This document shows positions 1-64,000 of a stretch of DNA of 64,000 bases, piece by piece; within the stretch, counting starts at the first letter, position 1; the number at the start of each line of letters is the position of its first letter. Source of the stretch: Podarcis filfolensis (Eukaryota); NCBI GenBank assembly GCA_964270895.1, contig OZ185437.1. One strand, written 5' to 3'. The position numbers and the translations under genes are program-made. The notes beneath the pieces were generated by a model, which saw only the letters and a program-made list of their open reading frames with translations, had not been told where the DNA came from and ran no database searches.

Positions 1-1374
1 TGGCTAGGATTGTACCCAACCTAGCTTGATGAGGTAGAAACAATCGAGCATTGAACCGGAGCGCTGGAATGCAAATAGGCTTGCAGAGCTGTACAATCTA
101 GTTTAGATTTAGGTTGCAATGAGAATAAACCCCTCTGAATGCAGCAAGACTTCTGAATAAGCATGCATGTGACAGCTTAGTTTCTGGAGAACACTAGTGC
201 ACAGTTTCTCAATAAAATACAATTGGATATTAAAGTGGCTTCCGACAGAAAAGAAAATGCTCGAGAAGATAACATAGCCCATGGTTCGCCTCAAGCACAG
301 CAACACTTCAAAAGTATTTATAGCAATGAATTGCTTACAAAGGTTAATACAATAGTAATTGTGTACATTTGGTAGTGGAAGTGGTAAATGTATACTAAAG
401 TAATTTTTATCAAAGAGTGTCCATCCACAATTAAGTTCTTCTCTAGCACTGATTTCAGTGGAAGAGATTTAAGCATCAGTGGAAGAGATTTAAGCATCAT
501 AAATGTCATGTGCCAAATTAGTTTGGCTTTAACAATGGTTTTGGCCTTCTGTTTAAGATGCTTTCCTCTGTATTTCAAAGTGACTGCAGTATATCCTGCC
601 AGCCTACCTGTTGTTTTTTTTATCTTTCCCTACCTATGAATGTTCTTGGTTATTATTTTTTTCCTTGAGCATACAGTAACAAACCAGCGATAAATGTCTG
701 TTCAATTTGCATACAGTCTTGTCTGAAATAAAAACATGAAGTGATGAAGTCTGACATAGCCAGAAAAATGTATCTCGGAAGACCTCAAACACAGGCTAAG
801 AAATCAGCTGATCATAAGGAAATATTGTGGGGGTTAAGTCCTTGGGGGCAAAATCATGTGTTTTGGTGTGTTTGTTTTTTTACTAGCCATCGTACGTATT
901 TAAGAAATAAAATTGTCATGAACATTATTTTGTTGCTAAAAGATACGGCTGTGATCTTGCATGTTGCTTAAGGCTGAAGTCTGAAAAGCAATCTTGTTAA
1001 GTAGCAACTCTCACTGAGCTCATTTACTTCTGGGTAAGCATACTTAGGGGTCATGCTGCATGGATCATGGCCTTCCACTGGATTTAAGTAGCCTAACAGC
1101 TGGATTGCAGTTTTAAAGTGCAGCCCTGTGCTTCGTTACTGAGAACTCTTCGGTAGAACTTCCATATTATCTGTGAAGCATTACAGGGTCAATTAATGTT
1201 TAGCATAAGGCATAGTAAAGCTTCAATTAAATGAGTGGCGAAGGACACAGGAAACACTACCAGGTCAGTTCCTTTGTCCACCTAGTCCTGCATTGTCTAC
1301 TGGCAGCCATCCTCCAGGGTTTTCAGCCTTGGATGGGGATGCTAAACACTGAACCTGTGCTATAACTCGGCATT

Positions 1375-1508
1375 ATGGGCATAGATGGGGGGCAGGTGCC
1401 CCCTAAATCAAGTAAATAAATAAAAATACTTCATCATTGGCCAATTGTGTTGCAGATAACTCAATTCTGCCCCCCCAACAAAAAGCCTGTCTCCCTGGCC
1501 ACGCCCAT
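1375..1508. mobile_element. short MITE-like repeat (PIF/Harbinger-like) upstream of ID2
   Basis: Imperfect terminal inverted ends ATGGGCATAG...CCACGCCCAT; internal CCCCCTAAATCAAGTAAATAAATAAAAATACT resembles a lizard interspersed repeat as I recall it. Confidence 0.45.
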
Positions 1509-2087
1509 GCTCTGCACCCAGGTAGCCTGATTAGGAATGTAAGTGTAGTCTTGTGGCAGAGAAGCCACATACCTTGGGGAGGAGGGAGAAGTGGCGAAAG
1601 GGTTGAGCGAGAACAAGTCCAGGGTCATATCTTGGTTGGTTGGTGGAAGCAGCTACTGCCCTTCAGCCTCTTATGTTCCTTTCCAAGAACATGTAAGCTG
1701 GCACTCAGTGATTACAGCCACTTGCGTGGAGTGCAATTTTATTTCCCTTGCAGGGTGGGAAAAGAACGTTTCCAACAATAACGCCACATGAGGAAATGTC
1801 ATTGGGATGTTAACAATCCACATCTTTTTTTTAACAACAACAAAAAATATATACAGGGGAGGAGCACTACCTGTACTTATTATGGGAGAGAGTTGCTCAC
1901 AAATTATGAGCTGGATCGAAAGGCAAAAAAGTGGGAGAGAGGAACATGAGGGATAGCAAAACCTGAAGACCTTCCAGTAGCCCAGAGAGGTCAAAAGGCA
2001 GAGGTGCCAATGTCTGATCTTACCTGCGCAAGTAATCTCCCTCAAAGCTAATTTCAAAGTACAGTATATATAGTTGTGTATGTGTAT

Positions 2088-2111
2088 ACACACACACACA
2101 CACACACACAC
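2088..2111. repeat. (AC)n microsatellite
   Basis: Perfect AC dinucleotide run. Confidence 0.95.
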
Positions 2112-2730
2112 TGCATTATAGGCAGCATAGATATTGCAAATAACCTCAAAACCACCCATGCACCCCTGAATCTAATGTTTACTGGAGGTATATTTATTTT
2201 CAGTGACAACCCACCATGTCATAATTAAGTATAATGATCTATATGGTGTAGTGATTTGTTTTGAGCAGGCTTCCGCCATAGTTATCTTCAAGAAAAGCTT
2301 CACGCATACAAATAAAGTAAGGCATTCATATTTGTCCTATGATTCATTTATATCTATTTAAATGCCATGTATACATTAAAGGGGCACAAGCAGGAGTCTT
2401 ACATGAACAATATATGTCTATGGGTACTACATATGCACGTTAGCCTAACGCTCTGAAATTTATAGCGTCGCTTAGCTAGCGTACTTGCGAAACTAAACAA
2501 CTCCATCGCCTCGAAAACTTCTGGATTTCTGCACCGCTGGCAGAGAGGGAACAGTTCCATTTAAGCCTCGCATGTTTGACAGATGTGCTTGACTAGGTTA
2601 CAGTTATCCCCCCCCCCCTTGCAGTGCCTCGGCTTCCAACATCCCATGATGTCGTTTCACTAAAATAGCCACAAATAAACTATTCAGTTGTTTTAGCCAA
2701 ATAATTACAGTATCTGACCGTGAGTGAGAT

Positions 2731-2749
2731 CACACACACACACACACAC
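2731..2749. repeat. (CA)n microsatellite
   Basis: Perfect CA run. Confidence 0.9.
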
Positions 2750-3275
2750 TCACATATCTCAAGGGAACTGCTTCAAAATAAGTAATCTGTGATTGCAAGT
2801 CTTGGGCCAATTAGGCTTGAAACAGACTGCCAGAGAAGACTGGAAGTTACTATCACTGCTGTTTGGTTTGCTTATAAAAAGAACTTGTATGTTCCCTTTT
2901 TGGTAAGCATTGCATCTAAAAACCACTCTTGCAGGTTCTTTAAAAATATATATTATAATACTAACTCTGTGGCCCATACATGGAAGAAAACTAACTTGTT
3001 ACACTCATGGTGACAACTGTATATGATGCATCCTATGTCCAGTTGACACGCAGGAAGAGTGAGGTAGCCACAGCCACTGTGAGAGCAGGATGGAATCTCG
3101 TTGGCCTGATCCTGCAGGGCTCTTCTTGCGTTCTTTTCTCAGGCCTGCCTCTTGGGAACCAAGCTGCAAAGAGCAGCCCTTTCCGCGCCTTCCTCTCCCT
3201 CGGAATGCTCTCGGTTTGACTCCAGGCTCGGCTCTTGCCTGTGCAGTATTTACTACCCACAGCTGTGCTCGGGGG

Positions 3276-3443
3276 CCCGCCCCGCTCTGCCAGGATTGGC
3301 TGCGAACGCGGAAGGCCCGAGCCTTCTCTTCGGCTGCCTTGGCACCAGTGAGAAGTGCCTGCGCGCCTGACGGACGTGTCCAGGGTGCCCAATCGCAGCG
3401 CGCCCAGCCTGGATTTGTCAGCTGCTGGACGTGCGGTATAAAA
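3276..3443 (+). promoter_or_regulatory. ID2: ID2 core promoter: GC box 3276-3282, inverted CCAAT 3294-3298, half-CRE TGACG 3368-3372, CCAAT 3389-3393, TATAAAA 3437-3443
   Basis: Motifs read directly. TATA lies about 25-30 nt upstream of GCTTCATTCCGAGC, which resembles the mammalian ID2 5'UTR start, so TSS is near 3465-3470. Confidence 0.75.
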
Positions 3444-4715
3444 GCAGGAACGAGGCGCCTTCAGCTTCATTCCGAGCGCGGATCAGGCAGCTGCAAAGAG
3501 CAGGAATCGGAGGAGGAAGGCTAGGCGCGGAGAGAAGAGACGCGAGAGCCATTTCCTCCCCGTGGCGCGTGCGTTTTTGCGTTTCGTCTCCAAAAAGGCA
3601 AAGCCGGCTCTCTTCTTTCCACCAGCATGAAAGCATTCAGTCCGGTGCGGTCCGTGCGGAAAAACAGCCTCTCGGAGCACAGCTTGGGGATATCCAGGAG
3701 CAAAACCCCGGTGGACGACCCGATGAGTTTGCTGTACAACATGAACGACTGCTACTCCAAGCTCAAAGAGCTGGTGCCCAGCATCCCGCAGAACAAGAAA
3801 GTCAGCAAGATGGAAATCCTGCAGCACGTTATCGACTATATTCTAGACCTGCAGATCGCTCTGGACACGCACCCCAGCATCGTCAGCCTCCATCACCAGA
3901 GACCGGGACAAAACCCTTCCTCCAGGACCCCGCTGACCACCTTAAACACAGATATCAGCATCCTGTCATTACAGGTAAGCAGTGGCGTAGCGTGGGGGGT
4001 GCAGGGGGGGCCGGCCGCACCGGGCGCAACTTCTGGGGGGGGGCGCGCTCGCTGCCTCCGGAGTCCCCGAAGAGCCTGGGGCGCAGGCTGTAGCAGAGCC
4101 CCATGTCTCGCCGAACCGACGAGCTGGCAGCGGCTCTCAGCGCTTGCCACGGTCCCCGCGCATCAGGGCCTCGGAGGGCACGCCAGGCAGCCCCTCCTCA
4201 CCGACGGGCAGCGTTCGCCTGCGGGGCTCGGCCAGCGCGCTGGGCTGGCCGCGTGGAGTCGCCGAGGAGCCGCCGCCTGCCATGCCGCCCTGGCTGCTTC
4301 AGCCGCGTCCTACAGCCGGCTCGAGGCTCCTTCCGGCCGGGTCTCCCGACGGGGCGCTGCGGGTGGAGGCTCCGGCACCAAGCGCCACGCCGCCCAGGCT
4401 CGGGTCGCTATCTGGACGCGCGCAGCCCGCCAAACGCGCCACCGGCGGCGAACGAAGCGCCCAGCCGGAGCCACCTGCGCTCTAGTCCCTGCGCGCCAAG
4501 ACCGCCCACCCGCCCCGACGGGGCCCGCCCACCCTAGCCAGAGGCCGGCCGACGCACTGGCCCCAGAGGCGCCCCCTCCCCGCGCCAGAAAGAAGCCCCC
4601 TCCCCGCGCCAGAAAGAAGCCGCGTCGGGGCTAGCCGGGCCGGGGAGGGAGACCGAGAAGGCTGCGCCGCGACGCCCAAAGACGCGCGTCTTGGCGCAAA
4701 GGGGCCCGCGGCCCC
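3280..4715. promoter_or_regulatory. ID2: CpG island covering ID2 promoter, exon 1 and intron 1
   Basis: Very high GC and CpG density against an AT-rich, CpG-depleted background. Confidence 0.9.
3627..3974 (+). CDS. ID2: ID2 (inhibitor of DNA binding 2, HLH protein) coding exon 1, aa 1-116
   Basis: [80 protein letters not shown]-box RTPLTTLN; donor CAG|GTAAGC after 3974. Confidence 0.99.
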
Positions 4716-4875
4716 ATTCTAATGTCCATTCTAATGTCCCCCATTGTGGTCAAATCGGAATCCTTGCCCGTCACGGTTAGTGCCTTTTGTAATCTGGAGT
4801 GTGCTTCATATGCTTTCTTGAACTGTTAAGCGTCTTAACACCACACTGCCTTCCCCCTTCCCTCCCCCGTTGCAG

Positions 4876-4932
4876 GCAGCTGAATTCCCCTCAGAGTTAA
4901 TGTCAAATGACAGCAAAGCACTTTGTGGCTAA
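4876..4932 (+). CDS. ID2: ID2 coding exon 2 (AAEFPSELMSNDSKALCG*); exon continues as UTR to donor after 4940
   Basis: Pyrimidine tract and TGCAG acceptor at 4875, phase 0, TAA 4930-4932, donor TTG|GTAAGT; total 134 aa as in mammalian ID2. Confidence 0.98.
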   Translation, partial: AAEFPSELMSNDSKALCG

Positions 4933-5573
4933 AGGAATTGGTAAGTTGTTCAGGTTTCTTTCTGTTTTTTAAGTATATGATTTAACAGTGTTGCCCATCA
5001 GAAATGTGGGAGGGGGGGTGTTCAGAATTGCCCTTGGAACTGTCTTAAAATTACACAGAACCGAGGATCCTATGAAGTGGCAGTTTAAGTCATAAAATGC
5101 ATGTTGGCTTCTGCATATTCTGTACCCAAAACGTTGGATGCTGTAAATTCAGGGACAACCTCCAGAAAGCCTAATCAAATGGGGCAGTGAAACTTAACAT
5201 GGAGATACAGAATCGTTCCTTGTTAAAGAACTTGTAATGAAAAGATAATTGCTCAGAGAAGTAGGTTAGTGTCTCTTGCCACCGCAAATAGAGATTCAAA
5301 TAGTTATTATATAGAGAATTTGGGGGCAGAGGGGGAGGGTGTTACCAGGAGTCTCTTCATACTCAAACCCCAGACAATTTTTTAATTTCATATGTGGTGT
5401 CTGTATCAGAGTGTGTGTTTGTGTGCGCATGCTGCATCTGGACGCCAGGGTTTGCCCAATCTTTGAGTGTTTGGTTAAATGTTCAAACTGTGGCTTCCTC
5501 TCTGGCGCCAGTCTGTCCGGATCTCTGCCCTGTTAGCATTCTTCTAAATATGCCTCTCTTCAATCTTTTGCAG

Positions 5574-6304
5574 GTGTTTGCTGACTTTTTTTTTTTTTTG
5601 CACAAGAAGACAGCCTCTTTTTTCCCTTTTTTTTGGGGCGAGCTGCTGAATCTGATTTTCAGCTGTATCTGGAGGGGGAGAATCCATATCCAGTTAAATG
5701 GACATTTTAAGCGAAATTGTGGACACCCATCTCCCCTCTTCTGCAACATGGACTAATCTTAATTATTTATGAAGAGACTTTTAAAAATGCCCTTTCTCTA
5801 GTTGGAAGGCTTCATTTATATAATATCCCCACAACGGGGAGCAAAATGAAATGTAAAAAATGAAACAAAAACTCATAAGGAATTGCCCCTTTTAAATGCA
5901 GACTTTGCCTTTTTTCCTCCAAAGGTGGAGCGTGAGTACTAGAAGGATTTAGTGTTCAGTTTTTCAGTGAAGTCTTTGTCAAAAATTATCCTCTTTTGAC
6001 ACAAACGTAGGACTGAATGCTATGTATATATTTATATATAAATATGGGAATGAAACTTTGAACTCTTTAATTAGAGTTTTCTTGTATAGTAGCAGAAATG
6101 TGCATTTCTGCAAAAAGTGTAATGATGTACGTAATCATGCTAAACTTTTTATAAAAGTTTAGTTGTAAACTTAACCTTTTTATACAAAATCAAAATAAAT
6201 AATGTGTGTTTATTGAACAGTAGTTTGCTTGCTTTATTCATAGTGACCAACAGTTTTCTGGGGGTGATTTGGGGGGGGAGTATTTGTAAAACCTACACAA
6301 TAAA
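5574..6304 (+). other. ID2: ID2 non-coding exon 3 (3'UTR) with AATAAA at 6194-6199 and 6299-6304 and Pumilio element TGTATATA at 6023-6030
   Basis: Acceptor TCTTTTGCAG|GTGTTTG; AU-rich sequence resembling the mammalian ID2 3'UTR; exact 3' end not determinable. Confidence 0.85.
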
Positions 6305-7342
6305 AAAGTACCTGAAATGAATGTATGTTCCTAAGTTGCTTAAAAAAAGAGGGGAGGAGGTATGGTAGATGTCTGATAATCAGCTTATGAAATCGCCGTA
6401 GGAGAAACTGCTTAAGTTGTTCATTACCTAGAGAATGATGTTAAGCTCTGGCAAAATCAAATTCAGTTTAGCCAGAGAAATTCCTCTGCTCTGTTTGTTC
6501 TTCATCCTGGGTTGATTGACTTGCACTAACTTCGCACAGGAACTACTTCAACTCCAAGCAAACTTGCCCTTTTGGATAATTATGCCTAACTAAGATTAGC
6601 AGAGAGCTGTTACATTTCCCCAGCCACCCAGCTTCTGCAACACATTTTAACGGAGAAGCTGATGTGTAGCACTAAACTGAAAATTTTACCTAAATCCATG
6701 CAATATTTCAAGGCAAAGGGGTATTAGTTAATCAGTTGCAGCAGCTTCCCTATATGACTAAGCTATTGAGAAATGAAAGTCACCCCTCATGTTATTGATT
6801 AAACTTTGGCTGCTCTAAGCACCACCCTCTCCCTGCAAAAGAAATTGAGTTGTATTTGTAGTAATGCCTTAAGGCAGGCTGCAATCCTGCACAAAGTTAG
6901 GATGTTGCAATACAGTGATTCACATGGAATTCAGGCGGCGTAAATATGTGTAGGTTTCTCCTGCTCCCCCCACCCAAAAAAATTATGCACCTTTTTTCCT
7001 GTTCTGCATGCAACCCCAACTTTCTAGTGCAGAAATAATCGTTTGTAGCAGCTATACTATACCTGCCTATTGGAAATTAATAGGATGTGGTCAGTTTCTA
7101 CCACCAGCAACAGCCAGTTCTCAGCGCACTACGTTAATTTCTGACTCTTGGCAAAGCTGCACAGCAGAAGCATCTGCAGCAGACTGCACTAAGTTTTGGG
7201 GAAAGAGTCCTGGTGAGGAATGCCTCTGTTTGGCACCTGGGCGTGAGCCTGGGTATTCTGTGCTCTGGGGACTCTTACACTGAAATGCAGAAGCCTCACC
7301 TGGGGCCTGTAACACTTTCACCAAAGAGAACAGGTGTGTGGG

Positions 7343-7359
7343 TGGCGCCGCACAGTCTG
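7343..7359 (+). promoter_or_regulatory. bipartite BMP-responsive element TGGCGCC-N5-GTCTG
   Basis: Exact match to the Smad1/5 GC box plus Smad4 SBE with 5-nt spacer, about 1 kb past the ID2 3' end, in a CpG-enriched block. Confidence 0.6.
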
Positions 7360-8509
7360 CCGCAGCTGTCTTTCCTCGCCCTTGACATCAAATCTATCCA
7401 CAGAGACGGGGGGGGGGGAGCCAGCTCAGATCAGTTTAGTACAGAAGCTGCCCCAACCAATCAGCGGCCCAGCCTTCTCAAAAGGGATCAGAGCAATCTA
7501 AGCGGGAAGAGAGCTCATCTTCTCTGCCTCCTGTGTTCCGTCACTATTTCCGTCAAATTAATGAGGGCCTCAAGCCTTAAATATACGATAAATATGATTT
7601 TATCTTTCACCAAACAGGCAAAGTTCTGTCGACAGCAGAACGCTAGGAGTTTAGAGTCGCATATCTGAACTTTCCACGTGCTCTGGGATGCATATCTGCA
7701 AACTGGAATTTAATTTGCAGAGGGTTTTATTCTGTAGAGTATTTTGGCTGCTCCCAAGAGCAACCCATATGACTCACTATCCTACTTCCTCTTTCTTTCA
7801 AGGCATTTCATCTTAATATTCAAATTCGGGCTCTTTGGCATAGGCAGAACAATGTGTCATTCATGCCACTAATGTATTTGACTCCTCCCCAGGAGTAAAG
7901 TCATAACAACACTGAAAACTTTCCACAGTTACTTTCAACTTCAATTTTGAACGCTTGGGCATCAGCGGACACTACAGAATCTAAACCCATAGCTGCCTCC
8001 TCCCTACCAGTCAGTTTTAGTGTTTGCACGTAACAAATGAGGGAACGGTAGAGAATTAATTAAACCTAAATGACAAATAATTGCCTTAAACTGCAATAAC
8101 TGTCACACAAATTGTGTATCTACCCCTTTTTGTATTATGGGCTTCGTTAGTTGCATGATTCTGTCAAACAATTCCTCAGCATTTCAACGGAAACAACAGA
8201 TTTTACATCAAATTTAGTTTTGCTGTTAAGACGGATTCCACTGTAGTGTGACAAACCCAACACTTTACAAGAAGGTACAAGTGTTATAAAGATGGCAACA
8301 TACTCTCAAGCCTGTATCAGATTGTGAGAATGGATCAGGAATAATCTATCATTAACATGGTTCATAAATACAATTTAGATGGAAGTGAATTTGAGGGAAC
8401 AGCCAGTCTCAATATTTTATTTTCCAGATTAACTGATCTGTGGGGCTTGCTCTCAGTCACTGATATAGAACAACTCCCAGAGCAAGCTTCTGAAAAGCTC
8501 TTCACTATA

Positions 8510-8769
8510 CAGTAGACGCTCGCGTTGCGAACGTGATCCATGCGGGAAGCACGTTTGCAACCCACAGCGCCCGCAACCCACAGCGCTGCATATGCACACG
8601 CACGGGTTGCGATTTGGCGCTTCACATGCGCAAAGCACGATTTAGTGCTTCTGTGCATGCGCAAGTGCCAAAACCCAGAAGTAACCCGTTCCAGTACTTC
8701 CAGGTTCAGGGCGCTGTGCGCAACCCAAAATTGCACAAGCCGAAGCATCTGTAACCTGAGGTATGACTG
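8510..8769. mobile_element. Tc1/mariner-type MITE
   Basis: TA at 8508-8509 and 8770-8771 flank CAGT...ACTG termini; internal CTGTAACCTGAGGTA is shared with other MITE copies in the window. Confidence 0.8.
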
Positions 8770-9944
8770 TATTCAATATGATCATACTTCTGCTTATATA
8801 AACAGCTTGATGAAAAGGTAGAATACCCTGTTGACTCACTAGTGAACAATTCCAATGTGTGTAATGTACATCTGACTCAATTCACCAAGAGTATGGTAAT
8901 TTAAAAGCCTTTTGCAAGAGGGGTAAAAATACTGCATTTCGTCCTGCTGTGCAGAAAAAGAAATGCAGTAAGGATTAACTGAACTGTTTGGCAAAAGTTT
9001 CCTAAGGAACAAACATCAGTATGCCAATAGTTCTCTCTTTGGGGGCCTAATCTAATGCAAAACAGGACTGAAATAGCACATTTGCAGATACAGCACTGAG
9101 CAAAAAGGTGGTCAATACAGAGCAGGACAATCTATGGTCAGAGGTGTGTCAGCTAAGGATAGCTGACAAAAATGATTCCATGTGGCAACATTCACACAGT
9201 GTAAGCCAGCCTTGTAAGATGCATCACTGTCAAGTTCAAATTACAAGAACGTCAAAAAAAGTTAAGGGAACTGTCCAATCACAATTTTGGGTTGCTAAGA
9301 ATTTACCAAAGTGCTTTACAAATCCCCTCTCTCTCTCTCTCTTACCTAAAGAAGCCTGCCATTCTGAAATGTAACTGTGAGGAAATGCATGCAAATATTG
9401 AATATTCCTATTTTTGAGAAGCATTCCATTCGTGCCAAACATTACTGTTTCTGTCTGTGGACAGTGAGCACCACCTTGCGGCCTAGACAAAGATGACAAC
9501 TTCCACTTTTTTTAAAAAAAAAGGCTTCCTGCTGTATTTACAAATAGATCAAAACTATCTATTTGAAAGAGATATTGATAGAAGTAAATTTTGAAGTCTG
9601 AACTTATTTGCTTTATTAAGTTTATATCCCACCTTTCCTCCAAAATAAGCCCATTTTAATGATTCAAGGGAAACAAATGTCCTTGGGCATTTTCTCAAAA
9701 AGCTGGCTTGTGATTCTGTTATAACTCAATTCGGCTGCCAAATAAACAAACTCTTTCCTGTCAGAAAGGGCCAGAGAGTCCAATGAAATATGGGACGCCC
9801 ATTGCATTCTATAGGACAAGATATTCTAATTCAAGTTCTCCACAACATTTAAGTAGCCCTGCTTAGCATTCCATCCAACTGCACCTGAGAGATCAGACAC
9901 AAAAACCCCCCACACCACACCACAATTCGGGCTGGGACTGGCTC

Positions 9945-10651
9945 CTTTCATTTATTTCTTTAATTGTAAGATTTTTCCAGTGCCCACTGCAAGGTCCCAG
10001 GGCGGGCTGTAGCAATACTTTGATACAACAAAAAGCAAATGAAAGTCCAGCTGTTTATACAAAAAAACCAAGCAGAACTAATTCAAGCAAAAACAGCAGA
10101 GCATAAATTAACCAAAACAGAAAAGTTGGGTCCCACAATACCATAACTCATCAAAGGGTAGGCTAAAAGGGGGTGCATCTTCAGCATGACATGGAAGCTA
10201 TACAATGAATATGCTAGAGGCACTTCTGTGATCTTTTCTGGACCAGTGTACTTGAGGGTGGTAGAATATCAAAAGGGCCCTCTTTGCTCATAACACCCAA
10301 GAGGGTTGGTAGGGATGGAGGCAGTTTTTCAGATATCTGGGCACTAAGTTGTTTCGGGCTTTCCACCCCAATAGGAACACCTTGAACTGGGCCTGGAAAC
10401 CAACCAGCAACCAGTGCTTTTAAAACAGGGCTTATATGAGCTCTAAATGAAATCCCGGCCAGTAAGCTGGCTGTTGCATTTTGGAACAGCTGGATTTCTG
10501 GAGTCTCCATGTAGAGCGCATTGTAGTAGTCCAATATGGCAGTTTCCTGAACATGGAGTACAGTGGCCACATTGTCTCTGTCCATGAGGAGCCATAGCTA
10601 GAAATGAAGGCACTCCCAGCCTAGATCCAGGAGCACCCCTAAGCTATGAAC
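9945..10651 (-). mobile_element. L2-clade LINE 3' fragment (degenerate ORF2 C-terminus)
   Basis: ORF 10214-10585 LDYYNALY...QLFQNATASLLAG...HISPVL matches the L2/CR1-group RT C-terminal motif LDYCNALY..LQLVQNAAARLLTG..HITPVL; AT-rich tail near 9945-9965. Confidence 0.8.
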
Positions 10652-11241
10652 TGGCAGGACAACAGGAGGAAGAGGAGGGAAAGGATCCCTGTGAGGGGTG
10701 TAGCTGGGACTAGGACACACTGGGGCAAGCTTGGGCTGGGGAAGGAAAGATTGGTGTTGAAAGTACTCACAGGGTGACGGAGGATGACAAGATGAGGGTC
10801 AGTGCACAGGAACCAGAGCAGCAGGGCCCATCACCAGGGTGGCCCCTGTCTTCACAAATGCAGCGGGCTCTGAGGCCTAGGGAGCAGTGGGCAGGGTGCT
10901 CCATGAGGCTGAGGCAGGCAAGAGCCCACAGCCCAGCTCCCTAGCTGGCCAGGTGGGGCTCGCTAGCTCTGGGAGGAAGTGTGTGATTCCTCAGCAGCAG
11001 CAGGTTTGGAACAGGTGAGGGTCATCTGCCTCATCAAGCCCAGATGCTGCAATCAGCAGAGCAGAGGTCCCGAGTCTGCTCACCTGACCACGTTGATGGC
11101 TCTCAACTTGAGTGCTTCGGTTTGGACTTTGGAAACGTGGATTGACCCCAGACTGGGAACTTGACATACTGACTTGTTGCCAGACAGGCAAGGGGTTCAG
11201 GACAGGGACCTGATTTTTCCTAGGGGGTGCAGTCCTGTTCA
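10652..11241. mobile_element. probable solo LTR (Gypsy-like) inserted into the L2 fragment
   Basis: Starts TG and ends CA, imperfect terminal inverted repeat TGGCAGGAC...GTCCTGTTCA, 4-bp TSD GAAC at 10648-10651 and 11242-11245, GC-rich interior. Confidence 0.55.
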
Positions 11242-14200
11242 GAACAGGCAGTCTCACCCCTCCCCCCAGACTCAAGAACTCAGAACACCTCTGTCTTTTG
11301 AGGATTCAGCATCCCATTTCTCCCAGAATGCATTTCCAACAGCAGCCATTCCAGTCAGCAGAAGAACAACGATGCAACTACTATACTGTATATATGAAAC
11401 AACCAATGGCATGGTTCGGTGGCTAACTGAATGCCTTCAGGAAGGTAGGAGGCAGGAATGAAGTCAAAAGCCTTCTAATACAAAGTATTTGGTATTCAGC
11501 AACTTAGGTGCTTGCTATTCAGAGACTAGCAACAGAATGTCAGAATGTGAAATGACAGCGTGCAGCAGCTACAGCCAGCCACGCCATCTTTCAGGACGGA
11601 AGAATTTCCATCTTTCCCCCTCACACAACACTCTGCTTTCTGCAGCCACTGAGCATTCAGAGTTCTCATTTTGCTGTTTGGGGGTTCCTCCTTAGGTTGT
11701 TTCTCTAAAAGTACTTCCGCAAATATTGGGAGTTTCCCAATTTCTGCTACATAAGGATTGTCAGAGAACGAATGCTTTATTAGTATACAGAATACAGTCT
11801 TTGACCATAGCAAGTGGACTGAAATTGGTGCCATTGTACCCGCAGAATGACACACTAGAGGTGTCTGATAATGGAAGAGGCAGATTCTGCCTTTCCTGTT
11901 GTTCCCTGAAGCTGAATTTCTGGCGATGCTGAGGGTGAAGGGAAGAGGGGGGACAGGCAAAAACTGACTCAATATCTCTTTCCTGGACAGTCACAGTCAT
12001 TGAGACCCCACTCAGCAACTGGATACCATTTTTGCCCCATTTGCCATTCTGCTGCAGAGGGTACTCATTTTGAGAGATCTTCCTAGAGCTCTTCATGGTA
12101 TGCTTTTAACTTCACTGTACTAACTGGATGCCCTCTGAAAACCTCTGCTCTTGCTACTCCGCCCTGGCTTCAGATCAGTTCTGAATGTTAATGCAAACAG
12201 TCCCCACACAGCTCCTGTATTGTGAAAATGGTCCACTCCTGCAGCTTTCTGCTCTTTAACCAGCTACAGCTGCTGCCCCATGATTCATATCCTGTGTGAC
12301 GGCGAAGTTTGCTCAGGAGTCTTGGGTGTCAAAAGCCCAATTGTCTATTGAATCACACCATCAATATGCTTGTTGACACTCTCAAAAGAATTCTGAAAGG
12401 TTGATAAGGGAAAAACTTCTCTTTGCAGAGGCCATGTGATGCAACATCGCCAAGGCTTGTTCTTTTGCATGTAACTGGCATAGGATTAATGCCTCCTCCC
12501 ATATGTACTTACGAGTGTACTCATGTTTCAGAAGCCACGCTCAGTTACTCTCTGAGGCCTGAAATTCTGTAGATACTAGGGATTCTTCAGTCACTGCACC
12601 TCAGCTCTGGAAAGCCCAGCTTCTGGCATATAACCCCAACCTAGCTATTTAGACAAGCCTTTGGGCAGGTTAGCATAGTTACTAGCTGTGGCATATATTT
12701 TACGAGATGGGTCTTTTTTCCTTAGCTCAGCTTTTTATTTTTAAATGTATCACTTTATGTTGCATGGCAGCTACAAGCAAAACAAAGGCAAGACAAAAAT
12801 TATTGGGGGGGGGATGGACACTGATCTAAAATTCTCAAGATCCATGTTTTAAGATGGGTGCTCATCATAAATGAGGCATACATTCACTAAATCACTTTGG
12901 GAATAATGGAAGACTGACCAGAAGTTTAGTTTGGCATGTAATATATGTGAAAGCGCAGACCCACGTATACAGCAGCATAGCCTTACTACATTATTTTTTG
13001 TTTTTCAAGATTTTCTCCCACAGTGATTCTATTCAGAGGCTTCTAATCTATTGCGTTCAAGAACCTCTGGCATATAAAGCACAAACGCTGTTACAACAGA
13101 CTCCGTCCCTATGTAGATTCTATATCTGGGCATTATTAACTTATAGTAATTCCAAGATATCACAACATACGCCCCTTCAACTGTACAGAAAATCTTCTAG
13201 ATGCTCACTAAAAAGATTGGAGTCATAACCAAATGAGACATTTGCCACACTTACCTGAAACCAGATGGGATTCATCTTGTATGGGAGACTTATACAGGTG
13301 CAACATCAGGAGCCTTGTGTTCAACTTGACGAAGGTTTTGACTAATTTAGAGTCTTCATAACAGCAGAGAAATGTATGATTTTAAGGCTGCCCCTAAGGA
13401 AACACCACCTTTCTTATTAAAGGAGACCATGGGTGAGATGCAAAGTGGCACCAGTGGGAATCTGCTCATGCAACAGGTCTTCCCCCTCCTCTCTTCCCTC
13501 CGCAGAACCCCAAAAATCTGTTTCAGAGGGTTGGGGCCCTTTGGGCCGTATTTTGGGGGCACCCAGGAAACGGGAACAGAGAAACCAGATTTTCATTGTG
13601 CAGGCAGGCAGGACATCCTTGGATGTTGCCCCAAGAGAAGGTAGAGCTGCCCTCCTCCTTCATCTCTAACCTCCAGCTAAATGCCAAAGCACTCTGAATC
13701 GGACAGATTCATAAAGGGGGTGGGGGATGTGACCATCTCTTTTTAACAGTGAAGAGGCACCCGAACTTGTACTTCAGCAGATTTCCAAGGAAAATTAATT
13801 TCACAGCAGAGGAGCAGCCTCTAATAACACTTCCATTACTTGTTCTTGCAGCCCCATCTTGAGGTATACTAGAAAATTTAAGAGACCATTGTTCAAACAT
13901 TCTCAGATTCCACACAGTGCGGCGAAGGAATAGGAAATGTGTCTTTGTTGTGCAGGGCGCAGACTATCTGGAGCACCAGAGGTTCTAAGCAGAACTTGGA
14001 ACTGATCCTGTACAATGTTGGGAAGTCAACGCAGGCTCTGAAACGCTGTTAAGTACTCCTGCGCTCTCTGCACAAGTCAAAGCTTTCAGACTGCCGTCCA
14101 AGGGCAGCTGTGTGACGAGCACAGTATATGCCTGAAATGTGGATTGCACTGTAATTTGTGCCAGCATAATTCTCTCGTGCGTTCTAGTATATTTCAGTTG

Positions 14201-17200
14201 CCTGTAATTGGAATGTTCGGTAAGCTATACTGGGGGAAAGACTGCATTTTCTCAGTGACAAAATATGGCAGTCAGGATGCCAGCGAAATGCAATACCCCA
14301 GAAACAAAAGCTCTTCTTTGGGCAAAGATATCTGGATCCTCCACAACTGCATGTGGAAGGAAAAACAGGGTTAATCTGACCATGGAAGATGGCCTGAGCT
14401 GTTTCAGGCAGCAAAGTGAACGTGCTTTCTCCTAAGACACCCTGCCCCATAGAAATCACTGTCCTACAAACGAAGATAGTGGTGGAATGAAGGCAATAAA
14501 GCCAGTTTAAAAACATCTAGCCCTAGCACTGGCTGAGGCAGGGGGTGTACGAGGGGCAGAAGAGATGCAATGCAGTACTCTGATTCAGGCAGCATTCTGG
14601 ACTAGCAGTGTAGAAAAGTTGCCTGACCTCACCAGTTATTTATCAGGGCAAAAATCCCAATGTAATTTTGGAAAGCTGAGAACCTAGAGTGATGACAATT
14701 CTCTGGATCAGCTATAACCCCAACCGTATGTCTGTATGCATATAGAATAGGATATCTCGCTTTAATGATGCTCCCAACCTAAAACAGGGTTTTTAGGAAT
14801 GTGACCTTCTTTTGAAAAACGTATTTGGGACTTAGAAAGGGCTCTGGTTGCCAAAACTTTCTTGAGGTTAGGCTGATGTCAATCTTCAAGTCTTTGACCA
14901 GTACTGCACACAGAGGATCATATCCTGTGTCCATTCCACCACTCCACTCCCAGAATGTGACAAAAGACCGATTCTTTTCTTGTTGAAGAAGTTTGAAAGA
15001 CATAAGCAACAAGGGGCTCTTACACCATCATCAGCAAGATGACTTCCTATGTCCATAGATCCCCCCCTCCCCCCCCCCCCGGAGATAGCAGGTGCCCATG
15101 AATAAGATGGAAAAGAAAGACAGGATGATTTGACCTGAATTCCCTTTCCGCCCTCTGCCCCCCCGCCCCCATTGCTTGGGAAGAGATTAGTCACAGCTGC
15201 TATGTACAGGAAAGCCAATCTCTTTCATTCCGTGCTCAACGTGGGCAGATGGGTACCTTCAGAACCGGGGAAGGAAAACCTATTGCCTGGTTTTTTATGC
15301 TTCTGAGGAGTCCCACTGAACATGAATAAATACTGTGAGCGCACGTAGTACTGAAAGAACAGTGGGCCAGAACAATAATTGGGATTCCTTTTCACAACTA
15401 GTTAAGAGAAGCAGCTGCAGGAAAATCCTGAGACTCCATCTTTCCTAACTGAGGGATACAGCAAAGGAACAGATAGCCGTCAACCTGGAAATATTTAATA
15501 CCAGACTGAATTGTCAGACCAGGAACCTCTGGGAAGGAGGGAGCTTCCGCATGGCTAGCAGATATTGGGATTTGTTCCTTCCTACAGTTCTAAGGACATA
15601 TTGCTCAGAATTAATACACAAGCTGTGCTCATATTAGTCCTTAAAGTCTTAAATACTTGCAAATTCTAAGCAATTCTCCTCCTCCTCTAAATTATAAACC
15701 TCTAAGACAAATGTTTTCATTCTCACTTGCTTTTTCCTTTCTCTTTTTTATCACTCTTTTTATAAATTGAATTCTTCGAATGAAATATTAATAAATAAAA
15801 TCTTTCAGTTTAACCTACTTCACAGGACTGTTGGAAGGATAACTCTAGGGGAAAGGCTACAGAGGATTTGTGTTCCTTGTATGCAGGAAGGGCAAAATAA
15901 AATGGAATCCATCTAGGAGAGTAAAAAAACCCCAACTACTGTCGATACACCAAGTACATTGTACATCCAATGTCAGCAACTAGTTTTTGGAAGGCCGGTT
16001 TGAAGATGGGATTCGGGACAGCTGATGCTAGCAAGTTGCAACAGCCACACTCCTCCACAACCTTCAGTTGCATCAGGCTTGTTAATTTGGAGGGGGGGGG
16101 GAAGCAGCTGGTACTTCTCAGGAGACCCAAGTTTGGGCAGCCAGTTTATGATCCCTAGTAACATTACTTAAAGTTCTCACGTTGTAAAAATGTTAGTTCC
16201 TTTCTGAATTTAATCAATACCTGTCAATGATACTGGAGGGAACACAATTTGGGGAGGCAAGTATGCTGTTCTGACCATATAGCCATCTTTATATTATGAA
16301 CTTTTCATAAAGGAAGAAATAAAGTTTGGCATAGGGCTAAAATCTTTCATAAGAAGTATTTGTTCTGTGAACTGAAAATCTGGGCCATATAATATAGCTA
16401 GTGGTGATTCAAAGCAACAATATTCCAGGAATAGGAAACGTAATATTTTAGTATTTTACAAAATATTGTACATATTATATTAATCATTTAGCAAACATTG
16501 GCAAAACATCAATGTTAAATATCAATTGTGTGCTAACTCAGACCTGGCTTCCTTTCTCCTGTGTTTTTAGAATCTCTCTTTCTCTCTTCAGTCATTATCT
16601 TCCTTAGTTTTCCCCTTCCTCATTATGGGGATAACGACCCCTCTCTATTTTTGTAAATGTTCGTCCTGTAAATACCAATAAAGATGTACAGTGCTCAACT
16701 CAAAGTTCAGTCATTCTGAAAACACAGCAGCAGCTTTTATATATCACAGTTACAAATCAGTGTATATCCAAGTGAATCCAACTATTTAAACGAAGAGACC
16801 TAACTTATGCCCAATTATTTCTTTGATTGTGCCTTTTATGTACAAGTTCCACTAAAATCATTGAATTTTCCTTCCATGTCTGTTCCCTAATCCACATCGC
16901 AGAAAGGCTCTGACATGCATAGAGCTCCAAAGTAGATGGTGTCCCATTAAGAAAGGAAAAGCTCTTTCCTTTCTCCTTCCATCACTGGATGTCACAACAA
17001 TCCATTGCTTATGATGACAGGAACAAGTTTCATATTCTGCTGGGCTCTTTCTTCAACACAGAAGCAAGGAGTTCCAAAGCTTTTGCTTCTGTATTTCATC
17101 AACCACAGCTTGATAGGCTGTTATAGCTCAATAATATGTTGCTGACTATTGTTGGTTTGAAACAAGCCGACTTCAAACTATCTGTATGGAACTGGCTTGC

Positions 17201-17363
17201 TTAAATAAACCAAAGTTAAGATGAATCACAGATTAGGATTCAGACATTAACATTCAACTGAGATTAATTTATATTTAAAGCAAAAGCTTCTTATCAATGC
17301 CCTGTGGCATTGATGCTGCATTAGGGTGCAAGTTAGGCTAGTTTCCATCATGATAAACCAGGG

Positions 17364-18914
17364 TTTATTGTGACCTCTGAACACAGTCGTTGCATGTACA
17401 GATCTTTCATCGTTCAAGCAAATGGCATTCCTCATTGAACAAATCACCTGCATCTTGCTATGCAGAAAGGAGCCAAGCAATTTTCAATCAGGCTGTTGGG
17501 TCAAACAAATGGTTGAGAATTAGAACTCTTCACAGAGCACCCAACAGTTAACATCTATCAAACTCTGGATAAATGGAGATGCAGATGCTTCATACTTCTA
17601 AGGATAACCTACATTTTTCTTCATCAATTCTCTCGTTATCCAGATAATATTTTTTTAGAACCAGTCGCCTTAATGCTTCTAATCACCTGAAGACACAAAT
17701 AAAAAAAGTCTGACACAAAGAGCATCATGCTTATTATTTTATTGTCCTCTCAATGCTAGCGGAATACACATGGTTCACTGATCGTATTCAAATTCCTGCA
17801 TATTTCATCTGCAGAACAAATTACTGACATTACAGGCACAATACTAGAAACAGAAGGGGGGAAATTATGTACCGTTTTGTTGCACATTGCCAAATGTTAG
17901 ATTATTTTTTTTACTTACTCTTGAGGTAATGACAATTTCTCATTCCTCAGACTTTCTACAATCCGATCAAACCTATTAATCAAAGGCCATGATTTCTGAA
18001 AACTGTAAATATTCATAATAGCTCCAAAGACTACACCCAAACTGGCTTCACCTAACACCATGACCACGACTACTTTGTTCAATTACTTCAATACTACTCT
18101 GGGCACCATCTACAACAAACAGAGAATTCAGCCTGAAATCCTATACAAAATTGCCTAGAAGTAAGTCCCACTGAAATCAATGGGGCCTACTTCTGAGTAG
18201 ACATGTGAAGGATTGTGCTGTTCATCAATTACATCCAAATCTCAGCCACAGCTAACATGTCCAACATGCAGTAATCCATTAAAACTACAGTCACACACAT
18301 GGCACATTCCCAAAGACTGCACTGCTTAGAAGGAACAAACAACAGTTGTACTTTGACCACTCTATATCAATACTTAAACCATCAAGACTTTTAAAAGTGT
18401 CACAAACAGAATTGGAAAATGCAAATTAACAGTTGTTTCCGTAGTTTCAGGTTCTTAACAGTCTGACCCTTCCGCTTCGTTGAATGTGAGACATTCCTTC
18501 CTCCTATTTCTAAACAAATAAGTAGTACTGAACCTTATGATACACAGATAAACTATCCTTTTTTGCCTTTGTGAGATCATCCAAATGTTTAAGGCATTTC
18601 CCTTTTCAGCATGTGGACTAAGGAATTTGTACTTGCACTGGAAAAGTTAAGCTTTTATTTAAGAAGGAAACGCTGGTTTTATTTTGCCTAATTTTAAGCA
18701 AGTGGTTGAATCTCTCCCATTGAAATCTATGGGACTCAAACATGCTGAACTTCAGCAGGATTCTGTCCTTCACTTGCTATGGAAATTCACAGGTGAAAAA
18801 AGGGCAGGGAACCAAGCCTTGTTAAGAGAAGATCTATAGGCCTGGTCGAGAGCCAGCAAGAGGCAGCATGTTTAAAAAGTGTTGAAGCAGCGTATGTTTT
18901 AGCTTGGCTCTCTT
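17364..18914 (-). other. KIDINS220: KIDINS220 3'UTR (extent uncertain); minus-strand AATAAA candidates at 18678-18683, 18654-18659, 17738-17743, 17364-17369
   Basis: Follows the stop codon; TTTATT hexamers read on the + strand; which site is used cannot be told from sequence. Confidence 0.45.
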
Positions 18915-20189
18915 TTAAAGAATACTTTCCCTCTCTTCTCCAAAGCCTGCACCATCAGAGCCAGTAACAGTAAGGAGCTCAGAAGAATCTTTCGAAAGCC
19001 TGGCATAACTCGAGCGCTGGCTACGCTTATGGGCCACACCTTTGATGTTATCATTTTGTACCGGAACAGAATTAGGACTCGGTCCGGGGCACAAAATGAT
19101 CTGAGAGTGCTCTCTCATGCTCTCAATCTCCTCAAAATTCTGATTAGCTCGGTTGGTTGGCTGGTTGGCGCTGTTGTTATTCAGCGTGACTGTGCTGGGT
19201 GTTCGGTTTAGGTTGTAGGCTTTCTGGCATGCTGGCCAGTTCTCTTCAGGGCTGCTGGCTATTAAGCTGCTGTCCGAAGGGCTTTTCTTGTCTTCCGAGC
19301 AGATTGACATACGTGCCATGGTTGCGTCTTGGAGGCCGCTCAAGCTGAGGGGGATTCCCCGTTTCCCACTGCGGCCATCGTCTTCAAGCTCAATGAGATT
19401 TGCTTTTTCGAGCTGGGAGTCATCTGTATCGTTGTGGAGAGAGTGGTTTGGAGAACTTTCACTGGATCTTACCCCAGAGTCAGAGGAGTCCTTTTTGTCG
19501 AGAAGAGCATCCGTCAAGTACTCTTTTGCTTTAATCAGGGTTCGAATGGGCTCAGATCCATGTTCTGGAGATTTGGGCTGCTTCTCTGCTTTCCCTTCGA
19601 CTTTTCTGTCTTTACCTTCCTTGAGGAGGGGAGTGTTATCAGACTCTTCTGTTCCAGACTCATCTTCATCACTTGGAAGTTTCTGGTAGCGCAGAGCTAC
19701 ACCCTTCAGCTTCAGGTCTGCAGCTTGGAAGATGCTGGTTCTTTCAGAAGATTTCTTCCCTGAGAGAAGTTTGGAGCCAGACTGATCTGATTTTTCATCT
19801 TCTTCCGTGATGGGATCCAATGGAGACGCATCGCTAGTAGACACACCTGATGTACTATAATCTACAACATCATTCCGTTTAATCAAGAAGGACTTCCTTC
19901 CATCATCTTGCTTTTGCTCAGCATCCTTTCCCTTATCTTGTTCCACACTGGAATGAAGGGAGCCTGTTGATGTGCTCTGGCCCATATAGAAGGCTGCTGA
20001 ACTGTGAGGGGAAGATCTACCACTCACCGTGCTAGAACTGGCACCCCCTTCTAATTGTGACATTTGAGCAATATATTCTCTATATGCATCTCTATATTCT
20101 GCCTGTACCTTATCGGTAAGCTTTGAAATTTCAATACTAGAATCTTGAGAATTCAGGCTTGAAAGACTTGGCGTCCGACGGGCCTGTGA
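18915..20189 (-). CDS. KIDINS220: KIDINS220/ARMS terminal coding exon (SQARRTPSLSSLNSQDS...FGEERESIL*): kinesin-light-chain interacting region and C-terminal PDZ-binding motif ESIL
   Basis: Acceptor TTTGTACAG|TCA at 20189, 425 codons open to TAA, strong similarity to the mammalian C-terminus. Confidence 0.98.
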   Translation of the reverse strand, partial: SQARRTPSLSSLNSQDSSIEISKLTDKVQAEYRDAYREYIAQMSQLEGGASSSTVSGRSSPHSSAAFYMGQSTSTGSLHSSVEQDKGKDAEQKQDDGRKSFLIKRNDVVDYSTSGVSTSDASPLDPITEEDEKSDQSGSKLLSGKKSSERTSIFQAADLKLKGVALRYQKLPSDEDESGTEESDNTPLLKEGKDRKVEGKAEKQPKSPEHGSEPIRTLIKAKEYLTDALLDKKDSSDSGVRSSESSPNHSLHNDTDDSQLEKANLIELEDDGRSGKRGIPLSLSGLQDATMARMSICSEDKKSPSDSSLIASSPEENWPACQKAYNLNRTPSTVTLNNNSANQPTNRANQNFEEIESMREHSQIILCPGPSPNSVPVQNDNIKGVAHKRSQRSSYARLSKDSSELLTVTGSDGAGFGEERESIL

Positions 20190-20735
20190 CTGTACAAATA
20201 GAAAGAAAACACATTAATACAAAGTCAGCAGAGTTGACACCAGTCCTTCAAAACAGAAAAGACATTCACCCCAAGAACACAGTTGTGAACAGAGCAGCGT
20301 AACACTTGGCTCCTTCATAACCAAAGAGTACCAACAGCTCAGTGGTATAGAGTACGCCTTGCATACGGTGGGAATACTCAGTGTTGTGGGCATACCAACT
20401 ATTACCTGTGCACAGAACTTTGAGCAGTATGTTCACTTACTATATAAATATTTTTACGGACAACTTGAGATGCATGCATTTCTGCATCTCTTATTTCAAG
20501 CATCTTATTTACCTGATGCTTAGAATAAAAGGGTGAGAGAATGTATGATTCCTGCCAGGTATACAGGAACACAGAGACATCTATAATGCAACATATTTTT
20601 GTCCCTTTCTACAGTGCTGCATGAAAAAGTTCGCTTCAATGGAGGAGGCAACCATAAAAATCTTGCATATACACACACACACCTGCATTTATGCAAGTGC
20701 ACACATGCAAGGTGTCTGTTGCAGAAAGCTGGTCT

Positions 20736-20738
<3 letters not shown>

Positions 20739-20778
<40 letters not shown>
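20739..20778. repeat. (AC)n microsatellite
   Basis: Perfect AC run of 40 nt. Confidence 0.95.
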
Positions 20779-20781
<3 letters not shown>

Positions 20782-21113
20782 ATTTATGCATTCAGAGTTG
20801 CCTCTCCATTGAAGTGAAAGGGGGAAACAGTGCCAAATAGGAGATTTCTATGTCTCCATCTGGTGTTTTGTAAGTCACTTTGCATATCAAGGAACTAAAC
20901 TGAAACAACAACAACAACAACAACAGGACCTGAAATGGGGTTTATATTTGTAACTCCAGAAAATACATTTAATGAACATAAAATGTGGCATTTCCTCTTC
21001 ATGCCACCACTGCCTGCTGATTTGGGTGAGGGAGGAAGCTATTTGCTCTGTAAAATTGCTAATGTTAAGAGAGAGAGAATGGGCTGAGATTAAGTCTATG
21101 TCGAAGAGAGTAC

Positions 21114-21359
21114 CTGCCAACTCAGGTTACTATGACGTGGAGGGGCTTCTTCTAAACCAATGGTGTTCAACTCTTCAAAGCTGAAGTTGAGAGCGTAGGG
21201 GGCTTGACCCGGAAGACCAGTCAGTTCAGTATGAGGCAATTCAGTGTTCAGTGCAGGACGACGAGCAAGATCATTATGAGGTATGGTACTGGCGTGTTCA
21301 TTTGCTGCCCGGGAATCTTCATGGGCAGCCTGACTCTCAACATTTCTCAAGTCAAGTAC
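21114..21359 (-). CDS. KIDINS220: KIDINS220 penultimate exon (VLDLRNVES...HSNLSWQ)
   Basis: TGTGTTAG|GTA acceptor, CAG|GTACTC donor, 246 nt, phase 0-0. Confidence 0.95.
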
Positions 21360-21818
21360 CTAACACAGAAAATGCAGCAATTAGGATGCAGCATGAAAAG
21401 CTCTGAAAAGATAATCTGGTTGAGGTGATTATACACTGGATAAACAAGTCAAAGAGTATAAAGCTGCGAAGCACACTTCTGTGAGAAAACCAGGATTTGT
21501 GAAAACCCTTGAAAAAGTTCTTTGAAATCACTGAAAAGCTATTCTGGAAAATTGGGAGACCCAGCAGAGCAGGTCCTACTGTAACATAATGAGAAGGGGA
21601 AACCTGAAAACTCTCACTGCGTGTATATGAAGACATGTGCACAAAGGACTCTTTGGAACCTGTACTGTGTTTGTGAACACTTTTCACAAACAAGCTAAGA
21701 CATACACATTTATGCAAGTACACGGTATCAAGATGTTTGCTCCAAAACACCAATCTTATATAATTGTGTGTGAAACAATGGACCGTTTCTAGTAAGTGGG
21801 ATAAGAGCATCACTTTAG

Positions 21819-22088
21819 TATGGGGTTGGGCAACCTGTGGCACTCCACTTAATTCCAAAAGCTCTCTGCAAGTGATCAGTTCAAGCCTACGGCAAGACTG
21901 ATCCATCCCTTTCCTGGCAGCCCGCGGGGTGGGAAGGCAAAAGAGAAAAAGTAAAAGGGGTAAGTAAAAGCCACTTTTGGCTCTGCCCACCCAATCACAG
22001 GCTTCGGCCCATCAGCTCGGCATGCAGCTCTGACAGATCACCCCCAAAGGAATGCAGCCCTCAACAGAAAAAAGGCTGGCCAACCCTG
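21819..22088. mobile_element. degenerate hAT-like MITE
   Basis: Inverted termini GGGGTTGGGCAACC...GGCTGGCCAACCCTG. Confidence 0.5.
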
Positions 22089-23313
22089 CTTTAATAAATA
22101 ACTCCTTTCTTTCCCCAATGCCTCCTATAAATACTCACCCAGGCTTTCTATGAGTGCACTGACAGGGCTGAAACAGACAACTGTTCAAGGCCGCAAAGCC
22201 TTGTAAAAAGCAAACATTCCTGGCACAGTGCTGCCACTTTATATAAAAACACTATGCCAGATACGATGTCAGACATTATTTTGCAGGAGCAAGGCCTTAG
22301 AGTTAGACAAATCAAAGCATGCAAAGGCTGCATTTCCATGTATAGTACCTGGTGCTAAACCAAGAGTGAGAAACCTTTCTTTGGCTGAGATCTACAAAGT
22401 TTCATGGCAAACCCTATGGGGAACAGGGATGGGCGATATATTGTGCAAAACCGGTTTGAAGCTGGTATCATGATATGGGTTTCATAATTTCTGACCTGAC
22501 CATGTATCACGAATCATGGTTTGTGTGTGCGCTACCCAAAAATCACAATGTGCAAAAACCATGAAACCAGCCAACGCTTCTCTCGATTCCTGCAGTCCCT
22601 GCTAACTCTGCCGCCTCAACTCTCCCCTGCCACCTGGAGGGAGCAGCAAATCACAAGAGCAGGAGCCAGCAAAAATCACGATGCAGGAAAATATGTGAAG
22701 CCAGCTGACATAGCTCCATCCTTACTTCAGACATCGTGATATATAGGTATATTACAATGTTTAGTTGCTGATATATCACAATGTTGAAACCCAGATATCA
22801 CCCAGCCCGACTGGGGACCACAAGCCCAAAACGAATGTGGTCAAAGGAAGAACATCTCCCCCTTGCAACTTGCTCACACATGCAACACATCCATTCACTC
22901 TCTCACATGCAATCTCTCTCAAAATAACCTTTTCAGTCTCGATATTTAGGCTCCTCCAAAAAACCATCTTCCTGGACAAGAGGAAGGATTTTAAAGCAGA
23001 GGGTGGGGTTGCAGCCTGAGAGGAAAGGCTAGCTTTTCACTGCCCCACTGTGCCACATTTAGGCTTCAATAACCCACCAATGGGATCAATAAGAGGATTT
23101 TGTGAAGCCTAAATGTGGTACTGGTAGGTGAAGGGGTTGGGAGTTGATGGTGCAGGCAGGGTGGGGAGCATCCAGACTGTGAGCCAGCAATTCCCAGCCC
23201 CTGTGCTAACTCCTACTAAGGACAGTGGGAGTTACTTCCAAGCTAACATGACTAGCATCTAGCCACACGTCAACAAGGCATTTGTATTTACATAAAACTT
23301 AAAATGCTCTTAC

Positions 23314-23412
23314 TGCACTTCTGAAGAGATGCCAGTCGCCAAAATTCATGTTCATCTCTCTCTTCAGTTCATCAATGTTGCACTGTGCTAAAACGCGACC
23401 GTTTATATTGGC
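23314..23412 (-). CDS. KIDINS220: KIDINS220 exon, SAM-like domain ([33 protein letters not shown])
   Basis: AG/GT bounded, 99 nt, phase 0-0; missed by the ORF track. Confidence 0.97.
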
Positions 23413-23989
23413 CTAAACAAATTTTAAAAACACAAAACAGATAAACACACCCTTGCCATCTGTAAATATTTCGTAAGCTAAAAACCCCCCTGAAATTGAA
23501 TTTCACGTGAAAGTACACGGTTAATACGAGTGGGATAGAATAACTGTACCTTTTGCAAGAAGAAATTAAACACTTTGATAAAATATGCAAACTTATAATT
23601 TCCACTATGGCATAAAACAAATTGTAAATTTGTAATGTCAAGAAAACAAATCAAATGCATCATATTCCTTAATTACGTATAGGGAATTTGCATTTTCTGG
23701 ATTTAAATCTGGCCTTTCAGAAAGCCTTCTCACAAGGCAGTTTACGAAAATATATTCAAACAACAACAAAAAAGAATGGATAAATCAACATAACAAAAAC
23801 AGTCCATCTGAAAATATTTCAAAAAGCAAGTCAGCAAATGTAGATTTAGAAACTTTAAACAAAATGCCTTAAAAAAAAATATTAAGCGCTTAAAAGTGTA
23901 AGAGGGCAAATTTCCCCAGGGACAGAAGCCCACAAGCAAGGTGGTGCTGCAGAAAAGGCTCCATCTCTGGTTCACATAAAACAAGCATG

Positions 23990-24450
23990 AGATGACTATC
24001 TTAAATGTCTGATAAGTTCATACTGGCAAAAGCAGTCCTGGGAGTCCAAGGCACTGAGGGCTTTAAAAGTCAAAACCAGCACCTTAAATTGAGCCAAAAA
24101 ATATATATCAGTAAACCAGTGTAACTGGTGTAGGATAGGTATCGCCTGATCCAACCAGCATGCTAATATCAGTATTTTGGCGGCTACATTTTCAACCAAT
24201 TAAGTTTCCAAGCTGTCTTTTATGGCAGCCTCATGTAGAAAGCATTGCAAAAATCTGGATGTACCAGCACATGAATAATTTAAACCAGGTCTGTTTTCCT
24301 CAAACAGGGACACAGTTGGCAAAATCAGCCAAAATAGAAAAAAGATAATCTGAAACGCTGATGCCATCTGAGCCTCTAAGGTTAGTGCTAGGTCCAGGAA
24401 AATTCCCCCAGCTGCAAATTTGATCCTTCAGAGGAAGTGAGACATGAGTA
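23990..24450 (-). mobile_element. L2-clade LINE fragment
   Basis: ILHQLHWF...AQFKVLVLTFKAL motif characteristic of the L2 ORF2 C-terminus. Confidence 0.8.
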
Positions 24451-25244
24451 CATAGGTATTATGGAGGAAGATGGTTACATTTCTTTGTTCGTATCAGTAG
24501 AATTTCCCAACTAGCAGCCATTCAATCTTTTCTAGATTAAGTGTCAACCTGTTTGCCCTCATCCATCCCAGTTTTCAGACACCTGTTCAGAACATCCATG
24601 GTACAACAGAGCTTTAGAGGCTCCTTGTCCAGCTTTCTGCCAGCAGTTTCCTGTTGAGATGCCAGCTAAGTTCTCAAGCCAAGCTCAGGGGTACATAAAT
24701 TCCCTCTTCGAAAGCAGAAGTGAGCCTTAACAGCCTTGGAGATTTCCATCAGGCTGAGCTAACCCTGTGCCAACTAGGGAATTATTGCAAACAAAGATCC
24801 AGCGTGCTAAGAGAACATTCAGTGCACTGATTCTTTAGCAGCCAAAAAAACTTTATAAACCTCTTAATTTCAGCTCTATGCAATGTAGTGGATCAGTGTT
24901 GCTGTATCACACTGAATAGGACTGGGATTAAAAGATGTAGGGTGGGAAAGGGAAGTCAGTGCCACAACCAGGTGTTCTTAGGGTAGCACCCTTGATGGAT
25001 GATATCATCATCATCATCATTACTACAATATATATACTGCCTTTCTACAAATAACACCCAAGGTGCCTAACAGTGATAATACCACTTAAAATATACAGCA
25101 ACACAAAAAAGAAGTTACTAACAAGATTAACTTCATAGTGATGGTTTGTCATGAACGTGCCTATCTAGGCTGCTTTGTTCCTTCATGCAAATGAACAGAA
25201 AACAAACCATAGTCCTCAGCTTACTTATGAACCAAGGACTGTGG

Positions 25245-25246
<2 letters not shown>

Positions 25247-25296
<50 letters not shown>
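25247..25296. repeat. (TC)n microsatellite
   Basis: Perfect TC run of 50 nt. Confidence 0.95.
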
Positions 25297-25300
<4 letters not shown>

Positions 25301-25558
25301 ACCGTACTCAGTAAGCCAAGAACGCAACTTGTCCTATCACAGTTTGTTTAGAGCAAAACAAACTATGTTCTCTTCTTTCACCATCTTTCTTTTAGTTTGC
25401 TGTGCTTTCTGCATCACATGCTGGTATTCAATTGGCAATGAGTTTTGCAGAAAAAGGAAGGGACACTCAATATACGATTGCTGGAGAATGTAGAGCCCAA
25501 ATGAAGGTGCCATTTTAAAATGAAAAACGATGTGCCATTTTTAAACGAAGGGACTCAC

Positions 25559-25687
25559 CTTCTTTATAGTTGCAGAGTACTGAGCCAGCATATTCTGGTC
25601 GAGTCCTTCGATCTGTTTCAGCTTCTCGCACACAGCGTCAACCGTCATCGAGCTCAAAGGCACTTGGGGTGCTCCTGAGCCTGTTCC
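25559..25687 (-). CDS. KIDINS220: KIDINS220 exon, start of SAM-like domain (GTGSGAPQVP...VCEKLKQIEGLDQNMLAQYSATIKK)
   Basis: CCCTTGCGCAG acceptor, AAG|GTGAGT donor, 129 nt, phase 0-0. Confidence 0.97.
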
Positions 25688-26995
25688 CTGCGCAAGGGAG
25701 AAGTACATACATGCAATACGTTCAGAGGTCATTATGCCTACTGCACATTGCTTTTCTTTGCAGAAGCAAAACGTAACACGCACCTGAGTCACAATGGAAA
25801 GGCAACGCCCCCCCCCCAAGAACTGGGAATATTGGTATACTGTCTGGTGCCCCCACCCCACCCAAGTTGAGACACTGTCCTTTCCAGATTAATACTCCAG
25901 TTTTTAAAAAGTGTTTAAAAATTAATAATAATTGCATTGTGTCATTATAAGCAAGGAGACCCATTAGAAATTTGCTCAAGGTGTTCATGGATTTAAAAGT
26001 TAAATAACTTCTGACATAAAGACCAAGGAAACTTGATGACCTCTGCAGTGTACTTATTCTTCACATATACTTTCAGTGCTTGGTTCTTATGAGAGCAAGG
26101 TCTAAGAACCAAGGAAGACGCTCAAAATATCACTCATTATATAAATCTGTCCCAAGGATTCCTGGCACAATAGCATAGTGTCCTTGAACCAGATCTTAGC
26201 TAATGCTAGTTCTAATCAGAGCAGACCCAATGAAATTAATAAACCTGACTAATTTAGGTCAATTTATTTCAATGGGTCTACTCTGAGTAGGACTAACACT
26301 GGCTGCAACCCGATGCTTTTTGAATTGCCTGAGCCAATAAAGAGGGGGACATAAAGGTATGTCCCCCGTTTTAGACATTTTGTCTTAGGGAGGAATCCAA
26401 GAGGCAGTTGTGCCACGATAGCCCTCTATGTGTTTGTGTGTGTTACGTGCAAGGGAAATAAATGTACATTTTGAAAAATTGGTGCTTTAAAACCACTAAG
26501 GTTCCCTGCTAATGGAAGCATGTCTTTTTTAAAAAAATGAAGGCTTCTTTAAAGAACTGTAGAATCCTCACTCAACTTGTATAATAAGGAGCTACCTCAT
26601 CGACACAGAAACATTCCACTGCTCTGAGAAACTCATAAATTCTCTTTTTTCACATTCAAAAGCCAGGAAAGCTCACTGTCTAAAGGACCATAATCAAGGT
26701 GCTAAATAAACATATTTGCAAGAAAGGATGCAATTGAGTAACATAACTTCTCCAAAGTATTTTGGCACTAAAAGCCCCAGAACAACAAGCTGCTTCAGGA
26801 AGGGCAGCAAAAAAGTATTTTAATGCCATTGTGGGGTGTTTGCACTCAGCTCAGCTCACAGGTAGCAGATTCAACTAAGGACCTGTCAAAGCAACTGAAA
26901 GCCAAACTGTGACAACCGATACATTACAGTATTCAGAAAATGTCTGGAAAGCAGACTGCAACCTGTCTGGTGCAAGGTGGAAATAAAATTAAGCA

Positions 26996-27035
<40 letters not shown>
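26996..27035. repeat. (TAT)n microsatellite
   Basis: Perfect trinucleotide run. Confidence 0.95.
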
Positions 27036-27872
27036 TCTGTTTGTTTAATGCAGTCTTGAAAAGGTTTCCTTGAGTGCTTGAGTCAGGCCCACTACTAACA
27101 AAAAATGTGCTACAAAGCAAAAATTCTCAGATGCTAAATCTATGCCTCATTTCTGTATAACCTCTATACCAGGATACCGCCCAAAACTGTAATCTTAAAA
27201 GACAGTTGGTGTAAAAAAAAAAGTGATCAGTGGCTGTGTTGCATGTTAAAATGAGCAAAGACGTTGGCTTAATAAACCACACAGTGCACAACCGGCATGT
27301 TGGTGCCAGGATTGATCGACAGTCTTAAACCAAGGTTGGTTGTCTGCTTCTAAATCCTGACTTGCTAGGGAGAAAGAAAGAAAACAATGGTCCCATGTTT
27401 GGATGCCATTCTAATCCTCTCTATGGTTCGTATATCCATTCATGCAAAGGGAAGAACAAAGTGGGCATCGCCAGGCACTATGCGGTTTATTAAACCAAGG
27501 TTCTTTAGGTTATCATTACACATGAGTGTGGCCACTAAGAGATGGATGTAATTTGGAAGAAAAAAAATCCTCTGTACAAGTTTTTTGAAATATTCCTTCA
27601 CAAGACTGGCTTCACAGCTTAACACACATTACTAATCAATATAACATTGACAAAGTAGTAATTATTTTTCTTTAAGTGATCCCAAAATGGTCAATAAGAC
27701 TATGCATTTCTTAGGATCTATTCTATTGTGATCAGATGCAGGGGGAAGAGTGTGTGCCTGCTATTATGGGGGGGCGGTGTGCCAGTTTTCAGGGTGCACG
27801 CAACACAAAAAAGTTTGCTTGAACAGGGAAATTCCTCCCTTCCCACCCACCCCAGCATTGCATGGGACAGGC

Positions 27873-27900
27873 GTGTGTGTGTGTGTGTGTGTGTGTGTGT
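27873..27900. repeat. (GT)n microsatellite
   Basis: Perfect GT run. Confidence 0.95.
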
Positions 27901-28824
27901 ACATATACAGACATACATACACATACACAAAGACTATGGCTGCATGGAGATGGATAACTAGGGCTTTCCATCTTCCTTGGTCAATATGTAGCAGTGGTAG
28001 TCATAAGTCTCATTGTGTAGCCCATATTCACATTCGACAAGTGGCTCTGATAACGTTTTCTTAACAGAAGTCACAATTTTAATAAGGCATAAAGATAATG
28101 AATGAAATAGTCCATAAAAACTGAAGCAGAATGTTATAGATCACTTCTTACTCAACTCAGTAATTCAAACCATATTAAAAATAATGCCTAAATGCATTAG
28201 TTTTATCTGTATTATATGAATTCTATATACAGTTTTAGTGGGCTTTCCTAACATGTTTAGAATTCAGTTACGATTCCAACTATCCAGTTACCAAACTCAG
28301 TATCTGAACTATGTATGAAGCAGGAAGGAAAGCAGAAAATTGCTAAAATGCAAAATGTAGTAATTACTGATGCTGTATTTCAGTGGCAAATAGTCATTTC
28401 AGCATGCATTGTAAGCTATTTTAGGGAAGACTTTTCTTACAAAAATACATAGATTACTGATGTCAATGCATGAATCATATGACAGAGATTCAGTTTAATC
28501 TGGAATGCTCCCTATTAAAAAAGCAGTATTTAAATAATAAGCAGTGCAGGTGCTTTTAGTGATATTTGCCATAAGTGAATTGGAACTGTACTTAAAACCG
28601 ACATATTTCCCCCCCCAGTGGTAGTCTCTTTCATTATAGATGTGGAAAGAACATTAATTCTACTAAATATCTGCCATGCAAAATCCAAAAAGCAGGATGT
28701 CAAAGCAATCCTCAAGACTTGAAAAGTGCATTAGTGCATAAGACAGCCAGCATGAAGTGCTAGTATGGACAATCTACAATGAGAATATAAAAATAAGTGA
28801 ACAGTTTGCAGAAAGTTGCTGTAC

Positions 28825-28857
28825 CTGTCTCTGTCTGTTTAACCCAGTTTTACACTG
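28825..28857 (-). CDS. KIDINS220: KIDINS220 alternative 33-nt microexon QCKTGLNRQRQ
   Basis: Long pyrimidine tract then AAG acceptor, CAG|GTACAG donor, phase 0-0; resembles the rodent alternative segment PCDSGFNKQRQ as recalled. Confidence 0.8.
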
Positions 28858-29293
28858 CTTTAAGAAAAAGGACAAAAAAAAGTGACACAGCTTAACATGA
28901 AACATGAAAAAAATGCCATTAAAGAATGACCTAGTATGGTTACCAAGATTTCTTCGTCAAAGTGATGGAGGATAAACAGCTGGGATTTCTTTTAAAAGTG
29001 GAATACTTTTATACTTAACACATGCTAGACAAGATCCAAAGAACTGTTCTACACATCCAAGGGGATTCTGTGCCTGTGTTTCTCCAATAATTCCATGTTG
29101 CATTGCAAACCGATGTTGGGCTTTCTAGATCAGTTTCTGATATGGCATCACTGATCATAACCCCACAGTGCAGTCTCAGGCCCTCAGAGACACTTAGAGC
29201 AATTGTTTGACAACACAGTATGCACTGGAGAACTTTTTATGCACCTCTGCAGCTCGTTACACTCTTGATCTGCGGTGAAATTCCTGCAAAGCA

Positions 29294-29420
29294 AGGGCAG
29301 CCAAACTTTGGCTCTCCCATTGCTGTTGGACTCCAACTCCCATCATTCCTTGCTGGCTGGGGCTGACGGGAGATGGGAGACCAACAACATCTGCAGGGTC
29401 ACAGCTTTGCCACCCCTGCT
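29294..29420. mobile_element. degenerate hAT-like MITE
   Basis: GGGCAGCCAAACTTTGG...GCTGTTGGACTCCAACTCCCATCAT...CCAACAACATCTG, palindromic family also seen at 31049, 45133 and 60807. Confidence 0.6.
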
Positions 29421-31048
29421 ACGGAGGGCTATTAAGGCACAGAAGTCTGTGTAAAAAATATCATGAAAACTCAGGGCTTCCAAGTTCAAAATGGTATCCA
29501 ATTCTGCCTGCGCAGACTTCCGTTCGCACAGCAGGACTCGCCTTCCCCTCCTCCCCTCTACATCCTTCATGTGCCTGAAAAATCTGCTCTGGAAGGTACC
29601 CCAGCTCTCTGGAACAGATTTTGAGAGCATTCTGAGGTTTGGAGAGAGAAGGAAAGTAAGGTGAAGACCCACTGTGCACAAGTGAGTACTGTCCTTGTTC
29701 AACTGTGTTTTACTCAAGAGTAAACCCACTTAGATTAACAAACACCACAAAGTTAAGGCCATTGTTTTCAACAGGTCTATTCTGAGCAAAACGTGAGTTC
29801 AATTCCACCCTTCATATTTATACAAATAAAATACCTGATTTATTGCAAACAGGGATTGTAATCCAGCAAACGTTTCCTCCAGGTGTAGCTAGGTTTTTAC
29901 TCTTATTGCAATGGCCAGTGCTGGAGGTTCCTTGCTTTTACTGCTGATAACAAGACCTAGTTGTATACTCAGTTCAGGGCCATGGGAATAGTACCAATCT
30001 CTTTCACTGAGAGGAATCCAGCAAGAGTCCCACTGAAAGCAGTTACTTCAGTGTGACTTAGCCCGTTATGTTAAACAGTTCTGCAGAACCCATAGCAGGA
30101 TTTATTATTATTACATGCATAGTGCCATTGGGGTGAAATACTAGAATCATGCCTGTACCATGCTTCAACATGTACGACGCTCAATTTTTAATGCAAACTA
30201 AATCCCTCATTTTCACATCATTTATTAATGCTAGCTTCTTTTGGTAATGCTTTCCTTCTACCTTGTTTTGGTCTTTTCTAAATAGCAAAATGTAAAGGTA
30301 TTATGTTTAATAAAACCAATTTTGTCCATTCTACTGGTACAATCACCTTGTAATCTATCAAGTTTTTATAACACTTATTGTAGAGACTGCCTGGGAGAAT
30401 GTAAAAAAGAACTTAGAATTTTGATGAGACAAACATTTTAAAACATTTGAGCAAAACTGACACCTTCTTCAAACTTCAGAAAACTGTGAGGTTGAGGTCA
30501 CTCATACTTTCTCAAATAATCACTAGGAAATAATTAAAATCTTACTATACAATCAGGTAAGCACCTTTTAATTAATTCAAATGCACTTGTGAATAAAAAG
30601 AAAGATAGCAAGGGAAAGAAAGTATATTTTATCGGTATCATAAAGCTGTTATAAAAAGGGAACCTACTATCTATGGGGGGTAAACCATCTTATATCAGAT
30701 TGAACAGGAGAAAAACAGGCTCTGTGCAACTACTCAAAAGTTTCTCCTATCTGTTTATATGAATGCTTCTATATATACCCTTCCCTGTGAATAATTATCA
30801 TTGTACTCAAACATATGTTAGGCTGGATTCCCAAATCCGTAACATAACATAATCATTCCAGCTTTTATCTTTGTTATTAAATTATCCATGGACTTGTCTC
30901 ACTCAAGACTTGCACCAGTAATGGCCAATGTGGTGGCAACAAGGGAAGGAAGGAGTCTGCTGTCACTGAACAACAGTTGTGAAGGGAGAAGAGGCAGGCT
31001 AGGTCATTTTGCTGGACCATACCCATTATGCAGGTGATTCATCTACAC

Positions 31049-31185
31049 CAGTGTTTCCCAACCTTGGGTCTCCAGCTATTTTTGGACTACAATTGCCATC
31101 ATCCCTGACCACTGGTCTTGCTAGCAAGGGATGATGGGAGTTGTAGTCCAAAAACAGCTGGAGACCCAAGGTTGAGAAACACTAA
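31049..31185. mobile_element. hAT (Charlie-like) MITE, near-palindromic
   Basis: TIR CAGTGTTTCCCAACC / GGTTGAGAAACACT; 8-bp flanks ATCTACAC and GTCTGCAC match at 6 of 8. Confidence 0.8.
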
Positions 31186-32046
31186 GTCTGCACTACCACA
31201 AGCTATAAACAAGGTGGAAGTGATGCAGGGTGAGGGGTGAATTTTGATGGAATCCTCCTCTTATTCTCTAAAATATTTGGAAGAAGGTGGGAGAGACTGA
31301 GTTTATCCTGCATGAGTATTTAGACTATGATCAGAAAACTAAAATCATACAACCAAAAGCTGTTGCAGAAAAACAGGATAAAGCCATTGAGAGATGGGTT
31401 ACCATCCAAGTTCAAATCAACAACTTTAAAATAGAGTTAAGAATTAGAGGTTTTGGAAGTAAGATCCGAGATTAATGCTAATCTATGGAGATATTTGTAT
31501 GGCAGGAACAACTATGATAGAATGCACAATGCAAAGCCTGCCTATTCCTAAGGCTCAAGACAGGCACCTTCCATTCTCATGACAACTGTCTTATGACCAG
31601 CTTTATGTCTTGTCGACTGCAGCAGCTTTATGCCCTGACATAACCAAGAAAGGGCAGGTATGAATTATTCGGCTAAAACACTTAGAGAAGGCATCAACCA
31701 GTCACTTTTATGTAAGTGAATAGCTAATAGCCTAATTCCCTTCTACTAGCCAGGGCAATACTGCTAATGAAGAGAGAACACACTGTACTCTACTGAAAAC
31801 ACTGTACTCCACAGACTACAGAAGGCTAGCAAGGGAAAGACAAATACAATATGCATTATAAGTAGAGTATTAGCTCGTACTCTTGTACTCATTCACAAAC
31901 TATGTTCATTAGTCTTCATCTATTCTATTTGCTCATCAAGCCACCAATGCAGTGTTAGTGAACTGCCATGGTCATTCAAGCAGACTCATTACTGTTGAAG
32001 AAGCAATGAGATGCTAAGGATCCACACCACATGACTACTCATTTAC

Positions 32047-32103
32047 CATTGAGGGGTCTGTGGGTGAAGGAAGCCACTCAGCAGCATCCTCCTTGATAAC
32101 ATC
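32047..32103 (-). CDS. KIDINS220: KIDINS220 alternative 57-nt exon (DVIKEDAAEWLPSPTDPSM)
   Basis: Similar to human EVIKEDAAEGLSSPTDSSR; TAG acceptor, ATG|GTAAAT donor, phase 0-0. Confidence 0.92.
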
Positions 32104-33637
32104 CTAACAACAACAACAAATTATTACGATTTGGACAAAACGGTTAAGCATGCAACAAAAGTATGAAGGAACAATGGATGAAAAGAATATATCATTCTGC
32201 AAAAGAACGGGTTTTCGGTTTTTAAGGGGTGAGGAACGTTAAGACTTGCAAGAACATGATGTGGCTCGACAAGGCTTTTTTCCCCGGACCTGTGAAAAAG
32301 AACCGTGCGTGGCCACTGTGAGTTGGTTCCCAGCACTCAATCAGGAACAGTTTGCACCCCTCTTCTCTTCCCTTTGCATGCTTCAGTTCCCTACATTACT
32401 TCCAGGTTAGCAGGAAGCCATTGTTTGCCATTACACATCACTGCTAGGCAAACAATGACTTGTGTGGAGCATCGTTTGTCCACAAATCAGAACTTGAAAT
32501 GAAGCAAAAGAGGAAGAGGCATGTGAACGCAAGGCTCATTCATGTTCTGGCCAAGCATTACATCCGAACTGAGTGCCTGTACTCTGCAGTAGATCAGTCA
32601 TTCCCGGGAACTGGGAAGAAACGCCCTTTCAGATTAGAAGTCTTTGCAGGTCAATAGTGGTCCACAGGCTATAACTGCCTACTACTAGGTTTTGAAGATG
32701 TTTACAATAACATTTTTATAAATACTGCACAGCTTTACCCGAAAGGCACCTATATTCCACAGCTGAAGTAGCCTAATAGTTTTCTTAATACTTCCTATTT
32801 AAAGAACATAGTACAATGTGATTTCCTGTTAAGAAGTTTTTAATTTATGGAATTATGGCACCATTTCACAAATGTGGTTAAAAGTTCAATTTATATGCGG
32901 AAGGAAAATTCAAATTCTAGAACTTGCCCAAACTAAAAACAAAACATATTTTGTTTTATATCTGAATGTTAACATACACATTTTTAATCCACAGCTTCCC
33001 CTTTGTCATTATGGTTTGCTATTTTCTTAAATCTAAACAAAAAAGAACCTTTAGGTTGTATCCAACACTGTACAAAAGGAGGCCTGCTCCCAGAACATGA
33101 CTTCCCCTTCCTCTCCTTCTCCCCCAAATCTGCTTTTGGGGGTCCCCCAACCCTCTGGAGCAAATTCTGAGAGTGTGTAGGCAGCTGCAGAGGGAAGGGA
33201 GGGGAAATAAAATTCTGTTGTGCAAGCAGAACAGCAGTGTTGGGTACAACCATTATCTTTCTGTAGTCTATAAATGGCTTAACATTAATCATTTTATTCT
33301 AGCAAACGACACCTAAATTCACAATAAGTTAACTACACTTATTACATACTATAAACAGAACCTCTATATTTTCACTCTATAAAAATATTCTGTAAGACTC
33401 TTACGTATTACTCTTAATACTAGAGTCCAAAATTTCTATGTATATAAACTTGTTAAAAAGTTTGAAAAAAAAACAACACATTTTTCAATCTTAGTTAACC
33501 TTGGCTTTAATTTTTATAAAAGATATTTTTAAAAATTGCTTGTGCATTTATGTGCTCACATTAAACATCTATTGCTGAATTATTGACTAATCTTATTTTG
33601 TAAGTTAGCATGTTCACGTACTGTTTGAGATACTTAC

Positions 33638-33748
33638 TAGACCACTGCTCTGTTCCCTGGACATACTCGTTTTTAGTGATGGACGTGAGATGAGATGAGA
33701 ACTGCCAGGATAATACCTTGGCATGTAAACATATGGGGCAAAGAATGG
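33638..33748 (-). CDS. KIDINS220: KIDINS220 alternative exon (PFFAPYVYMPRYYPGSSHLISRPSLKTSMSREQSSGL)
   Basis: Similar to human PFFAPYLYTPRYYPGG...; TTTCCATAG acceptor, CTA|GTAAGT donor, 111 nt. Confidence 0.93.
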
Positions 33749-35019
33749 CTATGGAAAAAAACATGCAACAAAAAGGGACCATTACAAAAATCAAAAGAAA
33801 ACTTAATTTAACAAATACAACTTATTTAAGAATGTAAAACATAAAAGTAAAACACACACAAACACACAATTTACTTCTTGAGGAAATTTTAACAATCCTA
33901 TTTTGATTATCAAAGGTGAAATAATTAGGTAGTTACATACCCAACTTGAAGCCAATGAGAGATTTCCAATTTAGTTCAACGAGACACAAACAGTAGGACA
34001 ATGGAACATTTTTATAATGAATTATGAAAACATCTATACACCTTCCAAAAGCAATTAAATGAAGCATTTAGAGCAAATGCTAAAATCAGACAGTTTAATT
34101 CCATTCTAATACTAGAATAATCTCACGGGAATAAATGTGACTTGAGGACTATGGCTTAAGTATCTAGGAAGTGTAAAACGGGTGAATTCAAGAGGCAATT
34201 TGTGTTATTCAATTTTCATCAATTTTAGAATTCAGACTGCTTCTCAAACCTTGTCAGGTGTAACTTGAAAAATACTGTGTGATGGAGACCTCTAATATTA
34301 AAAAACTTAGTGACTGGCCAATTCATGACTATGTATGTATCCGGGTCTACATCTGAAGGGTCCAAGCCCAACATTTACAGAACAATCATATACATGTCTA
34401 CACATATGTGAGTCCCAATGAGTTCAATGAGACTTACTTGCAGAGATAATTGGCTATAGGGTTGCAGTCTTAATCCAGTTTGTGTGATGAAGTCAACACA
34501 CACAGGTTTCTGCAGGGTTTACACATAATCACCATCTTTGGATGATCACATCCTTAATAAGCAGAGATAAGAACAAATATTTTGCTTGCACATACAAACC
34601 TTTCACTCTTTAAAAAAAGTGCCCTCTAGTTAGCCAAAGTTCCCAGACTATTCACCAGTGTTTGAGGCTGGTTTACTATAATGGCTTTTTCCAAAGCTAA
34701 GCTAGCAAGCACAGTTTCCTGGTTTGAGCTACATGATTCATGGTCTGAGAGGAACAAAAAGGCTGTGTGTGCAGGCAAAAGGCTCATTTGCATCTCATTT
34801 CAAGCCAAAATATGGTCACCCATACTAGGTTGATGAACTATTCTACATGCATCCAGATTGCAAAACAGCACCCTGGTTGAACACACTTTTCAGAGATTGG
34901 TTTGTGTAGCACTTGGCAACCTGGTAAACCATTGAGAAGACTAGTTCAACACGTGCCGTAACTCCATACTTGTAAGTGGGCTTTGCACATTCTAAGCAGC
35001 CAACATTACGCCCTTTACC

Positions 35020-35127
35020 TGCTGTTGGAATCCAATTCCAATCAAAACCAGTATGGCCCATGGTCAGGGATGATGGGAGTTGCGAGTCCAACAACATCTG
35101 GAGGGCACCAGGTTGGGGAAGCCGCTT
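35020..35127. mobile_element. hAT-like MITE fragment
   Basis: GGTCAGGGATGATGGGAGTTGCGAGTCCAACAACATCTGGAGGGCACCAGGTTGGGGAAG half of the same family. Confidence 0.6.
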
Positions 35128-35549
35128 TAACCTATGAGCGACCCTATAAACAACCTTCCTTCTATGCAGTTACCAAAACCATGGAGCCTAATCTTTCTTC
35201 CATTTGTCTACTTCCTGCAATTATGTAAAGATTTATGGCTACCGATAGTCTTGCTCAAACGTGCATGTTCAAAACCAGCACACTAAAAGAGACAAAATCT
35301 TTTTTAAAAAATTCTGAGCATATTCCAAAATATTTCATCACTGTTGCATCATTCGAACCAAAAGTGCATTTCTTCACAAACTTAGCCCCATGGTTGAGAT
35401 TTGCTGTGTACTTATGAATAAAAATGCTATGGTTTTCATCAGTTTTCTGCTGAAGAAGTGTGGCATTTTAAACAAAGTATTTATTACACCAGGAAAATCA
35501 TCATCATCATCATCATGCGTCAATTTTCAAAAGCAGCTTTCTTTCTTAC

Positions 35550-35776
35550 TCTATTATAGAATGGATGCTGAGGTCCGGTCATGCCGCTGTAGTAGCTGCT
35601 GTGAGGCTGTGGAGATACAACTCCTGCATTAAAAGGCCCATTAAAGGAGTGTGTCGAAGAGCAGGCTGAGGAAGGCTGGCTAAACACCGACGATGCTCTA
35701 GGAGCTGCCTCTTGCAAAGGTAACGTGGGATATGGGATTGCTCCAATGTTAATTTGGTCTCTTGCAGCACGGACAT
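35550..35776 (-). CDS. KIDINS220: KIDINS220 exon, proline-rich region ([12 protein letters not shown]...GPQHPFYNR)
   Basis: Phase 1-0, 227 nt, AG/GT bounded, clear similarity to the mammalian exon. Confidence 0.97.
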
Positions 35777-36683
35777 CTGAAATATTTAATTTGCAAAAGT
35801 AATCAGCAAGCATTGCCAATAACATATAATCTAAAAATCAAAACAAAGGACACAATTAGAGCTTCCTGGCAAATTGTTGCACGTTCTGTTCTCTCTCTGG
35901 AGACAGAAGTGGATTCAGCATTAAGATCAGTCTCTCTCTCCCAGAACCAGAGGAAGAACAAAAACTTGGAAGGTCTTGGCAGAACAAGGGCTTTCCTTTC
36001 TTTCTCCAGACCTCTTAGTTCAACACTGAGAACGCAGAATCTCAAAATAAATAAATTTAAGAGCTGACCCCTGCTTCCTCAAACCCCTGTTATATACGAG
36101 TACTGCTCCATTATGGAGAGCAATGAAAACAGCAAGGATCAGTGGCAGCTGGTCCTTATTGGTCCTGGCAGAAGACAGGGCAGCAAATGGTAGATAAAGG
36201 CAGTGGTAGACACGCCCCATTCTACTGGTTCTGCTCCTTTCAAATTACCTTGCGAGAATTATGAATGAAGGACCTTCAAGAAAGTGGTGTGTCTCCACAT
36301 TACTTCTATAAGGAGAGGGGCAACCAAACCTCAAAAAAGAGTAAGGAAAGTAGGGGGGGGTGGATAAGACATTTGTCAAATCCCCCCACCCCGTCCCAAC
36401 AGGAAGCAGACTAAAGGGGCAGTTTCATATTACCTCTTGCTCCCTATTTTTGCTGCTGCAGCTAACAAACGTATGGAAGAAGGGAAAATGCTAAGGGGAG
36501 ACGCTGGTGATGCTAAGCACCCCCTCCCCTCAGCTCCCTTCACCCACTGCATTGTCCTCTATTATAAATAATAATAATAATAAATAGACTCACTCACTGA
36601 GATGTTTTTTTCCTGATGCTTGGCTTCATTCCACCTCCACTCCAAGTTCCCTCTCTCTCTGTCTTTCTGTCTGTTACTGTCTG

Positions 36684-36684
<1 letters not shown>

Positions 36685-36722
<38 letters not shown>
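36685..36722. repeat. (CA)n microsatellite
   Basis: Perfect CA run. Confidence 0.95.
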
Positions 36723-36723
<1 letters not shown>

Positions 36724-37076
36724 CCAAGGCTCTTAAATGATATTATAAATATAAAGGCAAGTGACAGCCTTCTAGCCTTTTCCTCTTTTCCTCATATTCT
36801 GAAGGGACAGAAGACAAAAACTGGAAAATGCAGCAAATGAATTGGTTGGAGACACTGATTAAGACCACCATACCACGGTGCCAATTGCCATGTCCTGAAA
36901 AACTCCTGAATGTTAACAACAATGGGAAGATGTCCACAAAACCTGCTGCCCATCACACCAGATGGGTTCAATTTCTTCTGGTGCACAGACTCATTAAGAG
37001 GAAAAGATTGCTGGAACGGAAACGACCATTGCAACAAACACTTCCCACCCCATGATGGATTGCTTTGCATGATGGA

Positions 37077-37302
37077 CAGTCATATCTTGCTTCTCGAATT
37101 TAATCCGTTCTGGGACTCAACACCCAAAATGGTTCGAGAACCAAGTCACAGCTTCCAATTGGCTGCAGGACCTTCCTGCAGCCAATCGGAAGCCGCGACG
37201 GACATTTGGCTTCCGAAAAACATAACAATCACTTCCAGTTTTCAATCGTTTGGGAGTCAAAACGTTCGAGTTTAAAGGCGTTCGGCTTCCAAGGTATGAC
37301 TG
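37077..37302. mobile_element. Tc1/mariner-type MITE
   Basis: TIR CAGTCATATCTTG / CAAGGTATGACTG, TA on the right (left flank GA); central palindrome ATTGGCTGCAGG-ACCTT-CCTGCAGCCAAT. Confidence 0.8.
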
Positions 37303-38076
37303 TATTCTGTCCTATTCTTTAGGGTCCTACACATATCTAAGGCTTGTCACTTTGTCTACTTAGAGCATGGAAGTTGAAGGCATTAAGAGACGAATGAATT
37401 CTTGAGGCTTGTGAAAGGCGGAATTCATCCTGGGAACATTAAAAATGCTTCAGTGGAAAGAATTGGGCCTTCAGTGGAGCAGAGAGGGAGAAAAACTGAC
37501 CTCACTACAGTGAGGTACTGTGGCACAGGTTTGTCTCCTGTCTCGTCACAAAGAAAACCAACTTATTCTTGAAGAACCCTTCCAACCAAATAGAAAAGGA
37601 CACAAAACCATTCATGCTGGGCTGCTAAGTACACAGTTGCTTTCATGCTTCCTGCGCTGGCTCTCGGGAGATACTAGTCATTCTCAAAGAGCACTTCTCA
37701 TCAGAACAGCTCTGCAAGGCCATGGGTTAACAAGTCAGAGTTAGAGCAGGCCTTTTCAGGAATCACCTATATGGTAGTCCTATCCCCAAGTCCAGTAGGA
37801 TATAAGAGTACCCGATGTCCTCCTGGCTCTCACTTAAAAAATAGTAATATTCCCAACGCCCTGGAGAAATAAAAGTGAGTGTGGCTTTGGAAGGAGAGGC
37901 ACAAAAGACCTCCCTCAAAAGAAACTGGGAATGAGCCTCCTCTCTCCAGACTTCCATGTTTATTCTTGCCTATCTGGGTCAAGAGGAAAGGTTTATATTG
38001 ATGCAGAATACACTGCCTCCAAAGGGAGAGCTGCCTTTCAAGATGTTATACATTATGTACATACTGTATATGTATG

Positions 38077-38255
38077 CAATGCTTTTTTCTAAAAAAATAA
38101 TATATGTTTAGGGGTACTCTCATTTTGACTCAAGAAAATCACTATTTTATAGTTCAAATCGGGGGAAATAAATACAGTAAATGGACAAAACTACGAAGAT
38201 TCACAAAATGTGTATGGGTATGCGTATCCCTGTGTACCCCCAGAAAAAAACACTG
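38077..38255. mobile_element. hAT-like MITE
   Basis: TIR CAATGCTTTTTTCT / AGAAAAAAACACTG; 8-bp flanks TATGTATG and TACATATG. Confidence 0.7.
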
Positions 38256-38301
38256 TACATATGCATGTGTTATATGCTAACATACAAAAATTATAGTTAC
38301 A

Positions 38302-38518
38302 GGTAGGTAGCCATGTTGGTCTGCCGTAGTCGAAACAAAATGAAAAGATTCCTTCCAGTAGCACCTTAGAGACCAACTACGTTTGTTATTGGTATGAGCT
38401 TTCGTGTGCATGCACACGTATCTGAAGAAGTGTGCATGCACACGAAAGCTCATACCAATAACAAACTTAGTTGGTCTCTAAGGTGCTACTGGAATGAATT
38501 TTTTTTATTTTGTTTCAA
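38302..38518. mobile_element. Penelope-like element remnant (inverted pseudo-LTR pair forming a long palindrome)
   Basis: 65-bp arms 38353-38417 and 38430-38494 with one mismatch; flanks ATACAAAAATTAT(A)GTTACA at 38282-38301 and 38519-38537; contains a hammerhead motif typical of PLE pLTRs. Confidence 0.75.
38418..38455 (+). ncRNA. minimal type I hammerhead ribozyme motif
   Basis: GTAT-CTGAAGA-A-GTGTGC(AT)GCACAC-GAA-AGCT-C-ATAC: helix I GTAT/ATAC, core CUGANGA, helix II, GAAA, palindromic helix III AGCT, CUC cleavage triplet. Confidence 0.7.
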
Positions 38519-39125
38519 ATACAAAAATTATGTTACACTGGAAGGGGGAAACCCAACCATTTCCAGTCTGTTTCTCTAGCTGCCTGAAAGGACAACATAC
38601 GAGAGCTTGTAAAGCAGCCCTTACAGAAACAATATTCAGCACTACAGAATACATATGTGTATTCTGGTTTTCTCAACAGGAAATACCTACATAAAATATC
38701 TCTTAATTCCTCTGTGACAGTGTATCTTCTGCATTATAAGCACTGCTAGGATTTTATATGCTAAATTCTAGAGACTAGTAGTTTGAACACTAACAATGGG
38801 AGATTTAACTACAATAATAATATGCAGTTCTTGTCAAATTGACACATTACATATGGACCAAAGAAGGTGGGCAATGCTTTTTATAAAGAATTGCCAGTCC
38901 TTTATTCATTCATTACTAGAAGGGTAAAACATACTCAATTCTGAATAGTGATCATGTACTTGGGATTTGTGCTGCCGTGTTTCTGTTACTGTCCTTGTGT
39001 ATGTTATTCGTTCTGATAACACAAATATCTCTTTCTTAGAAAAGTAATTTATTTTATTTATTCATTTCATTACACTGATGTTGGTATTAAAAGCTTTCCT
39101 GTTGGATAGTCAAATGGCAGTTTAC

Positions 39126-39304
39126 CTGCAATAATTTCTCGGAGTTTTGGATCGAGGTTCACTGTACATGGAAGAAAGGTTTTTACATCACGTGCTGTAA
39201 GGACTGGAGTTCGTGAAGACAAAAATACTTCAAAGTTGCGAATATCCCCATCAATTTCAAGCAGAGGTTCGACATCTTTAGTTGTTGGAATATTCTTTGA
39301 AATT
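39126..39304 (-). CDS. KIDINS220: KIDINS220 exon ([19 protein letters not shown]...DPKLREIIA)
   Basis: Phase 2-1, 179 nt, AG/GT bounded. Confidence 0.98.
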
Positions 39305-41817
39305 CTACAGAAAGCAAAGAAACTCCACATTATAAAGTCCTGAGTAAATTCAGACAGAAGGTTTATCAGGCATTTCTGTCTAGCTAAGGATCACAAACCT
39401 AGTAACAGATCTATCATTACTAACTTAAACATGTTCCTATCCAAATCTTCCCTCAGATAATTCACAAACAACTTGTAAACAAATGTAGCTTTTCACACAT
39501 TCATGGTTGAGATTGCCGCAAAACAAAGTTAAGAACGAGAACAAAGAGTTAAAGTTTTTTGGTTTGGATTTTTTTCAAAACAAGATTCCGAAAGAAAAGG
39601 AGCTGAAGACTTAGATGAAAAACCACAGCTGAGAAGTCACATGAAGCAAATTAGCTGAATTTTAATGCCAGCTCTGCTTAAGTCTGAATGTGAACAGTGT
39701 TCTGCATATGATGAACAATACTCCTGTTCAGAGGCTAATAGCCTACTGCTGTTTTATAGATTGAAATCTCTATTCTAACCTTCTGAGCTCAATACATTAA
39801 ACTATTATGTTGAAAGAGATATTTATGTAAATGATAATCTTTTGGTGAAGGGCCACAAATCTATGTGTCTGTGCTTCTCAACTTAAAAAAAAGGAAAACG
39901 CTCACCCACAAATTTTTGCAAAGTTACATGCCCTTAAAACCCAAGTTAGTTCAAAGACTACACATTATGCGATGGAGGCAGCAGTATTCTTGTTTTGGAA
40001 CATCTGCTGCTAATAAACCTTAGTTTCTCTCAATGCATTAGTAGAAAGGACCATGGAGGAACAAAGTGACCATGATTCGCTCTCCAGAAACACATGTTCA
40101 CACTAAGCCAAACTTTAGTGACCCAACCAGGCCAATATGTGCACATTATTTTGTGCCAAAACTGAGAACAGGAAGATGGGAAGTTGCCACAGAGTTAACG
40201 ATGGTTTGTTGGTGCTCTTTTATGTTTTGTTGACCGCTCAAACTCTCATGCACTATGAAGATTGTTTCAGTTAGGGATTAACACTGTGAGGTAAGGCACT
40301 CACATGCACACTACAGAATTTGGAAGCCTGAATTGCTTCTTGCTAAACTCCTTTTTATTTGTCTTCTGTTTATCAACAGTAGCAATTCTATCAACAGTAA
40401 GCCTCACTGAACACAAGTGGAACTTGTTTCCAATGCATACACAAATTTGGGTTGTTCATTTCCATTTTTTCCAACTCACTTTTTCCTGGGGATTGTTGCC
40501 TTTTGAACTTCTGCTCTTCTTATCTCCAAATTTTACAATTCACCCTACCTCGGCTCCTTCAACACAAGATTAGGATGAAGCCAGGCAGAGCAAACTACAC
40601 TTATCAGTTATACAAGGTAATTAACAGAATGTTTTGTTCGTTCTTTCTTTTTTTTGCATCAATAATCTTTGCCTTGTATTAAGGAGACAGGTTACTCAGG
40701 GAGTTGAATTTTAAGGCTACAAGGAAGTTAGCAAGAGTAAGAGTAAACAGCAGGAATTTCTGAATGTTTCGGAATCAGAAAATCACGTGTGTATATTTTT
40801 AGAAGCGCGGATAAATAAAGATAGTATCAAATGGTGGATGTAAGTTCATCTATTACAAGGCTTCAGTGATGGTTTGAAAGACCTTCCATAAATACGAACC
40901 TTTTGTCTACTACATAGACAGTTGAGATGGTCAAAATAGAAAGATCAATCAGATGGTGGAAATAATGGGAATATAATAAATAGAAAGGGATTAAATGCAT
41001 GGTTGTACTGAGAATGCTAGTTAAGAGATGGTCAGTATGAGAGGCTGGGTGTAAAGTGACAGGGAGAAAGGTAAAGAGTCTGAGAGTATGGGTATTCTCC
41101 AATAAAGAGGACTGGTGTGTGTGGGTGTGTTTATGTGTGTTCATGCTATGGGTTGTTTGGAAGTGTAGGCTGCTCATCTTGAAACAAAATTTGCAAATTC
41201 AACTATTACAGCTTGTTAAAAAAGAGACGAGGCAAATTAGCAATCAAGTAAAAAATCAGAAATAGACAGTTGATATCAGGCTTGTCGTACCACTGAGATA
41301 TGTATAAGAACACTAAGAATGTAAAATAAGGACAAAGTAAAATGGTGTACTAAACATATGCATATCATTTCTGGCAGCCAAACTAAGTAATTAGGGGAAA
41401 TTAGATAATTGGGTATATTTTAAGGCAAGCTGAAGGGGAGAATGCAATGAACACAAGAAGGAATTTGCTAACAAAAACAAGGCACATCCAAATAACAATA
41501 TCTGGGTAGTGCCAGAATATAGACACGGCATATAATTTTGCAGAGGAGATGGCACATCATGTGTGCTGCTGGTTTATTTCCTTTTTAACGGTAACAGGCC
41601 ATGGGATGGGGTGGGAAGTACAGCTGGCTAGGCAAATGGTAAAAAAGGAGCAATGGACTGTCCTCCTTTCTAAAGCTTTGACCACTGTTTCTGTCCATGT
41701 GGACCCTTGGAGGCAGACTCCTCTTCGGCAGATGGGTGCAATCAACAGCAGAAAGTGTCTATCCCACCAACTGTTATGTTTATGCGCGTAGCTAAACTCT
41801 GAAATCCGCTCCCACAC

Positions 41818-42075
41818 GAGCCAGCGACGGCCACCAACTCAGACGGCTTTAAAAGAGGATTAGACAAATTAATTCTGTGACCTCTATGATCTCTAATGGA
41901 GGGTGAGGCTGTAAGTGGCCACTAGCCATGTTGGTTATGATCTACTTTACAGGCAGTATGCCTGGGAATGCCAGCTGCTTGGAATCACAAGTGAGAAGAG
42001 TGCTGTTGCTCTCAGGACCTTCCCATAGCCATCCCACTTTGAGAAAAGGATGCTGGACTGGATGAGCCACTGGGA
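41818..42075 (+). mobile_element. degenerate CR1/L2-group LINE 3' end
   Basis: GGCCACCAACTCAGACGGCTTTAAAAGAGGATTAGACAAATT...GGATGCTGGACTGGATGAGCCACTGG resembles the common squamate LINE 3'UTR. Confidence 0.65.
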
Positions 42076-44199
42076 GGTGGGGCAAGAAAATGTCAGGATA
42101 AGCTATGGGAGGGGGAAATGTTACATATTAGAAAAGTAATTGTAAGCACACGCTAACACGTAGGTTGTATCTAATGCAGTGCCCTTGCAAGAAGACCCAA
42201 ATTTCCCATTGAAATCAAAGTACCTAACTCTTGTCAGGACTGCATCAAAGTGGCTGCTTTTGGATGCAATGCTAAGCCAGCTATATAAATTTTAACAAGA
42301 AAGTGCAACTTCAAAAAGCACCACCTCCATACAGACTCAATAGAACCTCATATATTTCTCCCTCTCTCCCTTAAACAAAACTGGTTAAAACTGTCCTAAA
42401 ATAGAAACCCGCTACCACCTACTGGTGAAGAAACCTTTTTTTAAAAAAAGAATTACCTTGTACAAATGTTCTCATTTTTAAAAAGCACCCTACAAATCTC
42501 AAATACAGTTTATAGAATGAGTAATTATCATTTGTCTAAATGTGGTACTGGAAAAGTAGACAGAAAATGCTCGAGTTTTCATTTCTCTTTTCTCAGTTAT
42601 GTATATGTTAACAAAAAAAAATCTCAAATGATTTAGACAAAGGCTTTTAGCTCAACACATAATTGCAACAAAATTACAATAATTGTCCCAATTAAAATAA
42701 TCCTGAATGAACAGTTTGTCATCTTAATGTTCTGATGGTTTATAGAAGGATCTACTTAATTAGCTGAAATTGCTTTCCAGTGTTAGTATCAAATGTCATT
42801 TGTTAAAAGTTGAACGATTTGGAAAATAATTTAACAAAAGCAACTTTACCAAACATCAAGAACCAACATTTTTTTCCCAGCTGAATAAAGCAAGCAGATG
42901 TGTCATCAAATTGCTATAAAAATAAATGAGCCTTTTTATGGGAGGGGGGATTTAAACTTTACTACTGGTGCTAAAGATTTCTTATTCTGATTTTTTATCA
43001 GCTCAGATTTCTTTAATAAAACATGTATCATTTATGCCTTCTCCTATTAACACACTGTAAATACTTTTTCAAACCCTACTAACAACCTAGAGAGACAGAA
43101 ATATGTTCCATTTGCTAAAAGCAAAGTTATAACGCAGAAGTTATATTATTTACCCCAGAAAAATGCTGTTTAATAGAACACACCAAATTTTATCATTAGA
43201 ACTGGTAAAAATACTGAGCAATGCACATTTATCTGCAGAACTTAAGACACTCTATATATACCCCAGGGGCACTTAGGGCTATATCACATGAGAACATTTT
43301 CACTGTCAGAATAGAGCTTCCATGGAGCACAAGCCCACCTGAGACCCCCCCCCAAGCTTTTTCAGACGTATTTTATAGTGTTCCTGCTGATTAGACTTCA
43401 GTGAGGTAGCTAGTGGGAAGCAACTAAAAACCTCTCTCACATTCTTGCTGTCTGAAGATTATGCACGCCATAGTTTGCAAACCAGGAGTGGAATTGGTTA
43501 GTTTCAAGAAGGATTTACATCACTGCATGTGTAATTATATGCAAAAAACAGGAAGTGGAGTGAAACTTGGAAAGCAGAAGAAGAGCTCACATTCAAGAAT
43601 TTGGCTTCTATTTGGAAACCATGGTTTGCTGAGTACCAAGCAATATACCTGCACTGGGCCTTGGAATTGTAAGAACAGACGCTCATTTACAGGTAGATGA
43701 ATTCGTGTTTGTAGCTATGCATAACCTGCAAGCCACACAGAGTATCCCTCACCTATTTCAGTGTTTAAAAGTTACAGAGAAGCTACTGAAACGAACAGGA
43801 AACAAGCAGGAAGACAAATATGAATTCTAGATTTAATGTTAAAACGCTGAATGACAGACCTCTTCACCAATATCATTGGTATGTTAGTGCCATCTGCTGG
43901 AAGATTAAAGGCAGTTACTAATGAAAAAGAGGCTTTCCAACTCTATACACATTTATCTGGAAGTTCCACCGAACTCAACAGGGCTTTCATCTGAATTGTA
44001 CTGCAGACATTTTCCGGCAGTTTATCTAACTGGTACTAACAATGAACGTTAACCTACCGTTACGACATACTACATTAGAAGGGCAAAGCTATTCAATCCA
44101 AATGGAGACCCTATAACTAACAGTTCTGTAGCTCGGGCATATCCGACCTTGGCCCAAGTACTGCCAACCCTGCTGGAGCAAGCAAGCAGGCAGAAGCCC

Positions 44200-44525
44200 C
44201 GGCTACTGTTGTTCTTTCCTGGACCTATTAGCCTGCTCTCATGGCAATTTGAGGTTTTCTAATTCCTTGATACCATCTTGGCTGTGAGTCCTGGAAGATC
44301 TACAGGCCTTTTTCCACCTGGCCTGGGAACGCAGGGCCCTGACTGACTCCAGCTCCAGAAGCTGAGGCTTGCTGAACAGACTCTTGCACTGGGGGTGCTA
44401 TTTCAGGTTTTTTTGTTGGGGGAAGGGCTGCTGCTGTTATGGATTTATTTTTTTTTGCATCTTTATTTTTAGATCATACTATGATTTATGTTGAAATTGT
44501 TTGGTTTGGCTGTGAACCTGTTGAT
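44200..44525 (+). mobile_element. possible degenerate L2 3' end
   Basis: GGCCTTTTTCCACCTGGCCTGGGAAC followed by a T-rich tail ending GCTGTGAACC; highly diverged. Confidence 0.35.
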
Positions 44526-45132
44526 GTGTTTTATTTATTGTTTATGGCTAATTTTCTTATGCGTGTAATTATGTAGATTTCTTCATGTCCAAACCATGCT
44601 CAAGGTGGCTTGCAACTATGGAAAGGTGGAACACAAATAAAATGATGAACGAATGTATCAAAGGAGTATCCCAAAAGGGAACAAGGACACACAGAAGGTG
44701 GTAAATGTGTTTAATCCCGTACTTAGTATTTGTGTGATGTGTAACACGTAACAAGTTTTTGAAGACCTTAACGTGCATTACCTAGTCATAATCCTTATAT
44801 CTATTTTATGGGGTGAATCAATGTCATTATCCCACACCCCATGGCAGAGGTGGACAACTGCCCAAAGCGTATTCAGTTCATGGCAGAGTAGAGATTAAAA
44901 CGAGTTACTATACAACAACTAGTTACTATACTACAACTATTCCTTACATTTATGTTCCCAAGAAGATTTGGATGGATAGACCATTAGATTATGTTATACT
45001 GTGTCCCTGTTGCTTTTCCAATGACGGACAAAAGAAAAAACTAGAAGACAGCGACAGCCATTAATGCCTTACTCTCTTCATTTAACAGATATAATTATAC
45101 CCCATTCTGTTAACGAATCATAGCGCCTAATT

Positions 45133-45267
45133 CAGGCATGGCCAAACTTGGCCGTTCATCTGATGGGGGCCTACAATTCCATCATCCCTGACCACTGGTC
45201 CTGTTAGCTAGGGATGATGGGAGTTGTAGTCCCCAAACAGATGGACGGCCAAGTTTGGCCATGGCTG
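45133..45267. mobile_element. hAT-like MITE, near-palindromic
   Basis: TIR CAGGCATGGCCAAACTTGGCCG / CGGCCAAGTTTGGCCATGGCTG; no clear TSD. Confidence 0.75.
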
Positions 45268-45542
45268 TATCTTTTAGCATAGTACTTAAGAATCACAAGT
45301 TATAGTAATCAAAAATAGTAATAGCATATCACAAATACTCACATCTTATTTTGTGAGTTTGAAGCATTTGCCCAACAAAGCAAAGCATTCAGACATATGG
45401 TAATTTGTAAGTACCCGAACCCCAAAATAATTTACTCCCATCTGCTGTGGACATTTACTTTCTCTCACCCAGGAAACAAAGATAGTTAAATCCTGACTTT
45501 TGAACACCCACCAACAAATGGAAATTTCAAAATCACGCCTAC

Positions 45543-45705
45543 CTCTCATAGATAGTTTTTAATGTTAGCTGATCTGGAACACCTTCTGTTTCTTCCAGAT
45601 ACAATATGAGCCAAGAGGTCCTGTATGGCCACTGTTCTGTCAAGTTGATCCAGCTAGCCAGTCTATCCCAGTTGAAAGTGATCTGATTAGCTCTCAGTAA
45701 ACGAC
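45543..45705 (-). CDS. KIDINS220: KIDINS220 exon ([32 protein letters not shown]...KTIYER)
   Basis: Phase 1-2, 163 nt, AG/GT bounded. Confidence 0.98.
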
Positions 45706-46339
45706 CTTTAAAATATGAAACGCTGTGTAGGTAATTTTCAAAATCCACAGCTGAGCCATACCTTTATTTGGACCAACCAAAATGTCACCAACAACCAAGC
45801 AAGTTCTGAGTTCACAGGAAGGAACTTAATGGCCACATATGGACGTGACGCGAAGTCACAAGTTGGTTTAGCCGTACTGTGCATAAATCCTTCAAGTGGG
45901 GCAACAAAGCATACAGCAACTGACTCAGCATTGTATCTAGGCCAGCGCTCATGGTTTGTTTTCCCCAAAACAAACCAGTTAGGAAATCAAGAATAAACCT
46001 TGCCTTCATAATATGAAACCACATTTCATTTCTCTTCCGCAATAGGTTTCCCCTTTCTTTCCCACCCCACCAGCCTCTCAACATCTGATTCTGGGGGTGC
46101 ATGGAAGGCTATGGGAGGGAGGGGAAGAAATGGAAGCCCCACTGCGTGAGTAGAAGCTCGTTCTGTTCATGCACAGATAAATATGCCCCCATGTACTTTA
46201 TACTATCAATGCTTTGCTTTTCTCAAGTTAGCTTCTCTGATCATATCAGAGGCAATTTGTTGAAAAACCTGATCGTTCTGTAATTTTTCAGCCAACTTCA
46301 CTATTGAAGGGTGATAAAAAGCTCTTGATTGAACCCAAA

Positions 46340-46570
46340 AGCCATTATATCACAGAAGGCATGACGCCTTGTCCCCCCAACTTCGAAGGCCCGGGGCTGC
46401 ATGACATCAATGCGGTGTGCGCACATGACATCAGCACGCCCTGCACCATGCTGACATCACTTTTGCACATCACAGGGTGTGCGGCCACCACAGAACTTTG
46501 TGTGGACCCGGCCCCTTCAATGAAAATTTGAGGCCTTGGCCCTCACAGCCCCAAATAGATGGCGCCCCTG
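46340..46570. mobile_element. GC-rich MITE-like remnant (Harbinger-like end GGCGCCCCTG)
   Basis: CpG-rich island in an AT-rich intron with repeated TGACATCA units; only one terminus is recognisable. Confidence 0.4.
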
Positions 46571-46936
46571 CACCACAGGCTGATCACCAACCGTAAACAG
46601 AAAATCATGCAACTCCAGCAGCCATAGTTTGGCTCACCTGACACTGCCCAAATTTTCTCTGGATAATTTGACTTTTACGCAGTTTTCATGTTTATCGTGA
46701 AAACAGTGTGTAATGAATATGGTGTAAATTATTTGATTTCTCATCACCCAAAGTCTCATTTCCATGGCTCACTCTAGGGAGGAACTGTGGACTTGACCTC
46801 CATGAACAGGTAAACAGTTTTTCTTTCCTAAGGCACCTAATGGACTATGATACATGGCTGACATGTACACATAGCATGGAAACTGTAGGTTTTAAATGCC
46901 TCACTTTGATATGTAAATTATAATAAGGAAACACAC

Positions 46937-47081
46937 CTGTCACAGAAACAATATTTAGCAATCGCCTCATAGTCTGCGGGCTAATATCACTGAACCAGTC
47001 TTCTGTAACCAAAAGTTTAGTCAGATCAAAAGACATTTGACGTGTAATGGTACGCTGAATTTGTCTTCTTCTGTAAGTGTC
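46937..47081 (-). CDS. KIDINS220: KIDINS220 exon ([20 protein letters not shown]...LLNIVSVT), includes the RQMS kinase-site motif
   Basis: Phase 0-1, 145 nt. Confidence 0.98.
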
Positions 47082-47885
47082 CTAATTTTGGGGGGTGGAG
47101 AGAGAACGCAGGTATTATTTGTATGAACTGTTTTCATGTTTTACTATCTACCCCAAAGGCAAGATGTTATACTAGTGCATTTAGAGGTGAACAGAGTTGG
47201 ACAAAGACCAGGAGTCACTAACGTACTTCAAAATGTCTCACCAAGAAAAAGTAGGTAGGTATTTCTTGCAATAATTTTCATTTCAGTGACACTTTTAAAC
47301 AAAGTTAGTGATGTTGCTGTCCACAATATACTATTTCTATATCATAGATTCAAATGCTTATGAGACGTGTAGCTATCAAAAGTGTGCACCTATGGAGCTT
47401 AAAGATCTCAATGTAAGAAACAAATCAGAAATGTACTTGTATGTTTCTTCTGAACATACTAAGCCTACTTGTTAGTAAAAGCTGTATCAAAAAACAACTT
47501 CCCAAACATAATATTGAATAAATATGTCCTATTTTAAGGTTTCTATGCAGATATTTTTATTATTAGATTTGTTCCACTCTTACTATGTTTGCTTTTGATG
47601 TATATATTTTTGTAAGATGCCTTATGAGGGTTTATCTTAAAGACAGGACATTAAATGATCAACATGGTTGATCTGATCTTGCCAAGCACCACTTTCTAGC
47701 AGCAGTTTGTGGACCCAGTCCAGGGTCCACAAAGCCAATGAGCTTAAAGACTTCTGCTACATCTGAAGCCAGTTTATGAATATGAACCCAGAATACATGA
47801 CCTAAACAGCTGTTTGCTAAAATGCATAACAATAATTTACGTGTGTAAATTATGTGTAAAAGATTTCCAACTGGCCATTTCTTAC

Positions 47886-47974
47886 CCGCCTGTTGAGAGC
47901 TGTTTTGCTTCCAAACTTGGTCACATCTCCCAGGCTATTCTGTGAAACCCTTCGATCAACATCTTCATGGAATC
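47886..47974 (-). CDS. KIDINS220: KIDINS220 exon ([30 protein letters not shown])
   Basis: Phase 1-0, 89 nt, CGG|GTAAG donor; missed by the ORF track. Confidence 0.96.
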
Positions 47975-48124
47975 CTAGGAAATGTCTCTCATTAAAACAC
48001 ATTTTCATTTTACCATACAACAGATGATTTTTACTAAGTGGTAATCGTTCAAATATTTATGCTATCTTTTTAAAAAAACACCACTATTGGCATTTGATGC
48101 CTGATTATTTATAATACACTATAC

Positions 48125-48368
48125 CTGCACCATCTGAGTATGGGACATCTCCATTTGTGGTTGCAGCTACCATCATCTTTTTAGCACTACTGAGTCCACG
48201 GCTGTTAAGAAAGACAGGTAAGTGTACGATATTTCTCATGTAATCATGCCCATTTATATTTGAGTCACGGAGCACACTGTTCAGGTTCTGATTAATTGCC
48301 TTTATGATGATGTGTGGGTCACTAGCAAAAATTGCAATAAATGGGCCTTTTGAAAACAGGACTCTAAC
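48125..48368 (-). CDS. KIDINS220: KIDINS220 exon ([19 protein letters not shown]...GDVPYSDGA), KAP NTPase domain
   Basis: Phase 0-1, 244 nt. Confidence 0.98.
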
Positions 48369-49276
48369 CTGTGAAAAGAAGAAAAGAAAAATGAATGAAA
48401 TCATTCAAAATCTGTATCCCACGGGTGGTCTAGTCACAGATGGCAAAGATGGCACAAGTGGCTCAGGTAGCAAGGCTTTCATGACACTCCTAGACAGAAG
48501 TTGGAAGACCGCTAAGGCTCACCCCGCCCCCCGCCACTGCCCATCTCTTCTGTACTGCCCACTCCCAGTTCAGCAGGAGGTAAAATGTGGAAGGGGGCTG
48601 CAAATATGTACTGGGCTGTGGATTGTGAACAGCACACTCATATATTGCCACCACAGGAAGCAAAAGATTCTGCTGAGACACAAAGTTCAACAGGCTATGT
48701 TTATGGAACACAGATTGGGTTGGATCCAGAGAAGTACTTGCACAACAGGGCTCTCCCACTTTCATCTTGTCACTTCAGCCCTTCACACTCTACAAGAAGT
48801 TGCCTTCCGGGATATTTTGGGATGTGACTAATGGAACTGCTGAAGGGGGTAGAAATGACAGAAATCAAGAGGAGGGACTGTTGAAACAGTGCCTTCCACT
48901 CATGCAAGGGATTCTCTGGAGCTTGTTGCTGTAGTTTCTTCAGGTTAGCTCACAAAGGGCGGGGGGAATGAAATCACTTTTCAATGTTATAGTTCCAAAA
49001 CAATTCACACAATCTCTTCAGGCAAAGATCTTAACTTAGGAGCAAGCCCCCGATATAAGTGGAACACAGGCTTGGGCTGTGAGTTCCACTGAAAGCAAGT
49101 CAACTCAAAACAGCTAAATTATTCCACTGGTTTTGGTAAGATTTAGTCACAACTACTCAGTCTGGATTGAAACCAAATATAAAGGAAATCTTATTCTCAT
49201 ATACTTGACTGATTTCAGAACACTCAAAGTGTTTGATTGCCCAAGAGCACTCAAAGGTAAAATAGTAGTTACTTAC

Positions 49277-49417
49277 TGTGTCAAGCATCTGTAAAACTTT
49301 GTCCTGCTCGCATGCATCCAATCCATCAATAATTACCGCAAGCCTGGTTTGATTCTGAGTAAAGCTATCAATGGTTTTTGCCATCTTTGCCATCAGTTCC
49401 ACTTCACATTTAAGAAC
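49277..49417 (-). CDS. KIDINS220: KIDINS220 exon ([11 protein letters not shown]...[21 protein letters not shown]), Walker B of the KAP P-loop domain
   Basis: Phase 0-0, 141 nt. Confidence 0.98.
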
Positions 49418-49765
49418 CTATCAAAATAAAAGTAGTGTTAAAACGGCAGTGTTACCATCCTCCAACACGAATCTCATTGAAATGACACATTTTGCTTTCA
49501 CTGTTTAAAACAGTGAACCCCTTTTGCACAAATGTATTCCTTAGGTTCACTGGGAATTAAATATAAATCAAGGCTGCTTAGAGGTTTTATTTACAATTAA
49601 GTAGTGTACAAATTCTATTGAATAAAAAAGACAGAAATGTTCAATGATATAACTGATAAAGTGCTTTATTCTCATGACTCCCCACCTTTTAAATTTCAAG
49701 TTAAACAAGCATCATACAATTCAAAGCACCTGCCACAGTTTTTATGACAATATAATAATACTTAC

Positions 49766-50055
49766 TTTCATAAACCCCTCACTTTTCAGCTTGTGTAGCT
49801 TTGAAGCAGCACTATGAAGCCGTTTTCTCTGTGAGTTCAAGACTGAGTCCATCACTCGCCACCACGTGCGACAGTTCAAGATGAAGCCCAAACCCACAAC
49901 ACATAGAAATGATATCAGAATAGCATTCACTGTCATGTTTTCAGGATTCACTTTAAAATAAGCTAGAAGAATGATCCCGGCAACAATGCAGCTCAGAATG
50001 AAAAGGAAAATAACGAAGGATGGGAGGCAACAAGTTTTCTTCCATTTCTTTTTAC
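49766..50055 (-). CDS. KIDINS220: KIDINS220 exon with TM3/TM4 ([17 protein letters not shown]...KSEGFMK)
   Basis: Phase 1-0, 290 nt, two hydrophobic helices. Confidence 0.98.
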
Positions 50056-50218
50056 CTATGAAACAAACCAACAACTGCTAAGCACTTTTCTACGTTCAGC
50101 AGGAAACTCAAGTACCACCACCAAAATTTAACAGTCTGATATTTTAAAACTGAGATGAAATTAGAAGAACAGCAGCTATAGGAGGTTTTTAAGCAGAACC
50201 TGTCATCGAGGCTTTAGT

Positions 50219-50267
50219 TGAGATTCCTGCATCGCAGGGCGAGGATCCCAACTCTATGATTCCATGA
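50219..50267 (+). mobile_element. tiny CR1 3'UTR remnant
   Basis: GATTCCTGCATCGCAGGG...CCCAACTCTATGATTCCATGAT tail. Confidence 0.55.
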
Positions 50268-50354
50268 TATTCTTGAAAAATATTAACATGAGGTCCCTTT
50301 ACTTTCCCCCATGGCTTCAAAATGAGTTAGGTGCACAAGTTTCAGAAATCCTTG

Positions 50355-50465
50355 TCCACAGGTGAAGAACTTGTGGCCCTCCAGATGTTTTTGGCCAACA
50401 CCTCCCATCGTCCCGATCTACTAGCCATGCTAGCTAGGGCTGGTGGGAGCTAGCTAGCATCCAAC
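50355..50465. mobile_element. degenerate hAT-like MITE
   Basis: GGCCCTCCAGATGTTTTTGG...CTCCCATC...GGTGGGAG...CCAACAAC, same family as 31049. Confidence 0.55.
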
Positions 50466-50786
50466 AACACTTCTATCTCAGCTGTTATATAAACTACACA
50501 CAGAGGATCGTTATGAGGCCAGGATAAAAGAGCAAAAGTAATACCTCTCTCCCAAGAAAAAATACAGATCCAAAGAAGATCCTCAGGATTTTACAGATCT
50601 TTGGAGAGCTCCCCATTATGTGTTATTCTTTCCACAACTGCTAAGTTTCAAACATTTTTATACCATGAGGATATCTAGCTTCTTCCATTTATTATACGCT
50701 TCCTAAATGTTTCAGGGAAAATATATTTGCAAAGCAGATGCATTTTTCCATTGTTACAACAGAAATGGAGAAAAGCAGTGATTTGG

Positions 50787-50789
<3 letters not shown>

Positions 50790-50828
<39 letters not shown>
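50790..50828 (-). repeat. (ATT)13 microsatellite starting at +3 of a KIDINS220 donor site
   Basis: Minus strand CAAG|GT ATTATTATT... Confidence 0.95.
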
Positions 50829-50830
<2 letters not shown>

Positions 50831-50982
50831 CTTGAGTATCTTCAGTCTTGAATACTCGGAAAAGACGTGTTGCTAAGAAACCAAATTCCCTCTCGCAGGC
50901 ATCTGAGAGTGTGGCAATCATTTCAGCCATTGAAGTTTCTCCGCCAACACTGGATAGCCTATTGTAATCTGTAAATAAAAAT
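50831..50982 (-). CDS. KIDINS220: KIDINS220 exon ([18 protein letters not shown]...FKTEDTQ)
   Basis: Phase 2-1, 152 nt. Confidence 0.98.
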
Positions 50983-51874
50983 CTGAACACAAATACATGA
51001 AACAGTTTGATTGCTACTGGCTGATAGAATAAGCTTTTTTTCTGTCATTAAGATACACATCTTTAAACTGCTGGGCTGCTTTTAATACAGTAAACTTCTG
51101 CATTTTTATTTGCCACTCCTCCCCTGCTTTTAAAAAACATGCAATGATAGTTCTTAACTCCTACACACTTCTAACAATGTAATACGGGAATTATTTCAAC
51201 CAAGTGCTTAATCAGGACTCCGGGGTTTAGAGTAGACTCACTAAAATTAATGGGCCTAGATTAGTCATGTTCATTACATTAAATTGGTTTACAATGAGTA
51301 GGTCTACTGCTGGCTGCAACCCCAGATATGTCACAAAGGCATGTCACTCCATGCAGAATTGCAGCCTTAGAGAAAACCCAACAAAGTGTTAGTAGCTGTA
51401 TTTTGATGAAGAGCTTCCTAGCACGCATAGGAAAATATTCTGCAGTTTTACTGGCGAGTTTGCCAGTGATCCCAACAATATTTCTCTCTGTTGCTGCAAG
51501 ACAAGATCTCAAGGAACCAACCCAGTTAGACATTTAAAAATCCAAATACAGGCAGGCAGACACACACAGGATGACAACATCTACACAGCGTTGCCACCTG
51601 AGGAAAATTCAAAATTCAGTTCCAAGAGATTGTAGCGCAATAGAATGTTGAAAAGAGAATGTTTCCTATTTCTATGCTGTGTGGACAGTCCTACACAGGT
51701 AAGTGGCTGCACAGTCAATCTAATTAGAGTATCGGCTAAAGATCCCAGCTCAGTTGATCTCCATGAAACTTGGTCTCAGATGAGCATTCGACTATCAGAC
51801 TTTTGTCTTTTTTAAAGCAGATGCTCTCTGATGTGATTCACAACTAGAAGAACAAGATGTGAGATTATACTAAC

Positions 51875-52040
51875 CTTACAGGTAAGGCTTTAGTTGTTTG
51901 CTCTGGCAGCTCAGGTGGGTTCACAAACATAAGTTTAAGAAGCAACTCCATGTAGCCAATATGTCTTGCCAACCTTGTACTTAACACCCATGCCCAATTC
52001 CAGTTCTCTCCTTCTCTTCGGCTCCCAAAGTATATCACAG
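51875..52040 (-). CDS. KIDINS220: KIDINS220 exon ([17 protein letters not shown]...TTKALPV)
   Basis: Phase 1-2, 166 nt. Confidence 0.97.
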
Positions 52041-52737
52041 CTAGAAGAAGACGTTTTACAAATACCCTCAATGTTAATAGCAGTTATGGGCTTTAAACAG
52101 GAAACCAAACCACAAACCCTTTTGACACCAATCACATTTTAACTTTTGTCATTGCTATATATTTTATTTATATGATAGTTATCAACTATTTTCATTTAGT
52201 TCCACAGCGTATTTCTGGATAAAGCATGACAAAAGCAGTCATAAGAAAATCCTAATTCTTAAGTTATGTAAACACCCATTTTTTTTCCTGAGCTTCTTCT
52301 GAAGAATATGATGCTGCAGACCCCAATGTTATTTCCCATTTAAAAGCTAGAAGCAATAACACCCAACTTTTCACAGGTGGGGTGAAAATTTGGGACATGC
52401 AAATTTTGGTGCATGCATATTTCTTTAAATCATTGTCATTGATAACGTCGTGGAACAGTAATTAATAATCTTCAAAATTAATGGAACATTGCATTTCTGG
52501 AGCCAAAAGACAGGTACTGGCCTCCTTCTCAATTTAACAAATATTTGAAACCTGAGAATTGTAAATATTTAGCTACCCTTATTTTTGTGATAGTGTACTT
52601 GAATACATCATATATTGAAAATCCACGTTTCACAATTTAGTTCAACATCCAAACAGTTTCATTTCGTGGACTAAATTTCAGCTTAATTCTGGGCACATAA
52701 TAGGTTGTAATTACCGGTAATTCAATTTAAGACTTAC

Positions 52738-52917
52738 TAAAAAATACATATAGCAGTGCCAGCAAGCTCAATGCCACTGCTATTCCAAGTTTTGCATCCA
52801 AAGTGAATGAAAGCAGTAAACCAACACCACCACACAACAAAAGTGTAAGGACAACAATCAGCCAGGAAAATTGGAACAAAGGTTCAATCTGCTGCCCAGC
52901 AAAAGTTTTCATTTCAT
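52738..52917 (-). CDS. KIDINS220: KIDINS220 exon with TM1/TM2 ([19 protein letters not shown]...LLYVFF)
   Basis: Phase 1-1, 180 nt. Confidence 0.97.
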
Positions 52918-53244
52918 CTAAAAAAAGAGAAAAGAAAATAATTAATCAAAAGGTAATTCCAGAGGCGGTTCTCTGTATGGCTACAATTGCTCCCTTGCAG
53001 AACAATCTACCATTTTTAAATAAATAAATTACTTTTCCATTAGAAAGCATGATAAGGAAGGGGTAACTAAGAGGAAGGGATGGGGGGGATTAGATTCCGT
53101 TTGCACTTTGAGGCAAGCCTACCCAATACACATCCTGCAACAAGACAATAACTGAAACATAGCCATCCTTAACCATTCTAACCTCTCCAAATTTCGCAGT
53201 GTAGATCTTTCGTATAAAAAAGCATAAACTGGAGTAATTCTTAC

Positions 53245-53409
53245 CTTCAAGTTTCTTGAGCAGAAAAGATTTCCCACTCCCCCATTGGGCATACAGCCCA
53301 ACACAGATGGGAGGCTGCATAGTTGGCTCACTAAGAATGTCGGCTAGTGCACTGCTATAAAGATCATAACCCAGCATATCTCCATCAGATTCTGTCGGAG
53401 ATAAGTGTC
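53245..53409 (-). CDS. KIDINS220: KIDINS220 exon with Walker A ([15 protein letters not shown]...[18 protein letters not shown])
   Basis: Phase 1-1, 165 nt, KAP-family P-loop motif. Confidence 0.98.
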
Positions 53410-53900
53410 CTGCAAAACCAAACAGGCTTCATAGAGTAAATTAGTTATGCACGTAAGTATTTAGCTTTTCATACATTGGCAAATCATGACCAGCATGCTT
53501 AAAGCAACTTAAAATAAACCACTCACTCTTGAAAAGAAACCCTCGCTTCTTTTCATAGTCCCACATAAAATTAACACATTTATTTTCTTTTTGCATGCTG
53601 TTACCTGAGAGATGATTTTGATGCAGTGAGAGCAGCACTGCAGGAATGTCCAAACACACACACACAAGTTGCAGAGCGGTCAAACAAGAGTATATTGTCA
53701 CAGAAAAAGGCACACACATCACACCCCTCTTTTGCTGTGTGTGTGCCAAAATAACTGCAGAAAATGCACATGCACACAGAAGAGAGGAGCAGTGCGATAA
53801 GAAAAGATTGCCACAGCAAGCTACACACACATTAAGGAAGAAGCGGTGGTTCTGGAAGACACACTATTTGCATACAGATTGTCCCAGGAAAACAAAACAC

Positions 53901-53925
53901 AGAGAGAGAGAGAGAGAGAGAGAGA
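53901..53925. repeat. (AG)n microsatellite
   Basis: Perfect AG run. Confidence 0.9.
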
Positions 53926-54406
53926 ACAGGGGAGCACCCACTGCAAGGTACCACAGATAAGGGGAAGGGTCCCCCCAAAAAATGAGCAAGCAGGCTGCTA
54001 GAACAACAGTCAAAACAAGCCTCCCTTAGACAAACATGAAAAGAACTTCAATATCTTTTCAGTGTGGCCTGTCTTTATGTAACTTCTAATTTTCTTCATT
54101 CCAGGCTACCCTCTCTCCTGAGTGTTGGCTGAATTAAGTTGCTTGGTCGGGAAAGGTGACCGGAGGGGGGGCGGAAGGTTTCTTCTTTGCTCCAGGAGCA
54201 GCTGTCTTCTCTTCATAGGCTTGTGGAGCTAAAGGGGAGGCTGTGCTGAGGAGGGATAGGTGAACGGGTGGAGAAGGCCGGCTATGTTAGGGGTAGAGTC
54301 AGAGAGACCCCCCTCTGCTTGCGAGCAACGGTCCTCACTTGACGCCTTGGTCACCTCCTTGCAGCTTGGAAGCTGGCAGATTAAGAAGAAAATGCACAAT
54401 ACTTAC

Positions 54407-54584
54407 GAGCTCCAAATATCTGAGTTAAAATGCTTTTCTGGTGGCTACAGTCAATGTTGTAAGGCGTCTCTCCAGCTTTATTGGGCCTGTAAAGCAGTCT
54501 ACCGTCTTTAGGATTTCTTAAAAGCAGTTCTGCAAGCCTACGGCTTCTCCCACGAATAGCAATATGAAGTGGGGTGTCTCCTTT
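54407..54584 (-). CDS. KIDINS220: KIDINS220 last ankyrin exon ([12 protein letters not shown]...ILTQIFGA)
   Basis: Phase 0-1, 178 nt. Confidence 0.98.
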
Positions 54585-54978
54585 CTGTAAGAATAGCAAA
54601 AGAGAATGGGTGAAGACGTAGCTATTGTGGAGTAGATCACCTACTTACTCAAAAGCTGCCCTGACAAGTTCCCTTCACTGCCATCCCTTATCCCCCTAGA
54701 ATAGGACCTTCCCTTAGTTTTCTCTCTCTCTAAATAACCCGTCTCTTCACTTTGCAAATTTTGTTTCTGTAAAAGAAAAATCCAGGGTTAGGGTTTATTT
54801 TACTGAATCATTCTGACAGGTCCTTCTTCTTTACAAACATGTGTAAAATCAGGTATCTACCTCAATATCATTTTCAACTGCCTTCATTTAATAGAGGACA
54901 ATGTGCCCTAAACAGTTTGGTTAAAGCATTAAGGACAATAAATTAAAATAAATACAGTGGTTATCAACTGGAGTTTAC

Positions 54979-55077
54979 CTTGTCTACAGCAGAAACTTTA
55001 GCTCCTTTGTCAAGCAGAAGCTCAACTATTTCAATATTTCTCATCTTGGTGGCCTTTATAAGAGGTGTTTCTCCATC
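54979..55077 (-). CDS. KIDINS220: KIDINS220 ankyrin exon ([33 protein letters not shown])
   Basis: 99 nt, phase 0-0, AG/GT bounded. Confidence 0.97.
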
Positions 55078-55416
55078 CTAAAAGCAAAAGTAAAATGGTA
55101 TTTTGTGAATGCCTTCAAAATAGACAGGCACAACAGGCCTTCTGGCAGCAATGAATTTTGAATTCTGGAACACCTGCATATTTTATGGCAAAAAAAAATT
55201 AAGTACCCACCTCCAGCCTAGAAGTTTGAGGTAATTTTAACTGTAACACAATTTTTTGTTTGCCCTTGGAGTCAAAACTGGTAGCCCAGGTTGTTGTTTT
55301 TCAAGGCAGATACTCAGTATTACATAATGAAGTTCAGTTATTCCTCAATACATTTACAGAGCAATCTTAACTAGAGGAAACTGGTGTAACTTGGCTTGGC
55401 ATAACTTATACCAGCA

Positions 55417-55771
55417 TAAAGGTAAAGGTAAAGGGACCCCTGACCATTAGGTCCAGTCATGACCGATTCTGGGGTTGCGGCGCTCATCTCGCTTTATTGG
55501 CCAAGGGAGCTGGCAGACAGCTTCAGGGTCACGTGGCCAGCATGACTAAGCCGCTTCTGGCGAACCAGAGCAGAACATGGAAACGCCTTTTACCTTCCCG
55601 CCGGAGCGGTACCTATTTATCTACTTGCACTTTGACGTGCTTTCGAACTGCTAGGTTGGCAGGAGCAGGGACTGAGCAACAGGAGCACACCCCGTCGCGG
55701 GGATTCGAACCGCCAACCTTCTGATCGGCAAGCCCTAGGCTCTGTGGTTTAACCCACAGCGCCACCCGCAT
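55417..55771 (-). mobile_element. Sauria SINE, near full length
   Basis: tRNA-derived head GCGGGTGGCGCTGTGGGTTAAACC...GGTTCGAATCCCC (pol III A/B boxes) and (ACCTTT)n tail on the minus strand. Confidence 0.92.
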
Positions 55772-56165
55772 CATACATTACAACTATTCTAAATGCTGTT
55801 TGGAAGTCTCTGCAAGGGTCTAGGCCCCAGGTTGTGAGGACTGGGCCCTAAGTTGCATGACCAATCTGAACAGAACTTGGAATAGGTTTAAGTCTCTCCT
55901 TTGCTGGGTCCAGTCCCACCCCTTTTGGGAGAGATTATGCTGGTGTAAGTAATGCAGGCTTAAATTCTGCTGGCTGAGCCCTGGCCAAGCTGGGATGAGG
56001 GATTTATTCCAGCATAGCTCTGGCTGAGCCTCTGGTGATCCAAGAAAGCCCAAGATCCTCTAACTCCAAGCTATCTTATCCCAGCAGATATTGGATTTGG
56101 ATTGTGCTGTTAAGCATTCCCTTGAACACAAATTTGGTGTGGTATTTTCCCCATGCTATGAATTA

Positions 56166-56390
56166 CAGTGGTACCTCGGGTTAAGAACTTAATTCATTCT
56201 GGAGGTCCGTTCTTAACCTGAAGCACCACTTTAGCTAATGGGGCCTCCCACTGCCGCCATGCCACCGCTGCACAATTTCTGTTCTCATCCTGAAGCAAAG
56301 TTCTTAACCCGAGGTACTATTTCTGGGTTAGTAGAGTCTGTAACCTGAAGCGTCTGTAACCTGAAGCGTCTGTAACCCGAGGTACCAATG
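56166..56390 (+). mobile_element. Tc1/mariner MITE (CAGTGGTACCTC family)
   Basis: TA TSD at 56164-56165 and 56391-56392; TIR CAGTGGTACCTCGGGTT / AACCCGAGGTACCAATG. Confidence 0.9.
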
Positions 56391-56822
56391 TATTTCCTTT
56401 GTTGACGTTCTAATTTGCAATGGTAGTTATTGCTAATTAATACAAAGTAAAGCGTTTCTCATTAAACTTATTTATGGGAGGAAAGCATCTCAGAAGGAAA
56501 ATTAGCTTAAGTATGTGCATATAGCCTCCACTCAAAATGCATTTCAGTTAAGATATTGATTTTCTATTTTTTTAAAGGCGATGGGAAATGCTGGTGATAT
56601 ATTTTTTAATGTGCTCCTCAGGCTTTCTGAATATAGTTTTAAAAGCACAGAAGAGCAAATATGAACAAACTAGAATTGTACTCAACTATTCTCTCCTCAC
56701 ATTTGGTGTAGACAACATTTTTAACAAAAATGCCATATTCAGCAACACAGAGAAGAGCGAAAAAGCATTGTTGCAAAATAAACCATATCTCGAAGATCAA
56801 AGTCATTACATGATATATTTAC

Positions 56823-56921
56823 CTTTGTACATATTTCAGTGTCTGGGTTGCACTGCAAGATATCTCTAACCATGGTAGCATTTCCTTTTTCAACAGCCCA
56901 GTATAAAGCAGTTTTATTATC
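56823..56921 (-). CDS. KIDINS220: KIDINS220 ankyrin exon ([33 protein letters not shown])
   Basis: 99 nt, phase 0-0. Confidence 0.97.
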
Positions 56922-57744
56922 CTACAAATAAACAACATATTTGAAAAGCACTTTAAATGCAGTCAAACTAACTTCACAAACCACGTATTATGCAGGTTAT
57001 ATTCAACACTATATAGCAAAGTGATAAAATTCAGAATGGAAAAAGGAAACTGACATTGGGTGTTTTTTAAAAAAATGTAATGTAAGTTACATATCAGTGT
57101 TTGGCTAAAATTAGGATTATAGTATTTCAAAAAAGTTCTTCAACACATGGCATTCAGAAACCACTTCACAAAAAGCTGGCATACACAATATATTTAATTG
57201 AAAGGGATGGAGAATCTTCTCTAAACACTATATTACAACCAAATCTAGAAATCTAGGGTGTGCCTTGGAAAGAAGAAGAATCTTCTGCTGGTATTTGCTT
57301 TTAGGAATGGTACTGGATGTATAATGAATTGCATGAGATTTCCGTATTTATTTATTTTTTCAAAAAGTAGCTCAGCGTCATCATATCAACAAAGCAACTA
57401 CAATGTGTACTGCATCACCTCTGAACTGTAGCTTCAGGAAACTCCTTGCAACAGATATACTTAAGAAATACTTTTACTATAGTGAAAAGCTGAAATATTC
57501 TGATTTCACAGTCCAGCCTGACAGTTAATTATGTACTCAGCATCAGCTGCTGTTCTGATCCACCGACAAATAGCAGCTACTGTCAGAAGCTGTCCTGAGC
57601 ACCTGTCATTTTGCAGGCTTCCGAGCTCTCGATTCGATCCCCTTTCCATGACTAAAAGCAACAGCAGATTTTTGGTTAACCTGTTTATATAAAGATGCTA
57701 GGCAAGTGCTTCGTGACTCACTGAATTAGACTCACTAGCAAGTG

Positions 57745-58427
57745 GCTTGAGAGCAGTACATGTGAAAAGGATCTAGGAGTCCTGGTTGACCACAAACTTG
57801 ACATGAGCCAACAGTGTGATGCGGCAGCTAAAAAAGCCAATGCAATTCTGGGCTGCATCAACAGGAGTATAGCATCTAGATCAAGGAAGTAATAGCGCCA
57901 CTGTATTCTGCTCTGGTCAGACCTCACCTGGAGTACTGTGTCCAGTTCTGGGCACCACAGTTCAAGAAGGACACTGACAAACTGGAACGTGTCCAGAGGA
58001 GGGCAACCAAAATGGTCAAAGGCCTGGAAACGATGCCTTATGAGGAACGGCTAAGGGAGCTGGGCATGTTTAGCCTGGAGAAGAGGAGGTTAAGGGGTGA
58101 TATGATAGCCATGTTCAAATATATAAAAGAATGTCACATAGAGGAGGGAGAAAGGTTGTTTTCTGCTGCTCCAGAGAAGCGGACACGGAGCAATGGTTCC
58201 AAACTACAAGAAAGAAGATTCCACCTAAACATTAGGAAGAACTTCCTGACAGTAAGAGCTGTTCGACAGTGGAATTTGCTGCCAAGGAGTGTGGTGGAGT
58301 CTCCTTCTTTGGAGGTCTTTAAGCAGAGGCTTGACAACCATACGTCAGGAGTGCTCTGATGGTGTTTCCTGCTTGGCAGGGGGTTGGACTCGATGGCCCT
58401 TGTGGTCTCTTCCAACTCTATGATTCT
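57745..58427 (+). mobile_element. CR1 LINE, 5'-truncated, with RT C-terminal ORF remnant and 3' tail
   Basis: [35 protein letters not shown]...[16 protein letters not shown] typical of CR1; tail CCAACTCTATGATTCT; possible TSD AAGTG at 57740-57744 and 58428-58432. Confidence 0.95.
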
Positions 58428-58743
58428 AAGTGCCTAAAACTAAGCTGGATGCAATGCTCCCAAGGAGCAGAATAGGGCATGGATGTTCTTTATGATCAAA
58501 ACAAATATACCTACTTTATACATAACTTAAGAGACAGTAAGTATAGAATGCCAAGGAACAAAATGTTTGTCTTTATGTGTCGTGTTAAAGTGCACAGTTC
58601 TTTCCAGTTGCAAATACAGTAGGAAATCAAGTGTTTTTCAAGATGCCATCTAGAAATGTGCTTTCTGTCTCTGAGGAATGCTTTTGGAAATGATATATTA
58701 CAAGAGCATTTTCAAAATCCTGAACTCACACAGAATTACTTAC

Positions 58744-58842
58744 CTGCCCTCTAATGTCTATATCTGCATACTTATGAAGCAAGGCTCTCACAATTTCAAC
58801 ATGACCACCTCGGACAGCCCCAATCAGCACAGTATCTCCACT
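58744..58842 (-). CDS. KIDINS220: KIDINS220 ankyrin exon ([33 protein letters not shown])
   Basis: 99 nt, phase 0-0. Confidence 0.97.
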
Positions 58843-58891
58843 CTGCAATGAGGACAGAACACAGTCAAATGTCTTAAAGCACTTCCAAAAT

Positions 58892-59135
58892 AGAAGAAGA
58901 GGAGTTTGGATTTGATATCCTGCCTTTCACTCCCTTTAAGGAGTCTCAAAGTGGCTAACATTCTCCTTTCCCTTCCTCCCCCACAACAAACACTCTGTGA
59001 GGTGAGTGGGGCTGAGAGACTTCAAAGAAGTGTGACTGGCCCAAGGTCACCCAGCAGCTGCATGTGGAGGAGCGGAGACCCGAACCCGGTTCCCCAGATT
59101 ACGAGACTACCGCTCTTAACCACTACACCACACTA
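58892..59135 (-). mobile_element. tRNA-derived MIR/CORE-type squamate SINE (Squam3-like)
   Basis: Minus strand AGTGTGGTGTAGTGGTTAAGAGCGGTAG A box, GGGTTC B-box region, CORE-like GGGTGACCTTGGGC, (TCT)n tail. Confidence 0.85.
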
Positions 59136-59209
59136 GCTTTTTATACTTTGTTATAAGCATTAAAAAACATAATGAATGTATATAGACACATTATCAAACC
59201 CTTACTTAC

Positions 59210-59407
59210 CCTGTCAGGAATATTCACGTAGGTTCCTGCATCTAAGAGGTCCTGCACAATTTCAGTATGTCCCTCCTTTGCGGCAATCATCAAAGCTGTG
59301 TTTCCATCTTTATCTGTTAAGTTGACATTTGGATTCCTTTTCAGGATTTCTTTTACTGAATCTGTGAAACCACCTTTTACTGCTACTATAAGTGCAGTCA
59401 TGGAATT
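59210..59407 (-). CDS. KIDINS220: KIDINS220 double ankyrin exon ([13 protein letters not shown]...GTYVNIPDR)
   Basis: 198 nt, phase 0-0. Confidence 0.98.
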
Positions 59408-60111
59408 CTGGAGAGGGGAAGAGATAGAAAACACACAATATATTAGTGGCAGTTGAGACTAACTGGTCAATACAGGAGGAGATTTTTTTCTCCGCTTCTG
59501 AAGTTCATCTTATTTCAGTAGCATTAACTTCAAACACACCATTACATTCCACTATTACTTTTACGCCAAAAGCAATTCTACATTTTCAGGTAACAGCAAC
59601 AAGGGAAAATCCCCCAGAAAATCTGCACCCCAGATTTTATATTCACAGACCTTAGAATCCAATACAATAGGTTTCTTTCAAGCCCAATAGCAGCACAACA
59701 AATGGGTTTCTGGCATGGGCAACACAGCTCAGGAGATAATGGTTAATTATTTTCTCCTCAACTATGACTCCTTCCTGAAATTGCAAAATAATAGCTAATG
59801 AAAGTCTTTTTAAAATCCTAACTGTATGGTTTGAGAATTTACTGTGATTGTCAGAGCTGTAGAGGAAAATGTCTCCACATCACAATTAAGCCTGAAGAAA
59901 GCCCTCAGTTGGGCAGGAGAAGGATGGTATGGTCATCAGGGTAGTCCTCAGTGGGCACATGTGTGTGTTCGGATTCCAGGCTGGCAACTCCAGCACTAAA
60001 CCATCTGGACTAACAAACACCATGATCCCATCTTCTTTAAACACTATCTACTGCTTTATTATTAGAATAATATTTAGACTAATCAGATCCCATTTTTTTT
60101 TAAGTACTCAC

Positions 60112-60210
60112 AGCTCCTTCTTGATCAACATCCGCTCCCATATGCAGCAAATACTTCACACATTCCAGATGACCTTTTCTTGCAGCCCAGATCAGCGGAG
60201 TAGTACCATA
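60112..60210 (-). CDS. KIDINS220: KIDINS220 ankyrin exon ([33 protein letters not shown])
   Basis: 99 nt, phase 0-0; missed by the ORF track. Confidence 0.97.
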
Positions 60211-60806
60211 CTGTAGAATATATTTTGAACATATGAGACACATTCCAGCTTTGTTTTGAAAGCAGAACAACTCCCTCAGTTTGTGAGTGGGCAGGAGAAG
60301 AAAGGCGTCAAGTAAGTAGGTAGAATTTCAAGCGGAAGACATGAAAATAACATTTTAGGATAATGCCAGAACATAACAGAAGACCTCGCTAATACAGAAA
60401 TGTGAAAAGGAAGGTAAAAGAGTTACTAAGTTGGCAACATTCCCAAAGTGATGCAGGGAGACAGATCAATGGTAAGGGGGGAAAGGCAAAGTATAGGTAT
60501 GGTAGAGCTGAGAAGTGCTATTGGCATATATTGTGGACTCAAGAGTGAGGTAAAATCACAGCTAATTCAATAATCATACGTGGTCAAAGAGATGGTGGGA
60601 ATATCATGAAGATTATATAGTACACCTAGAGGTCAGCATCTACTAGTCCTTAGGAGGCCATAACCAACTGTCTCACTCTAATAACAGTTTACGTACTATC
60701 ATTGGGCAGAGTTTGGACAACATACAGCCTGTGAGCTCTTGTAAAGAGTCTTAAAAATTATTTCATTTTAGTGACTAGAAAAATTATTTCATTTTAGTGA
60801 CTAGAA

Positions 60807-60943
60807 CAGTATTCCCCAACCTGGTGCCTTCAAGTTCTTACTAGATTCCAACTCTCATCAGTCCCAGACACCATGACCAATGGTCAGGGACAAGACAAGT
60901 TGTAGCCTAAAACCTATGGAGGGCACCAGACTGGAGAAGCCTG
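60807..60943. mobile_element. hAT (Charlie-like) MITE
   Basis: CAGTATTCCCCAACCTGGTGCC...GGCACCAGACTGGAGAAGCCTG; 8-bp flanks GACTAGAA and CACTAGAG. Confidence 0.7.
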
Positions 60944-61038
60944 CACTAGAGCTGGAATACTGTTGAATGATTGCTCAGAGCACCCCAATGGAAATGTGCA
61001 TAGGTAAGCATGCATAGGACTTCTGGCAAAGTCGGTTT

Positions 61039-61468
61039 AATTGAAATTGAAATACTTTATTGTCACTTGTACAACTTGTATACAGTGAGATTGCACAAAC
61101 ACCCCCCACGCAGCTCTCTTAGTCTTAATTCCCCTCGTTTACTGACGCACACCCACCAAACCCGAAAGTCAGTTGCCCTGTTGTTATCTTTTCATTCAGC
61201 AGCCTAACAGCCCACAGATAGAAGCTGCTCTTTACCCTGTTGGTGCGACTAATCATGCTTCTATATCTTCTGCCCGAGCGCAGGCGATCAAGTAAGTGCC
61301 GGCCAGGGTGTGAATCATCCCTGAGAATTTTCCTCACTCTCCTGAGGCAACGTTCTTCCGCTATTTCATCCAGCGGATTCAGGGGACAGCCCATAATATC
61401 TTGTGCTGTATTCACCACCCTCTGTAGGCACTTCCTATCAGTTGATGTCAAACCAGTGTACCACACTT
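61039..61468 (-). mobile_element. Rex1/Babar-clade LINE 3' fragment
   Basis: WYTG...RKCLQRVVNTAQDIMG...SHPG...SGRRYRS...RVKSSFYLWAVRLLN is the Rex1/Babar ORF C-terminal signature; AATAAA at 61056-61061 followed by a TTTCAA-repeat tail. Confidence 0.8.
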
Positions 61469-61672
61469 CTAACTAAGTGTGGTACTAACTAACTAACTTA
61501 AAAAACTTCTAACTAAGAACATCCTCGTGAATTAAGATGAAGTCTAAACATAAATTCCTCTCAAATCCCATGAAGTGAAACAGAGCTTAGGATACTGTCT
61601 TAACATTCTTAACAATTTTAACTTATTATGGTAACGAGGTAAGCTTTTACCGGAAAGAAAGAAAACTCCTAC

Positions 61673-61774
61673 CTTGTCAGAGCAGTTGACCTTGGCTCCA
61701 TGATGCAGTAAAAGTTGTACTATACGAGAGTGGCCTCGTCCTGCTGCCCAGATTATTGGATAGACACTGTATTG
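61673..61774 (-). CDS. KIDINS220: KIDINS220 ankyrin exon ([34 protein letters not shown]); 5'-most exon in the window
   Basis: 102 nt, phase 0-0, TTTTCTCCTCAAAG acceptor, AAG|GTAGG donor. Confidence 0.96.
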
Positions 61775-62029
61775 CTTTGAGGAGAAAAGGTTTGAAAGTT
61801 GTAAGAATCCCAAGATTTAAAGGGCAACATCAAGCAGCGCCCAATTTGACTTCTCCTTCCCCTTCTCCTCCCCACACCCAACACAGCTCCCTGCAATCTG
61901 CAATGGAGGGATGGAGGACCTCTCAGAATAGATTGGGAGGGTGAAGAGAGAGGTAGGGGAAGTCCCACTGTATGAATGGAAGTATGTTCAGGCAAAGCTG
62001 GATTTCACCCCAGATACCTGATTCCTATA

Positions 62030-62270
62030 GAGTGGTACCTCTAGTTACAAATTTAATTTGTTCTGGAGGCCCATTCTTAACCTGAAACTGTTCTTAACTA
62101 AAGGCGTGCTTTCGCTAATGGGGCCTCTTGCTGCCGTTGCGCCGCCAGCACATGATTTCCGTTCTCATCCTGGGGCAAAGTTCTCAACTTGAGGTAACTC
62201 TTCCAGGTTAGCAGAGTTTGTAACCTGAAGCATTTGTAACCTGAGGCGTTTGTAATTCGAGGTACCACTG
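62030..62270 (+). mobile_element. Tc1/mariner MITE (CAGTGGTACCTC family, more diverged copy)
   Basis: TA at 62028-62029 and 62271-62272; TIR GAGTGGTACCTC / GAGGTACCACTG. Confidence 0.88.
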
Positions 62271-62313
62271 TACAAACTTCTGACAAGAATTACAAAAATT
62301 CTATACTGCAATA

Positions 62314-62523
62314 CAGTGGTACCTCAGGTTACATACGCTTCAGGTTACAGACTCCAGAAATAGTACCTTGGGTTAAGAACTTTGCTTCAGGATGAGAACA
62401 GAAATCGTGCGACGGCGGCAGCAGGAGGCCCCATTAGCTAAAGTGGTGCTTCAGGTTAAGAACAGTTTCAGGTTAAGAACGGACCTCCAGAACGAATTAA
62501 GTACTTAACCCGAGGTACCACTG
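62314..62523 (-). mobile_element. Tc1/mariner MITE (CAGTGGTACCTC family), inverted relative to the 56166 and 62030 copies
   Basis: TA at 62312-62313 and 62524-62525; interior is the reverse complement of the other copies. Confidence 0.9.
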
Positions 62524-62654
62524 TACTACCTAAATGTTAATAGTGAAAGCTCAAGAAAGCATATAGCATTATAACTCGGCGGATAAAACAACTGAAAAAA
62601 TAAAGTTATTCTTCTTTTGGAAGGACAAACAGTAAGACCAATTTCAAGCCTGAC

Positions 62655-63634
62655 TGTGATATATACCCAAGAGCCTTGATTGAACCAGGAGACTGATGCA
62701 TGGAAGCAGGCTGTGGAGAAACAGCTGGAAACAGCTCCAATTCCCACACTCCACTAGCTCTGACACAGCTGTGTTTACACCCAGCCATGCCAGAGAGGAT
62801 GAGGCTTGGCCTGAAGGTGCTGACTCCCCTGCCTACTGCATCCAACAGCTGGGACAGGGGAGGAAACATCCGCAGAGATAGCAGGACAGGCAGCGGCAGG
62901 AACAAAAGGAGCTTTGAGTACTAGCACCACCAACCTCAGAGGCAGCAGAGAAAGCTTAGGCAAGGTAGACTTAATATAAAGGTAAAGGGACCCCTGACCA
63001 TGAGCTCCAGTCGTGGATGACTCTGGGGTTGTGGCGTTCATCTCGCTTTACTGGCCGAGGGAGCCGGCGTTTGTCTGCAGACAGCTTCTGGGTCATGTGA
63101 CCAGCATGACTAAGCTGCTTCTGGCAATCCAGAGCAGCGCATGGAAACGCCATTTACCTTCCCGCTGGAGCGGTACCTATTTATCTACTTGCACTCTGAC
63201 GTGCTTTCGAACTGCTAGGTGGGCAGGAGCAGGGACTGAGCAACGGGAGCTCACCCCGTCGCGGGGATTCGAACCGCCAACCTTCTGATCGGCAAGCCCT
63301 AGGCTCTGTGGTTTAACCCACAGCGCCACCCGCATTCCATAGACTTAATATAGGAACTGATTTTTATCTGGTTTTTATCAGACTTAATATAGAAACTGAT
63401 AAAAAGGAGGAATGTATGTAAAGTAGCAGCATAGCCCTGGACACTTGAGTGTCTCTGAGTGGAGAGAAATGTGTATGTAAAACACAGTGTAGAAATTAAA
63501 ACTGTAATACTGAGCCTCAAAAGAGGCTGTATATTGAGAAGAGACTCAGAATGCATCTACCAAAGGATTCAGAATCTCAGCAGGTCTCCTCCAAAAAATC
63601 TGAATAGACTTGGGACTCTGAAAAGATCCTTACA
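62655..63634. mobile_element. possible solo LTR hosting the Sauria SINE
   Basis: Begins TGTG, ends TTACA, purine-rich interior and ATTAAA near the 3' part; no convincing TSD. Confidence 0.3.
62979..63339 (-). mobile_element. Sauria SINE, full length, with 13-bp TSD
   Basis: Same head and tail as the 55417 copy; TSD TAGACTTAATATA at 62966-62978 and 63340-63352. Confidence 0.95.
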
Positions 63635-64000
63635 CACTACTGCATCCTGCTTTAAAATAAGACACGGGATTTTGCTTGTGCAGTCAGTACTTAATCTGTA
63701 TTAGGATAAAAATCAAGGCACCACAGAACTAGCTGAATACATATTTTGGTACAGTTGTTATGTACATCCCATGCCATTTGTTGCATACATACATCAATAG
63801 AGATAAATCAGGGTCAATGTTTTATTTTTTTCAAAGTATTTCAGGTGGTTTAAAGGTGCTCCATGCAAAATGTTAAGTTTATACAAATTATCAGTGAGTA
63901 GTCCTAGGCCAAAAAACTAAAAGGAGAACTTTAAATTCAACTTCTATTTGCTCAATATGCATCCAAACCACAAGCTAATAATGGCAAATTACTCTACCGC

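Follow-up and report, generated by a model that had tools for sequence, protein, structure and literature searches.

The minus-strand exon at 35776-35550 carries phenylalanine at the position of rat Tyr1096 in KIDINS220/ARMS and, judged from the vertebrate comparison below, is most probably an ordinary constitutive squamate KIDINS220 exon, in which this phenylalanine and the adjacent Ala/Ser-rich stretch are ancestral bony-vertebrate sequence that was kept and not lost.

The KIDINS220/ARMS locus

The window, i.e., the whole stretch of 64,000 nt of Podarcis filfolensis DNA that was analysed, contained zero N. Most of the KIDINS220/ARMS gene was located on its minus strand, and the crocodile orthologue (P0343, 1764 aa) was colinear with it by tblastn, with 1630 residues mapped to the minus strand from residue ~131 near 61.8 kb to the last residue at 18918. 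The main features of the locus were as follows:

59210-59407, minus strand: ankyrin-repeat exon of KIDINS220 (PF00023, E=3.5e-16; PF12796 also)
53240-53425, minus strand: KAP-family P-loop exon of KIDINS220 (PF07693, E=1.6e-13)
35550-35776, minus strand: KIDINS220 exon with the Tyr1096-equivalent region (sequence, splice sites, tblastn, X15 contig)
33638-33748, minus strand: next KIDINS220 exon, 37 codons, PFFAPYVYMPRYYPGSSHLISRPSLKTSMSREQSSGL (AG/GT sites; X15 joint 33748-35550)
18915-20192, minus strand: last KIDINS220 exon, ending in EERESIL-stop (translation)
3627-3974, plus strand: first coding exon of ID2 (HLH, E=5.7e-16; best solved-structure match ID-2, E=1.4e-48)

Further ankyrin-repeat exons of the gene were detected up to ~61774 (tblastn, crocodile query), and the KAP P-loop/transmembrane region gave colinear tblastn matches with crocodile residues 403-772. 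The last exon, which was 92% identical to gecko and python and 80% identical to rat, terminated in GAGFGEERESIL followed by the stop codon, with ESIL at 18929-18918. ID2 was found ~15 kb beyond the KIDINS220 3' end, and the two genes adjoin each other in mammals as well. As the ankyrin-repeat and KAP exons, the colinear crocodile mapping, and the neighbouring ID2 were all present, together with the C-terminal ESIL, the locus is the KIDINS220/ARMS orthologue. Crocodile residues 1161-1182 gave no tblastn match in the window, where one was expected between 33638 and 25687 on the minus strand; the small exon encoding them was either overlooked or is absent in P. filfolensis.

Retroelement-like ORFs were observed within KIDINS220 introns at 58012-58359 (plus strand) and 61125-61466 (minus strand). 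The segment 35012-35179, in the intron that immediately follows the 35550-35776 exon, was a highly repeated interspersed element with many joints and loose ends, for which the summed contig depth reached ~4e4 to 2e5 in three runs versus 10-95 around it. The region 3000-4700 around the first ID2 exon was GC-rich, had long spurious ORFs on both strands, and looks like a CpG-island-type promoter region.

The exon and the counterpart of Tyr1096

The exon was flanked by an acceptor AG at 35778-35777 and a donor GT at 35549-35548. Its first base closes a codon opened in the preceding exon; read in frame, the peptide (35550-35774, minus strand) comprised 75 residues ending in PFYNR. It matched residues 1043-1120 of crocodile P0343 (tblastn E=1.2e-37), gave phmmer matches down to E=1.8e-39, and was ~96% identical to the gecko sequence. 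The exon 3' boundary and its splice were confirmed by the RNA-like contig X15 from a related organism, which ended at 35550 and was joined straight to 33748; the skipped segment had the ends CT..AC on the plus strand, corresponding to GT..AG on the minus strand. The motifs relevant to CrkL docking were as follows (the slash marks the splice junction):

35712-35729, minus strand: PTLPLQ, a PxLP motif shared by every vertebrate sampled (PPLPLH in mammals)
35691-35705, minus strand: APRAS, counterpart of rat PPRPP (1089-1093) by alignment, without PxxP
35682-35684, minus strand: TTT, Phe, homologue of rat/mouse Tyr1096 (codons TCG TCG GTG TTT AGC CAG CCT)
35673-35684, minus strand: FSQP, a would-be YxxP with the +3 Pro present (FxxP alignment)
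35550-35558, minus strand: TAT AAT AGA, Tyr-Asn-Arg, start of YNR/P (YxxP), which spans the splice junction

The span 35670-35711 on which an earlier note had focused encodes 14 residues. That note had placed TTT (Phe) at 35684-35682, which was borne out by the minus-strand sequence, and had equated this Phe with rat Tyr1096 and the polyproline motif with PPRPP. Residue 1096 of rat isoform X17 (P0398, 1714 aa) and of mouse isoform 3 (P0392) is the Tyr of GYSQP, with PPRPP at 1089-1093, and Phe was found at residue 1096 in chicken and 10 other birds. The lizard exon aligned with rat PPRPPSGYSQP without gaps, and this alignment and the coinciding rodent and bird numbering confirm both assignments. 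The region is of low complexity, with many Pro, Ser, and Ala residues, and is likely disordered, so the real counterpart of Tyr1096 might be sought in another residue of the lizard exon; such a misalignment is exceedingly improbable, as the register was gap-free from the invariant LPL(Q/H)(E/D) through an invariant Arg at position -5 to the SQP that directly follows the site, and as residue numbers were identical between rodents and birds.

The base call was checked using Logan contigs, not raw reads. The contigs of run X1 covered 35094-36000 with 0 differences from the window. Run X3, from the same organism but from another sample and study, showed 3 substitutions over 35094-36000, of which two were intronic (35336 and 35888) and the third was an A>C according to the change tally, its position not being located. 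The two A>T changes of X3 were both outside the exon; as TAT would need an A>T at 35683, TAT was absent from X3. TTT and TAT are one base apart and only contigs were compared, but an assembly or sequencing error concealing a true TAT has a negligible probability, since the contigs of the two independent samples agree with TTT and Phe was also present in gecko, python, and two further squamate-like Logan fragments.

Distribution of phenylalanine and tyrosine among vertebrates

A representative search with the 75-residue exon peptide returned 50 matches, mostly exon-sized Logan fragments, among which the Tyr1096 column was already mixed. Placental isoforms only were recovered by a word search with full-length horse P0012, and named non-mammals by word searches with the exon region of arowana P0032 and Arapaima P0187. 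Logan fragments were placed by similarity to named sequences. The alignment across vertebrates, which the earlier note had proposed, thereby covered squamates, birds, amphibians, fish, and placentals. A look-up of large clusters for marsupial, monotreme, and turtle KIDINS220 found none; the turtle entries, in the 90% cluster of a bird KIDINS220 (P0306), were MBOAT2 proteins, probably owing to models in which KIDINS220 is joined to the adjacent MBOAT2 gene.

Phe was found in coelacanth (Latimeria) and lungfish (Protopterus), and in bichirs (Polypterus and Erpetoichthys), two species of sturgeon (Acipenser), paddlefish (Polyodon), gar (Lepisosteus), and bowfin (Amia). In teleosts, whose gene copies were assigned by sequence type and not by tree, Phe occurred in both copies in elopomorphs and in one copy in osteoglossomorphs, Denticeps, Chanos, cyprinids, a catfish, and a salmonid. 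Among tetrapods, it was present in the caecilian Rhinatrema, five of seven frog genera (Xenopus, Engystomops, Pelobates, Hyperolius, and Mixophyes), Crocodylus, ~20 bird species including a palaeognath (tinamou), the gecko Sphaerodactylus, Python, the window lizard, and the same two squamate-like fragments. Leu was found in axolotl (Ambystoma mexicanum, P0315) and in the Logan transcript P0344 (AASVLSQP), and the position thus tolerates a non-aromatic hydrophobic residue.

Tyr was present in 117 of the 118 placental sequences from the horse-query word search. It was also found in the distantly related frogs Bombina bombina (P0323) and Eleutherodactylus coqui (P0335), both with VYSQPP, a mammal-like YxxP, and in teleosts in the other gene copy from osteoglossomorphs onward and in the first copy in neoteleosts. 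Two placental exceptions, each known from single annotated gene models, were the golden mole Chrysochloris asiatica (P0103), with Phe (PRPQSGFSQP), and the pygmy sperm whale Kogia breviceps (P0360 and P0415), with Cys (PRPTSGCSQP); Myotis had neither PxxP nor the +3 Pro. Most fish tyrosines were followed by residues other than the +3 Pro (YSQH, YSQV, and YGQH) and are, for this reason, not canonical YxxP sites. FxxP was shared by coelacanth, lungfish, bichirs, sturgeon, gar, frogs, crocodile, birds, python, and the window.

Among the named taxa, PPRPP or another PxxP in its place was found in mammals and, outside them, in a single elopomorph copy. Its equivalents elsewhere were Ala/Ser-rich, e.g., APRAA in gar, PPRAA in sturgeon, PPRAT in frog, and PARAS in crocodile. 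A Logan fragment (P0010; runs SRR31175908 and SRR31175910; L005 and L006) combined a mammal-like PPRPP with Phe (PPRPPSVFSQH) and was closest to elopomorph or basal-fish sequences.

Polarity of the change

The earlier note had described the CrkL docking site as naturally lost, with an eroded polyproline motif. If only mammals and the many teleosts with Tyr are compared, the lizard Phe does look like a loss. However, Phe was found in all sampled outgroups to tetrapods (lungfish and coelacanth) and to teleosts (Holostei, Chondrostei, and Polypteriformes), as well as in the caecilian, most frogs, crocodile, and birds, and PPRPP was confined to mammals among the named taxa apart from the elopomorph copy mentioned above. 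The motif R-A-(A/S)-S-V-F-S-Q-P-S-S was almost invariant across a range that extends from bichir and coelacanth as far as birds and lizards. In the 18-residue segment, lizard and gar differed at 2 of 18 positions and lizard and coelacanth at 5; for rat, the corresponding counts were 9 of 18 and 7. The loss or erosion of an ancestral Tyr/PPRPP site in this lizard or in squamates is therefore very unlikely, and the description of the site as lost did not hold, as the outgroups share Phe and the Ala/Ser-rich stretch and the lizard and gar segments agree at 16/18 positions. Of the further statement that both docking determinants are altered, the absence of the rat forms stood; their "erosion" did not, ancestral sequence being found instead.

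With Phe at the osteichthyan root, the accepted vertebrate tree requires zero changes on the path to the lizard. Tyr would have arisen at least five times: in placentals, two frog lineages, and two teleost copies (copies defined by sequence type). On fish alone, a Tyr ancestor would still be admissible, Tyr being common in teleosts; only the non-teleost outgroups exclude it. The polarity holds for Osteichthyes only, in a sample without cartilaginous fishes, lampreys, turtles, tuatara, marsupials, or monotremes. Within this frame, the alignment supports Tyr and PPRPP as probably derived in placental mammals, a gain dated only to before the placental radiation. The alternative raised in the earlier note, that the switch is a mammalian innovation, is supported by the taxon distribution, in which the mammals sampled were placentals only. 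Lineage-specific loss, assembly error, and misalignment were each rejected, on the outgroups, the contigs, and the ungapped register, respectively.

On the way to placentals, a cluster of substitutions (among them A>P, A/S>P, V>G, and F>Y) would have turned the ancestral segment into PPRPPSGYSQP. This remodelling would have created both a PxxP stretch and a YxxP site of the type bound by the SH2 domain of Crk/CrkL when phosphorylated. As the +3 Pro of FSQP is ancestral, one T>A change suffices for YSQP.

CrkL docking and signalling

The rat CrkL docking module reportedly goes back to the work of Arevalo et al. in 2004 and 2006. At the position of the tyrosine, the lizard sequence has Phe, with the +3 Pro of FSQP present, and at the equivalent of rat 1089-1093, where the SH3N domain would require PxxP, it has APRAS. 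Phenylalanine cannot be phosphorylated, and lizard ARMS would therefore be in a non-phosphorylatable state at this site MECHANISTICALLY. It would be a natural counterpart of a Tyr-to-Phe mutant, in which the pTyr1096-CrkL-SH2 switch of the rat would be unavailable. The Lys/Arg of the classical SH3N ligand PxxPxK/R was absent in lizard and also in rat (PPRPPSG), which makes the rat CrkL SH3 site itself atypical. The conserved upstream PTLPLQ was likewise without Lys/Arg, and we infer that it is a candidate constitutive SH3 ligand.

In rat, the CrkL SH3 domain binds ARMS 1089-1093 constitutively and its SH2 domain binds pTyr1096 (PMC4789535, review), a phospho-YxxP being the Crk SH2 consensus (PMC2689226). 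When Tyr1096 is mutated, rat PC12 cells show impaired differentiation and impaired sustained MAPK activation (PMC5593494, review). In rodents, the C-terminal PDZ ligand of Kidins220 assembles S-SCAM/PDZ-GEF1 for Rap1 activation (PMC6624258). Schmieg et al. (2015) mentioned neither CrkL nor the Tyr1096 site.

The rat/mouse CrkL module and the lizard sequence share the gene, exon, and register, the upstream LPLxE, the downstream SQP with a 22-residue stretch, and the +3 Pro. They differ in that the module has Tyr and PPRPP, whereas the lizard has Phe, with no phospho-acceptor, and APRAS, with no PxxP; the former is the derived form and the latter the ancestral one. KIDINS220 of other sauropsids and of basal bony fishes (e.g., Sphaerodactylus P0200, Python P0230, Crocodylus P0343, Gallus P0379, and Lepisosteus P0244) has Phe and the SVFSQPSS core as in the lizard and differs by minor substitutions only, such as Thr/Pro at PTLP and Pro/Gln following SQ in gecko. 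With the YxxP ligands of Crk/CrkL, namely p130Cas, paxillin, and Gab1 (PMC2689226), the lizard protein shares the x-x-P part (FSQP) and has a separate YNRP; those ligands carry tandem YxxP repeats, whereas the lizard ARMS tail has a single, splice-junction-dependent YNRP.

YNRP, located 42 residues downstream of FSQP, was the sole YxxP in the C-terminal tail of lizard ARMS. It was found in all vertebrates sampled (rat, donkey, crocodile, tinamou, Xenopus, gar, coelacanth, and gecko among them). Its +3 Pro is contributed by CCA, the first codon of the next exon (33748-33638), the junction reading PFYNR/PF. In mammals, this next exon is a cassette, and horse P0148 and others read FYNR/GSGP, not FYNR/PFFA; as skipping it (FYNRGSGP) drops the +3 Pro, YNRP is isoform-dependent. 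The ESIL PDZ ligand was intact in the lizard and, by the rodent work, would represent a Tyr1096-independent route to Rap1. Any coupling of Trk and ARMS to Rap1 and ERK in the lizard would run through the ESIL ligand, the PxLP motif, or the YNR/P tyrosine. The sequence, the homology, the taxon distribution, and the polarity within Osteichthyes are direct results, whereas all that concerns binding and signalling, including the rewiring suggested in the earlier note, is conjectural.

Function might also be unchanged, with CrkL docking on lizard ARMS elsewhere (YNR/P for SH2 and PxLP for SH3) and sustaining Rap1/ERK as in rat. YNRP is intact in the lizard and conserved in all sampled vertebrates, PTLPLQ is conserved, and the ESIL ligand, which feeds Rap1 through S-SCAM/PDZ-GEF1 in rodents (PMC6624258), is intact. 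The golden mole with Phe, Kogia with Cys, and Myotis without PxxP and the +3 Pro point in the same direction and suggest that some lineages can do without the site. However, rat has YNRP and PPLPLH, yet mutation of Tyr1096 alone impairs sustained MAPK activation (PMC5593494), so YNRP and PxLP are not obvious substitutes for Tyr1096; in addition, YNRP is without its +3 Pro in isoforms skipping the next exon. On this sequence evidence, unchanged function seems possible but somewhat doubtful.

Returning to the ancestral-Phe reading, we give about equal weight for and against the broader proposal that the pTyr1096-CrkL switch, by which sustained signalling from neurotrophins to ERK through ARMS is defined in rodents, originated within the mammalian lineage. 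It would have been built by ~7 substitutions in an 18-residue segment that had been nearly frozen for >400 million years, with the +3 Pro as the enabling residue. Non-mammals such as the lizard, birds, and most frogs would carry a natural Phe1096 and would sustain Rap1/ERK signalling otherwise, and YSQP would have appeared convergently in two frog lineages and been lost again in at least two placentals.

Implications

The window exon represents a normal orthologue with the ancestral residue, and matching gecko and python sequences are already public. The modestly interesting point is a comparative one and concerns the textbook rodent switch. The pTyr1096 to CrkL-C3G-Rap1 mechanism was derived from rat PC12 cells and rodent neurons, and the residues on which it depends are missing in chicken, Xenopus tropicalis, lizards, gar, and the majority of other non-mammalian models. 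No paper reporting this distribution of Phe and Tyr was found in the literature collection searched, which was incomplete. The natural variants at this one position (Phe, Leu, Cys, and an independently gained YSQP) may serve as probes of the dependence of sustained ERK signalling on the site, and the pTyr1096-CrkL mechanism should not be assumed to operate in most non-mammalian models.

Follow-up and report, generated by a model that had tools for sequence, protein, structure and literature searches.

Metazoan Penelope-like elements (PLEs) carry minimal hammerhead ribozymes in their pseudo-LTRs (Cervera and de la Pena 2014, PMC4209133). These minimal hammerheads (min-HHRs) have an unpaired nucleotide between A9 and G10.1, a G10.1-C11.1 pair and palindromic positions 15.2-16.2, and they form consensus families with covariation (PMC4209133). 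Helix I is short (4-5 bp), helix II is long, pairs of motifs are found on opposite strands, and the group has been described in turtle and snakes (PMC4209133). Most min-HHRs are dispersed as single copies or as such opposite-strand pairs, and reptiles are among the reported carriers; cleavage by monomeric minimal hammerheads was undetectable, and dimers cleaved weakly (PMC4209133). The insertions left by PLEs are highly 5'-truncated, an inverted truncated copy often lies beside the direct copy, and a tail of 30-40 bp is often present at one end only (Craig et al., PMC8557442).

The mechanism behind such insertions has been studied in vitro with the protein of the Poseidon PLE of Anolis, which cleaves and extends both target strands and prefers AT-rich DNA with an ATT motif (PMC11167929). 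Reverse transcription begins at two internal start sites, one lying 111-118 nt inside the ORF, which is 85-92 nt downstream of the hammerhead cut, and the other further out, with the tail between them (PMC11167929). Insertion does not need ribozyme cleavage, and the hammerhead of this element cleaves only when its protein is present (PMC11167929). Two other systems invite comparison. The non-LTR retrozymes of animals, which carry type I hammerheads and, like the unit described here, are non-coding, have been proposed to be non-autonomous derivatives of PLE pseudo-LTRs, and their tandem repeats give circular RNAs (PMC7229834, bioRxiv 10.64898/2026.07.22.740005). Retrozymes are arranged head to tail, with two ribozymes per transcript, whereas the locus studied here has one motif and an inverted truncated partner, and no tandem copy of the unit was found in the 64 kb analysed. 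Hammerhead_HH9 and HH10 of amniotes are also intronic type I hammerheads in vertebrate genes, but these are canonical ribozymes of the sense strand, conserved across species, in which helix III is stable and the loops make tertiary contacts. The present motif differs from them in that it has no match to the Rfam hammerhead models, lies antisense and comes from a repeat family that is decaying.

A minimal hammerhead motif at 38418-38455

The window, by which we mean the whole 64-kb stretch of DNA that was analysed, reads GTAT CTGAAGA A GTGTGCATGCACAC GAAA GC T C ATAC at positions 38418-38455 of the plus strand. This is exactly what the original prediction had read element by element at the site. 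The elements are given below, those within the motif according to hammerhead numbering.

38418-38455, plus strand: complete minimal type I hammerhead motif (descriptor, simulations, fold and family consensus)
38418-38421 with 38452-38455, plus strand: helix I, GUAU/AUAC, 4 bp
38422-38428, plus strand: C3-A9, CUGAAGA
38429, plus strand: extra unpaired A between A9 and G10.1
38430-38443, plus strand: helix II, 5 bp with a CAUG loop and the closing pair G10.1-C11.1 (G38430-C38443)
38444-38446, plus strand: G12 A13 A14
38447-38450, plus strand: A15.1 G15.2 C16.2 U16.1, palindromic AGCU helix III
38451, plus strand: C17

All positions of the core (C3 U4 G5 A6 N7 G8 A9, then G12 A13 A14 A15.1, then U16.1 H17) are present in 38422-38428 and 38444-38451, and the scissile bond is predicted to lie between C38451 and A38452. 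Loop 3 is absent from the 38-mer, and positions 15.2-16.2 are palindromic (A-GC-U, 38447-38450). Helix II is a perfect 14-nt palindrome, the stem of which could on paper be extended to 7 bp if the palindrome paired further. With the min-HHRs of PLEs the motif shares the type I topology, the CUGANGA/GAAA/H17 core, the 4-bp helix I, the lack of loop 3 and a helix III that can form only in a dimer. We found no structural difference between them, although helix II is slightly shorter here than in the Schistosoma families, where 7-8 bp are typical. The class assignment made in the original prediction is borne out by the extra nucleotide, the G10.1-C11.1 pair, the palindromic 15.2-16.2 positions and the helix lengths.

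The Rfam hammerhead models (Hammerhead_1, _3, _II, HH9 and HH10) gave nothing at their gathering thresholds over the whole window, and nothing at E <= 10 on either 261 bases or 46 bases around the motif, so that the Infernal-type search with which the original prediction had proposed to verify the motif came back empty at both levels. Rfam is silent here because hammerheads without loop 3 are not captured by those models, and for this reason we used a purpose-written descriptor together with a simulation control. The descriptor demanded a minimum of 4 bp in helix I, the CUGANGA box with or without one additional nucleotide after it, a G..C-closed helix II likewise of 4 bp or more, GAAA, palindromic 15.2/16.2, U and H. 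It matched once on the two strands of the window, at 38418-38455, and revealed no second hammerhead motif on either strand. Applied to both strands of 400 simulated 64-kb windows (51 Mb), which were generated by a first-order Markov model with the dinucleotide composition of the window, it gave 0 matches, even when helix I was relaxed to 2 bp and the palindrome was made optional. Folded in isolation, the 38-mer adopts the hammerhead topology, helices I and II included, at its energy minimum (−6.8 kcal/mol), an energy that is ordinary relative to shuffled sequences (z = −0.44).

The silence of the Rfam hammerhead models and this unremarkable fold energy would suit the idea that the hammerhead-like string is a chance match in an unrelated palindromic repeat, such as a MITE. 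We consider this extremely improbable: the simulated sequence held no match to the descriptor, and the motif has features that a chance match would not need and that agree with the published consensus (PMC4209133). Moreover, the 38-mer equals the consensus of independent copies (see below). At the level of sequence, the 38-mer is confirmed as a real and complete minimal hammerhead motif of the PLE kind, a kind already described since 2014. Taken alone it is of little importance, being one more copy of a repeat class with thousands of minimal hammerheads across non-mammalian vertebrate genomes, as was shown in 2014.

Anatomy and origin of the insertion

The motif lies in an insertion of 217 bp (38302-38518) that is bounded by direct repeats at 38282-38301 and 38519-38537, and which is composed as follows.

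38282-38301, no strand: left target-site duplication, 20 nt, 80% A+T, contains ATT (direct-repeat search, ends extended by eye)
38302-38417, minus strand: inverted 5'-truncated element copy, from helix II, without the CUGANGA box (arm alignment)
38302-38329, minus strand: 28-nt tail, in the inverted copy only, with the sense-orientation end ..GGCTACCTACC (arm alignment)
38404-38417, no strand: helix II palindrome of the inverted copy, 14-nt self-complementary GTGTGCATGCACAC (direct repeat)
38418-38518, plus strand: direct element copy, hammerhead and 67 nt of the 3' module, tail-less, with the end ..GTTTCAA (arm alignment)
38519-38537, no strand: right target-site duplication, 19 nt (direct-repeat search and arm alignment)

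The two copies of the target-site duplication differ by a single 1-nt indel (20 versus 19 nt). Around the motif runs an inverted repeat with 75-nt arms of 96% identity (38343-38417 and 38430-38504) and a spacer of 12 nt; when the arms are aligned to each other over their shared length, 83 of 88 positions are identical and there is one indel. Measured from helix II, the arms are 116 and 89 nt long. The right arm reaches 67 nt past the cut site, while the left copy continues for 94 nt after the mirrored cleavage site and, according to the arm alignment, overruns the end of the right copy by 27-28 nt. The left arm keeps helix II and GAAAGCUC-AUAC without a CUGANGA box, and there is accordingly no minus-strand twin of the motif. 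Beyond these two arms, no further copy of the unit was found within the 64-kb window. The cleavage site is read through in both arms, and therefore the RNA templates were uncleaved, which agrees with the finding that insertion of the Anolis element needs no cleavage (PMC11167929).

The inverted copy with its 5' truncation, the tail on one arm only and the long, AT-rich target-site duplication are all signatures of PLE insertions, and the original description of the site as a Penelope-like palindrome holds in this respect. The same anatomy speaks against a MITE or another DNA transposon as the carrier of a chance hammerhead match, since the 19/20-nt duplication, the unequal arms (116 versus 89 nt) and the one-sided tail do not suit an element with terminal inverted repeats and a fixed short duplication. 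A snap-back origin, in which the palindrome would have been self-primed, was also considered and rejected, because self-copying cannot yield an arm that exceeds its template by 28 nt.

We conclude that 38302-38518 is very probably a dead short insertion that was produced by PLE retrotransposition into an AT-rich intron site. Two cDNA copies of the 3' module of the element, comprising the hammerhead and about 70-95 nt, would have been synthesised in opposite orientations, each from one of the two cleaved strands of the target. The cDNA of the right arm would have begun at the inner start site of reverse transcription, leaving this arm tail-less, and that of the left arm at the outer start site, giving it the 28-nt tail. 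Joining of the two cDNAs head to head would then have generated the palindrome. The right copy would merely happen to extend to the 5' edge of helix I, so that the whole hammerhead was kept, while the left copy stopped at helix II. By analogy with the Anolis protein we infer both the two-strand priming and the two start sites at this insertion; the motif, the anatomy of the insertion, the family copies, their neutral decay and the folding energies were observed directly.

Compared with the in vitro system, the insertion appears to match the properties of the Anolis PLE in its opposite copies, its inner and outer ends, its AT-rich target and its uncleaved templates. The consensus of Poseidon_Ac (PAc, from Anolis carolinensis) has the same hammerhead architecture: helices I and II have 3 and 6 bp, the core boxes are CUGAGGA and GAAA, the additional nucleotide is a U, and a palindromic CG is followed by U and C17. 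Both PAc and the window insertion show an AT-rich, ATT-containing target and, presumably in the window as in PAc, priming from both strands. Here the two copies stop 67 and 94 nt downstream of the cut, as against a start at about 85-92 nt in PAc. The mapped PAc start (ACAACACA, consensus positions 107-118) directly follows ..UUCG, and by eye the same end is seen here. The tail-less form ends after ..UUUCG/A and the tail begins with ACUACGG... (38510-38518 versus 38329-38335). PAc and the unit may share a UUCG-type start-site motif, as judged from these short stretches; outside the core and this short UUCGAC-like motif the two have no evident sequence similarity. The insertion is a clean worked example, in a genome, of what was found for the Anolis PLE in vitro, namely priming on both strands, a pair of start sites that flank the tail, a target rich in A+T and uncut templates.

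A further difference concerns coding capacity. The PAc ORF starts at stem II, whereas here the ATG in the helix II loop opens a frame through the unit (38404-38411 / 38436-38518), with a length of 36 codons in the left copy, and an open frame of this length is expected by chance in about 1 of 6 cases. When the frame of the helix II loop ATG was compared with 1.84 billion representative proteins, no PLE protein came up, and the matches were four short spurious ORFs with 71-85% identity. The candidate role of this ATG as a PLE ORF start, as in Poseidon_Ac, was rejected on the ground that its only matches were these short spurious proteins. The proteins (P0001, P0002, P0004 and P0006) are predictions of 106-146 aa that run across repeat copies in the assembly ERZ27260045, and they look spurious rather than like PLE products. 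Likewise, neither the window nor the protein search linked the unit to an ORF for a reverse transcriptase or GIY-YIG endonuclease, or to a named PLE consensus.

Related copies and their decay

Pattern scans with a 17-mer gave only chance bacterial matches (genome_contigs) and one unrelated viral contig, and scans with a 23-mer and a gapped 24-base pattern had no matches in metagenome_contigs or viral_contigs. Related copies were reached through the spurious ORFs translated across the repeat, and from there through their source contigs. In this manner we obtained six more copies of the unit, with 81-95% identity, on four public contigs (L033-L036). This is a small set, and all four contigs come from one ENA assembly, ERZ27260045. 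Together with the two window arms, the alignment comprises 8 copies from 5 insertions. The first 17 nt of one contig (L034:1-17) are ATGTGTATAAGAGACAG, which looks to us like the Nextera transposase mosaic-end adapter and presumably means that this public assembly contains untrimmed adapter.

All three palindromic insertions (window, L033 and L034) have one tail-less and one tail-bearing arm. The tail-less arms end with ..GTTTCR and the tail-bearing arms with ..GGCTACC. The long tail form is also present in L033_L, L035 and L036, and the tail of L034_R has an internal deletion. The breakpoints of the inverted copies vary: in the window the break is at the 5' edge of helix II, in L033 it is inside GAAA, and in L034 both hammerheads are whole. 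This variation between insertions indicates that the palindromes arise anew each time. It was also considered whether the arms were joined by annealing at the palindromic helix II, an idea that does not fit these two insertions, since the window has two copies of helix II with a 12-nt spacer and the L033 breakpoint lies inside GAAA.

The hammerhead in the consensus of the eight copies is identical to the window 38-mer. Of six copies that cover the whole motif, two (window and L033) are intact and identical. The other four are altered: G12 is changed to A in L034_R; in L034_L helix II contains a mismatch and the helix III palindrome is gone; L035 shows U in place of C11.1 together with helix mismatches; and L036 is changed at C3, U4 and A13. 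Divergence from the consensus amounts to 4/82 positions in the core, to 13/264 when the entire motif is counted and to 30/480 for the 3' flank (Fisher p-values = 0.80 and 0.51). Among the eight copies, which are too few and too similar for an analysis of covariation, there are seven helix substitutions and no compensatory double changes. Inserted copies thus decay neutrally, without selection on the core. The original prediction had stated that core nucleotides no better conserved than their flanks would count against it, and to the letter this is what we observed, as the core changes as fast as the flank. The identification nevertheless stands, because dead retroposon copies are not expected to be under constraint, and the relevant signal for identification is the intact consensus rather than constraint on each copy. 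By the same reasoning, the window motif is unmutated because this copy still equals the family consensus and not because of selection at the locus. The locus serves as a warning that a perfect ribozyme motif inside a gene need not be functional, given that related copies lose core nucleotides at the rate of the flank.

The alignment bears on another reading of the unit, according to which its 105-135 nt or so are the whole mobile element. The unit would then be a minimal non-autonomous retroposon made up of a hammerhead and a reverse-transcriptase entry module, with an RNA starting at helix I, and the hammerhead would mainly be part of a structure recognised by the protein. When the longest copy of each insertion is considered, similarity between copies begins 0-2 nt from the 5' edge of helix I in four of the five insertions, and what lies upstream of the unit differs, being an inverted copy in the window and L033 and the head of a SINE in L035 and L036. 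Also in keeping with this reading, the shortest active 5' truncation of the Anolis PLE template is at +20, inside the hammerhead region, and the protein-binding motif of that element lies within the first 172 nt after stem II (PMC11167929); in addition, the protein search found no PLE ORF that begins with the frame of the helix II loop. However, the sequence common to the L034 copies extends at least 8 nt upstream of helix I, the insertions number only five, with short contigs of a single assembly supplying four, and a discrete 5' end could also represent a stop of the reverse transcriptase. Moreover, the Anolis PLE template requires sequence 3' of the start sites that is not itself copied (PMC11167929), and units that end at a start site could therefore not be re-mobilised alone. 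On balance we consider it unlikely that the unit is a complete mobile element.

In two contigs a tRNA-derived SINE (head AGTGTGGTGTAGTGGTTAAGAGC...) adjoins the unit head to head at its 5' edge (L035:100-217 and L036:1-204, antisense). On the sense strand of L036 (positions 340-535), this SINE also directly follows the end of the unit tail. Next to an ankyrin exon at 58893-59137 of the window (minus strand) the same SINE stands alone; it has a 3' end of its own and lacks the unit. This solitary occurrence was the reason to reject the unit as the 3' end of the tRNA-derived SINE that adjoins it in L035 and L036. The exact junction at the first bases of the SINE possibly results from template switching or from two-strand priming with two RNAs. 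As a more speculative extension, to which we give somewhat less credence than to a complete mobile element as such, the unit of about 105-135 nt might be, in this genome, a minimal parasite of the PLE machinery that is recurrently joined, head to head, either to its own copy or to a tRNA-derived SINE at the 5' end of the latter. In that case the hammerhead would persist as part of the fold that the protein recognises and not as a nuclease, and the intronic palindromes could in addition act as sources of hairpin RNA. We retain the reading of 38302-38518 as a dead product of PLE retrotransposition in what follows.

Folding and expected behaviour at the locus

Over the full length of the element, the plus-strand RNA forms a hairpin of −149.2 kcal/mol, and when helices I and II of the ribozyme are enforced the fold reaches only −106.8 kcal/mol, which is 42 kcal/mol worse. 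This agrees with the expectation voiced in the original prediction that a transcript spanning the palindrome would sequester the core. The left arm also pairs with G12-A14 and C17; in the folding model it is a built-in antisense lock on the ribozyme. For the right copy alone, the ribozyme fold lies 3.7 kcal/mol above the minimum. The AGCU/AGCU duplex of helix III is worth only −2.5 kcal/mol, and two free 38-mers favour pairing through the 14-nt palindromic helix II (−25.2 kcal/mol).

The minus strand of the whole element also forms a hairpin (−139 kcal/mol), and the great stability of the hairpins on both strands fits the proposal that the palindrome has a role in the host as a hairpin RNA, from which small RNAs of the miRNA or siRNA type would be cut or which would be edited within the pre-mRNA, and in which the hammerhead would be incidental. 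Sub-threshold matches to Rfam miRNA models extend across the hairpin, among them MIR1222 (42.6 bits) and mir-466 (40.7 bits). However, all of these are far under the gathering scores (85-195 bits) on both strands, as would be the case for any long perfect hairpin, and the arms have diverged at 5 of 88 positions and by an indel, with no constraint visible. No miRNA precursor family was found at the Rfam gathering thresholds, the best match scoring 42.6 bits against a threshold of 90. We regard a host role of this kind as very unlikely. The sub-threshold matches, which include sno_ZL1 besides the miRNA models, cover 38358-38489 symmetrically on both strands, and are due to the long hairpin.

The ankyrin-repeat exons of the host gene, at 54-62 kb, match Pfam Ank on the minus strand, and the plus-strand motif is therefore antisense to the pre-mRNA, as originally proposed. 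A Pfam search of the two minus-strand ORFs that flank the element found nothing. The minus-strand ORFs at 39.1 and 35.6 kb look like the C-terminal half of KIDINS220. At this locus the motif should do nothing, because it is antisense to the host gene, has no partner motif and would be locked in the long hairpin of any transcript that spans the element. Ribozyme activity at 38418-38455 is unlikely, a judgement that follows from the literature on monomeric minimal hammerheads. The claim that this copy is catalytically intact consequently holds for its sequence but not for its likely behaviour in place, where a partner motif is absent from the window. The same intron region also contains a perfect (CA)19 microsatellite at 36685-36722.
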